A DNA stretch of 64,000 nt from Octopus sinensis (taxonomy: Eukaryota). The DNA is taken from assembly GCF_006345805.1 (NCBI RefSeq), contig NC_042998.1, positions 57,288,001 to 57,352,000 of the forward strand, written 5' to 3'. Shown one piece after another: positions 1 to 64,000 of the stretch. The position numbers and the translations under genes are program-made. The first letter of the stretch is position 1. Every line of letters starts with the position of its first letter. The notes beneath the pieces were generated by a model, which saw only the letters and a list, made by a program, of their open reading frames with translations, ran no database searches and had not been told where the DNA came from.

Positions 1-323
1 TTCATGTGAGTTCTCTGGTGGTTGACCAGGCTTGCACGACTCAAGCACTTCCTCCGACAGATAAACCCATTTTCCACAGGTTCATTCTTTCTAAGCCTTC
101 TCTTTATCTTCTCGTGATTCATTTCGTTTCTTCCAAACTTCGAAAAACCACAGTACATTCTTTACCTCCGCCCATTTCCGTCTTGTGCCTCTCTCTTCCA
201 ATCAACAACTGAAATTCTGTGGCAGTTCTTGAACCTCGTTTTGGGTTTTCGTGTTGGCCTTCTACCATCTAACAGCTCACCATACAAAAGTTGCTTAGGA
301 AGTCTTTCATCATTCATTCTCAT
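1..323 (-). mobile_element. 3' end fragment of an RTE-clade LINE ORF2
   Basis: Minus-strand translation RMNDERLPKQLLYGELLDGRRPTRKPKTRFKNC matches the typical RTE C-terminal motif (RMxDxRLPKxLLYGEL..GRP..R.KD). It is followed by a WxxxAQD-like segment and a terminal C2H2-like CRRKCLSRASLVNHQRTH near positions 5-65. Confidence 0.8.
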
Positions 324-460
324 ACATACATATATCCATACATACACACATACATACATACACACATACATACATACGTACATACATACATGCATACATA
401 CATAGGTACATACGTACGTACATACATACATACATACATACACACATACATACATATATT
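322..460. repeat. (TACA)n microsatellite
   Basis: Visible TACA/CATA tandem run. Confidence 0.95.
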
Positions 461-944
461 TATATATACGTGTCTGCAGTCATATGGATAATATATAAAG
501 TTCACAACCATAATCACAGTGTGTATAAAAATCATGATATATCACCACACTTTCGCTGCTATACAGAGACAGACATCTTAGATCATAACTCAAAAAATGC
601 CTCCTTGATTATCTGGTCTGAAATCGAGGGCACCTATTTTGTTTCTGTCCTTTTCCTTCTTCTAGCGAGTTACAGTGGCCTCTACTACTCCGAGCTGGCT
701 ATATATTTGCCGTGTTCAGTTGCGTACTCGTGATTCTGTGGCGTATACAATGCTCACCTGGGAGGGACGCCGTTCCGTCGTAGAATATGTGTGTGTAGAC
801 GTACATACATACATTTTATGATTTCGTATAAGAATAGCGATTTTATGAACCAGTTATTAGAATAATAATAAACTTTATGACGCTTTAGGGTGAAGCGTCA
901 TATGAGTACACATCATAATATCAATTAATGAATGACAAAAGTTA

Positions 945-1135
945 AGGCAGCGAGTTGGCAGAATCGTTAGCACGCTGGACGGAATACTTAGCGGTAGTTT
1001 GCCCGTTGTTACGTTAATTTCGCCCTTCATCATTTCAGAGTCGATAAATTAAGTACTAATGAAACACTGGGGTCAACGTAATCAACTTCTTCCTTCCAAC
1101 CAAATTTCAGGCCTTGTTCCTTTAGTGGAAAGGAA
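945..1135 (+). mobile_element. SINE family A, degenerate copy
   Basis: Similar to the GGCGGCGAGCTGGCAGAAACGTTAGCAC...GTCGATAAATTAAGTAC copies at 16521, 25473 and 57931. Confidence 0.7.
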
Positions 1136-1265
1136 TGAGTGACAAGAGAACTGGAGTTATGTAATGACTATCATAACCTTACTGCTGCTTTTGTTATAAG
1201 AAGCATTACAATCTGAACTGTGTGCTTGTGCGGTATTTTGTAACTTCCTTCGAGCCACGTCTTTC

Positions 1266-1267
1266 TG

Positions 1268-1331
<64 letters not shown>
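1266..1331. repeat. (TCTA)n microsatellite
   Basis: Visible tandem run. Confidence 0.95.
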
Positions 1332-1332
<1 letters not shown>

Positions 1333-1785
1333 ATATATATATGTACACTACTGTACATATTCTGTGATCATTGACAGTTATATATATGCAGTACACTTAA
1401 ATGTATTCAAAACGATGAGGAAATATAGTTATAATTGAAAAATACATTCATTTCAAAATAGAGATTGTAATATGCTTCGCATTCAGAAATTTGGAAACTT
1501 CGTAGATTTTTGAAAGTATTTATATTGAAATTTCATATTTTGCCTTTCAAAATATGAAAATATGCAGTGTAAGCGCGCATACAGACACGGAGACGCTCAC
1601 AAACTCGTATACATACAAACAAACTCACACTCGTACAGATACACCCACGAACTTCATTCGATGAAATGACTGCTTTATAGTTTCTTAGAAAAAATAAGAA
1701 ACTTCATATTCATGTAAATGTAAGATGCATTCACATATGTTAATTATATATTAAATATGTCTACTCGTGATGCATATATCTATAT

Positions 1786-2084
1786 GTGAAAGCGCGTGGT
1801 TTAATGGTTATGGTATTCGGCTTACGATTGTACGTTTGTGAGTTCAACTCCCGACGACGCGTTGTGTCCTTGTTCAAGACACTTTATTTCACGTTGCTCC
1901 AGTCCACTAAGCTGGCAAAATGAGCTGTACCTGTATTTCAAAGGGCCAGCCATGTCACACTGTCTCACGCTGAATTTCCCTGAGGACTGCGTTAAGGGTG
2001 CTCGGCCTCTTGCACATTAATTTCACGAGCAAGCTGTTCCGTTGATCGTATTAGCTAGGACCCGCGTTGTCGTAACGATGGAGT
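1786..2084 (+). mobile_element. SINE family B (tRNA-derived head, CORE-like middle)
   Basis: A-box/B-box head (GCGCGTGGTTTAATGG...GAGTTCAACTCC), then the CORE-like GTCCTTGTTCAAGACACTTTATTTCACGTTGCTCCAGTCC. A second copy lies at 8034. Confidence 0.85.
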
Positions 2085-2093
2085 ACGCCTTTA

Positions 2094-2462
2094 GTGGAGG
2101 TGCAATGGCTCAGTGATTAGGGCAGCGGACTCGCGGTCGTAGGATGGCAGCTTCGATTCCCAGACCGGGCGTGGTGAATGTTTATTGAGCGATAACACCT
2201 AAAGCTTCTCGAAGGTGGGGGTGGTGAACCCTGCTGTACTTTTTCGCAAAAACTTTCTCTCACCCTTTCTTCCTGTTTCTCTTGTACCTGTAGTTTAAAG
2301 GGCCAGCCTTGTCACACTCTGTATCACGCTGAATCTCCCCGAGAACTACGTTAAAGGTACATGTGTCTGTGGAATGCTCAGCCACTTGCACGTTAATTTC
2401 ACGAGCCCGCTCTTCCATTGACCGGATCAAGTGGAACCCTCGTAGTCGTAACCGACGGAGTA
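2094..2462 (+). mobile_element. SINE family C head joined to a family B tail
   Basis: The head GTGGAGGTGCAATGGCTCAGTGATTAGGGCAGCGGACTCGCGGTC matches 17136 and 46051. The 3' half (GTACCTGTAGTTTAAAGGGCCAGCCTTGTCACAC...GACGGAGT) matches the family B tail. Confidence 0.85.
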
Positions 2463-2496
2463 CCACGAGTATCTATATGCTTATATCAATATCTGC

Positions 2497-2578
<82 letters not shown>

Positions 2579-2676
2579 GTCTGTCTATCTGTCTATTAAT
2601 TTATCTGTCTGCTTATTTGTCTGTCTCTTTATCTTTGTATCTATCAATCTACCTGTGGGTCTCTGCGTGTATATGT

Positions 2677-2713
<37 letters not shown>

Positions 2714-2715
<2 letters not shown>

Positions 2716-3120
2716 TCTTTTACTCTCTTTTACTCTTTTACTTGTTTCATGCTGGAGCACCGCCTTTAGTCGAGCAAATCGACCCCGGGACTTATTCTTT
2801 GTAAGCCCAGTACTTATTCTATCGGTCTCTTTTTGCCGAACCGCTAAGTAACGGGGACATAAACACACCAGCATCGGTTGTCAAGCAATGCTGGGGGGAC
2901 AAACACAGACACACAAACACACACACATACATACATATATATATATACATATATACGACAGGCTTCTTTCAGTTTCCGTCTACCAAATCCACTCACAAGG
3001 CATTGGTCGGCCCGAGGCTATAGCAGAAGACACTTTCCCAAGATGCCACGCAGTGAGACTGAACCCGGAACCATGTGGTTGGTTAGCAAGCTACTTACCA
3101 CACAGCCACTCCTGCGTCTA
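2714..3120 (-). mobile_element. SINE family D (tRNA head, CORE-like middle, internal (CA)n, AAAGAGT-type tail)
   Basis: The minus strand starts TAGACGCAGGAGTGGCTGTGTGGTAAGTAGCTTGC...GGTTCCGGGTTCAGTC. Homologous pieces occur at 18195, 18823, 20478, 28878, 46860 and 61150. Confidence 0.9.
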
Positions 3121-3440
3121 TGATATATATATATATATGGTGTGTAAATGAAGGCTACATTCAGAAAGTGAGAGAAAAGCAGAGAGAGAGGAGAGAGAGA
3201 GAAGAGAGAGAGAGAGAGTATTTCTTTATTCACCATAAGGTTGAGAAAAAGAGGGGACAAAACAAACGTTGGGGTCAGGGTATCGAATGAGACGAAACAT
3301 GAATAAACAAACAATTAATATATATATACAATTAAATGAGAATGAGTGATTAACAAAAAAATGAAGCGGAGGACGCGGTCGACCCCACAAACCACATACT
3401 CACACTGAAGACTTTGCTTTATCCTTTTTTACATTCTCGA

Positions 3441-6400
3441 TTAAATAGGTTCTTTCACTCGCAACATACTTGCTATAGACTTCCATCTTTTACGAAACAC
3501 ACTTTGCGACAGGCATTTCTTCTCCAGCGTTATTTTCCGTTTCATGTGGAAAACGAAAAAGTCGATTAGCTCGAGACTGGAGATAAACATGCCTGTTGCA
3601 ATTCCTTTTACTCTCGTCTTCCACACTACTTCTTTCGCCATAGCAACTACCGAAAGAAAACAGGCTCGCTCCTCCCTATTCAGGAAGGTCGGCGGAACTA
3701 TCTTAATTACAGATTCGCTCGACAGTTGTACATTCTCGAATGCGACAGCAGGTGTTCGACATAAGTCCAGAGTTCAGTCACCTTGGGGCATTGCACAATC
3801 GCGTGCAGGACAGTTTCACTGTCCCTCTTACATCTTGCACAAACCGGCGAAGGTGCACACCCATGTCTAAAGAGCTTATCTCGAACCGGTAAAGCTCCTC
3901 TGTAACATTGCCAGGCCAGGGACTTTTGGTAATTATCCATAGGCCCCGGACCGAATGTTCTTTGGAACAGGCTGGCCAGTTGATTTTCGTCGAAGCCCAG
4001 AGTTTCTCCTAGGACGTCGTCACACTTAAACTCTACTAACCCTCTATAGAAGAACGCGGTAGTAGCCCCGCCACCGGCGTTGCCCGACTGGGAGAGAAGC
4101 ACGAGTGCCTGATAGCACTCTGCATGCCACATGCCCAACCTCGGTCTACACTTGATCCATGGGTCAGTTCGTTAAACGATGTGAACTGTGGAAATAACAG
4201 CTTGACAAACGGAGACCACACCTGCTCACCGTCCAGGTAAATCCAGAGGTGCCTAAGCCTGAGCGCATGTCTGCGCATTTTTAGCCACGGCATCCCTAAC
4301 CCACCGTTCAGCGGCTTTTGGCAGCAAATAGAGCGCCTTACAAGAGGTCTGCTGCCCCTCCACAAAAAGCGAAAGAGCATGCGTTCCAGTTTGTTCAGCC
4401 ACGAATCGGGGCAAGGCACTACGGTTAGGCGGTAAGTGATTACAGAGGCGATAAACACTTCTGCAACCTCCGCCTTCCCTTTCAAGGACAGATTCCGTTC
4501 AGACCATGTCTGAGTTAGGAGAGCCACCTTTCTCGCCACCTCGCTCCAATTCTTCTCTATCTGGAGATCTGGACCTAACCAAATCCCAAGCATTTTCACC
4601 GGTCCTTCCGTCCAACGTCCTACGACGCTGTCGGAAGACATCGACTTGCCCCTCCAGGTGCCGAGTTGCAAGCCGACCGATTTATCCCGGTTGACTTTCG
4701 CTCCTGCCACCGCTTCGTAGTCCCTTAAGGCCTCACCCACCCACTGTAGGTGCTCGACTCGGGAAACGATGACGGTGATGTCGTCCGCATACGCCGAAGC
4801 TGACTTTCCGCACCCTAGATCTTGCGGGGTGCCTCTCATAGTTTCCAACCTCCTCAGCAACGGCTCGAGGGCCAAAACGTAGAGAAGCGGGAAGAGAGGA
4901 CACCCTTGACGTACCGAACGTTCAATGCTGAACGGCTCCGAAAGGAAACCATTTACCCGAACTACCGATTCGATGTTGCTGTATAAAGCGATGATCCATC
5001 CGCGGAAGGTCGGGCCGAAGCCAGCCGCCGCGAGGACCGCCGCCAGATACTGATGGTCCACCCTATCAAACGCTTTCGATTGGTCCAAGTGGACCATAGC
5101 CCCACCCTTGCCAGGAATCCTATTTACCCTTTCTAAGGCATAGCGTAGAAAGTGGAGATTGTCGTGGATGGTCCTTCCAGGGATGGCGCAAGTTTGCGCC
5201 TCGCCAACAAGTTCACCCACGACCCTCGCCAACCTTTTTGCTAAGACCTTGGCCAAGATCTTCAACTCTGCGTTAAGCAGAGTGATAGGCCGGAAATTAT
5301 CAATTAAATCCCCCTTGTTTGGGTCCTTTCTTAACAACGCTACCACCCCTTAGGAATTCTCCCGTTCTGCTGCCAGTTGGTGTACACGCATGCAAGTAGG
5401 TGCCCAAACAAATCTGGCATGCTACTATAGAGTTCGTAAGGCAGACCATCGAGTCCCGGCGATTTGTCCCCGCCGCATTCTGCCAACATATCCTCGACTT
5501 CTTTGGCTGTGATCGGCGCCTCACAAGATTCCGCGTCCGGCCCCGATAGACGCGACGAACCGGCTAGGAAGTCTGCGAGCTTCTCCCCGCGCTCCAGCTC
5601 GCCGCTCCTCCCGAATAGCTGGGCGAAATGATCATGAAACACCTTGCACATCTCCTCGGGTTCGTTTACTAATCGACCATTTGGGCCCGTCAAGGATCGA
5701 ATGGTTGAGTTGTTGCCACGCTGGCCCTCTACCACCCGGGCCCATCCGGCTGCGTTGATCCCTTCCTGTCTCATTGCACGGATCTTAGCCCTAATAATGC
5801 ACCCTTCATGTTTAGCTTGGAGATGTTGGACTAGTGCTAACCTCGCCGCTAACACTTTCGATGCACAGCCTGACCTCATTGCCTCCTCTATAGCCTTAAC
5901 TAGTTCCTTTTCTACTTTGTTTCTAGCACTAGCTAGTTCTTTGCTAAACCTAATTGACTCAAATTTGATGGCTCTTTTCAGGGCGTACCACCATTTATTG
6001 TTGATAATGGATCCGGTTAACGCCCTCATTACTAATTGTTTAATCCGATTCCTGTAGGCTTCACAGTCCAATAGTGACTTGTTTAGCTTCCAGTAGCCGG
6101 TACCTCGTCTACACATGCTATCTATGTCGAGCGTACAGGTCACTAATTTGTGATCGCTGTAGCTGACGATATGGTGTTGTGGACAGCTAAGTATTTTCTT
6201 ATCTTTCCTTCTAGTTATGATTCTATCGATATAAGATCTGGACGACCCGTCGTTTCTTGCCCAGGTCCACTCTGGAATGTCTGGATGGTCCAGTCTGAAT
6301 CTATCTGCCAATTCGAAACGACTTAGCATATCGTTGAGGTGAGGTAATCCCCTCGTATTCTTTCTTGAGCCAACATAATCTACGCTTGCATCGCAAATTA
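3441..6400 (-). pseudogene. L1/Tx1 ORF2 (APE-RT-zinc finger), split by frameshifts into 5340-6329, 4036-5346, 3707-4138 and 3441-3641
   Basis: KSPGLDGLPYELY, NFRPITLLNAELKILAKVLAKRL, LDQSKAFDRVDH, SVRQGCPL, AYADD and CARCKRDSETVLHAIVQC. Confidence 0.95.
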
Positions 6401-6408
6401 TGTTGAAG

Positions 6409-7386
6409 TCACCACTTTACCACTTGGCACGTCGAACACGTTAGTATTGCTTGGTGACTCTCGCCACATTTATAGCATCTCGGTTTTCTTCCCTCGACTA
6501 TTACCATCAAGGTGGTATCTCCAATGGTGAGGGTGCTTGGCAATTTTTCCAAGTCCGAGGGGTTCGCTTGGATCACAAGCTCTAAGTCCTGTCCATACCA
6601 GGTTGTGGGGCGATATCTTTTAGACTGAAGAATGGCAATTTCTTCCTCTTTGCCTAAGAGAATCGCTGCTGTTATGAAGTCCATATCTATTTCGGGCGGA
6701 ATGTCCGTAACCGTTATTCTACTAGTTCTCATTCCTAAATAAAATGGTAAAAGAACTACCTCTTCCGACTTCAACGTTCTTGTTGAATGTTCCCTAGCTA
6801 TTTCTTCGCTAGGGAAACGCACCTCTACCGTGCCGAAGCGACTACCCCTTGTTATATAACTTGTTTGTTGCCGTATCGGCCTCAAACATTTTTCAATGGC
6901 TTCTCTCTGTACGAAGTCAATTTTCTTATTTTTGACATTATAAGTCTTGTAAATTACAGTTTTTCTCTCCGTCGCGTAAATTAATTCACTGGGAGGGAAC
7001 AACTTCACATTATCACCTTCTTTTTTTAATAAACTTTGGTACTTCTTTAATCCTTCTTTGTTAATAACGATGTTTTCACAGGGGCGAGTTGCTGCACTCG
7101 CAAACTTTATTTTTGCCTTTTCTTGTCGTTTACTAGCTTCGCCAGACATATTGTCGTCTGCTTTTGTGACGCTCGCGTGAGACGTCTCTTTACTTCTACC
7201 TTCCTCCTCCCGCATTTTCTCCTTCATGCCTTCAAACAAATTTTCAACGTTTTCCTCCGACTCGGAGGAGACTGGTTGCAAATTCATGTCTTTTTCGTCA
7301 CTTCCCCCTTGAAACAAGGGGGAAAAAAACAGCAGAACTCTGCTGCAATAGCAGAAAAGAAGTGGCCTCGACGACCAAAACAGCAA
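6409..7386 (-). pseudogene. L1/Tx1 ORF1 (gag-like nucleic-acid-binding protein), C-terminally truncated
   Basis: 325-aa ORF ending ...VEGRKPRCYKCGESH. It is homologous to the ORF1 relics at 54585-55770 and 59460-60240 (shared GTVEVxF...VxLPxYLG.R.SR..V..IPPE). Confidence 0.85.
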
Positions 7387-7450
7387 ATTTTCAAACTTTT
7401 CAGCACAAAAAACAAATCTTTCACTGCGAGAGCAAAGAATAACACGACCG

Positions 7451-7454
<4 letters not shown>

Positions 7455-7536
<82 letters not shown>

Positions 7537-7575
7537 AGAGAGAAAGAGAGATAAAGAGAGAAAGAAAGAGAGATG
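7455..7575. repeat. (GA)n microsatellite flanking the L1 5' end (counterpart at 3178-3218)
   Basis: Visible GA run directly abutting the element. Confidence 0.95.
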
Positions 7576-8033
7576 CGGAGAGCCTGTGACTTAAATGATC
7601 TTATACAGACAGTGTCTTTTTGGCTACGAACAGAAATATATTTCTAATTTTGATTGCGAATTTGCAAATACATACATATGTACATCAGCACGCACATACA
7701 CGCTTACATTACTCTGTACTGCACAACACAGAAACACACACACACACTCATATACAAGTATGTCTGTGTGTTTACATGTATTTACGCGTGCCTTAGAATG
7801 AATGGAACACTGAGAATGGGAGGGAAATAGATAGCGGGAAGCGATGTTTTTGGCCCAGATTGACCATGAGACATTCATCATCATTCCCATACTAGCCCTC
7901 CTCAACTGACTCACTTTCTATTTGTGATTTGATCATCTCCTACAGAGGGACACGAAATGTAAATAACACACTATATATGTGTATGTATGTATGTATGTAT
8001 GTATGTATGTATGTATGTATGTATGTATGTATA

Positions 8034-8350
8034 GTGAGGGCGCGTGGCTTAGTGGTTAGGGCATTCGGCTCATGATCGTATGGTTGTGAGTTCGATTCCC
8101 GGCGACGCGTTGTGTCCTTGAGCAAGACACTTTATTCACGTTGCTCCAGTCCACTCAGCTGGCAAAAATGAGTTGTACTTGTATTTCAAAGGGTCAGCCT
8201 TGTCACTCTGTGTCACGCTGATTATCCCCGAGAACTACGTTAAGGGTACACGTGTCTGTGGAATGCTCAGCCATTTGCACGTTAATTTCACGAGCAAGCT
8301 GTTCCGTTGATCGTATCAGCTGGGACCCTCGTCGTCGTAACCGGCGGAGT
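8034..8350 (+). mobile_element. SINE family B, well-preserved copy
   Basis: GTGAGGGCGCGTGGCTTAGTGGTTAGGGCATTCGGCTCATGATCGTATGGTTGTGAGTTCGATTCC head, CORE-like block and tail, as at 1786. Confidence 0.9.
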
Positions 8351-8364
8351 GAAGTGAAGAGAGA

Positions 8365-8548
8365 TGTATGTATATATAATATATATATATATATTATATA
8401 ATATATATATATATATATATGTATGTATATATATATATGTGTATATGTATATATTTATTTATTGATGTATGTATGAATGTATACATGTGTGTGTACATGA
8501 ATATAAATACACATACATGTATATATATTGTTGTATTTCGAGATCGTC

Positions 8549-8582
<34 letters not shown>

Positions 8583-8614
8583 GCCAAATACACGTGTATA
8601 TATGTATGTATCTG

Positions 8615-8711
<97 letters not shown>

Positions 8712-8758
8712 ATATATATATATATATATACTTACATACATACACGTGTATATATATG

Positions 8759-8824
<66 letters not shown>

Positions 8825-8885
8825 AAAACATACACACATACATATATATATATGTATGTATGTGTGTGTGTGTGTGTGTAAGTAT
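8365..8885. repeat. Compound microsatellite block (TA, TATG, ATT, TCTA, TG)
   Basis: Visible tandem runs; these generate the spurious YIYI/LSIY ORFs. Confidence 0.95.
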
Positions 8886-9659
8886 ATACATATGTTTATA
8901 AAAAAAACGTATATCTCAATGTAGAAGTATGTATTTATATGAAGATACGTGTATGACCGTGTGTGTGTATGTGTATGTGTGTGTGTTTATTTTTTCCATA
9001 AATATTCTACATAAATATATCGGCACGGCGATGCACGGATTATTTTTATGGATCTCCTATTCATGGCATCTAAAAAGGCTTTGAGCATATATTATATTGA
9101 AATCATTGCGATGTATGGCACTGTTGAAATAACGAGGAAAAAGCTGGTGGATTTAAGCAAACTTAACCAGCTAATGTTAAAATATCAGAGAAAATCACTT
9201 GTTTTTTTTCTCTCTACCAGCAGCAAGGCATTCGTGTTCATCAGAAAATTCGTGATTTTTTGCGTTTAATGGGTCTGTAAAGATCGATTTTGTTTATAGA
9301 ATGAGAATGTAATCGTTTTCACCATTTACTGACGGTTGATTGATTTTTATTTATATTTTTATTGATGGATCGATTATGGGTGAGGGACGAATAAAATAAT
9401 CTCCGTCATTTTCAGGAAGATGGCGGCTACTTAAGCGATCCATTATTCGGAAAATATAAATGGGAAAGAAAGAAAAATATTTGGCTTCTTCAAAATATTT
9501 ATGGAAGGCGATTATAATTTCCTAATTCTTTTAGGATGGATATGCAGATTGGATTATCCTATAGCTTACATATCAGTGTATGTGTGCACCGAAGAAATAT
9601 TTGTGTGTTTGTGTGTATTATATATGTATGTATGTATATCTGTATAAATATATTCCTTT

Positions 9660-11060
9660 TACTGACACAGGGTTATACTATAGACAAGTCACTGCATCCT
9701 TCCTTACCAGTTTTTTATCGACTGCTAAAAGTCGAATGCGATGCTTTAGTCCTACTTTCTTGGCCTTTTACGTTTCGGTTGACGATGCTGCAGAAACGAT
9801 AACTTAACTGCCTTTGCTGTTGTTGGGATGTTTTCAGAAGTAAGATCCTCGTCTAAAATATACTTACCATCTCTGTACCTATGAATTCGAAAGAAAGGCA
9901 AATCAATGCGTTCGCAGCATCAATTGAGCCACATGGGTTGCCAGATATTAGTTACGTATAACCGTACACATCTGCCTTTGGGTCCATTCCACCGGATTTT
10001 CTCTAGGGGTTTACACCTTTATCCTTTATTAAGCACTTAGTAAATTACCTCACAATATAGCAGCAGTTTATTATTGGAATGGGCATGGTTTGTGCAGATC
10101 AAATCCCACTCTTTCGTCCTTTAGACTTGTATTAGTTTGGTGCAGCAATTATCACGATCCCGATACTAATCAGGACGGAGGATTTATATGCAATTACATT
10201 ATCTTAGATAAGCAATTAAAGGGCAGAAGGGCTGCGTCTGCCCTGGGACTGTTGTGGTATCTGTGGGTAACCTTGTTCCAATGGAAATTCTGTGACATGC
10301 TAATTAAGCCGTAGCTATTACTCTAAAGGCGCTATTACTCGGAGTCACAGGTGACTTGGTTCCATATTCCTCAAAATCTCGAAATTCCCAGAACAAGGCC
10401 CTGCCACTGGATGAAATTATAAGTCATAGAGCAGTAGTCGTAAGGTAATATTTATCCCCACTTAAACGTGGATGCTTTATTAGAACAAACTTTACTGCGG
10501 TATTTACCATGAAAGAAATTCTCACATTGGCTTTTTTCTGTGGAAAATGCACTCTTCTTTTATATCGCTAGCAGGGAGATAAATCCCCGCTACCTCCAGC
10601 ACCGAGACCACAAGATAATGTGATTTCGAACTTGTTGGGTTTGTCAATTATTGACACTCGACCGTTAGAGACAGCAGTGATGCATCTCCTCACCAGCGAT
10701 TGACTGTGCCAGGAGAAACGCTGAAAAAATGGGAGGTAAATATTTCAGTAAGTAGCACGTTGATTTATAGTTGATGTTCTAACAGTCTTCAAACACTACC
10801 TGCTAGAGGGTTTCTTGTATCGCTACATTTGCCTCTGCTTCTCCAAAGTCGCCATCTACATTTTTTTTGCAAATGTACATTCCAAAACCCTTTTCCTCTC
10901 ACTACCTCTGCGAGGACAGGCAGAAATACCAAAACAATTCAAAAAGTCCATTTTTTCTCAGAATTATAAGCTACTTAAATAGCCAACAGCCTTCTTATTT
11001 TTAGTATTGGGACCATTTCTGTTTGGATGCATTTCTTGAAATTTTAAGATTAAGTAAAAA
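9660..11060 (-). mobile_element. Highly decayed LINE (RTE-like) ORF2 relic
   Basis: The minus strand shows scattered stop- and frameshift-ridden similarity to RT/C-terminal LINE peptides (e.g. RIRLLAVDKKL near 9710-9750, and a DGDFG motif near 10850 resembling KGDL..NYRGI). This is my pattern match only. Confidence 0.4.
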
Positions 11061-11417
11061 TTGTCAAACTGGGTGTTTTGATGTAAGTACATTAGACCCT
11101 GAGATTCAGTGTGAATCTCAGGGCCTAACGTACTTGTTTCAGAAACGTTTTAAATCAAGTTACAGAGGTTTAAATTTTGATAATTTTTTCTCAGTCAGAA
11201 AACAGAATTTGGAGGTTGTCATAAAATGAAATAATGATATACAAATAAATAAGGGTACCGAAATACCAGCTTGCTAGAAATAGGGTAGGGTCTGTTTTTC
11301 GCTGCATAAGCCGCACGTGTTTACTTGTGGCGAGAGATTTGTGGCTTCGGAACGTCGACTCCTATTTCTAGCACGTTGGTATTTCAGTACCCTTATTTAT
11401 TTGTATATATTTTGCCT

Positions 11418-11476
11418 CTTCTTCTTCTTCTTCTTCTTCTTCTTCTTCTTCTTCTTCTTCTTCTTCTTCTTCTTCT
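11418..11476. repeat. (CTT)n microsatellite
   Basis: Visible tandem run. Confidence 0.95.
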
Positions 11477-14121
11477 ATTTAATAATGGTAATAATACTTT
11501 AAGATATTTATATACATGCATGCATATATATGTGTGTGTGTGTGTGTGTCCTACACACACTTGACAATCGGCATTAGGGTGTTTATGATCCCGGAACTTA
11601 GCAGTTCTGTATCAATTTAGCAAGCTTTTGGGTGTGCATGCATGCATGAGCGCCACAATCGAACAGCGGCAACCGGAAATCAAGCAGATGTCATTGTAAA
11701 ATGTACAAAATGTGGCCGCGTAACCATATCTTGCATTTGTATTTACACGCCCATAAATAATGGCTTCTAAAGTAGATAAGATTCGTTATGTGAAGGGAAA
11801 TAACATTTTGAAATTGAGTTGATGCACTTGAAATACAAATGAAACTAGAACGTAGTGTCCTAAATATTATATTAAGAAAGGCTACAATTTATGATATATA
11901 AAACAAATGAAAACTGTAAATTCTAGAATTTACAGCTTCATCTGAGCTTGGGGAAAAGTTGCCGGAAAAAAAATCATTTATCGCTCAGAAATAGAATAAT
12001 CCGATAACGTGTTGCATGAAATACTTTAAATCATTAGAACATAGTGTAGTTTCTGTGCCGACTCTTGTAAAGTATTTAAGGGGCTTGTGAACGCTGAATC
12101 TGCGTGCACATTTACCGATAGGCAGCTCAAGTATTTCAAAATTTTTCATGGTATTTGACAGATATTACTGGGGGAAACACAGTTGATACACATGTAGCAA
12201 CAAAATATAGGCGATAACTGAAGAAAAGTCTAACTAGGTATGTTCTCACAGGAGATCAAAGTTATAATTTTGGTGAAAATAAGAGCTTAGGGAAAGTGTT
12301 GTCTTACAAGAATTTAGAACAGAAACCAAGAATGAGATTATGCAATGTTAACTAAAGATCAATCATTCTTACCTGCACTAATGATTTTGATTAGCTTAAA
12401 ATTAAGCTTTTGGTTTGAGACAAATTTCGGTGCCCATAAACTGCTCATAGAATTGTGTACTTATCTGTAATTTAAGCAGTAATAAAGCTTGGAAAGCAGA
12501 AGTGTATTTTGCGATTGGTTCGTTCATAGTTCCAGTCCATCAGTTCATCACAACTTTAGGAAAATATAGAGTTTTTACTATCTCTCGACTACTGTAAATC
12601 CTGCAAAAATCAAAATTAGCGTCTGATGTGGAAAGTATTCATGCGTGCTCCTTACCACAAACTGTAATATCACTGATTCAGTCAAGGATAAAGAAGTCAC
12701 GAGAAACTTTGAATGGTACCACAAAATGATTTTATTAGAAATATAATGTGTAGGGATGTTAAGCTTTGAGAATTCTAAACTCATTTACCTTCAGATATCC
12801 AATATTTTCACTCGTGATTGCAATGAGTGCCGTCAAAGTATTTTTATGAGCGTAGCAAAAGTTACGGAGTAAGTGATTTTGTAGCTATCGAGTGCGATAA
12901 AGACAAAGACTTTTTAAAGGATTCCATGAAAAGTAGAGGGTGTACAAATTGCAAGAACAGATTGAGTGTCAAATTATCTCTTGAAGTCAACCTCCTATAT
13001 AAACTTAATATTGCTAACATAGACGCGTGGATACAACTCGCCAAGTAATCACACAACATATCAATTCTCTGTCTTCTCAGAAGATAGAAGAAAATTATTT
13101 AAAAAAATCTGGTGAAGAAGGTGACAAAGTTGATGTCTTTGCCTACTGCATCAAATTGCATTGTATTGTTTATGAAAGAGGTGGAAGCGAACAACAGCTT
13201 CCCTTTCCAAGACATCATGCATGAACACCTAGTTCAGAACAATCTTATGACACAGGAAAGTCATAAACATGGAAATATACGAAGGTATACTACCTTGTTG
13301 TAGAAAAAAAATCAATACAAGCGTAAAAGGGCGCAGTAGATGCAGTAAAAGCTACAGGTTTTCAATCTACAAACTGTACAGCACATGATACAGAAATGAA
13401 TAAATAAATATTTATTTGTTATTTTGTAATTCGTACTTTATACGAAAGTGTTTCGTTATTAAGTTAAAATAATCAATATGTATAAAATGACTGCTGCTCT
13501 CACTTGTTTAATCTATTTTTCTTTCCCGATGTTCATTTTAAAACAGGAATTCAAACGACATTTCTTGCCCCTTTCTTGATAATGAAAACTGTGTTTACAC
13601 TTTTGTCAAGTATTGATTTATTGAATTTTTAAATTCCTCATTTTGATAGATAAGACCTGATGAGGCATCGATGAAAAAAATTATGGAAATTGACCTGTCT
13701 ATCACTACTTTATTAACGAAAATCCAGATGATATGAAATTCCCGAAATACACAATTCTGCGAGTTCTGTAAATTTTCGAAGTTCTGTTTACATACATACA
13801 TACATACCTACATATAACATACATACATACATACATATGTATATATATATATACATATATACAAATATCACACAAAAATATTTTTCTTCTCCACTTCCTC
13901 CCTTATTTTATTTTTATTTTATTTTTATTTTTATTTTTTATTTTTTATTCTTTATATTTTTATTTATTCTTTATATTTTTTATTTTATTTTTATTTTTGT
14001 TTTATTTTATTTTATTTTATTTTTTTAATTTTTTTAATTTTTTATTTTATTATTATTATTTTTATTTTCCCTTTTCTCTTTTTGTCTCTCTCCCCTTCTC
14101 AAACACACAGACACCCACACA

Positions 14122-14160
<39 letters not shown>

Positions 14161-14392
14161 CACACACAGACACACAGAGACACACACACACACCACCTCC
14201 ACAGAATGATCATAGAAAGTGTGACCCCAAATGACATTGCCAGGCCAAACCTATGCACAACACACACTCAGTGACATTGAAATGGACAGCCAAAGTTCTT
14301 ATAAAACAAGGGGTCCAGCAGACCAACGGAAATAACACTTCTCACTCTCAGATCTAAATGCGCACACACACACCACACACACGCACCACAAC

Positions 14393-14423
<31 letters not shown>

Positions 14424-14656
14424 ACATATTTTTTCTCTGCCTCACTTCCTCCTCACCCACTACTACGAAACTATAAAAAGGTTCAAACTACCCACAACTG
14501 ATTTGATTTGAAAACCCACTAGAATGGGAGCAAGCGCTAATCCGAATGATATGATATATATGTAAAAAATGTAATATATAATAATATCTAAAATATGAAC
14601 CATCTGATCTGATACCTCAATTTTCTAATATATATATATATATTATTATATATATC

Positions 14657-14692
<36 letters not shown>

Positions 14693-16520
14693 GAGTGTGT
14701 GTGTGTGTGGAAATTAGTTGCCCAATGGATGCTAGCATAAAGCTGAAGACCAGTGAAAAAGAGAACACCTATGCTGAACTATTGAACTATTAATTCATCT
14801 CTATAGATAACTTACGACGTTTCCTACACGAATACATCTATGAAAAAATTACGACTGAAGATATAAAAACAGGTAATGGGTGTGTATATATGCATATTTC
14901 AAGAGTTATTGCGTTCTCATCAAGATCCATTCAACCCGTTAACTATACACAAACACATTGCTTAAATATGGAAATTGGTCTATCTAACTGTGTTTCACCG
15001 CTAAACTTATAGGTATTAAAGCTATGTGTTCGTGGACAGCAAATGGCTTGGATGTTGTGCTGAAGAAAGAGCAAAACATTTACCCCCACAGGAACGAGGA
15101 AAATTTAATATCTGTATCCTCATTGGGGAGGTGAGAGAGAAAGACGTCTTTCCTGGCTCAGACGAGAGTCTGTCAGTTACTATCATTTAACTAAATTTCA
15201 AATTTGTTTTCATTAGTTGTATTATGCAACTTCTTTCGATTATGAGGTATTTCAACAAAATTTAATCAATTCTATTCTCTATAGTTACTATTAGCTTTTA
15301 TGAATCGAATTATACCCTTTATTAAGCAACCATTTGCCGTCATCGAAAGGGAACATTTTCCACCGCATCCACCGCATCCCCTTCCACTACCGCGATCCTC
15401 CTCCTCCCCTCCTCCTCATCATCGTCGTCGCCATCGTCATCTTCATTGTATTCGTTGTTGTCATCAAATGTGTGTGTGTGTGTGTGTGTGGCACTGAGTG
15501 CAGCTGCAATAAATTAGCACGATATCATATACGTTTCAGGCAGTTTCGTTACCGAAAAGTTTACATTGCTTAAAGATACATTCCTAGTGATGACGTCTTA
15601 TGATTTCACGTCCTACTTATGGTTCCAAAATAAGATCTTATGAAGATAGAACAAGAAGCCTCTAACAAGTACTTGTTAGGCGCTGTATAGTCGAATGCTT
15701 AGTAAATCGACAAGGTTCCATATTTGATGCCAATGAAGCACCCTAGGCAATTATCTGTTTTCTAAAGCTCCACATTGGTTCATATCTTTGTGAGTGAAAT
15801 TGTGTCGCTGGAAACTGTGTCACATTGATTCTGCCTAGGAATTACGTTAAGAGTATACGTGCTTGTGGAATTTTCAGCTTCATATACGTTCACTCAGGAA
15901 TAGATAATCCAGTTTATTGAACAACTGAATTCTCTTTGTCGAACAACGGAGATCCACCAGCACCACTAATTCTTGTTGGCAAAAGGATTTTCAATGCACA
16001 AATGAAATCTCAAATCTTTTGATTTCGTAAAAGAACAAAGTAAATACAGATAGGTAGATATTCGTACTCAGCTTAGCCATGGTCAGGAAGACGCGTAATT
16101 AAAATATAAATTCTAACCATGACGATCACGTGTTATTTTACACATATTGCACTTTCAACTATATTATCAACTACGTCCTTTAGTTCCATGCAACTTAACT
16201 CTAAGAATGATATGACATAAAAAACATTAAAAAGCTATTTATTATTTCATAACAGTTTCAATAAATGATTTATACTTATTTTCCAAAGTATTCCATATGA
16301 TTTTCCACTTGAGGGTGTTTACGTGTTTTAAATATTTACATACTTTTTAATATGTTCGGTGAGACCGATGTAAATTAACAGAAGCTGAGTTCTGGTTTTT
16401 CAGTAATGTTTTAACAAAACCACGTAAGTTGAGATATGTTTCTAATCTTTGTTTCGTGCATGTACTGCATATACACTACCCAGTGAATTGTGATAACTTC
16501 TACGATAACTGAAGAAGCAG

Positions 16521-16751
16521 AAGGTGGCGGGCTGGCAGAAACCTTAACATGCCGGGCGAAATGCGTAGCCTTATTTCGTCTGCCGTTACGTTCAGAGTTC
16601 AAATTCCTCCGAGGTCGACTTTGCCTTTCATCCTTTCGGGATCGATAAATTAAGTACCAGTTACGCATTGGAGACGATGTAATCGACTTCATCCGTTTGT
16701 CTGTCTTTGTTTGTCCCCTCTATGTTTAACCCCTTGTGGGTTTTAAAGAAA
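16521..16751 (+). mobile_element. SINE family A copy
   Basis: AAGGTGGCGGGCTGGCAGAAACCTTAAC...GAGTTCAAATTCC...CCCTTGTGGG..TAAAGAAA, matching 25473. Confidence 0.9.
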
Positions 16752-16922
16752 CAGACAACTGAGAAGCAAGAAAAGCCTGCTAGAGTCTAAGGAAAAAGAG
16801 TTTGGACTTTTCACAGTAGATTCAATACTACTCGATATGGCTGGAGGGAACAGCACTGCGGGAAGCAAAATCTTTGTGATTTTCATTTCAATGCACAGGA
16901 AGGGAATGTCCCACAATTAGAG

Positions 16923-17026
<104 letters not shown>

Positions 17027-17084
17027 GTATGTATATGTTTTCTTTTTTTAGGTTCAGTTCAGAGCTGCGGCCATGCTGATGCAC

Positions 17085-17126
<42 letters not shown>

Positions 17127-17135
17127 CATATATTT

Positions 17136-17425
17136 GTGGCCCAGTGGTTAGGGCAGCGGACTTGCGGTTTCGATTTCGAGACCGGGCGTTGTGTGTGTTT
17201 ATTGAGCGAAAATGCCTAAAGCTCCACGAGACTTCAGCAGGGGGTGACGGTGACCCCTGTTGTACTATTTCGCCCAACTTGCTCTCGCTTTTTTTTCCTG
17301 TTTCTTGAGTAACGCTGCGATGGACTGGCGTCTCGTCCAGCTGGTGGTGATGGTGGTGGGGGGAACGCATGCCATAGAAACCGGGAAACCGGGCCTGACT
17401 AGGCTTGAAAAGAGCGCATAAATTA
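17136..17425 (+). mobile_element. SINE family C copy with a second tail type
   Basis: The head matches 2094 and 46051; the tail (GAGTAACGCTGCGATGGACTGGCG...AAACCGGG) is different. Confidence 0.85.
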
Positions 17426-18194
17426 AATAAATAAAGAAATATGTATGTGTGCATGTATGTATGTATGTAACCTAGTCTTGGTTTGCGAAATGTTGAGAAT
17501 GTCATGTGATGTAATAGCCATGATGCTAGAAACACAATACAATAGACCATTAGTATTTGATTATTTGCTTGTCAGTTATTCCCCAATGATATTTTCACGC
17601 TGTCTGCTTTGGAATCATACAAGTTTTGCAACGGAAAAATATGACAACTTGCAAGACATTGGTATTCAAATATACATGTGTGTGTGTGTGTGCGTGTGCA
17701 TAAGTGTTTGTGTGCATGTGGGCATGTGCGTGTGCATAAGTGTTTGTGTGCGTTTGTGTGTGAGAGAGAAAAAGAGTGCATGCATATTTAGGTGTTCATA
17801 TAGGTATATGTGTTTGTGTGTATGTGTGTGTGTGTATTTATATATGCATATACAAATGCGTGTGTCTGTATACGTATGTGTATGTTCGTGTGCATTTGAT
17901 GAACAAAGTAGAAAATATAAATCATTGGAGCTGTGAAAGTTGTGAAACTGAATGATGTTTAAATTGGCAATTAGTTTTAAAAACTTGAGTACAAGGATGA
18001 GAATAAAACCCTAATAATAGAGATTTCTACTTTCAACACAATTCTACAAATTTGGAAATAGGTACATACGATTGAAAAAATTCCAGCAATTTACTGCTAT
18101 TTAGTTCATTTGCTGCGGGCTCTTGGAAAGAAGAGCAAAACAGCAAAAATACTTATTAAAGAGAAGACATGACTGTGTTATTGAGAAGCTCATA

Positions 18195-18445
18195 TTGCAA
18201 CCACGTGGCTTAGGATTCAGTTTCACTATGCGCCACCTTGGGCAAGTGTTCCTACTATAGACTCGAGCCGATCGATGACTTGTGAATTTGGTAGATGGAA
18301 ACTGTGTTGAGTATGTGTGTGTGTGTGCCTGTGTGTGTGTGTGTGTATGTTATTGCTTATTCCTTGCAACGCTTGGCAACCACTGTCGGTTTGTTTATAT
18401 ATCTGTAACCTAGCGTTTCAGCAAATAAGCTTCGACCAATCACTG
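18195..18445 (+). mobile_element. SINE family D copy (degenerate)
   Basis: CCACGTGGCTTAGGATTCAGTTTCACTATGCGCCACCTTGGGCAAGTG...TTTGGTAGATGGAAACTG, homologous to 2714-3120. Confidence 0.8.
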
Positions 18446-18454
18446 AATCAAATC

Positions 18455-18785
18455 AAGTATAAAACAATAAAATAATATCAAACCAACCATAGCCGAGTGG
18501 TTTAGCAGTTACATTCGCAATCACGACATCCCTGTTCAGCCTTAATATATATATAAATAAATATATATATATAATGTATATATAACAGGAAAAAAAAAAA
18601 TATATATGTATATATATATATATATATATATACATATTTATACGTATATGAATATATTTCCATATATACGTACGTGTGGTATAAGATGTCATACTTAGGG
18701 CTGAACAGGGATGTCGTGATTGCGAATGTAACTGCTAAACCACTCGGCTATGGTTGGTTTGATATTCTTTTATTGTTTTATACTA
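18455..18785. repeat. Foldback: ~90-bp inverted arms (18455-18545 / 18693-18785) around a TA-rich spacer
   Basis: AAACCAACCATAGCCGAGTGGTTTAGCAGTTACATTCGCAATCACGACATCCCTGTTCAGCC is present as an exact reverse complement; the arms differ at only a few bases. Confidence 0.95.
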
Positions 18786-18787
18786 TG

Positions 18788-18823
<36 letters not shown>

Positions 18824-20477
18824 GATAGGCGAAGGCGTGGTTGTAGGGTATGAAGCTTGCCTCTCAACCACATGATTCTGGGTTCAGTCCCACCGTGTAT
18901 TTGGTAGACGGAAAATGAAAGAAGATCGTCGTATTTGTTTGTGTGTGTGTGTGAAAGTATTTATTGATCTGCCTCAATCAATGAAATCTATGTTCCAAGG
19001 CGTTCTATTTTTAACCTTTTCATTTTTGATTCATATATACTTTAGCATGAATTGAGGGTAATTCTGTTGCTATATCTATCCGGTTGAGCAACTCCATAGA
19101 GACTCACATACGTTACTTGCAATAATTTCATGGCTATTTAGCACCAGGATAGATTACGTTGAAAAATATTTCATACCGTGCTCTTTCTAAATATAACGTA
19201 TGTCTGAATCTACAATATCGTATGCGTCTTCTTTTATAAGATGGTGGGTTGTGATTTGAGGAAAATTTGGCTGTTATCACTTCCAGATTCAACTACAATA
19301 TACGAGCATCTGCGTTGCGTTTTGTGTTGTAATTTGCAGATGGAGAAGAATATGGATGCATACAGCCTGTTGCTGATGTATAAAATTAAGTTAATACAGG
19401 AATATGTAAAATACTAGTGAGATGAAAGAGCTTTACATTCAAAATAGAACAAAATTCGTTTTGGAAAATGGCAACCAAAGGAACACAAGGAAGAAGACAG
19501 AAGAAATCAGAAATAATTTTTCTTTTGGTAGGGTGAATGAAAGTAGAAGTATACGAGTAGGTGCAGAAAAATTACTGGAGGATCAGTTAATTATTATTTT
19601 ATTCAATATATTCCCCTCTCAGATTCACACATTTACTACAGCGGTCCTTCAGTTTTTCTGAGCCTTGTAAGTTTGGGCCTCCAATCAGGCCTTTCGCGAT
19701 ACTGTTAAAGCCAGGAAAGTTTCGGCACCATCTCGTATATTACATGATGATGGAAAAGAAAGTATTACTTGTTACGTTTAGCCATGGCAACGTGTAGCTT
19801 ATACGCATATAGAAAAGATATATATTACGAAATATTACAATAATACTTCTAGGGGAAAATGTTTGGTTGAGAAGAAAGGGGGAAGTCTGTTAATGGCAAG
19901 AATGAAGTGAAAATATTAAGTGTTTCGTGTTTGGAAGGAAATATATAAGGCAGAAATGTTCTGCAGACCTGTTTTTGAGAATAAAATTGTGAGCAAAAAA
20001 AAAAAGTAGAGGGAAAGCTGTTTACTGACATTGATTACAGAAATCTACTGAAGAACAAAAAGTAATTAGGAATCAAAAGAATGTTTAAAGAAAAAAAAAA
20101 GTAATTAAAATTTTGAGACAAATGAGATACCTTTCATGATCTGAAATATACATTTCAGATTTTGGGAAATACGCTAATTAGTGGATTTATTAATTAATTA
20201 CCCGAAATGTTATGTCTCCTGTCATAACTAGGAATGATTTATTGTATACCGGTTCAACACTATTTAATTGGAGCCAAGTATATCCATTTATGAGCATCAA
20301 AGGGATTTTGTAGGTAATTTTTCATTCTAATCACTTCATAAAGTTACTGGGTGATATTTCCATACATAATTAACTGTTTCTAACTAAACTGATATTGAGT
20401 CGCAACAAACTTACAGCCAATTCCCACCACCAACAACCACCGCCACTACCAGCTTCTCCACTATCCCCAAGGGTTTT

Positions 20478-20822
20478 TGTCGATCAAATCGACTCCAATT
20501 CTTTCTGTTTTCTTTTTCTTTTTTCTTTGTAAGTCTGCTACTTGTCCTAGCGTTCTTTCTTCAGAAACGCTATGTTACTGGAGCGTAAACAAGCCAACCC
20601 TGTTGTCAAGCGGTGCTGACGGACAAATCCAGTCACAAAGACAAACACACAAATACGCGCACGTATGCACGCAAAAGTTTCCGTCTACCAAATCCATTCA
20701 AAAGGTTTTGTTCGGCTCTAGGCTATAGTAAAAGACATTTGCCCAAACTTCCACGCCATGGAACTAAATCTGAAACGATGTGGTTAAGAAGCAAGCTTCT
20801 TACCACACAGCTGCACCAGTAG
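20478..20822 (-). mobile_element. SINE family D copy
   Basis: GTTTCCGTCTACCAAATCC...CTTACCACACAGC, homologous to 2714-3120. Confidence 0.85.
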
Positions 20823-23800
20823 AATACTTGACAAAAGGGCACACATTTTCTCCCTTTCTTTTACTGCTTAAATCCCTTTTCTTTTCTTTTTACAATGCTT
20901 GTAAATATCACACAAACATACCCGAATACGACATAAATATCATTAGAGGATTACAGACATCTAAATCAACTTAATTATATTTATTCTGGACAGATTCATA
21001 TTTATTCAGAATTCATTAAGTTATTTCGTTCACCGTTTACTTTCATATCGTTATAGTTTAATATTTTAATGAGTGTGTTTCGTATTGTAAATTATAGTCC
21101 ATACTGACAGCATACTGATGTAATACATGGCCGTAACAATTAGTTATAATTTACAATACATGATATCTAACAGTATTGCATTCTTTTTGCAACATTCTCG
21201 AAACTGTCAGTCGCATTAGTAGTAAGTTTTATTGTCACTGGAATGTGTTGGTTTAAATATTGATAAGGTTCGTGTGTACGTGAAAATGACTGAGTTAGAG
21301 AATATGTGTGCGTATTAGAGTGGGAGAGGGGAAGGGGTGAGAGATTGGAAGAAAGGAAGACAGAAAACGAGTGAAAAAAGAGAGAAAAACAGGGAAAGAG
21401 AGGAAAATGAGGAGAGGGGAAAACAGAAAGAGAAGGAGAAAGAAGTTATGAGAGATAGAGAGAAAGGGAGGAAAAGAAAGAGATAGAGAAAGAAATTTAA
21501 AATTTGATCGATTGGCTCATATATACGTCGATGTTGATACGTTAATATAACCATCTTATTTAAATTTTATCTTCAGCTTGGAGGAAAATATGTGTGTGTG
21601 TTGTAGTGTGTGCGTGTGTGTGCGTGTGTGTGTGTGTGCGCGTGCGCGCGTGCGTGTGTATGTGTGCGTGCGTGTGTGTTTGCGATTACTGACCATAGAA
21701 GTGAGAAAATGGTTTGTTGTGAAACGAAGTCGACAAGTCGCCTGAATTTCTCTGTCTGCCACCCACAGACGCCATGTCTGTTTACAAATCCTGCTTTTCA
21801 GGATGTCTGAAAAGTATGAATCTATGTCATCGCTAAACCATAAATTGTGGGAAATAAAGCCATCAAGATTGCAAGGAATTTTATTATCAACTGAAATACT
21901 GTGCTAAGTCAATGTAAATGGAAATGTTAATAAAATAGTTTGAAAATCAATAAAATCAATCTTCGATATTAAAAAAGGAGCCATCAGCATCTCTGGTGGT
22001 CATCTTGGAAGTGTGTGTTCTCTAATGTTTATTTTTATTGTATCAATATTATAGATCTATTATAGCTTCCAGTTATAAATTCACAAATATCTACTAGACT
22101 TATACTCTGTGGACAACATAGCAATTGGAAAACAATGAAATAACAAAGATAGGAAAAATAAGAAGAATCTCCACTAACATTCCGTATGTGGTGTGCACAA
22201 AATAACAATTACCAACAGGCCAGATATAATTTTAGCAAATATGAAAATATTTCTAAATAACTCGCGTGGATTATTAATATTGTATATCAAGTTTCAATGA
22301 TAATATCATTTATGATACACCACAGGGGAAATCGTGAAAGCACAGCAGTTAGATTTTAAAATGTTTGATAGGAGAGAATGCATGGGAAAGAGTGTAACTA
22401 TAATTTTTGGTAAATAGGCAACGGAATTACTGGAATTGAATGTCAGATGAGCTAGGTACTTGAACTAATGATAACCCATTGAAAACAATGACCCATATTT
22501 CTAAATATATTTGATGAATATCAGTTATGCTCATTCTTTAATAATCTCAATTAATTTCATACCCGGCAATAATTTCTCGAATAATATCCGGTTTGGATTC
22601 TTAAATACTACGCATACGAATTTATATATATATCACCTCATAGCATAGTTTATTGATGCATTGGTAATTTTTGCTCTGGCATATTTTGCTCTGGCACCAA
22701 AGTCTTGCATTGTATACGATTGCCCAGTTGCTGATTTTATACTAGTAACATTTCCTTATGAGTTACAAGTAGCAATTCAAGAAGGACAGCAAACAAGCAG
22801 CCACTTAATTCTTGATAACTATCGCAACTTTGAAACTAAGTTTCCATCATCTCTGATATCTAAATAGTGCAGCTCAAAGCCATTACTTAGTTTCAAATAT
22901 CAAGCGATACTTGGAGCAGATGTTGTTGTTGAAAAACAATTTCATTGTATGACATTGTATGACATTTAGCAACAGAATATTTACAAATTGTGGAAGCGTC
23001 TGTATTTCAAATTTGTTGAGCTTCATCTATCAGGATTACTGTTTGCTTGTAACTGTGACAAATCACACACTCACCCTAAGGCATATGCACTTTACAATCA
23101 TTGTGCTAAGTACTAGTTCTTAAAGTTCTGAGTTTCTATTAAAAGCAGACTTTATCCAATGACCGATTCTTTATAAAGTTCTCTGAAATGTTATATGATA
23201 GTATTTCTTCATAAGTGCTGTATTATTTCCTTTAACAGGAGAGTTTGTTCCTTCCGTGGGTGAATAAGTAACACTAAGTTGCAGTATAATCGGCTTGGGC
23301 AAAACATTAAAATATAAACAGTGATGAAAATACAGCTTGGGAGTTCCAAAATTTTAGGGATCATTGCTTCCAAGTCTACTCTGACTCGGAGTAGCGGTAC
23401 ATTCAGAGACTCTAATTATGGGTGAAACAATAGATGGTCTTATGGCTAAAGTATACAGTACTCGGAAAACTTCTCATACAAAGGTTCACTATGAGACAGT
23501 TCCTGATGTCATATGAACCAGCCCTCCGTAAATAGCCCCTGTAATTCAAGAGTAAACTCGATAGAGAAGAAGGATAGAAGAGGAAATTATAAACTGACAG
23601 AACACAACGAAAATATATTGCAGCACCTGACTTTGAGAACTCATGAATCTTCAGACGTTGTCCATGATTAACGATGCTTGTAGGTATGGCACATGAAAAA
23701 ATGGGGAGAACGGGAGAGGAAAAGAGAAGAGAGGGAGGGGACAGAAAGGAGTTGTAATAAATAGGTTTAAATATTTATTAAAATAATGATTTAGGAAAAT

Positions 23801-24934
23801 ATGAAGTATTATTTATCAGTCACGTCTTAGATAATGTCCATATAAATAACAAAAGAAAAGAAAGCACTGAGAATATTTCCTTGCAGAAGTTTTAATAACA
23901 TTGATACCATGTCTTCTCTATTCTTCCAGACACGTATGATTGGTTAAAATTTACTGACATTTATTTATTGAAAAATATCTAAGCATACGTTGAAATTATC
24001 ACTGCATACACAGATCGATAATATGACTTTGACAACGCCAACGCATATTCATGCGTTCGAGTTTTATTAATGAGTTTAATATCTTTGATGTCAGACGAAT
24101 CACGAAAAGTGTATGTATAAAATTGAATAAATTCAATAGATTCGTCACTAAAACGTAAATTGTTTATAAAATAGCTTTTGCCATGAATATTTCTGATATA
24201 ACGAAGTTTATGATGCCACTGTTGTTGTGGATTCTGTTTAACCCTAATCAACTTCGCTGGAATTGATTTATGGTCAAAGACGCTCCAACCTCGAACATCC
24301 GATTTTTATACTTGATCTATATTATTGTGTGTTTGTCTCAAACCTTTAGCGTAACAAGAGAGGCAAAATTTGGTTGGCTTCTATTTCTAAGCGGTCAAGC
24401 GTCGATGTAGAGGTAAGCTTATTGATTTGAAAAACCTCTGATTTTTATGGGGAGATGTTCAGAAGATGTTTATAACAACGCAAGTGTTAAATGTATATTT
24501 GTATATTTAATGAGACTGTATTTGTATATTTAATTGAGCTCTATTATTTCTGATAGTCTAAAGGAGAAGAGTAATGTGTGAGAAGAAAAGCAATTATTGG
24601 TGATACACAAGGAGTGGGAAAGAAAAAAACATGAGTTTTTAATTCCCTAGCGTTGTTTTTTCAATTCATTTAAAATATCTAATATTTTAAATTCCTCGGA
24701 GAAAATGTTTGACTCTCACACCATTATAACTGTATTATAAAGAAATAAATAATTAAAGGAATAAATAAAACTCATTAATCATGAAAATAGTCTAGTTACT
24801 CAAGCTGAACTTCTCAGCGAGTAATACTGAGGGGAAGGAGTTAGTCAACTATATTCCAATACTTGAATGGGACTTTAAATTATTGATCCCGGAGTATTGA
24901 AAGGTAAATTTGACCTCGACAGAATTTGAACCCG

Positions 24935-24968
<34 letters not shown>

Positions 24969-25472
24969 AAAAAAACCGTAGAAATACCACAAAACATTTT
25001 GTCCAACGCTTTAACGATTCTGTCAGACTACCATCATCGTATTGTTGTTAATACACTCCATGACTTTGCACCTAAAACCTCCTTTAAATTTCTCATAGTA
25101 AAAAGTCGGCAACTGGATTTATCAGCCAAGGCATCACTGCAGAACGTAGGTGTCGCGTAATATGTTTGGGATATTCAAAATAAAAATGGAAAATGAAAAT
25201 AAACAAAACGTTCTTAAAATTAATAAATTAAAATAAATACTTGATTTTTATATTTGTAGCTCTTTGTTCAATTTAAAAAATATTGAAAGGGAGCCAAGAC
25301 TCAGCTACCTTACAACTAGTCCTGATAAAACGACTTTATTAATGTCTCGTAGAAAAAAGGGAAAAGAAGAAAATCCTTTTAATGTTTCAGATTATGAAGA
25401 CTGTTTTTCTGAGATATACCAACCCCTTTTTTTCAACCAATTAGAAATCCTAACATACTATAATATGGATGG

Positions 25473-25707
25473 ATAGGGCGGCGAGCTGGCAGAAACGTTA
25501 GCACGCCGGGCGAAATGCGTAGCCGTATTTCGTCTGTCGTTACATTCTGAGTTCAAATTCCGCCTCGGTCGACTTTGCCTTTCATCCTTTCGGGGTCGAT
25601 AAATTAAGTACCAGTTTCGCACTGGGGTCGATGTAATCGACTTAATCCCTTTGTCTGTCTTTGTTTGTCCCCTCTATGTTTAGCCCATTGTGGGTAGTAA
25701 AGAAATA
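25473..25707 (+). mobile_element. SINE family A, full copy with 14-bp TSD
   Basis: Direct repeat TATAATATGGATGG at 25459-25472 and 25708-25721 flanks the element. Confidence 0.92.
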
Positions 25708-26250
25708 TATAATATGGATGGTTTTTTCGATAGAAGAATACTTTTCTCTAAGAATTTTTGTTTGTAATTATATACTGAATTAACTTGGCCTTAATGAGCT
25801 AAGGATCGATTGTCTGCGGGGTCGTTGGAGTCGCTAAGTATATAAGCCAATTTCCTCTCCAATGACACCATACCATGTTCATTTGGCCTTTTAAATTCAT
25901 TACTCTTAGAAGCCATAATCAGAATATCCCGGCATTTTTCAGAGTCATTGGAACTAAATGCCTTTCATACTGGTATGGCGAATCAGTGTAAATGTATACG
26001 AAAGGTCAACCCTTCTCCAAACGATATGATAATCAAGCATAATAACTATGTTGTTCTTGCACCAAGTTTTTGCGATTTACATAGAAATGGTGTACTGGAA
26101 GAAATATTGCCTGGTTGAAAAGGCAAAGGCGCGAATATTACCATGGAAATAATTACTTTAAAACGAATAAGAAGAAATAACGAAATTTTGTTTAAAATAT
26201 AAATCAGGAAATACAGAATTACTTCAATCATAGTTTTGCATTCAGTAATA

Positions 26251-27332
26251 CAACGTAACAATTTTTTAAAAAATTGTTTATTGTATATTTTTTTTATTGT
26301 TTGTCAATCCATTGTTTCTTCTGATTCCAAAAATGAAATTATTCTTTGTGTATCATCAACAGTTAAAAATTAAGTCGACTTTCAATGTTATTATATATTC
26401 AGTATTGTTATAATGTCCCGCTATTAAATGTATCTAATTTTCTCTTTCAGATCAATTACTAAGTTCTGCTACTTTCAGGATGACTACTAGAATATGCAAA
26501 AATTCCCCAGATACATTTGGCTATGTGTGTGGTTAATATATTGGAAAAAAGCAGGTATTACATAAGATCGTGAAAGGTGCCAAATTGTGAATACTCATGG
26601 GTGACCAGGACAACTATAGCCCCATATGATGTGTGGAAGCTGTCGATCTACTCTGGAAGGATGGTTAAGAGGTACAGGAAGGCCAATGCTTTTTGCCATC
26701 CCAAGGGTATGGACAGAGCCAAAGAACCATCACGATGTCTGTTACTTTTGTATGATCGATGTGACAAAGTACAGAAAAGTGAAAAGAAGACAATCTCTTC
26801 ATTATCCAGACATACCACCATCTAGAGAATCTGTCCCACATGATGACAGTTTACGAGTAACCCTACCACCAGAAAATATTTAATCTGAAGAGTCAACAAT
26901 AGCAGCAGCCAAGAAAAGGAGGAAGGTTTCGTACCAAGAACGACTTCGGAGTCTCACTTTCCAAATCAGAGTGAGCTAGCAGAAAATATCGATCATCAAA
27001 GCACTTCTCATCTTAAGAAAAGAGTTATCAAGGCATTTACAGTGCAGAGTTTTGTTTCTTTTTGTTCTAACTAATATTATACTTCCTAAATACCTTTCAA
27101 TATATGAAAAAATACTAAATGTTGTGTAATTATCTTTACAATACTAAAATAGATTAAACCAACAAAGTGCTGTAGAGAAAAGTTATAAACATAACGAGCA
27201 AATATGAAATTAGGAATAAATAAATAACTATCGATGTTACGTCAAAACGAATATGATTTTTGAATTTAGTGGGAAAAAATGCATATATGAACATCAAAAA
27301 GTACTAATAAACAAAACATGTGTTACATTGTG
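26251..27332 (+). mobile_element. Chapaev3-like (CMC superfamily) DNA transposon, internally deleted relic
   Basis: Frameshifted N-terminal Zn-finger peptide CKNSPDTFGYVCG...GDQD...C..C...LFAIPRVWTEPKNHHDVCYFC...YPDIPPSRESVPHD, matching the Chapa-type motif as I recall it. Decayed termini are CAACGTAACAA and TGTTACATTGTG. Confidence 0.65.
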
Positions 27333-28287
27333 TAATTTTAAAAAAGAATATAGCTGTCGCTCAACAAATACATGTGGTTTCTTGTCTTTTGAGTGCTTGT
27401 AAATTGATTCAATGGAAATAGAATTGTTAAAATGAAATCGTGAGAGAGTAATGCTTAACGCTGGATACAGAATATATATTTTAGTTGTAGTAGGTTCTGT
27501 CGAAATTCGTTATACGATTTTTATGTGATTGAAACTAACAGAAACTGAAAGCAGAAATCGGATTCTGTTGTGGGCACATTACAAATTTAAATGAAACAAT
27601 TACACTATAGATTACAAATCATGTCTACGACCGCATTCAAAGATAACGTATGGTTTCTTCTTCCAATATTCTTGAGAGAACAAATGATAAGGGAGTAGAG
27701 AGAGTAGAGAGAGAAAGGAGAAAGAAGATAATGAATGGGAAGGTTAGGTAGAAGTTAGCAACATTGTTTTAAGATGCTTGTAAAGAATACGCCTAGATAT
27801 ACTGTTCCCGAAAATAAAAACTTGGGAAGGTAGTACTGGAGCACCATTGATCGTAGACCGGCTCAGGTGGTCCAAAAGCAGTCCTAGATAGATGATGGAT
27901 CAGGCTCATATACGCATTGCACCATCTGTTCTATTGAACCTGCGGATATAACATTTTATTCGATCTCTATCAGTATTGTCGGGTCTGTAACAGATATCTG
28001 TTGGTGACGTTTTCTTCTGATTCTTTTATTCTCCGCCTCTCTCCGTCCACCTCTTTCCTTTCTATTTTTCTCCTTTGTTTCAGTCATTAAAATGTAAAAA
28101 CATTGTTAGGACACTACGTTGAAGGGCTAAGTAGATGAAATCAGTCTATTTATACCGAACCACTAAATTGTCAAGCGGTGAAACACAAACACAAAGACAC
28201 AGCTCTATAGTTAAGAGATGAGAAATTATGTACATTATTTACATTATTTACCTTTGAAGGATATTTGTCCTCATCTTGTTTGTTGTT

Positions 28288-28333
28288 AACACAACGTTTC
28301 GGCTGGTATACCCTCCAGCCTTCGTCAGGTGTC
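28288..28333 (-). ncRNA. Minimal type I hammerhead ribozyme (PLE type)
   Basis: The minus strand reads GACAC-CTGACGA-A-GGCTGG-agggtata-CCAGCC-GAAACGTT-GTGTT. Stem I is GACAC/GTGTT, stem II is 6 bp, stem III is the palindrome ACGT (dimer-dependent), and the triplet is GUU. Confidence 0.7.
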
Positions 28334-28384
28334 ATGGGGGAAATTTCAAACCTAGGTTCTCATTCCTAAGATATTTTTCGATGC

Positions 28385-28431
<47 letters not shown>

Positions 28432-28728
28432 GGGAATCTGGGGTTAGTAACCCGCGCTCTTAACCACTACGCCATATGCCCGTCGGCAATTATGGAGTGA
28501 ATTTTAGGTCTTATAATATAATTAGGGATTAGATTTATAAACCCTAAAATTTATTCCATAATTGCCCATGCGTATATAGCGTAGTGGTTAAAAATGCGGG
28601 CTACTAACCCCAAAATGCCGAGTTCGATACAAGCAGTGTCCCGAATGATAATAATAATAATAATAATAATAATAGCAGCATCGAAAAATACCCTAGGAAT
28701 GAGAATCCAGGTTCGAAATTTCCCCCTA

Positions 28729-28769
28729 GACACCTGATGAAGGTTGGAGGGTATATCAGCCGAAACGTT
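28729..28769 (+). ncRNA. Hammerhead ribozyme, partly decayed copy
   Basis: GACAC-CTGATGA-A-GGTTGG-agggtata-TCAGCC-GAAACGTT. Stem II is kept by G-U wobbles, and the 3' strand of stem I is replaced by a T run. Confidence 0.55.
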
Positions 28770-28877
28770 TTTTTAGAAACAAGATGAGGACAAATATCCG
28801 TCGAATGTAAATAATGTAAATAACAAATACAAAGGTGCACCACACATAAATACGTTCACACATGCACATACATATAT

Positions 28878-29000
28878 GATGCACTTTTTAACAGTCAGTA
28901 TCTGTCTACTTATTTCACTCACACTGTAGGCCTGGGCTTATGGTAGAAAACACTTGTCCACTGCTACGCAGTGGAACTAATACCGGGTCTACGCGATTAG
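28878..29000 (-). mobile_element. SINE family D 5' fragment
   Basis: CTGTCTACTTATTTCACTCACACTG...GGAACTAATACCGGG, homologous to 2970-3120. Confidence 0.7.
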
Positions 29001-29025
29001 GAATCGACGGTCATTTCTGCACCTA

Positions 29026-29867
29026 TACGAAGTGGTATCAAAAGCTCTCGTACTGGTTCTGTTACGCGCCAACAGATAGTAGCTCACGATTGCGTATGCA
29101 GTGAGAGCTAGCAGTGACCTTCACGAGGCAGTGTACCGAGTGACATCGTTGTGTTTGTTTCACAAGCTGTAAAACTGGCGTTTTTGCTATTTTTTCATAG
29201 ACAGGAGGAAGGAACAAAGAGTTAACTTGAAACTTTGCGTTAAACTTGGGTAGTATGCTACAGAGACATTGAGCATGCTTCGGCAAGCTTACGGCAACGA
29301 GGCAATGGGTCGTACGCGATGTTTCGAGTGGCACGGGCTCTTCAAAAGCGGACGATAAGCAATCTGGAAGACCTGTCACGAGTGTCATCCCAGGAAGAAA
29401 ATTCATCAGCTTGTGCATGGATATCGTCAGGAGAAAACAATCAACGACATTTTGGAGTGTTTGAAGGAGGAGGACATTTGGCGGAAGCGACCGGATCTGT
29501 GGAATGCGAAGAATTGATTCTTCACAACGATAATGCACTCAGTAACCGGGCTCTCCTCACTCGTGAGTTTCTCGCCAAAAACAACATAGTATCGCTTCTG
29601 TACCCGCCCTATTCACCAAATTTAGCACCTATGGACCTCCATCTCTTCCTGAAGATGAATAAGCAGCTCAAAGGCCCCCGTTTTCACACCGTTATTGATA
29701 TCCAGAGCGAATCGCAGACGGTCCTCGACTCGCTTACAGAACACGACTCCCAGGGCGGGTTCCGAATATGGTAGGAACGCTGGGGCCGGTGCATTCTGCG
29801 CAGGGTGACTATTTCGAAAGCGATAATCTTAAAACTTAAGCAACTAACCTTTCGATACTACTTCGTA
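29026..29867 (+). mobile_element. Mariner DNA transposon, internally deleted, with TIRs and TA TSD
   Basis: TIRs TACGAAGTGGTATCAAAAAG / CTTTCGATACTACTTCGTA, flanked by TA. N-terminal EQRVNLKLCVKLG...CFEWH..FKSGR, and C-terminal HNDNA...YPPYSPNLAPMDLHLF. Confidence 0.92.
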
Positions 29868-30838
29868 TAGAAATTGAAATGTTAGAATAACAATATTGTT
29901 ATTACTTAAACAAACGATATTATGTGGTATACAGTGAAATAGAGTCAATGACCACTAGGTCATAGAAGCAAGCACGAAATGTGCTGACACATCATATCAT
30001 GGTTGTAATCAATAAAACACGAAAATTATGTGTAGTTTTAAGAAATGAAAAACGTGGATATAATGATATATGTATGAGCTCTAAACGATTTCCATGATTC
30101 TATTACACTGTAACTAATACAATTCAACACATTTTATGGATTCATTACATTTATAGAGGCGTTATTTTTATCGTTCTCTTGTGTTAGGTTAAATATTAAG
30201 TTCTACTATATCAAGTCAAATCAGGAGTAGAAAGAGGAGACAGAATACTAAAGCTTAGCTTTAGGCCACAAGTAACAAAATAGTCCTAAAATATATATTA
30301 CTTCCGAGATACAATGTATTTATGGGATAATATATTTTTAGCATATACCGTATTTATGAGATATGTCATATATAACGTATTTATGAGATATAACGTATTT
30401 ATTTGATATAAATATGTTCCATATAGGAAAAAGAATTATTTTTAGCCAATCAATAATTTTGTGATGATATTTAATCGATTAGTAAAAATTAGGAAAAGAT
30501 TAAAATAAAATAAAACCAGTTTTGCAACTGACTACAAGAACTCAGTGAGGTATTAAATCGATCAGGAAAGATTAGCAAGTTATTACAGCCAATCAATATA
30601 ATTTGGAAAATTATTTAACCGATCAATAGTATTTGAGAAGTTATTTAAGCTTCATGAAATAAGCAGATCAATGTATAGGAAGATATTTAACCGAAGTGTA
30701 ATAGTTATTTAAAAGCCTAAATGGTTATTCATCCAATGAATAATTCATGCAATGGATGACTTGAGTAGAGTATGGTTATGTTACAACTGCTACTTTTCTC
30801 TCTCTCTCCCTCCCTCTCTCTCTCTCTCTCCATATATA

Positions 30839-30905
<67 letters not shown>

Positions 30906-31719
30906 GATGCATAGGTGGCGAATATGCTCAGGGATACTATCTGGCAGAGTCGTAAGAGTGCCGGACAGAATTCGAATAATTGGTTTCGACTTTCTTCGCT
31001 CAGATTTAAAATCTCGCAAAGGTCAACTATAAAAATGTCAGATAGGATTCCTTGAGGTATTTCTTCTGATTATCTGCGTTCTGGATTCAAATCCCGCTCT
31101 GGGCCACTTGGATGGAAAATTTACCCCAACATCCGTTCAACACCATCAGCTGGTATCTTTAGTGGAGTCCACTATGTTGAAAACATTTGGGTCAGATTTC
31201 CTGTTCAAGGACATCATTCCATCCATCCAAGCACTCTCAGAAAGCATGAACAGTCATGGGCAATTCGTTCCTTCCTGACTAAAATCTAAAATAAAATGTT
31301 ATCATACTCTACATGATTACGTAAGACTAGAAAATTTCAAATCTTTGCAATGAGTAAGAAAACAATTTACATTCAATGCGTCTTCTTTGCCCTTCGATTT
31401 AAAACTCAAACTTCTAATCCCGCCTTGGCTGATTTTGAACTTATTATCTCCCCTACTGTAAATGTACACTAAAAAAATTATATATACAGCAATGATTCTT
31501 CGAGAATTGTTTTAAATTCATATTACTAATCGGTCTAATCGATCATCTGAAACTGGTTCTACTCCGGTTTGTATAACATCACCCACTGATTGTATTTTTT
31601 TTCTCGTGCCCTACATATTTTGACGACGTTTGCCTGGATTCTATGATGTATAACTGATTAAGACCTCAAAATCTCTCTGAATGGGATGCCAGTCTGTTGC
31701 ATGGTTCAAAGCCAACAAT

Positions 31720-31910
31720 TTTGTAGAGGTATGGAGGACAAGTCGATCACATCAACCCCAGTACTTGACTGGGATTTTATTTTATCGACCCTGAAGGGAT
31801 GAAACGCGAAGTTGACTCCGGCAGAATTTGGTCTTAGAACGCAAAGAGCTGGAAAAAATTCCGCTAATAATTTTGACCGACGTGCTAACGATTCTGCTAA
31901 CTTGCCGCCT
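31720..31910 (-). mobile_element. SINE family A copy
   Basis: TTTTATCGACCCTGAAGGGATGAAACGCGAAGTTGACTCCGGCAGAATTTG...CTAACGATTCTGCTAACTTGCCGCC is the reverse complement of the family A head. Confidence 0.8.
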
Positions 31911-32308
31911 TATTGGATCGTATTGATCAGACACAGTTAAACATGGCCTGTAGAATATACAGCTGGGGACGGTACTAACAGCATCAAATTTGAAACACCA
32001 ATACAACTATATCCGTGATATTAAATTACATTGGTGAACAAAGAATCACTGTTGGAGATATTTGAGGTGAATCACAAAACATTTCTGACGCCAATTTCAA
32101 AACTCTTTGTTTTCTTTTTCCATTTTTTCCCCTATAGCACGTAAAGTTATTTAGATGAGTCCAATTTTTTTTATCATAATTATTTTCGAACTATTTTATA
32201 TTTTTCACATTATTTACTCAGACCATAATCGTCCACATCACCACCATCATCATCTTCATCATCATTGTTATCATTCTCACCACCACCACCACTTAATCAA
32301 CTTTGATT

Positions 32309-32447
32309 TTCACTATACCGTTGTCCCGTAGGACAAATTAGTTAATGCGAATTAAACTTACGGGCATAAAAAGAAAAAAAAAGTTAGGATTTAAGCTCCT
32401 AATTTCCATTACCTAATTGTCCTACGAGACGCGGGTATAGTAGTGAA
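32309..32447. mobile_element. Small MITE-like element with ~40-bp imperfect TIRs
   Basis: TTCACTATACCGTTGTCCCGTAGGACAAATTAG versus the reverse complement of CTAATTGTCCTACGAGACGCGGGTATAGTAGTGAA. Confidence 0.7.
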
Positions 32448-32849
32448 TGAATATAAACATTTTTTAACTGTTAAGTGTTGTAGTTTGCTCGGTAGGCAAG
32501 ACTCCAGTCTCCATATATTCGGTTTGGGAGCGAGCAAGCTTCATCTCCAGTAGGAGGATAAGTAAACAAATATCTCTGGAACTGACAACAGAATGAGAAC
32601 AATCACTCCGCCAAGTTGCATCCTTTATAAAGGGTCTGGTATGATATTCTGAGAGTGTTACTGAATCGACAGGTACTTGATGAAAGATGGATCATACAAC
32701 GTCCGAAATTTCCTGAGAGTAACAACAGAAGGGCTGGCACTAGACTGGATATATCAGTATAATCATGATAATTCCTGATCTCAGATATCCAGAATTAAAG
32801 CTACGAAATAATAATGGTTGCTAATTTAAGGGTAAGGCTAACGATTTTG

Positions 32850-33290
32850 AGGGATGGTGTGACTCGAAAACATCAGCTCCAGTGCTTGGTCGGTAATTTA
32901 TCATACCTACCACGAAAGGATAAAAGCAAAATTGATCTCGGCAGGAACTCAGAATGTTAAAGACCCGGAACAAACACTACAAATCACTTTTTAAACGCTC
33001 TAAATGATTCTGCTTGCTCACCACCTTCCTATGCAGCTATAGTGATTTCATCCTTTCATCCTTTCGGGGTCGATGTAACCGATCTACCCACCCCTCACGA
33101 AATTGCTTGCCTTGTCTCAAAATTTGAAATCAATTTAAGTACGAAGGTGGTGAGCTGGCGGAGTCAGTATTGCATCGGACAAATTACGTAGCGGCATTTC
33201 TTCCGGTTTATTTTACATTATGCGTTCAAATCTCGCCGGTGTCACCTTTGCTTTTCATCCCCTGGTAGTCGATAAAATAAAGTACCAGCA
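32850..33290. mobile_element. Cluster of SINE family A fragments in both orientations
   Basis: Minus copy ~32850-33030; plus-strand fragments at 33045-33125 and 33143-33290. Confidence 0.7.
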
Positions 33291-34796
33291 CCATGTGCTG
33301 GGTATGGGGATCGAATACACAGAAAAATGGAAACCCTTTGTAAGTAAAGTGTGGATTAAACCATGCAGTAGTTAAGTGGTCCTTCTTTTATCGATCCCGT
33401 AAAGAATGGCAGACCCATCACCGGCAGGGTTTGAACTAAGAGCCTAAAGAATCGTTACTAAATACTACCAAATTTAGAATCCATTTCCCTATAAATCTAG
33501 CTATGTAGTTGCTGTATGTTACTGAGCTGCAGTTGAATTCTTATTGTGTTCGCCTATGATAAATGTATTCCAGTTATTAATCATTCCCTCTCTTTTAGTG
33601 TATGTAGGACTAGAGTACCATTTTCCTGTATTGCTTAAGGATGCAAGTTTGGGGATATTTGACTGCTGTTTCTAGCACTATAAGTGACCATATAAAAGCT
33701 CACTGGTTAGATCAGGAAGCTCTAAGATAATAATAATGTGTTAATGGGGATAAAATGTCTTTATAACCTGCTAGATTTTATTGACTTAATTGGTTGCTAC
33801 TTAATTGCTGATTGGCACGACTGGAATGCTTTCGAATATAATTTAACTTTATTAGAATCTAATTAATGAACATATCTGTTTGTTCTTCACCATTTCTCAT
33901 TCAGAGGAACTATCTGCCTTCGTCTCTTGAAACTTATCTTTCAGTATTCACACATATATCACATAAAATCTCTTAGATCCGATTCCGCATCAAATAAAAC
34001 TATAAAATTAGATATGAAAATACTTCCGACGACAAATTAAAGTATCGTATCCAATAATATTCATTTAGAAAGTTGTCTGTTAATCCAGTACATGCTACGT
34101 CGTAGAATCGTCAGTAGATAGATCGGCACTCTCAAGTGAGCATGAGAAGTAAGCTTACTAGAATCCTAGCATGACATAAGCACCACTTGGCAAAAGTACA
34201 GATGAACTCAACGTAGGATTCCCGAATAGAGGATCAACAATTGTGCAAGAAGGTTATAGAATATTCGAGATGTGAACGAGTTTGGGAATGGTGGAATTTT
34301 TGTTCCTGTTGCTGAAATTATTCACTCAGAATCCAGTATGTGTCTGCTCTGGAATGCGGTGACTATTACTGAATTTTTACTTCGCATGTACACACTGTGT
34401 ATAACGGATATCTATCTTACGTATAGGTGTCCAATGGTCAACTCGGGTAGAACAAATCATCATAATAACTTTGATGGTTTGGCTAATCTCCTTTATATAA
34501 CATTATCGTAGCCATTAGAATATCTGTCTTGTTCTCTTATAAAATGATCTTAAAACACTGTTAGAGCCGGTATGAATAGGATGCAACCTCAAAGTTGGAT
34601 GGTTAAACTTGCAATGTGTTAATTTACGTTTAATAGATACGTAGTGAATCTTAGTTCTTTTACTGAATCAAGATCGTTCAACTTATGGAGTAGAAACAAT
34701 TGGTGTGTTATGGAAACCTAGAAGCGTTTGGAAGATTACACTATACCAAATGAAAAAATAGGAAAAGCGTGCAAGCGAATTTTAGACATACAGATA

Positions 34797-34797
34797 G

Positions 34798-34852
<55 letters not shown>

Positions 34853-34890
34853 AGCTGTATATATCTGTACATATATATGTGTATATATAT

Positions 34891-34935
<45 letters not shown>

Positions 34936-35009
34936 TATATATATACACACACACATATATATATACACACACACACATATATATATACACACACATATAT
35001 ATATACACA

Positions 35010-35068
<59 letters not shown>

Positions 35069-35073
35069 GTATA
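34797..35073. repeat. Compound (TA)n/(CA)n microsatellite immediately upstream of the hammerhead array
   Basis: Visible tandem runs. Confidence 0.95.
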
Positions 35074-35148
35074 TAATTTATATATAGAGGGCATTATACA
35101 TACATGCCAGAAGGCATTATACATACATGCCACACGCTAAGAGGGACA

Positions 35149-35189
35149 CTGATGAATACGTAAGTATGAAATCACTGTGATACAGGTCT
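35149..35189 (+). ncRNA. Hammerhead copy 1 (5' strand of stem I missing)
   Basis: Core, stem II and stem III are intact; the upstream AGGCCTG is replaced by the inverted segment. Confidence 0.75.
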
Positions 35190-35621
35190 ATATTTTTTTA
35201 AATGTCTTACTTTGAAAAATTGCATTCGGTGGGATTAGTAATATTTTTGGTAGAAATGACTAATTGTCCCTCTTAGCGTGTGGCATGTATGTATAATGCC
35301 TTCTGGCATGTATGTATAATGCCCTCTATATATAAATTAATATGTTCAATAAGAAATAATTATTTTCGAAATTTTTTCTCTTATGAGGTTTTCACGCTAT
35401 CTACCTGACAATTTCTTGTTAAGTTTTCCTTATTAAGTAGTTGTCCTTAATTGCTAAATTTTTATTCCGAAAAAACTTTTCCTCTCCCGAAATGCAATTC
35501 GTAAAAGTTTGCCATTTATCCGGATGTAATATATGTAACTCACCCATGTGCTTCGTTGATGTTGATCAGTTAGCTGATCGGCTTAAGCGGGGCAGGGTCG
35601 TTGTTTATTTATAATACATTC

Positions 35622-35668
35622 AGGCTGCTGATGAATACGTAAGTATGAAATCACTGTGATACAGGTCT
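35622..35668 (+). ncRNA. Hammerhead copy 2 (stem I variant AGGCTG)
   Basis: AGGCTG-CTGATGA-ATAC-GTAA-GTAT-GAAA-TCACTGTGA-TA-CAGGTCT; predicted cleavage after 35661. Confidence 0.85.
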
Positions 35669-36099
35669 ATATGTTTTTAATGTCTTACTTTGAAAAATTG
35701 CATTCGGTGGGATTAGTAATATTTTTGGTAGAAATGACTAATTGTCCCTCTTAGCGTGTGGCATGTATGTATAATGCCTTCTGGCATGTATGTATAATGC
35801 CCTCTATATATAAATTAATATGTTCAATAAGAAATAATTATTTTCGAAATTTTTTCTCTTATGAGGTTTTCACGCTATCTACCTGACAATTTCTTGTTAA
35901 GTTTTCCTTATTAAGTAGTTGTCCTTAATTGCTAAATTTTTATTCCGAAAAAACTTTTCCTCTCCCGAAATGCAATTCGTAAAAGTTTGCCATTTATCCG
36001 GATGTAATATATGTAACTCACCCATGTGCTTCGTTGATGTTGATCAGTTAGCTGATCGGCTTAAGCGGGGCAGGGTCGTTGTTTATTTATAATACATTC

Positions 36100-36147
36100 A
36101 GGCCTGCTGATGAATACGTAAGTATGAAATCACTGTGATACAGGTCT
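36100..36147 (+). ncRNA. Hammerhead copy 3 (complete type I)
   Basis: AGGCCTG-CTGATGA-ATAC-GTAA-GTAT-GAAA-TCACTGTGA-TA-CAGGTCT, with a 7-bp stem I containing one G-U; predicted cleavage after 36140. Confidence 0.92.
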
Positions 36148-36578
36148 ATATGTTTTTAAATGTCTTACTTTGAAAAATTGCATTCGGTGGGATTAGTAAT
36201 ATTTTTGGTAGAAATGACTAATTGTCCCTCTTAGCGTGTGGTATGTATGTATAATGCCTTCTGGCATGTATGTATATGCCCTCTATATATAAATTAATAT
36301 GTTCAATAAGAAATAATTATTTTCGAAATTTTTTCTCTTATGAGGTTTTCACGCTATCTACTGACAATTTCTTGTTAAGTTTTCCTTATTAAGTAGTTGT
36401 CCTTAATTGCTAAATTTTTATTCCGAAAAAACTTTTCCTCTCCCGAAATGCAATTCGTAAAAGTTTGCCATTTATCCGGATGTAATATATGTAATCTCAC
36501 CCATGTGCTTCGTTGATGTTGATCAGTTAGCTGATCGGCTTAAGCGGGGCAGGGTCGTTGTTTATTTATAATGCATTC

Positions 36579-36626
36579 AGGCCTGCTGATGAATACGTAA
36601 GTATGAAATCACTGTGATACAGGTCT
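36579..36626 (+). ncRNA. Hammerhead copy 4 (complete type I)
   Basis: Identical to copy 3; predicted cleavage after 36619. Confidence 0.92.
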
Positions 36627-37050
36627 ATATTTTTTAAAGTCTTACTTTGAAAAATTGCATTCGGTGGGATTAGTAATATTTTTGGTAGAAATGACTAATT
36701 GTCCCTCTAGCGTGTGGCATGTATGTATAATGCCTTCTGGCATGTAGTATAATGCCCTCTATATATAAATTAATATGTTCAATAAGAAATAATATTTTCG
36801 AAATTTTTCTCTTATGAGGTTTTCACGCTATCTACCTGACAATTTCTTGTTAAGTTTTCCTTATTAGTAGTTGTCCTTAATTGCTAAATTTTTATTCCGA
36901 AAAAACTTTTCCTCTCCGAAATGCAATCGTAAAAGTTTGCCATTTATCCGGATGTAATATATGTAAACTCACCCATGTGCTTCGTTGATGTTGATCAGTT
37001 AGCTGATCGGCTTAAGCGGGGCAGGGTCGTTGTTTATTTATAATACATTC

Positions 37051-37097
37051 AGGCTGCTGATGAATACGTAAGTATGAAATCACTGTGATACAGGTCT
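37051..37097 (+). ncRNA. Hammerhead copy 5 (stem I variant AGGCTG)
   Basis: As copy 2; predicted cleavage after 37090. Confidence 0.85.
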
Positions 37098-37525
37098 ATA
37101 TGTTTTTAAATGTCTTACTTTGAAAAATGCATTCGGTGGGATTAGTAATATTTTTGGTAGAAATGACTAATTGTCCCTCTTAGCGTGTGGTATGTATGTA
37201 TAATGCCTTCTGGCATGTATGTATAATGCCCTCTATATATAAATTAATATGTTCAATAAGAAATAATTATTTTCGAAATTTTTTCTCTTATGAGGTTTTC
37301 ACGCTATCTACCTGACAATTCTTGTTAAGTTTTCTTATTAAGTAGTTGTCCTTAATTGCTAAATTTTTATTCCGAAAAAACTTTTCCTCTCCCGAAATGC
37401 AATCGTAAAAGTTTGCCATTTATCCGGATGTAATATATGTAATCTCACCCATGTGCTTCGTTGATGTTGATCAGTTAGCTGATCGGCTTAAGCGGGGCAG
37501 GGTCGTTGTTATTTATAATGCATTC

Positions 37526-37573
37526 AGGCCTGCTGATGAATACGTAAGTATGAAATCACTGTGATACAGGTCT
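37526..37573 (+). ncRNA. Hammerhead copy 6 (complete type I)
   Basis: Identical to copy 3; predicted cleavage after 37566. Confidence 0.92.
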
Positions 37574-38539
37574 ATATTTTTTAAAGTCTTACTTTGAAAA
37601 ATTGCATTCGGTGGGATTAGTAATATTTTTGGTAGAAATGACTAATTGTCCCTCTTAGCGTGTGGCATGTATGTATAATGCCTTCTGGCATGTATGTATA
37701 ATGCCCTCTATATATAAATTAATATGTTCAATAAGAAATAATTATTTTCGAAATTTTTTCTCTTATGAGGTTTTCACGCTATCTACCTGACAATTTCTTG
37801 TTAAGTTTTCCTTATTAAGTAGTTGTCCTTAATTGCTAAATTTGTATATGTATATATATAGAGAGAGATAGGGAGAGGGAGAGAGAGAGGTGGATAGGTT
37901 GATAGATAAATAACCAGAGTCTACACACTTAAAATAACTGCACTTCAAGTGTACATACTTCAGATACATTAAACAAATGATGGAGGTTGGTCTCCTTTGT
38001 TGTATGCATTTCAAGCAGAACTAATCTAACATCACAAACTTAATGACATTCTCCGTCTATGAATCTTGCTCCTTTTTATAGTTTATTGCAATCTCCTCCG
38101 GCGTCTTTTGTCTCGTGTTTGCCTGAACAATAAAATCATTCACTTCACGTTTTTCTTCAGGTAAAAGTAAAGAGGAAGCGAAATTATTCATTATATTTTT
38201 CACATTCTTAATTTCGTTCTTTGCATATTGAACTGTTCGTGCTTTGCTGCCTCGTCAGATGAATCCCTAGACCTCAACTTAATATTCATGTTCTATATCG
38301 TTGAACCTTTTGGAATTAAAATCCACAATAATTTTATGCAGAAAATTTATTTTGAACGACGTTTAACATAAAATACCAGAACTGAATGATTAGCAGAATC
38401 GGTAGAGAATCGCTGAAAGTGCCTTGTATTATTTAATTACATCTATTACTAACAGAAAACAGTCCGAAAGTCGTTTTTTTTTTATTAGCGATAATGATAA
38501 TCCCTTCAACTAGATACACAGAACCTGAAATTTTGTATG

Positions 38540-38715
38540 AGAGGGCTGTTCGATTACGTCGACCTCGGATGTCACCTAGTACTTATTTTATTCAACCCTA
38601 AAGAATGAAAGTCAAACTCGACCTCGACGGAATTTGAACTTAAAGCGTAAACCCGGAAGAAATGCTGCTTAGCACTTTGTCCGGCGTACTTATGATTCTG
38701 TCAGCTCGTTGTCTT
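38540..38715 (-). mobile_element. SINE family A copy
   Basis: GAATGAAAGTCAAACTCGACCTCGACGGAATTTGAACT...GCACTTTGTCCGGCGT is the reverse complement of the family A head. Confidence 0.8.
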
Positions 38716-39056
38716 AGTAATTAAAATACCAATTTTTAGAGATAAGTGAAGACATGCTATCTTACTAACTGGGAACGAGCAAAATTATATGACTAGTTAT
38801 CCTTTAACAATAAAAAAAAAAGTTTACGTATTAAAAATATGCATTTAAGATTTATTCAGCTCTCAGAGTGATAATATACTCTCAAATTATAATATGCTAT
38901 ATTGTCAAAATAGCTCAGTATATGGGTCAGACTGTTGGATGTTAGAATACGAGCTACACCAGGTTTTCATAGTAGAGCACAACATTTGTTTCTGCATCGA
39001 ACTCCAGCTTTAAGATGCTGAGTTTATATTCATATACCATTATAAATTATTATTCT

Positions 39057-39155
<99 letters not shown>

Positions 39156-39583
39156 AGTATGTATTTATATGACAGTCGAGACACAAGTGAAATAATTTGG
39201 TAATAAGTACTATGATTTTTGCTAATTGTTTTAAGCACCTTAGCGGTCATGAGCTGACACGATGAGCGTGCCAGTTATTTAGTCAGTGAAAGAGCCTTCC
39301 AGTTTGTATGTTAGCGGCAGACTATTATGCTTATCCATGTAGCCTTCACGTAATTCTCAAGATGCACTAACATGACAAAGTTTGACAAGACTAGACTCTT
39401 GGAATAAAGGTGCAATTCATCTGACGGGTTTCCAAATTGCTTAAATCTGCTCGATTTTTCCGCCGATGCACCGGCAACGCGAGTGTATGGTGAACAAAAC
39501 TATACTTCAAGATAACACTCAATAAGATCGAATCCGAGACCTCATGATTGTACGTGAATATCTTAACTATTTTGGGTTAGTAA

Positions 39584-39620
<37 letters not shown>

Positions 39621-39631
39621 GCACGCACACA

Positions 39632-40090
39632 CGTTGTGTTGACCAAAAAGTGTGTTCGATTTTTTAAGCGAAAATAAGACACAAGCTTTAAATATAAAGC
39701 GATTTATTCAATAAATGATAAAATTACCATTTTGTTGCAGTTTCCTCCACGATCTTGTGGCCAGATCCATTCTTCTCTGCTCAAGAAATTTCCTGTCTTT
39801 ACTGGCGTAAAATTCTTACAGGTGAATTTTTATATCTTCTTTACAGTTGAAGGTTTGTCCATTCAATTATTTTTGAAGAGGCCGAAACAAGTGGAAATCC
39901 TAGGGTGCAAGGTCAAACAAATATGGAGGGAGCAGTAAAACTTCCCAGCCAAGCCCTACTAACTTCTACCGTGATTGCAAAGGCATGTGCTGTCTGGCAT
40001 TGATTTGATACAAATCAATGCCCTTATGATAAGCAAGTGCTGAACACTTCTGGTGGATCACTGTATTTAATCTGTCCAGTCGGTCATTGT
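39632..40090 (-). mobile_element. Mariner transposase 3' fragment
   Basis: Minus strand WEVLLLPPYLFDLAP*DFHLFRPLQK*LNGQTF, a decayed YSPDLAPxDxxLF motif. Confidence 0.8.
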
Positions 40091-40643
40091 ACACATTCGA
40101 ACTGATGGATCCGTCCGCGCGCGTACGCGCGTGTGTACAGGAATGTTTAAATATATATTAATATATATTATTATATTTATATAAGTGTGTATATATGAAT
40201 GTATATATATGTATACATACATACATATGAAATGTAAAACTCACTGTCTCAAAAGATTTGAATTATATTCTGCAGCGTCGTTCTCTGTGTGCATTTGTAT
40301 GCAAATATAAGTTACGGAAACGGGCTTTATGAAGGACGCAAAGGAATCTTTTTTACCAATATTTGTAATATATTTCCATTTGGTCTCGATCAGTTTAGCT
40401 TTCCCAGAAATTACATTTCTCTCGAAGTTTTCAACATTAACCAAAATTTCAAGCCTCATGTCTTGGTGATGTCAAAATATGTCCTAATAATACTCCGTTA
40501 AATATACCATGAAAATACGTGAGTTTTGAATTTAAATAGCATATATTTTTGTATGACAGTTACATGTTGATGATTTTTCTGAAGTTGCGTCCAACTTTAG
40601 AGTGAGTTTTACTTGCATACATACATGTATGTATGTATGTATG

Positions 40644-40677
<34 letters not shown>

Positions 40678-40776
40678 TGTATGTATGTATGTATGTATAT
40701 ACTACTTGTACTTGTGGCAACATTCACCCTGGGCGGGTTGAATCGGCTTCTTCTACTCATGGAAGAACTTTCATGG

Positions 40777-41087
40777 GAATATGTGGATTTCACAAGCGGT
40801 CCCCAACAATCCCGCATATGGAGACATCCTGTTTGCCGCAGATTGTCCGCAGACGCAGGAACAGAACGACCGAGGAGCCGCCAGTTGCCGAAGCAGACTC
40901 TTCGAGGATTTTCACCAGAGCCCCGTTTGCCGGGTTGTGGCCCTAATACCACTCGGTGTCACACTAATCCGCCTTGGATGGCCCTACCAGGAACCGAAGT
41001 TCCCGACGGCATAGCTCTGACACTACCCGTTGCCAGCGTCCCCACGTTATGTACGTATGTATGTACGTATGTATGTATGTGTATATA

Positions 41088-41126
<39 letters not shown>

Positions 41127-41136
41127 TGTGTATATG

Positions 41137-41190
<54 letters not shown>

Positions 41191-41211
41191 CATATACACA
41201 GACTATATATA

Positions 41212-41269
<58 letters not shown>

Positions 41270-41577
41270 ATATATACACATACATACATACGTACATACA
41301 TACGTACATAACGTGGGGACGCTGGCAACGGGTAGTGTCAGAGCTATGCCGTCGGGAACTTCGGTTCCTGGTAGGGCCATCCAAGGCGGATTAGTGGTGA
41401 CACCGAGTGGTATTAGGGCCACAACCCGGCAACGGGGCTCTGGTGAAAATCCTCGAAGAGTCTGCTTCGGCAACTGGCGGCTCCTCGGTCGTTCTGTTCC
41501 TGCGTCTGCGGACAATCTGCGGCAAACAGGATGTCTCCATATGCGGATTGTTGGGGACCGCTTGTGAAATCCACATA
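40777..41577. repeat. Near-perfect inverted duplication with ~300-bp GC-rich arms (40777-41075 / 41290-41577) around a (TA)n spacer
   Basis: The arms are reverse complements differing essentially by single-base indels (CCCCGTTTGCC vs CCCCGTTGCC; GTCACACTA vs GTCACCACTA; AATCCCGC vs AATCCGC). Confidence 0.95.
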
Positions 41578-41674
41578 TTATATATATAATATATATATAT
41601 ATATACATGTATGTATGTATGTATGTATCTATCTATATACATACATATTATATATATATATATATATATATTAT

Positions 41675-41742
<68 letters not shown>

Positions 41743-41824
41743 ATGTATGTATGTATCTATCTATATACATACATATTATATATATATATATATATATATA
41801 TTATACACACCACACACACACACA

Positions 41825-41867
<43 letters not shown>

Positions 41868-43574
41868 AATATATATATATATATAATATATATATATGCT
41901 GGTTGCTTAAATGCTGAGGGGCTGAACGTAGGACGCAAAGGTAATTGCTACAATACTGTCATAGCAACTGGAGTATTACTGTTGCTATCTTAGCTTATTA
42001 AATATCACATCGAGAACAGAGATATTTGAGAAGGATATTGAAATCCTGCAGTTTCACACAACTGGTTGGAAAAGTTGACAAAAGACAAGGCAGAACGTAT
42101 ACATATTAGAAGCATTAAACTAATTAAAAACTGACCAACTGTTTGTGGTGTTTAGTGCCGAGATCAAACCCACTTCAACGATAATAAAATAATACTCAAG
42201 AGAAATAACAGCTAATTTGTTCATGAACAATTCGGTTTTGTATTTGTCTGTTTTGTATTTGATACTTATCAACCATAGTAATTGATCTATTTGTCTAGGA
42301 TTGCATGGAATTGTTGAGGTGACGTAAACGTCTGAGGGACAGGCGCGTTCAATCAATGAATTAATCAATATTGTACTTATCTCAAGCAAATATAATAAAT
42401 ATAGTTCGTTGCCAGATTCATAATAATTAAAAGTTTGTGTTGAGAGGCAATTTATCATATCGATGTTAAGGATGGGTAAAATAGGAGACTGGATATTCAT
42501 GTCATTTCCATGGGTTTAGTCAGGTAAAGTAGGTGAAATAGTTAAGACTAAGATAGTGAAAGTTTATCTTCTGTAGCACTGTGGGCAGAATATACCAGTG
42601 TTTAATTCAATATCTTACATTTTTACGTACAAATTCTACACACCATGTCTACTGCTTTCCATTTCAGCATGGACCAATAAAATAGATGCCAGCAACGCCC
42701 TAGGATAGGTTCTGTCAATTATGTTTTCAGTTAAAATAGTCTCTTATCTCGTAAAATGGACTACTCCTCTTGGATTTCCTTTTCTGTCAAATATTCCTGG
42801 AAGTTAGAGTCATGTAATTAAATTTTCTATACTTGGAGATATGCCAGTCAATTTCTCGAGGTCTTTTTTTTATTATGATTCTGTCAATTTTCATTACTAT
42901 CTCATTTATTACAGATCTGTTGATGTTTAGCGATTAGTAACAGAGCGACTGTACCCAATTATTTGGACCAATATTTCTGTATTTATTATCGATCTTTCGA
43001 AGATGAAACTTACTTCAAGTACACTATATACATAATAAAGAAATCTATCTTAGCTATAATGCCATTTTTATTGCGGAAGAAGATATAATTTAGCGAATAA
43101 AACCTAATTATATTATTCATTTATTTGACTAGACACAAATCCAATTGTATGAAGTTATTGAGTCAACACCGTTATACCACTGGCATTTATTTCACAGACT
43201 CCCTAGAATGACAGAATAAAATAAGAAAGAGGTCGCCTACTGTGACGTTAGAATTGAGAACATTAAACAATCATAATAATGCTAAGTGTCCCAGAATATT
43301 ATAAAGAAAGAGAAATAGACAATTGAATCAACTTGAGTTATTTTTATTTGTTCCCATACTTGCTAAAACAATCTCAGGATAAGTAAACAATACAAGTTCG
43401 ACGCCAACAGCGTTTGAACTTTGAAAGATTGATGTGATAGAATAAGTTAACAGTAGAAGCATTTTTTGTCTACTATTTAGCATATTGATTCCACTAGATC
43501 AATAAATACTATATTGATTACAGTAGATCAAGACAATATAATATTATTGCGCATATACATATATATATATATAT

Positions 43575-46500
43575 ATAATTTAGTTTTGGGGATTAATAGA
43601 TATGCGGGTATTCTATTTCAGGTAATACAAAAAATAACCTAATGAGTATATCCGAAACTAAACTCATGGTATCCATTTGCCCATCACAAAATAATACTTA
43701 ACGGACATAACCATTATATCATCAGGGTATATACTATACTTCCTTAATTATCTCCTACTTTAGTTACCACTAAATTATATAAGGCCGTATCATACGCCAT
43801 ATCATACGCCGTATTATTTGAAGAAGTTAAAGTCGTGTTGGACGCGAGGAAGTCTATTATAAAATATAAAGATAAACTATGGGCAAGAAAAGACACAAGA
43901 GATTGTTTTTATATACCCATGGGTGCCCCAGATTGTGCCCAGGTTACCGATCTTGTAGGTTTATATATCTTATCTGAAGTGGAAAGAGAATTTACGAATA
44001 TAGAGGGTGGTCTTTAAAGGGACGACCTATTACTTATAACCAGGAATTGTACCAATACCAATACGTCATTAGAACCCCTTAAGAAGAAAATGTACAAGTT
44101 ATTTAAGAATAATGGCCTAGGAATATCTATAGAGAATGCGCATTATGCAGTAAATTATCTAGACGTCAACCTTAATCTAGTCACTAATAAGAACCATCCA
44201 TTCCATAAGTTGAATGAAAATCTAAAGTATATTAGTTATTTTAGTAACCATCCTAGATCAATTAAAGAAGCTTTAATAGATAATATAGGCAAAAGAATAT
44301 CTAGGCTATCCTCAGATTATGACACTTTTAATATACATGCCCCATATTATAAAAAAGCATTAAAAGAAGCAGGATATAGCATTAATATAAAATCCTATAA
44401 TTATTACGAACGCGTTAATAATAATAAAATAAGTAATCCTAATAAAACTAATAATAATTCTAACAGTAAAAATATGAATAATGATGATACAAGATAATAT
44501 AACAAACTAAAAAAAGATAAAAATAATATAGTTGTTATTTATGATTACAATAATAATAGTAATATTGATAATGAGAATATGAGCAATAATAAGAAAGAGA
44601 GGAAACTGTACAAGCAGAGATGTAATATACCAAAGAACAACAATTTAATGCCGATGAGGTCTAATGATTATAATATAAAAAATAAAAAAAATAAAAAGGA
44701 TATTATATGGCTAATTATTCCGTATGGGGCTCAAGTGGTGACTAATATTATTAAGAAGACACTTAAAATTGTAAAAAATGGTTTTTAAAAAGGACAACAG
44801 TTATTCAAATATATTTTCCAATAAAACAATTAGAGTGGGATAGTCAACATCGAGAAATATAGATAATATTATTTCCTCTATAAATAATACGAAATTAAAT
44901 AATTATTTTAATAGCATAATAAATAATAGCTTTAGCAATAATATAACCGATAGTGATAAAAGTCTTAATCAACATATAGAAAAATGCTCATGTCGTGATA
45001 AGACTAAATGTAAGTTGTCTGATAACAGTAATATTAATAATATAATTAATAAATGTATAGTAAGCTCTAAGAGCAATAATAATGAAATTATAAATAAGGC
45101 TTATATTGGATCAAGAGCTAATGAAATTTAAAAAAGAATATCCCAACACTACCAGACCATCAAAAATCATAATTTAAGTTAGTCCACAGGCTTAAGTAAA
45201 TATGTATGGGAATTAAAATCTAGAAAAAAAGAGTACACCCTTAGGTGGAGTATGATAAGTAGAGCCCACTCCTATAATGTTGGGAATAAATTGTGTTTAT
45301 TATGCATAACAGAATTGATGAAACTACTACAGTTTAGAGATGGTTTATTAAACACATATGATGGACGTGAATGAAATGTTGGCACCGAAGTAATTTTACT
45401 TTCAATAAAATGAAATACTGAACCCCCTCTGAATCAAATATCCACATAATTTTATTTATACAGCCCTCGTATAGACTATATAAATAAATAAATGAATTAA
45501 ATATTACAAAAATCATATAATAACAAATTACATATATCTCTCAACATAGGTAAATTGAAGATAATAATAGAGGATAGTTTAAATTTAAACTATGCATAGG
45601 GTAATTGCCCCTCCCCCCTGGTACTAATCACTTATAAATTCCCATAGTTCCCCGCTATCTTCTTCCGCTAATTGCCATTTTGAAAAGTAATCCTGGTAAC
45701 AGCAAAAAAGGAAGATATATATTTGAATTTTTCTTAATATATTTCACATTTTTATTCTGAAGTATACTTTTATATCTTATAATTTGTATTTGACATTATA
45801 TACTTGATTTTACTAGGTTGATATATATATATACTAATTCATGTTTATAATGTATGATATATAAATTTTAATTTTTAATATTACAAAGTATAATTTTAAT
45901 TTTTAATTTTAATCTTTAATGCTTAATTTTATTTCTTATTTTTGAAAGGGATGTAAAATTAACATTATAATATTTGGAATAGAATGTGTTGGAATAATTG
46001 TAAGTCTGATGATTGCACATATGTATTTATATATGCATATATATACATGTGTGGAGGCGCAATGGTTAGGGCAGCGGACTCGCGGTCGTAGGATTGCGGT
46101 TTCGATTCCCAGACCGGGCGTTGTGAGTGTTTATTGAGCGAAAACACCTAAAAGCTCCACGAGGCTCCGGCAGGGGGTGGTGATCCCTGCTGTACTCTTT
46201 CACCACTCTTTCTCCGACTCTTTCTTCTGTTGGCCTGCTCGCTTAACCAGCGGGGTGGCGTCATTCGAAGGCTAAAACAATGCAAACGCATTGTGACCAG
46301 CGATGTGTAACAACATCTGATGGTCTGGTCGGTCACGTGATCACGTGATATATACATGTATACAATTGTGTGTATGTATATATTGAAATCTTCCAATCCT
46401 GAAACCCGTGTAGTTCCTTCATATTTAGATAATTTAGTAGTAACTACAGTACTAGATAATTAAAGAAGTATAGTATATAATCTGGTGGTATAATGGTTAT

Positions 46501-46630
46501 GTCCTTTAGGTATTATTTTATGATGTGCAAATGGATACCGTGAGTTTACTTTCAGATATACTCATTAGGTTATTTTCTTGTGTTATTTGAAATAGAATAC
46601 CCGTATATCTATTAATCCCAAAACTGAATA
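43575..46630 (+). mobile_element. Penelope-like element (RT + GIY-YIG), 5'-truncated and decayed, with an inverted terminal copy of its tail
   Basis: RT: FYIPMGAPDCAQVTDLVGLYIL...GGL*RDDLL, NYLDVNLNL, YFSNHP. GIY-YIG-like region: KCIVSS...KAYIGS...STGLSKYVWELK...WSMI..AHSYN....CLLC. Segment 43575-43782 is the reverse complement of 46425-46630. Confidence 0.9.
46051..46347 (+). mobile_element. SINE family C copy (third tail type) with 12-bp TSD, inserted in the PLE tail
   Basis: ATATATACATGT at 46039-46050 and 46348-46359; the head matches 2094 and 17136. Confidence 0.92.
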
Positions 46631-46780
46631 ATTTTTTACTTTTATTAGATATTTTGTATATTTCTAGATAAATATATAAATATATGATAAAGAAGAACCC
46701 AGGGTACGATATGCAGATGCATGTAATGCTGAAGGGTTGTACCTGATTGATTTACAAATTCAATTTCCCAAGTAATTTAA

Positions 46781-46859
<79 letters not shown>

Positions 46860-46860
<1 letters not shown>

Positions 46861-47075
46861 GTTTGTGTATGTGTGTCTATGTCATTGTGTTTGTCCTCCA
46901 ACATCGTTTGACAAACGATGTTGGTTTGTTTACATTCCCGTAACATAGCGGTTCGGCAAATGTGGCCTATAGACTAGGTACCAGACCTGAAAAAAAGTAC
47001 TGGAGTCTTCTTGTTCGACTAAAGGGCTGGCCCAGCATGGTCACAGTCCAATGACTGAAACAAGTGAAATACAAG
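46860..47075 (+). mobile_element. SINE family D 3' half
   Basis: GTGTTTGTCCTCCAACATCGTTTGACAAACGATG...ATGACTGAAACAAGTGAAA. Confidence 0.8.
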
Positions 47076-49030
47076 ACAGATTATGTCAAACTTTTCTTGA
47101 GACGTAGAGTAGTTAAGACATTAATAAAACATTCCTTTGTTTCTCTTTTAAAACAGGTGTATCTAATTTGAGGATTATTTAACTGTTATTTCAAGCAGAT
47201 AATATAATCCGCCCTAATGAAATCCTGTCCGTACATATAGCACTGCTCTGCCGCAGCACACAGGAATATGTTTTGTCATACCTTCAGAACAATATCATCG
47301 GTTGGATTGGCTACAATTCATTCACATACTTCAAACACTGATTCAAAGACATGCTATCTTCTCATTGTACCTTTTCTACTGCAACTACAGTATCCTCTAT
47401 CCTTTATAACTCGTTAATTTCGTACCGTTTTCTCTTGGGTAATCTCAATTCAGTCGTCTATTTTCTTCTCGTGAACCATAACAAGCCTTGTGTAAACTAC
47501 GTCTATCTTCATAATTCTCTCTTTATCGTAGGTCTACACTTATTTAAGAGTAATATGAAATGCGTCGAATTTAACTGACTCAAATGCCTGCGAGTACCAT
47601 GGCCCTTCTTTTTGTCTCCACATCAAAAAATATTTAATGAAAATATAAAGATTAAACAAAATATACCGGATTGACCTCGCTGGTTTCTAAGCATCTACGA
47701 AAGCCATGAGAACAACATATTATCTAAACCAAAAAATAAAAAAGAAATCTTGAAAAGAAAAATAAATAAAAGAAGATAGACTCTCGCTTCAACGAGATTT
47801 CAAGTTATAAATACATTTGAAATACATTATTAGCAAATGCTAACATTTCAAGTGTTGCGTTTTATTATTGCGATCATCTTCTCCAGTGATGTTGGCAGAA
47901 CAGAACCTACAATAGATCAATTAATTAAAGTCATAATTATCCATCTTGATCAATAAATAAATCCAGCACAATTGGTATCTAAAGTTACGAACCAGCGTGT
48001 GAGGCGACTAGGTGCCTGTTAAACCTGCTAGAAGCAAGCAAACGTTTCCTCAAGTCATGCACAATTGTCTTTTAAAGAGAGCACGTTAGATAATGCTGTG
48101 AAATATAAAATACATAAAAAAACAGGATGGTCATAGCAAGACCATCTTTCATCATATTTCTTTTCCTCGTGTAGCTCGAGCTGGCCTGGGGTAAACAAAA
48201 ATCATCGTCTACTACTAATATATTTACAAGTAGTAATATTACAATAATTATTTTATCTAACATCTGTCTTTTTCACGTTGAAGTTAATTTTCATTAATCA
48301 TTATATGAGAGTTATGTGTTTGAGCTAAGTAAATGGCATTTCTAACTTATGAAATTATGTTTAAAATATTGGATAATCACTTATGAGAGTGACGTCAGCG
48401 TTGTCAAGATAACTGAGCAACAGTAAATAGTATAAGACGCCGCAATCAGATGGAGTCATACGCACTGATTGAACTAAGTCCATTTATTATACTCATGTGT
48501 AGCAATAATGAACACTGACTAACGAATTTAATTCTGGCTAGACAACACATGCATGCATGCACACACGCACACACACACTCAACAAATTAAATAGCGTAAT
48601 ATATAAAATGCGATAATATATTGATATATAAATATCCATATCAACATACTGCCGACATCTTGATATAAAACTAATTATATTATCAAAGGAATTGAATATC
48701 TCAATATAGTTGGAACAAGAGACTCTATATGTTAAGATATTAAAACAAATATTCGGATAAAACTGAAGTTACATATTAATTCATGAGTGGAGAAACGCGG
48801 GGGTACTAAAAGGGGCACGGCTGTAGGTAAAAGAAAATACAGGAAAATAGTTTATTTATGATTCTATTCAACATATTCAACTCTCAGAGTCATAGAATTA
48901 TTGCAGCGCTTCAGTATTTCGAAGCCCTGTAAAAGAACTCGGAAATTTGGGCCTTCAACCAGGACTTTGCTTTTCGTGATACACTTAAAGCCATGAATTT
49001 TTTTTCAGTACCTCCTTCTATAGATATGTA

Positions 49031-49860
49031 TACAGGGTGCAGTGAATATATTTTCGTCTAAATTACGCAAAAATAAAAATAGCAATCACGTCTCATTTTA
49101 ACATATATCTTTTCCAAATTTTCAAAAAAATTTCTTGAAATACTAAAGAGTAAATTTATTCAATAAAATTGCCATTAGTTTCAACCACAGCCTCCAGACG
49201 ACTTCCAAAGCTTCTGCAATTTTTCTGGACGATCTCCTTGTTGAAGTTGGTGTTTAAACTGCCATAATCCTTGCCTTCATTTCATCATTGATGTTACCAG
49301 GAGTTTTGTTAGTCTCTCGCTCGACTGCGCCCCACACATAATAATCAAGGGGTTGCAGTCTGGGAAGTTAGGTGACCAGATTTTAGGGGTGATGTGGTCG
49401 CAGAAATTATCTCACAGCCATGACTGGGTTCTCCTGCTTATGTGGCATGGTGCAGAGTCCTATTGCCAGTCATAGGATCTTCTAGCAGCCACCTTCTTGA
49501 CCCAGGGCAGCACTACCTGCTCCAAGAACCTGATGTAGGGCTCCATGTTGAGTCTGAGGCCGTGTGGGAAGAGCAATGTGAGGTGTATGATAAAAAAAAT
49601 TGTAATTAACCTATTAGGATTGAAAGTGGAGCTTCTAGTAGATGTTGGGATTGGAGATGTGAAAGACGTCAGGCATGTTTGGAGTGTTATTTTGTTGCCA
49701 GGGATGCGTTTAGGGAATGAAATTAGCTGAATGCGTTCTTTAAAGATTACCAAGAAATCGGTATCTGCACCGCCAGTGTCAGTTTGGAATATGAGGTTCA
49801 CTAAGCGCGATTCGAAGCGTAGAGAATAGAGCTAAATATGTAGACGAAAACATGTGGGTG
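49031..49860 (-). mobile_element. Tc1/mariner superfamily (maT/DD37D-like) transposon relic
   Basis: Minus strand VLPWVKKVAARRSYDWQ*DSAPCH...IWSPNFPDCNPLDYYVWGAVE; terminal TA-CAGGGTG at 49031. Confidence 0.85.
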
Positions 49861-51853
49861 AAATGTTGTTGATGGCAGGATAGTTTTATGGCAGGCTCTG
49901 ATAGTTTTAGAAGCAGTAGATATATTGAGGACGGGTGATAAATGAGGAGGACTTAAATCTAGATTAATTGTAAGCTTTTATCGCTTATATCCAGGTGAGG
50001 GAGGTGAGAATGGGAGAGTGGAATCTATATGTAAGAAGGCGCTACCTTTCGGAGTAAAGTTAGAGTAATGAGTGTAGCCTGGACCGTAAAAGTGGAAGGT
50101 ATGTAAGAGATGAGAAATTTGTTGCGCTTGGAAGCATATGATGTGTGGTCTGCGTTTTAGTAAAAGGTAGCATATAGAATATAAGTTATACATACATACA
50201 CTCCTTCCCCTTCCTCCATACACACCCACACCCACCCACACCCACACCCACCCACACCCACACAGATATATATTTACATACATGATATATATAAATATTT
50301 AAATTATGTTATATAATATGGTATAACCTTTTACTATAAGCCTAAATGACGTTACTTATACATAATTTTATGCAGTACTTTTTCTGTTAAAATGATATAT
50401 TTGCATAATAGTTTATTTTAATGAGCTATATTCTAAAGTTGAATTTTTCCATGTTTCTATCAAGTTTGAAGCTTTCGTTGCTGTATGTATTTATTTTATA
50501 GAATTTTGTGTCATAAGAAAATACTATATTTTGTGACTTCGTATATTTCATTGTAATTCTAATTTGTTATACAACATATAAAATAGAAGCAATTCTAACA
50601 AAATTGTGTTTAAATCAAGAGCTGTGGACAGACATTCATTTTACAGCAATCTGAAGCCCTGGTAAAAAGAAGTCTGATTGGCCCTATGGATAAGCATACA
50701 ACATAAAGCTGACCACAAGAGAATCATCAATTTGTCAATTCAATTCCTGCAACTCTGAGAGAGATACGTATTGACGTTCATAGAAAAAGACAATGACTCT
50801 GGAATGTAAAGGCATTTCATATGTAATGCCTTATCTGGTAGGATGAGAATAAAGAGTAGAATGAAAACACCTCGCTTGGCACAATCAGTCAAAATGGTTG
50901 TTATGAGTGTATGGGTCGTAAGAGTTTTCAGAATTAGATTTGCACTGTTAGAACTTTAGTGCATCCAACTTTCGTAGCAACATAACTGGTTTTACTACTC
51001 TCAGTTTCAATTAGTTAAATAGACCAATAGTTGGCTGAAAAGATTTGAGAGGCTCTGTTAGATAAATGACAGCCTCATTCACTTTATCCAGTGTCAGCTG
51101 CCTTGCAATTTATTGCGATGGCAAGATGATTATCTCGAGTTATATCTCACCGGTTATTTGATCATTGAGTAAACTTATATTTAGTTTTTTTTCCAGAACT
51201 GGGAGTACTTCATTTTAGTGGAAATACATTTTCAATCATTGACTGTTGTCCTTGAGATTCTTCCAAATTCCAGAGGACTGGATGATGAACGGGCAAACAA
51301 AAATAATAATGAAAAAGGTCCCCATCTCGGGTAAAGCTGATTCTTCTAGAGTACTACTCCAAGTTTCATCATCTCCCAAGAGGCATCTTCGGCTAGTTAT
51401 AGTGTAAGTTGCACAGACATATCCAGCAACTGCTTTGAGCTCCTAGAATAAGGCTGGACCGTGAATATTGCGCAGAAACAGTTTGAGATTTTGATTATAT
51501 AAGAGTTTTGAGAGTTAGATTTTTAATGTTACAGAGTTTTAGTGCGTAGCAACATAACTGGTTTTACTCTGTCAGTTTCAGTTAGTGAAGTGGACCAAAT
51601 TCCGCATTTAAAGATCATATCTTTATAAAGTTGTTACACAGTCTCAAATTGATTTTTTTTTCCTTTTTCACATAGTAATTACTATTTACTGATATTATAT
51701 CATATTTACTTAAAATATTCGACCAGTATTAATAACGATACTGGACAACATACATGCATACATACATACATACATACATACATACATACATACATACATA
51801 CATACATACATACACACATACATACATACATACATACATAATACATACATACA

Positions 51854-51885
<32 letters not shown>

Positions 51886-52279
51886 GATATATATGTGTGT
51901 GTATGCGTGTGTGAGTGTGTGTGTGCGCGTGAGTGAGTGTGTGTGCGTGTGTGTGAAAGAGAGAGAGTGAGCATTGTTTAGTGGCGAGAGTGAGTCGACA
52001 GAGATGCTTTACGGTATATCTCTGTATTCCGAGTTCCAATCTTGCCAGCCAGATCACAGCAACGGGAAATACTCAAGATCTTGTAACGGTAGATGAAGGT
52101 TAAATATTCTATTTAGCGTACTAGAAGAGGTTACGGACCCTTCCAGGTCGAATAAGGAGTGCTGCAGAAGATTCAGGTGCACAAGATCTACCCAAGAGGG
52201 CGGACAACTGCAAAGCTTTATATATATATATATATGTATGTATATATGCAGGCGCCCTTGCCCCCGCATACACACTTAT

Positions 52280-52332
<53 letters not shown>

Positions 52333-52451
52333 GCCCGCACACTCCCACATAAATACATATAAATACATATATATTATATATATGCATATATGTGTTCGTA
52401 TGTATGTATATATATATATATATACATATATATACGCACACACGTATTAGA

Positions 52452-52995
52452 AATTTCTAGAATAGAGAAAGAAGAGCAGTGTCTTAGAGCTGTTTCAGCC
52501 CAGAGGTCACAGGACCCCATATGCTATTTCCACATTTTCAGTGTATTGTAGTAATCTGTAGATAAAATTAGGGTACTTGGGTGTGCCTCTAGGATTTGTT
52601 TTTTATAAGATAGTCCAAGAAGTTCATAGGGTTAATTTATGCATAAACAAACATATCTATATAGACTTCGTCAAATGTACACCTTATCTAAAGCATGAAA
52701 TATGTGTGTGTGTGTAGATATGCGTATATATATGTATATATATATATGTATGTATCTATATTTGTATGTATGTATATATATATATATTTCTCCTTGTATG
52801 TGCATTTTCATTTCTAAATTACTCTACCCCTCCAAAACACCATTATTTTCTTCGATTATACTGTTATTTCTATTTCTGTTTTATGCATGCTCTAATAAGA
52901 ATATTGTACAACATCTACTAATAACTAATTCTGTTATATACATGCATGTGTGTATGTATATATATATATATATGGGTGTGTATGTATATATGTAG

Positions 52996-53027
<32 letters not shown>

Positions 53028-53232
53028 TTATATATGCATAAATTAGCACGATGAACTTCTTGGGCTATCTTATAAAACTCTCTGACATATCCTAGAGGCA
53101 TACCAAAGTACCCTAATTTTATCTACAGATTACTACAATACACTGAAAAGATGGAAATAACATGTGGGATACTGTGACCGCTGGGCTGAAACAGCTGTAA
53201 GAAATTTCTCTTCTTTCTCTATTTTAGAAATT
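52452..53232. repeat. Foldback with ~195-bp diverged inverted arms (52452-52644 / 53033-53232) containing a decayed hammerhead motif
   Basis: The arms are reverse complements; the right arm has CTGTGA-ccgctgggct-GAAACAGCTGTA at 53172-53199. Confidence 0.85.
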
Positions 53233-53334
53233 ACTTATACTTTACACATGCATTTACATATTATCTGAACTGTTTAAAATAAACAAATAAACATAATAGT
53301 ATAATGTTTAACAGCTGGATGCCCTCCATTTTTT

Positions 53335-53401
<67 letters not shown>

Positions 53402-53789
53402 TGCAACACCATTGTTTTTAACATTTCGCATTAAAATTATTCTCTAAAAGTAACTAGTTCTTAAATACCATTGACAGTAGAAAATTATTTATTCTTTCCA
53501 TGTCTGATATTTAAAATTGTTATAATTTCTAAACTATTTACGTACCAATGTTCTATAATTTGAGCTGTTATATTTATTATTTTATGTTGTTTATAAAATG
53601 TGAAATATATATTTAATCACTTACACAGAATAAAGCCTGGATAATTTAGGAATAAAAATGCGACTTGAAATATAATGAGCAAATACGTTAATTTCTTCCT
53701 TTTATTGCAAACCATAAACTGACTTTAGGAAATAAAACTTTTAAAGCAGCAATTTTAATAACCACTTTACTTATGACTCAAGGCTAGTA

Positions 53790-53972
53790 ATTTTGAAGAC
53801 AGGAGAAATTTGATTACATCGACCTAACTGTCCTACTGGTTCTTGTTTCATCGACCTCGGAAGAATGAAAGGCAATGTCGAACGCAACGCAATTTCAACA
53901 TCGAATGTAAGGACGAACGAAATCCTGTTAAGTATTTTCCCGATACACTGACGATTCTGCCATCTCGCCGTC
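53790..53972 (-). mobile_element. SINE family A copy
   Basis: TCATCGACCTCGGAAGAATGAAAGGCAATGTCG...CTGACGATTCTGCCATCTCGCCG. Confidence 0.8.
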
Positions 53973-54018
53973 TTGAGAGTTATGATAACAACAGTATTCC
54001 GAATATATATATTGTGTT

Positions 54019-56102
54019 TGGGATACGCCCCCAAACAATAATTCTCACAATTAAGTGAGAAAAACTATGTACTCCACTGCAGGCAGACTAGAGGTTAGAA
54101 TCCAGTGAGGATTTCTTGCTTCTAAACTCTAGACTGCCTGCCGTAGATTGTTTAGTTTTTGTCACTTAATTGTGAGAATTATTATTTGGGGGCGTATCCC
54201 AGCTTCCAAAACTTGTTCACTTTGAGTGAATAGTGTTTTTCTCATTTAATTTTGAGAATAGTTGGGGCGTAATTCACTTGCAAATTTGTTCACTTTTTGT
54301 GAATAGTGATTTTTGAAATTCAACGTTTACCAATTTTTGTGAAAAGCTGTGTTCCAAGTTGTGGCGTTCTAGTCCTGGGGTACCGAGTAGTCAGAAGATT
54401 TTTTGCTGTTTTTTTAACTGTTGCTTTCGTTTCTTCTATCTTTTATTTTTGACTTTCTTAATTGAACTGTTTACTTTTTGTTCTTTCCTTTTTGTTGAGG
54501 CTTTCTTTTTTTATTTCTCTCCTCATTGTTTGGAATTTATTGTGAACTGTTTTTTTTTTACTTTTAATTTAAAACTCGGCAAAGAACATGGACAAAATTG
54601 TGGAGTGGGAAATAATACCATCCAAACAATTGCTAAAGAATTTCGAAGAGAAGACAATGGTGTTAAGGACTTACTCTAAGTCGCTCGTCACCATCGCCAT
54701 ATTTGGGAAGACCATGATTGAAAAAGGGTTGGCGGAGTATTTGCCAACTATCAAATAAATCTCGGGGCGGGGGTCAAGTATGCAACGGTCTGGTTGCTAT
54801 TTGACATCCCCGAAGAGGTTCGCAAATTTGCGAGCAAGCCCTTGGAGGGCAGGAAATTTTGTTCGTTCCCACTTATTGTGGGAGGAGGTTGACCAGGGCT
54901 TAGGTCTGTGGTTTGCCACCCAGAATAGAACTCGAGTGGATAGAGGATACTATCTGCAGGGGTGTGGTGGGTGGCAGCGGAGCCAAGCTCCTCAATGTGA
55001 AAATCTTGCCTGCGTCTGATTGGGAGGGGTCAAAAGCGGTTTTGATCCTATGGACCCAATCAACTAAAAATCTGGTACTTCCAGATTTTTTGAGAATGGT
55101 CAATTCTAGGTATCCGGTGATGCTTGAGGAACGCCCCCACCAAGTGTCACCTGTGCCTGCAACCAGGCCACATTAAAAAGAACTGTCCTTAGGACCACGG
55201 CAAGGTCCTGGAGCAGTCAATAAAATACTAAACCCTGCTCCCCCATTGGAGGGAGAGAAGGAGGCAGTCGAAAAGGTGCAGACCTCCTCGAAAAAAAAGA
55301 AAGGTGGGCAACAATGGTTGCCCACTGAAGGATTCAAAAGCTACGGGAGGGAAGGAAGATCTTCCGGACAGAACGGAAGAACTTCACCCTCCCATGGCTC
55401 AAGGAAAAAAAAGAAGAAAAAGAAAAACAGGACATTACCGGCGGTTTGTGGCACACTGCTGGCGTGTCCCGAAGCACCTACGGTGGAAGTTGTGCTGTCG
55501 AAGGTTGAAACCTGCTAAGGTAGAAACATGCTAAGTATGAGGATTTTGTGATTCTCTTCCATAAGGGACCGTCATTGGAAAGCTTTCTAAAGAAGTTTAT
55601 AAAGAAAGGCCGGAGGGAAGGAATGCTATCCTGCATTGAGGTCCCTGACTGGCCTTCGCAGGTGGCTGCGGAGGTCATATTTGTGCAGGGTGATGGATTC
55701 CTTTCACGAGCACACCTTTTGATTCGTATTAAAATGGCCCGACGTGGCACCGTCCAGGTGTTTGAATGAAGCGAGGAGCCTGGTCGGGCAAGGAAGTTCA
55801 AAATAAAGGTAAGAGGCTTAGTGCCTCATTTTTGTTTTTGAATTGTAAAAAGTAGAAGAGGTTTGTTTTCTCGTAAATGAATTTTGTATTGAACTGTGAA
55901 AAATGTAAGAGGTTTGTTGCCTCGTAAATGTAATATAAAAGATCAATGTTCTCGGGTAAGCAGCAATCGGTGGGCGTTGGTTGTTGCCTTCCTTTATCAT
56001 CATTTTCCTTTGTCATTTAATAATATTATGTCTCTGTCCAGCCCGTAGCTTCCCTTCTATGTAAGGCCTTCATGGCCTATATAATGAATATATATTGTGC
56101 GA
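54019..56102 (+). mobile_element. ORF1-only L1/Tx1-derived element (HAL1-like), decayed
   Basis: T-rich 5' region, then an ORF1 relic from ~54585 (GVKYATV..LFD..EE...GLPPRIELEW...) with the knuckle KCHLCLQPGHIKKNC at ~55140-55190. The ORF ends at ~55769, there is no EN/RT sequence, and the 3' tail is shared with 59140-59345. Confidence 0.75.
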
Positions 56103-56103
56103 G

Positions 56104-56157
<54 letters not shown>

Positions 56158-56165
56158 CATCTATC
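56103..56165. repeat. (TCTA)n microsatellite at the element 3' end
   Basis: Visible tandem run. Confidence 0.95.
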
Positions 56166-57820
56166 AATATATTAGTATGTATAGGAGGAATTACAACCGT
56201 GTTTCGTGGTCTGCTACCACAACAGCTCCTTTATAGGATCCAGTTAGCTTAAGACATCATCAGGAGGAGCCACGTCCGGTTTCGGCTCCTACTCCTCTAC
56301 CGTTTCGACGTGGTGAGCCCCCCTTTCGGAGGTGTCTTCAGCTCTGGTGTTGGGTGCATGTCTTCTTTCTTCTTTCTTTTGTTCCCTGGCCTCTCCGATG
56401 TATCGTCAGCGAGTGTCAGCCGGTGACTGACTGTCTTGTCAAATTTTTCCATTTAAATACCTGCCGCATAGACTCCAGCAGGCAGCCCCAGCAAGTTGTC
56501 ACCTGACACTGTCTCACCTTAACCGACTAGTGAAGGCGCGTAGTTTTAGCCCGCGCTTTTTCTAAACGACCGTCACCGACAGGCAGTCCCAGCAAGTTGT
56601 CACTTGTGTGTGTGTTTGTGTGAGTGTGTAACAGAAATACACATGGTGCGTTATGGATGATTATGTTATCTCACCACACATCATCCAAAGAAACGAGTCT
56701 ATTGAATGTTTGGTTTTTAAAAAGCGAAGTTATTTACTATACGTTTGGTGTGAATATAAAAATATCTATGCAGTAAGGTATCCTCTCTTTACATAAAAAT
56801 GTTGCTATTGTTATTTTCAATTATAATTCACACGCAAAAACGAAATTAGATAATTGCTGTTAAAATTTTCAACGTGAGAAGGGTAGATCATTGCCTACCT
56901 GAATTGTGTTTCTATCTTTCGAAGAATTTCAAAGTTCAATCTTAGTTCAATTCAGGTGTAAATAATGTATGCACATTTAATCATATTTTTGTTTATTTTT
57001 AGCTCTTACTTTAATATGTTTTCAGTTGGTATTTCAGTTTGTGTGATTCTCGGTCGTTTATAAAATTTTATTTATAAATATTCATGGTTTATTCTAAGGA
57101 ATATGCCATTAAAATATACTTTCCTGGAAGAAAATTTGTTTTAAAGAAATATTTTAAAGATGGCATATTTTATAAGAAAACGTTATTTTCTAAAGAAAAG
57201 TGTCTAAAGAATATATAATGGCGATATAATTGTTAGTTCATTCACCTGTATAAATGGTGGGTAGCTTTCACGCGTCAGTGCATGAATTAATTGGCTGCTT
57301 TACCTTATCTACCCATCCATCTATCCAACTATCTATCTATCCATCCACCAATCCATCTATCTATCCATCCATGTATCCACCTGTCAATCCATCCTTCTAT
57401 CCATATGTCTAGTCGTCTATCCATCTCTCTATCTATCTTTTCCTCTACCTGTTCTATCTCCCTAGCAGACTATCATCTGACTTTCACGTATGTAAATAGT
57501 CATAAAAAACATTATCCCACGTTGTACACTTCACACGGGTTCACATTTTAATATAGTCTGATTTTGTTTTAAATAAAAGCATTTAATTTTATCATTATGG
57601 GAAGATTCGTACAGTTAGATACGTTATTTCACAATTCTTTTTCATATTTACATTCAGATAATTTATAATATTTATTATTTGTTTTCAGTAATGGGACACT
57701 GGCTATGCTATTGCACCGCCTTGAAGGGATTAGTCGAATAAATCGATTTACCTCTATCGCTATCTTTTACTAAAACACTAAGTTACATGGACACACACAT
57801 ACATGTATGTATACACCCCC

Positions 57821-57899
<79 letters not shown>

Positions 57900-57930
57900 G
57901 TGCAGGGTTGCCTGTGTGGTAAAAAAAAAG

Positions 57931-58263
57931 TAGGCGGCGAGCTGGAAGAAACGTTAGCACGCCGAGCGAAATGCTTAGCGGTATTTCGTCTGCCGCTACG
58001 TTCTGAGTTCAAATTCCTCCGAGGTCGTCTTTGCCTTTCATCCTTTCGGGGTCAATTAAATAAGTACCATTTACGCACTGGGGTCGATATAATTGACTTA
58101 ATCCCTTTGTCTGTCCTTGTTTGTCCTCTCTGTGTTTACCCCTTGTGGGTAGTAAAGAAATAGGTATTTCACGCAATGGGTAGATATAATCGACTTAATC
58201 AGTTTGTCTGTCCTTTTTTGTCCCCTCTGTGTGTAGCCCCTTGTGGGCAGTAAAGAAATAAGA
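57931..58263 (+). mobile_element. SINE family A copy with a duplicated 3' tail
   Basis: Full copy at 57931-58170, then a second GATATAATCGACTTAATC...GTAAAGAAATAAG tail. Confidence 0.9.
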
Positions 58264-59345
58264 AACTCACTTCCATGGGGTCAAAAGCTGTTTTGACCCT
58301 GTGGACCAAATCAGCCAAGAATCTGGTAATTCTGGATATTTTGAAAATGGCCGTTTCTAGGTATTCCGTGCTTCTCCGGGTATCCGGTCACCTTCACCGG
58401 GTATCATCGTCGCCTGGAGCCTGGATCCCTAGGAACAAAGTAATGTCGTGGAGCAGTTGGTTCAGACCTCCGTAGAAGAGGGAACGAAGGCGGCCGAGGA
58501 GGCGGCGGACTCTTCAAAGAAGTGGAGCAACAATGGGTGCTCACCGAAGGACCCTAGGGATGAGGGAGGGGAGGCGAATCGCCCCCTCACGGAGGAGACG
58601 CACCCTCCCTCAGTTGAGAAGAAAAAATAGGAAGAGGAAGAGAAACAGGACATTGCCGGCAGTAGGTGACATAGTACCGGAATGTCCCGGAACTTCGTCG
58701 GTGGGGTTGTGCCACCAGCAGGGGATGAGTCGGTGGGAATTGTGCTGCCGACAGTAGAAGTGACTACCCCGAACCCAGAGGAAGACGAATTATTGGTCTT
58801 CTACAGAGGCTGAGATGTGGAGAAAGTATTGGAAAAGCACCATATGGGAGTAGCTTTGACCTGCACACGGGATCCCGAATGGCCTCCGCAGATAGCTCTG
58901 GAGGTCATAACGTTGCCCGTGTTGCGTAGGCTGGAGGGGCTCAATGAGGAATATCTCTTGTTGTCGGGCGACGTCGAAACACCACCCGCTTTGTGCTTGA
59001 ATGAGGCGGCGGTGATGGCGGAGGAATGTGGATAAGAGGTTGAAAAGCCTCAGTGTTATGAATTGATGAGGGGTTTGAAACCTTACTCTGTTTACCAAAG
59101 CAAGAGGCGTAATGCTTCCTTTTTGTATCAATGAACATTATGAACAGTTGTACGAGGTTTGTTGCCTCATACATGATATATAAGAGAACAATGTTTTCAG
59201 GAAACAAACGATCGGCGGGCGTTGCTTGTGTCCTCCATTAAACATCACTTTTACTTTTCATCTCATATAACATTATATCTGTGTCCAGCCCGCAGCTTCC
59301 TCTTTCTTTGTGTAAGGCCTTTATGGATAATTTAATGAAATAAAG
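58264..59345 (+). mobile_element. Second, 5'-truncated ORF1-only L1-derived copy
   Basis: GGGGTCAAAAGCTGTTTTGACCCTGTGGACC matches 55027, and the C-terminal DPEWPPQIALEVI matches PDWPSQVAAEVI. The tail GAGGTTTGTTGCCTC...TGTCCAGCCCGCAGCTTCC...GTAAGGCCTT matches 55900-56080, ending AATGAAATAAA. Confidence 0.75.
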
Positions 59346-59349
59346 AAGC

Positions 59350-60245
59350 TTGCTTCCGGTTTCTCAGGATTCATTTGGTTTGCTGATTTTGTGCGAGAGG
59401 GTCGTGTTTTTGGGGTGTGCGAGTTTTTTTGGGTGTACGACGTTTTTCCTCTTGTGTGATGGAGGGGCGTCGAACGAGAAGTTATGAGAAGTTAAAGTAT
59501 TCTTCCCCAGAATTTGATTCGTCTGAGGAGGAGTTGGCGGAATGCTTTAAAATATAGACAAGGAGATGGAAATTAGGAACCATGCAGCGGGGGCTAAAGG
59601 AAAGATTGGGGAAGTTAATCTGGAGGAGTTGAGCAAGTTTAAGGAAATACTTGAAAGGGAGGGGAACGATGTGAAGGTGTTGCCCCTAAAGAAGTATTAA
59701 AGGGTAAGAAAGAAAGGAAGATTGTCTACAGAACCTATGCAGTGGAAACAAGTAAAATTAAAGTGGTGTCGAAGGCACAGGTAGAAAATGCACTAAGGTC
59801 AGTCTGGCAGGAAATATACCTTGCTAGGTGATGGAAATATGGAACGGTGGAGGTGCAGTTTAGAGAAATAGTAACTACCAGACTGCCCTCAGCCACACAA
59901 CTGAAGACAAACAAAGTGGTAATTCTGCCTCTGTATCTTGGGAGACGTGATTCCAGATTTTGGGTGGAAAACATACCACCAGAAGTGAATGTGGCCCGGC
60001 TGGTGACTGCCACACTGCATGGAGGAGAAATTGGTGGTCCTGCAGGCTACAAGAACGCCTCTTAGGAATTAGAAAGGACAAAACCTTGAAATGGTGATAT
60101 AGGTCGCGAAGGAGAATTTGGAAAAGATGATACAACACACATTGAAAGTTAGAGTGGAGAGAAGGATTCCACGGTTTTATCAATGTGGCCTGATGCGTCA
60201 CATTAGAGATGCAGCACAGAATTTTGTCAGTGAACAAGTCGCGGT
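59350..60245 (+). mobile_element. 5' part (UTR + ORF1) of another L1/Tx1-like element, 3'-truncated
   Basis: Frameshifted peptide KFKEILEREGNDVKV...ERKIVYRTY...KYGTVEVQF...VILPLYLGRRDSRFWVENIPPEV aligns with the ORF1 at 6409-7386. Confidence 0.8.
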
Positions 60246-61061
60246 CATAAAGCTACGAAAATATTTTGACAAATGAAATTAAAATGTTGAAGTGAATCTA
60301 ACAGTTTTTGTGTGTTTCTTAAATGGCTTATAAACACCTTCCGCGCTGCAATTGTTTATATATATATATATATATGAAATTTATATCATATTGTCTGACA
60401 CGTCTCCGAAACGGTCCGTCGATGAAACTTTTAATGATTTATAGTTTCAAACTTTCCACTGGCCTTCGTGTTGTAACTTGAAACCTTTTATTCCTTTGTA
60501 TCTTATCGTGTGAATTAATAATTCACTATGTCTTATATCATATCGATGTTTTCTATTTTGTCTGCGTATTTATAAATATGTTTATATATTTTTAAATACC
60601 TACGTGCTTTTAAACATTTTTATATGCTTGAGATGTAACTTGTAAATTATCATTCTTTTATTTCATATCGTGTGAAATTTATAATTCACTGTCTTATATC
60701 AAATCGACGTTTTTTATATCTATTTATGTATCTATTTATGTGTTTATATATTTTTTAAATGCCTACGAATTTTTAAATATTTACTTGTTTTTTTAAATAT
60801 TAAATATTTTATATGCGTGTATGTTTTTAATACTAATATTATTTCGAACTTTATACTGATTTATTACTGTCGAAGAAAGTACTCATATATACTGAATATT
60901 CTATTGAATAATAGGTCATGTTCCTCTAGTTTTCCGTTCGTATGGCCTCCATTCAAATTATAAATTGGAACTTAGCTCAATGTGAGCACTTCGATTCTGG
61001 CCTGTTTCTGAGTATTTTTAATGTTAACAATTTCTATATAAAATAGTATAATTTATATATA

Positions 61062-61112
<51 letters not shown>

Positions 61113-61149
61113 CTACACACATACATACATACATACATACATACATACA

Positions 61150-61270
61150 TACATGCAACCACATCCATACGCTGCTACTATACCCCGAGGCTATAGGTAA
61201 AAACGCTTGCTCAAGTTACAGTGCATGGCTTTAAAACGAACTCCATGCTTACACAACCGTATCTGCATCT
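61150..61270 (-). mobile_element. SINE family D 5' fragment
   Basis: CCGAGGCTATAGGTAAAAACGCTTGCTCAAG...CTTACACAACCG, homologous to 3010-3110. Confidence 0.6.
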
Positions 61271-61586
61271 AAATAAATATATAAAGCAATCATACGAATT
61301 CGCGTTTTCTGAATTCTTTTGTTTGGAAACTTAATTTTGTAAGGGCAACTAAGTCATACACGAAAAAGAATATTATAGACATTTCTGAGGTTCACATTAG
61401 TTCATATACATTAATTTGTTGCATGAAGGTGCTGGGAGAATTCAAGTGAAACAAATGTTTTAATTAATGATGATGATTTTATTCTGATTACATTCAATGA
61501 CTAGCGTTTAATTATCGATTCCACACTACAGCTGCGTTGGATAATATGAACCGACTATAACAGACTTCAAGAATAATAAAGCTATA

Positions 61587-61615
61587 TAATAATAATAATA
61601 ATAATAATAACAACA

Positions 61616-61669
<54 letters not shown>
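61587..61669. repeat. (AAT)n microsatellite
   Basis: Visible tandem run. Confidence 0.95.
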
Positions 61670-61672
<3 letters not shown>

Positions 61673-62075
61673 TGCCCTGAGGCAGTACCAGGCAGTGGCT
61701 CTCATGGCTTCTGATCTTAACTGATTGGAAGTGTTATCATGTATATTATTTTGTCTTGGTATAAAAAATGGGCTACAGCAAATATTCTGCTCAATACCAC
61801 AGATTTCCTTGTCAGTTGTTTGACCTTAACCAGTTGAGCATGTCCCTTAGTGTCTGACGATATGTGCATCTCTGATCACAAGCAGAAGTAGTGGGGGAGC
61901 ATCATAGCCATGTGTTGAGAGGGATTCTTTGAGGTTTGGAGGTTTTGATATGCACCTTTGGAAACATGGGTGGTTCATTCAACATCCTTAAACAATCCGT
62001 ATTCAGGGACCTTTTGAGCGGCGGGATGGGCAACTCGACCTGAAGAAAATCATAGCTGGGCCCTGCAACAGGCGT
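61670..62075. mobile_element. Interspersed repeat abutting (AAT)n, family unassigned
   Basis: Non-coding, higher-GC block (ATGCCCTGAGGCAGTACCAGGCAGTGGCTCTC...) that I recall as an abundant octopus repeat. There is a single copy here, so it cannot be verified internally. Confidence 0.45.
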
Positions 62076-62453
62076 CCACTTCAGTATAAATGTTGTGATC
62101 CCATTAACTTTTTTCTCCTCTCTTCTCAATTCTGTTCGTTATATTCATTTGAGAATTTGTTCCAGGCGTTAAATCATCATTCTCGTATTTGGCCCTAAGG
62201 AATTATTTGTTTATTGTCTTCGTCTATCGTTTCAAGTTACTATTGCCTACTTTCGTACGTCCACACTGTATTATTTTGTTGCCTTGAGTCCTAATCCTAC
62301 ATAAAGCTTGTGGGTGCCGCCGATATACGAAGTTCCTAGTCTTATTGCTAAAGGCATGAAACTAGGTATTGGCATTTTCGGTCGATAACATAAAGAATTA
62401 GGGTACTGGCATGTGTCCTACGTGTACGTTTTGTAGTATTTAATGCATTTTCA

Positions 62454-62491
<38 letters not shown>

Positions 62492-62856
62492 GGTCCTGGG
62501 TTGATTCGGGGTTAACCACAGTAAATAAGGTACTCAATACATAGCAGAGTAAAATTAAGATTTCTCTTGAATGAAACAGTTCTAGTCCTGTAGAAGCTCC
62601 TTCTATATAATAAATATATATATATATATATATATAACAAATAAGAAGATGGAGGAGAACAATAGGTGGTTCATCAACTTTTGGACATTAAAATGTTAAC
62701 TTATTTATATATTAAACTGATAATTATAACATACATACATAAAATATAGTAATATATAAGGATACCAGTAATTATTATAAGAAGCATGTATATATATATA
62801 TATATGTATACAGAGAGAGAGAGAGAGAGAGGGGGGGAGAGGGAGGAGTAGAAGGA

Positions 62857-62943
<87 letters not shown>

Positions 62944-62959
62944 TCTATGCTATCTTTAT

Positions 62960-63075
62960 CTTTCTTTCCCTAATTGTCTACTCAGAAAGGATAACATAAA
63001 AAGTCGATCTCAGCAAGATTTGAACTCAGAATAGACAGATCCTATAAATCATTCTACCTGGTGCTTCAACAACTC
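62960..63075 (-). mobile_element. SINE family A fragment
   Basis: CTACTCAGAAAGGATAACATAAAAGTCGATCTCAGCAAGATTTGAACTCAGAA, homologous to the family A head (reverse complement). Confidence 0.6.
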
Positions 63076-64000
63076 CCCGAATTCAACGCCCATTTTCCCT
63101 TCTTTTCACTGACTTAAATATTGGGCTTCTGCTAATTAAATTCTCACTTCGGGGTGAAGATGCAATTTAATCTTGCAACGTCAAGATATTATTTGCCCTC
63201 AGGTCAGTTCTGATTGAGCAGACTTATGATCAAAGACGTGCTAAATGTGACCATCTCTGTTTGGTTTTAAATTCATGTCTAGGACTACATACTGCAATGT
63301 GCAGTTTCTTTTCAAGGCGGTGTGGGTGTGTTTAGAGGTAGTTATCTGCTATTTCTAGCAGACTGATCGTCCGCATGCTGGTTCCGCCGTTGGCACAAGA
63401 TTTTCAAAAGCATTTCGCGTTTAAGAGACAAGAGAATTACTTACTTACATTAACTATCGTTGTCTTAATGGAAATCCCTTCTAGGTTAGTTTAATATCCA
63501 TTTACTAATGTTTCCTGTGTGCGGTACGTTTAGTGGTACTCCCTCCCCCTCTCTCTCTCTCTCTATCTCTCTATCTATCTATGTATCTATCTTTCTCTTT
63601 CATATGCTCTTAATTTAGATCGACGTACTTAAAGTTCACTAAAACCAAAACAAATATCTATACGATCAGCTTATTAAGCAGAAAACCCATAATTTTGTTG
63701 AGTATGGTGTATGGTCTACAGTAATATACATATATAATTCAGTTAAGTATATTACTGTTTATGGAAATAGAAGCATACCTACAAACACTCTTCATTCGAA
63801 ACATTCAGGAAGTATCGGCCTTATTAAACTTAGGTGTTATTAAACTTTATTCTGGTAAATTCTAAGAGAGAACCTATGGAAGTGCTATTCGTTCATACTC
63901 TTACTTCTTTCAGTTACTGAACTGCGACCATGCTGTTGCTATGCTTTGTTTTTAAATTTCTTTTTGAAGAGAACTGGCTTCAAACGATAATGGAAAGTAT

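What the first reader, a model, noticed from the sequence alone, without database searches (positions are those of the whole stretch)
35149..37843. Tandem array of ~479-nt units each carrying a canonical hammerhead ribozyme: candidate cephalopod retrozyme
Seen: six copies, at regular spacing, of AGG(C)CTG-CTGATGA-ATAC-GTAA-GTAT-GAAA-TCACTGTGA-TA-CAGGTCT, with no ORF in the unit. All invariant hammerhead core bases are present (C3-U4-G5-A6-N7-G8-A9, G12-A13-A14-A15.1, U16.1, H17=A). Stem I is 7 bp, stem II is 4 bp capped by a GNRA (GUAA) loop, and stem III is the near-palindrome AUCAC-U-GUGAU. Established: minimal type I hammerheads with palindromic stem III in short tandem repeats define metazoan non-LTR retrozymes (and satellites such as newt Sat2 and Schistosoma Sm-alpha), which self-cleave, often as dimers, into monomers that circularise. 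Inference: a + strand transcript would be cut after 35182, 35661, 36140, 36619, 37090 and 37566 into ~479-nt monomers or circRNAs. That is larger than the roughly 170-400 nt I recall for animal retrozymes, and I do not know of this family being described.
Basis: partly seen in the sequence, partly recalled or inferred. Interest (0 to 1): 0.95.

Follow-up and report, generated by a model that had tools for sequence, protein, structure and literature searches.

The report
Hammerhead-ribozyme tandem repeat (retrozyme) in a cephalopod-like genome
A 2.8-kb insertion made of about 479-base non-coding repeats, each carrying a complete self-cutting hammerhead RNA motif, fits a known kind of animal mobile element (a non-LTR retrozyme) that is new for cephalopods but not a new kind of element.

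Summary
A 478-479-bp head-to-tail array (35149-37847, 5.7 copies, about 97% identical) carries six exact copies of a 41-nt string with the full type I hammerhead core, a 4-bp helix II capped by GUAA, and a near-palindromic helix III. There is no ORF above 57 aa.

Corrections:
- Only five copies are complete. Copy 1 lacks the 5' strand of helix I, because a 75-nt inverted piece of the unit (35074-35148) abuts CTGATGA.
- Two copies have a 1-nt shorter helix I.
- Rfam hammerhead models do not score the motif. My own descriptor does (3 perfect hits; null 0.02 per window).

A two-unit transcript folds, unconstrained, into the classical double hammerhead, whereas an isolated motif prefers an inactive fold. 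Dimer-dependent cleavage is therefore the likely mode.

The whole block sits in a (TA)n/(GA)n microsatellite between 12-nt direct repeats, and its ends are not at the cleavage site. This is the insertion pattern of Penelope-like elements (PLEs).

Best reading: a non-LTR retrozyme, probably mobilised by PLEs. A 479-nt unit is within published ranges. Expression, cleavage, circles and copy number elsewhere could not be tested.

Verdict: a new member of a known kind, of moderate interest.

The parts
34801..35073 (.). Left flank: (TA)n/(CA)n compound microsatellite, the presumed insertion target. Its last 12 nt (35062-35073, TGTATATGTATA) form the left copy of the candidate target-site duplication.
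   Evidence: TRF row 34801-35086; sequence; the 12-mer occurs only 3 times in the window.
35074..35148 (-). 75-nt inverted fragment of the repeat unit. It is the reverse complement of monomer positions 82-156 (counted from the cleavage site) and abuts C3 of the first CTGATGA.
   Evidence: Inverted repeats I1-I4: 99-100% complementary to 35265-35339, 35743-35817, 37172-37246 and 37647-37721; blastn; mapping to the monomer.
35149..35189 (+). Hammerhead copy 1, incomplete. Core, helix II, helix III and the 3' strand of helix I are present. The 5' strand of helix I is replaced by the inverted fragment, so self-cleavage after 35182 is not expected.
   Evidence: context and fold; not found by the descriptor.
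35622..35668 (+). Hammerhead copy 2. Helix I 5' strand is AGGCTG (6 nt, giving a bulged G). Predicted cut after 35661.
36100..36147 (+). Hammerhead copy 3, perfect: AGGCCUG / CUGAUGA / AUAC-GUAA-GUAU / GAA / AUCAC-U-GUGAU / A / CAGGUCU. Predicted cut after 36140.
36579..36626 (+). Hammerhead copy 4, perfect. Predicted cut after 36619.
37051..37097 (+). Hammerhead copy 5. Helix I 5' strand is AGGCTG. Predicted cut after 37090.
37526..37573 (+). Hammerhead copy 6, perfect. Predicted cut after 37566.
35149..37847 (+). The direct array: 5.66 units of 471-479 bp. Predicted full monomers between competent sites are 35662-36140 (479), 36141-36619 (479), 36620-37090 (471) and 37091-37566 (476). The array starts at monomer position 446 and ends at position 278, so neither end is at a cleavage site. 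By shared variants the unit types run A A B C B C.
35281..35327 (+). Internal feature of each unit: two tandem 23-nt hairpin-forming copies (TGGCATGTATGTATAATGCCYTC). They recur at 35759, 36239, 36715, 37188 and 37663, and in inverted form at 35086-35132.
   Evidence: TRF rows with period 22-23; paired in the monomer MFE.
37843..37890 (.). Right flank: TGTATATGTATA (37843-37854, right copy of the candidate target-site duplication) followed by a (TA)n(GA)n microsatellite.

Best explanation
The block 35074-37847 is one insertion of a non-autonomous, non-coding retroelement of the metazoan non-LTR retrozyme kind.

Proposed cycle. Only the DNA anatomy is shown here; the rest is inferred from the published retrozyme model.
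1. The + strand of the array is transcribed as a multimer.
2. Neighbouring hammerheads pair through their near-palindromic helix III to form double hammerheads. [quoted passage not shown]
3. A host RtcB-type tRNA ligase circularises the monomers into a highly base-paired circular RNA.
4. A reverse transcriptase/endonuclease of a Penelope-like element (PLE) copies a circular or unprocessed multimeric RNA into multi-unit cDNA at a nick in a (TA)n microsatellite. This leaves an array whose ends are not at the cleavage site, a short inverted 5' fragment from second-strand (twin) priming or template switching, and a target-site duplication of about 12 nt.

Later DNA-level duplication of a two-unit block probably changed the copy number.
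For: Shown:
- Exact hammerhead strings once per unit, with all core positions present. Chance expectation is 0 and 0.02 per window for a full motif.
- No ORF above 57 aa. GC is 33%. The units are in head-to-tail tandem.
- An unconstrained MFE fold of a transcript spanning two motifs (36080-36660) gives exactly the double hammerhead. It has a 10-bp trans helix III with one U.U, and helix I swapped between copies.
- Cofolding two 48-mers gives the same structure at -31.1 kcal/mol, against 2 x -12.1 for separate monomers.
- The monomer RNA is unusually structured: linear -132.3 kcal/mol, z = -6.3. Structure is stronger on the + strand: circular z = -5.9, against -2.7 for the complement.
- Insertion signature: 12-nt direct repeats TGTATATGTATA exactly at both ends, with only 3 occurrences in 64 kb. 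Both flanks are microsatellite. A 75-nt, 100% inverted 5' fragment is present. The array phase starts at monomer position 446 and ends at position 278.
- The unit is not otherwise present in the window.

Literature:
- Non-LTR retrozymes are defined as type I hammerheads in short, low-GC tandem repeats without LTR, PBS or PPT, with target-site duplications longer than 4 bp. They are expressed as circles, and weak-helix-III motifs cut as dimers (PMC7229834, PMC7761336).
- PLE insertions form partial tandems, often have an inverted 5'-truncated copy at the 5' end, and prefer microsatellites such as (TA)n (PMC8557442).
- Retrozymes are phylogenetically tied to the pseudo-LTRs (pLTRs) of PLEs (10.64898/2026.07.22.740005).

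Context: a degraded reverse-transcriptase-like ORF with a weak GIY-YIG match lies at 43835-45380. A PLE-type minimal hammerhead lies at 28297-28328.
Against: - No Rfam hammerhead model matches, even at E<=10 on 81 nt. I had no positive control for that tool.
- There is no comparative evidence. No related sequence was found in any accessible collection, so there is no covariation.
- Within the array, the 48-nt motif has 1 variable column where 2.4 are expected from the unit-wide rate. That is not significant.
- The 10.1-11.1 pair is A-U, not the usual G-C (from memory, the G-C pair helps bind a metal ion). Helix II is only 4 bp, mostly A-U.
- In isolation the motif prefers a non-hammerhead fold: -12.1 against -9.7 kcal/mol.
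- No loop-loop tertiary contact can be identified.
- The flanking 12-mer equals (TGTATA)2, so it could be pre-existing microsatellite rather than a duplication.
- Shared variants (units 3 and 5, units 4 and 6) show DNA-level duplication. A single rolling-circle cDNA does not explain them.
- About three quarters of unit differences are 1-nt indels in short runs. This may be long-read assembly error, and the inverted junction could be an assembly artefact too.
- Only one locus was seen. Transcription was not shown.
Confidence: 0.7

Rival explanations
1. The array is a locally amplified satellite. A single pseudo-LTR of a Penelope-like element (PLE), or a retrozyme monomer, landed here and grew by unequal crossing-over or replication slippage. 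The hammerhead is a passenger relic. The locus is neither a source of circular RNA nor the product of multimeric cDNA integration.
For: - Variant sharing between units 3 and 5 and between units 4 and 6 (pattern A A B C B C) is a signature of DNA-level two-unit duplication.
- The 2026 preprint (10.64898/2026.07.22.740005) explicitly proposes local amplification of PLE terminal sequence by unequal crossover.
- No expression data are available.
- Rfam models do not recognise the motif.
Against: - All six cores are intact and identical.
- The block has sharp ends in arbitrary phase, with flanking 12-nt repeats and an inverted 5' piece. These are features of an insertion event, not of slippage.
- The + strand RNA structure is strong and strand-biased.
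- The double-hammerhead fold is the unconstrained MFE.
- This rival and the best explanation are not exclusive. Insertion followed by local amplification is likely.
Confidence: 0.15
2. The locus is part of an autonomous Penelope-like element (PLE): tandem pseudo-LTRs whose coding body has been lost or lies elsewhere. It would not be a separate non-autonomous family.
For: - The architecture is PLE-like: partial tandem, inverted 5' fragment and microsatellite target (PMC8557442).
- Hammerheads sit in the pseudo-LTRs of PLEs (PMC6155905, PMC7761336).
Against: - No reverse transcriptase or endonuclease ORF lies in or next to the array.
- The unit has no similarity to the probable PLE remnant at 43.8-45.4 kb or its flanks.
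- PLE hammerheads are described as minimal, lacking helix III (PMC6155905). This motif has a 4-5-bp helix III.
- Five and a half uniform units are more than a pseudo-LTR pair.
Confidence: 0.08
3. The hammerhead-like string is a chance or non-catalytic motif in an ordinary minisatellite.
For: - No Rfam hit.
- An A-U pair at positions 10.1-11.1.
- A weak helix II.
- The isolated motif misfolds.
Against: - A full motif is expected 0.02 times per 64 kb on both strands.
- All 11 invariant core bases, A15.1-U16.1, H17 = A and three correctly placed helices coincide.
- The motif lies in exactly the genomic setting where hammerheads are known (PMC7229834).
- The dimer fold is the MFE.
Confidence: 0.03
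4. The unit is a Pol III-driven SINE of the Schistosoma Sm-alpha type: a tRNA-derived head plus a hammerhead, arranged in tandem.
For: - Sm-alpha is a non-autonomous element with a type I hammerhead (PMC6155905).
- A SINE-like element with a tRNA-like head (judged by eye only) and a minimal hammerhead exists elsewhere in the window, at 28235-28823.
Against: - ARAGORN finds no tRNA-like gene in the window.
- Rfam at E<=10 shows no tRNA, 5S or 7SL match in the array.
- There is no A-rich tail.
- The units are strictly head to tail.
Confidence: 0.03

Closest known systems
Metazoan non-LTR retrozymes (Cervera & de la Pena 2020, PMC7229834): coral Acropora, mussel Mytilus, axolotl
   Same: - One type I hammerhead per unit in head-to-tail repeats of a few hundred bp.
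- GC well below 45%.
- No ORF, LTR, PBS or PPT.
- The predicted monomer RNA is highly self-paired.
- Flanking direct repeats are longer than 4 bp.
   Different: - The unit (479 bp) is at the upper end of the 150-450 bp quoted there, though within the 51-972 bp of the 2026 preprint.
- No recognisable loop 1-loop 2 tertiary contact.
- A-U at positions 10.1-11.1.
- Helix III is a 5+5 near-palindrome, which makes the double hammerhead the MFE.
- The host is a cephalopod-like genome. I found no retrozyme report for that group in the searchable library.
- Expression and circles were not shown here.
Newt satellite 2 and axolotl hammerheads (dimer-dependent type I hammerheads)
   Same: - Tandem repeat of about 330-350 bp with a type I hammerhead.
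- The monomeric form is poorly active and two neighbouring copies form an extended helix III (PMC6155905, PMC7229834).
- The same behaviour is predicted here.
   Different: - The amphibian helix III is 1-2 bp with a palindromic tetraloop, and those motifs keep loop-loop contacts.
- Here helix III could form a 4-bp hairpin on its own.
- There is no sequence similarity.
[quoted passage not shown] 2017, cited through PMC7761336)
   Same: - Type I topology, tandem copies and proposed dimer action.
- The insertion architecture of this locus is that of PLEs: partial tandem, inverted 5' piece and microsatellite target (PMC8557442).
   Different: - PLE motifs usually lack helix III and lie next to a reverse transcriptase/GIY-YIG ORF.
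- This motif has a real helix III and there is no ORF.
- A better example of the PLE type in this window is the motif at 28297-28328 (-).
Plant LTR retrozymes (PMC4918200)
   Same: Non-autonomous elements bounded by hammerheads, processed to circular RNA and mobilised by a retrotransposon's enzymes.
   Different: The plant elements have type III hammerheads, LTRs, PBS and PPT, 4-bp target-site duplications, GC above 55% and a size of 600-1000 nt. None of these is seen here.

Membership tests
Hammerhead ribozyme, type I | Conserved core C3-U4-G5-A6-N7-G8-A9, G12-A13-A14, A15.1-U16.1, and H17 not G | tested here: met
   All positions are present and identical in six copies; H17 = A.
Hammerhead ribozyme, type I | Three helices around the core, with helices II and III closed by loops and helix I open | tested here: met
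   The descriptor finds 3 perfect motifs (7/4/4 bp); the null is 0.02 per window. The hammerhead fold scores -9.7 kcal/mol. Two further copies have a 6-nt helix I strand. Copy 1 lacks that strand.
Hammerhead ribozyme, type I | Match to the Rfam hammerhead covariance models (RF00163 and its clan) | tested here: not met
   No hit at gathering score on the window. No hit at E<=10 on 2.9 kb or on 81 nt. No positive control was available.
Hammerhead ribozyme, type I | Tertiary contact between loop 2 and a loop or bulge in helix I (the 'canonical' natural form) | tested here: inconclusive
   Loop 2 is GUAA. Helix I is 7 bp, followed by a 2x2 internal loop and 4 more bp in the extended fold. No known contact pattern could be recognised.
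Hammerhead ribozyme, type I | Mg2+-dependent self-cleavage at the H17 phosphodiester bond | not testable with these tools
   Needs in vitro transcription of monomer and dimer constructs.
Metazoan non-LTR retrozyme | Type I hammerhead in every unit of a head-to-tail tandem repeat of a few hundred bp | tested here: met
   Units are 471-479 bp; five of six motifs are complete. Published ranges are 150-450 bp (PMC7229834) and 51-972 bp (10.64898/2026.07.22.740005).
Metazoan non-LTR retrozyme | Low GC (below 45-50%) and no coding capacity | tested here: met
   GC is 0.33. The longest ORF is 57 aa with a TTG start, and it has no homologue in 5.8 billion proteins.
Metazoan non-LTR retrozyme | Target-site duplication longer than 4 bp, when present | tested here: inconclusive
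   TGTATATGTATA lies at 35062-35073 and 37843-37854, with 3 occurrences in the window. It equals (TGTATA)2 inside a microsatellite, so pre-existing repeat cannot be excluded.
Metazoan non-LTR retrozyme | Multiple dispersed loci in the genome (mobility) | not testable with these tools
   There is one locus in the 64-kb window. No match was found in metagenome, viral or prokaryote collections. The source genome is not available.
Metazoan non-LTR retrozyme | Expression as linear and circular monomer RNA | not testable with these tools
   No RNA data. Only structure predictions are available.
Metazoan non-LTR retrozyme | Co-occurrence with Penelope-like elements (PLEs) in the same genome | tested here: inconclusive
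   A degraded ORF at 43835-45380 (+) belongs to a large family (1483 relatives). Full-length members show FDIxxFYPSI, YRDDGL and a C-terminal Y..V..YxG..FK.R..H. Pfam gives only weak GIY-YIG (E 0.002-0.005) and RVT_1 (0.019) matches. Assignment to the Hydra clade of PLEs rests on memory and on the description in PMC8557442.
Autonomous Penelope-like element (PLE) | Reverse transcriptase plus GIY-YIG ORF between the terminal repeats | tested here: not met
   No such ORF lies in or adjacent to 35074-37847.
Autonomous Penelope-like element (PLE) | Insertion architecture: partial tandem, inverted 5'-truncated copy, microsatellite target | tested here: met
   compared with the description in PMC8557442.
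tRNA-derived SINE with hammerhead (Sm-alpha type) | tRNA-like Pol III head in the unit | tested here: not met
   ARAGORN finds 0 genes. Rfam at E<=10 shows no tRNA-like match in the array.

The most novel reading that the evidence does not exclude
The locus may be a young, nearly unmutated integration product of an undescribed cephalopod retrozyme family. Its junctions would record how retrozymes integrate: multi-unit cDNA in arbitrary phase, a 5' inverted fragment from second-strand priming, a target-site duplication of about 12 nt, and a (TA)n target. That would be direct structural evidence that non-LTR retrozymes are inserted by the endonuclease and reverse transcriptase of a Penelope-like element (PLE). 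A further possibility is that read-through transcripts from the left flank contain a perfect 75-bp RNA hairpin (35074-35339). In a cephalopod this could be a substrate for ADAR editing or small-RNA production.
Probability: 0.25. Interest if true: 0.55.

Novelty: new member of a known kind. Interest (0 to 1): 0.4.

Why it matters
If active, the element would add cephalopods to the animals that make abundant ribozyme-processed circular RNAs. It would supply a natural circle scaffold of about 479 nt whose hammerhead is predicted to work only as a dimer.

[quoted passage not shown] The finding does not change what is known about the kind of element.

Tried and rejected
- Rfam cmscan at gathering score and at E<=10 on 2.9 kb and 81 nt gave no hammerhead family. 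The only matches were chance miRNA or snoRNA hits on microsatellite. I therefore used my own descriptor with a simulated null.
- I looked for relatives for covariation and found none. Exact and gapped hammerhead patterns were scanned in JGI metagenomes, IMG/VR and prokaryote genomes. The 57-aa unit peptide was searched against 5.8 billion proteins. Four unit ORFs were looked up by exact sequence. No comparative test of the stems was possible.
- Within-array conservation is not informative: 1 variable column in the motif, where 2.4 are expected.
- I tried to confirm the element at 43.8-45.4 kb as a Penelope-like element with Pfam on its pieces and on full-length relatives and with PDB sequence and profile searches. 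Only weak GIY-YIG and RVT_1 matches came up.
- An exact look-up of the LINE ORF to name the species found nothing. The host is inferred only from the best named homologues.
- Rejected: a tRNA-derived SINE; a coding gene; an infectious viroid-like or deltavirus-like RNA. For the last, the hammerhead is on one strand only, the element is integrated with flanking repeats, and there is no ORF.
Full report
**Observation**

The region is a true tandem array. Tandem Repeats Finder reports 35149-37847 with period 478, 5.7 copies, 97% matches and score 5182. The 41-nt string from CTGATGA to CAGGTCT is present six times without a mismatch, at 35149, 35628, 36107, 36586, 37057 and 37533 on the + strand, and nowhere else. 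No shuffle produced a match.

Reading the sequence gives AGGCCUG / CUGAUGA / AUAC-GUAA-GUAU / GAA / AUCAC-U-GUGAU / A / CAGGUCU. This has every invariant hammerhead position. Helix II and helix III are closed and helix I is open, which is type I topology. The cleavage triplet is AUA.

A descriptor that I wrote finds three perfect motifs (36100, 36579, 37526) and none on the other strand. It found 0.02 per window in 100 first-order Markov simulations of the window.

Units are 479, 479, 479, 471 and 476 bp plus a 315-bp partial unit. GC is 33%. The longest ORF is 57 aa with a TTG start, and it has no relative among 5.8 billion proteins.

- The first copy is not a complete hammerhead. The bases before its CTGATGA are GAGGGACA, which cannot pair with CAGGUCU. 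They belong to a 75-nt segment (35074-35148) that is a 100% reverse complement of a stretch inside the unit (35265-35339 and its equivalents).
- Copies 2 and 5 have AGGCTG instead of AGGCCTG, giving a 6-bp helix I with a bulged G.
- Five cut sites are therefore plausible, not six. The full monomers would be 35662-36140, 36141-36619, 36620-37090 and 37091-37566.
Rfam 15 gives no hammerhead match at gathering score, nor at E<=10 on 2.9 kb or on an 81-nt query. I had no positive control. The field normally finds such short variants with descriptors rather than covariance models (methods in PMC7229834, PMC8557442). Even so, this counts against a straightforward family assignment.

**How the ribozyme would work**

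- An isolated 48-mer prefers a fold in which UGAU of the core pairs with AUCA of helix III (-12.1 kcal/mol). The hammerhead fold scores -9.7 kcal/mol.
- Two 48-mers cofold into a double hammerhead at -31.1 kcal/mol.
- A natural transcript spanning two adjacent motifs (36080-36660) adopts the double hammerhead as its unconstrained minimum-energy structure. Helix III is a 10-bp intermolecular-type duplex with one U.U. Each helix I is formed between the 5' strand of one copy and the 3' strand of the other.
- This is the geometry described for newt and avocado sunblotch viroid (ASBVd) hammerheads, and for axolotl retrozymes that cut efficiently only as dimers (PMC6155905, PMC7229834).
- The monomer RNA is much more structured than shuffles: z = -6.3 linear. 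As a circle, z = -5.9 on the + strand against -2.7 on the complement. This agrees with the highly self-paired circles described for retrozymes (PMC7761336).
- Weak points: A10.1-U11.1 instead of the usual G-C (from memory, the G-C pair contributes to a metal site), a 4-bp AU-rich helix II, and no recognisable loop-loop contact.

**The locus as an insertion**

- The block lies in a compound microsatellite, with (TA)n/(CA)n on the left and (TA)n(GA)n on the right.
- The 12-mer TGTATATGTATA ends the left flank (35062-35073) and begins the right flank (37843-37854). It occurs only once more in the window. It is a candidate target-site duplication. The caveat is that it equals (TGTATA)2 and could be pre-existing repeat.
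- In monomer coordinates counted from the cleavage site, the direct array begins at position 446 (C3 of the core) and ends at position 278. The inverted piece is positions 82-156.
- Ends in arbitrary phase mean the template was not a processed linear monomer. It was a circle or an uncut multimer, as the retrozyme model proposes (PMC7229834, PMC7761336).
- Partial tandems, an inverted 5'-truncated copy at the 5' end, and a preference for (TA)n or other microsatellites are the published hallmarks of insertions by Penelope-like elements (PLEs) (PMC8557442).
- A 2026 preprint ties animal retrozymes phylogenetically to the pseudo-LTRs of PLEs (10.64898/2026.07.22.740005).
- Both the outer end of the inverted piece (...TAAATTA) and the 3' end of the array (...TAAATTT) are AU-rich. 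I infer priming by microhomology on the TA-rich target. This step is inference.

**History after, or before, insertion**

- Units 3 and 5 share substitutions, and so do units 4 and 6, giving the pattern A A B C B C. At least one two-unit duplication happened at the DNA level, here or in the master copy.
- About three quarters of the variable columns are single-base indels in short runs, mostly private to units 4 and 5. That is unusual for real mutation and may reflect long-read assembly error.
- Within-array conservation of the motif (1 variable column where 2.4 are expected) carries no weight.

**Context**

- The window's LINE (RVT_1 and zf-RVT) has its best named relatives in Argonauta hians (66% identity) and Acanthosepion pharaonis. 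A cephalopod, probably octopod-like, host is therefore plausible.
- About 6 kb downstream of the array, a degraded ORF (43835-45380, +) belongs to a large unannotated family (1483 relatives). Full-length members of about 700-900 aa show the reverse-transcriptase-like motifs FDIxxFYPSI and YRDDGL, and a C-terminal Y..V..YxG..FK.R..H block. Pfam gives only weak GIY-YIG and RVT_1 matches.
- That ORF fits the description of the Hydra clade of PLEs: short, single ORF, C-terminal endonuclease, (TA)n targets, present in molluscs (PMC8557442). I could not verify the assignment. It shares no DNA similarity with the array.
- A separate PLE-type minimal hammerhead sits in a SINE-like element arranged as a head-to-head inverted pair at 28235-28823.

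**Comparison and novelty**

The element meets the testable defining features of a metazoan non-LTR retrozyme. Those features are one type I hammerhead per unit, head-to-tail units of a few hundred bp, low GC, no ORF or LTR, and a long candidate target-site duplication.

The unit size is not exceptional. Published ranges are 150-450 bp for repeats, with circles 'from 150 to >1000 nt' for the class as a whole (PMC7229834), and 51-972 bp for consensus lengths (the preprint).

Full-text searches found no paper describing hammerhead retrozymes in cephalopods. Molluscs and 'most metazoan phyla' are already covered by the published concept.

I rate it a new member of a known kind, with interest 0.4. 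The most useful aspect is the well-preserved junction architecture, which bears on the PLE-mobilisation hypothesis.

**Not testable here**

Transcription, cleavage, circularisation, genome-wide copy number and covariation could not be tested. No related sequence was found in any accessible collection.

Noticed in passing
window 28235-28823: A head-to-head inverted pair (arms 81-94% alike) of a SINE-like element of about 290 nt. By eye it has a tRNA-like head, though neither ARAGORN nor Rfam calls one. It also has an internal (ATA)n and a hammerhead-like core. The minus-strand copy (core 28297-28328) reads UGACAC/CUGACGA-A/GGCUGG-AGGGUAUA-CCAGCC/GAA/ACGU/U/GUGUUA. That is a minimal hammerhead of the Penelope-like-element type, with a 1-bp helix III inside the palindrome ACGU. 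In the plus-strand copy (28734-28765) the 3' strand of helix I is destroyed.
   Followed up: partly
window 43835-45380 (+): A degraded ORF, broken by stops and a frameshift. It has reverse-transcriptase-like motifs (an IPMGAPDCAQ block, a stop codon followed by RDD at the YRDD position, and YLDVNLNL) and a C-terminal block with a weak GIY-YIG match (E = 0.005). It belongs to a family of about 1500 unannotated proteins. It is probably a Penelope-like element of the Hydra type. No hammerhead core is left in its flanks.
   Followed up: partly
window 40780-41577: A near-perfect large palindrome (arms 98-100% complementary, e.g. 40812-40927 with 41431-41546) centred on a (TA)n tract at about 41180. 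With the two other inverted structures in this window, it suggests either a common biological process at TA microsatellites or palindromic assembly artefacts.
   Followed up: no
window 3707-7386 (-): A LINE-type retrotransposon with a nearly open reading frame. It has a 325-aa upstream ORF, a 329-aa ORF, and then RVT_1 and zf-RVT domains. Its closest named relative is a hypothetical protein of Argonauta hians (66% identity).
   Followed up: partly
window 29319-29774 (+): A fragment of a mariner/Tc1-like DDE_3 transposase (Pfam E = 5e-4, below the curated cut-off).
   Followed up: no
window 35074-35339: The inverted fragment and its partner in unit 1 would form a perfect 75-bp RNA hairpin with a 116-nt loop that contains the first, incomplete hammerhead. 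This would occur in any transcript entering from the left flank. It is a potential substrate for ADAR editing or small-RNA production.
   Followed up: no
window 35149-37847: About three quarters of the differences between units are single-base deletions in short homopolymer or dinucleotide runs, concentrated in units 4 and 5. This is more typical of long-read consensus error than of mutation.
   Followed up: partly
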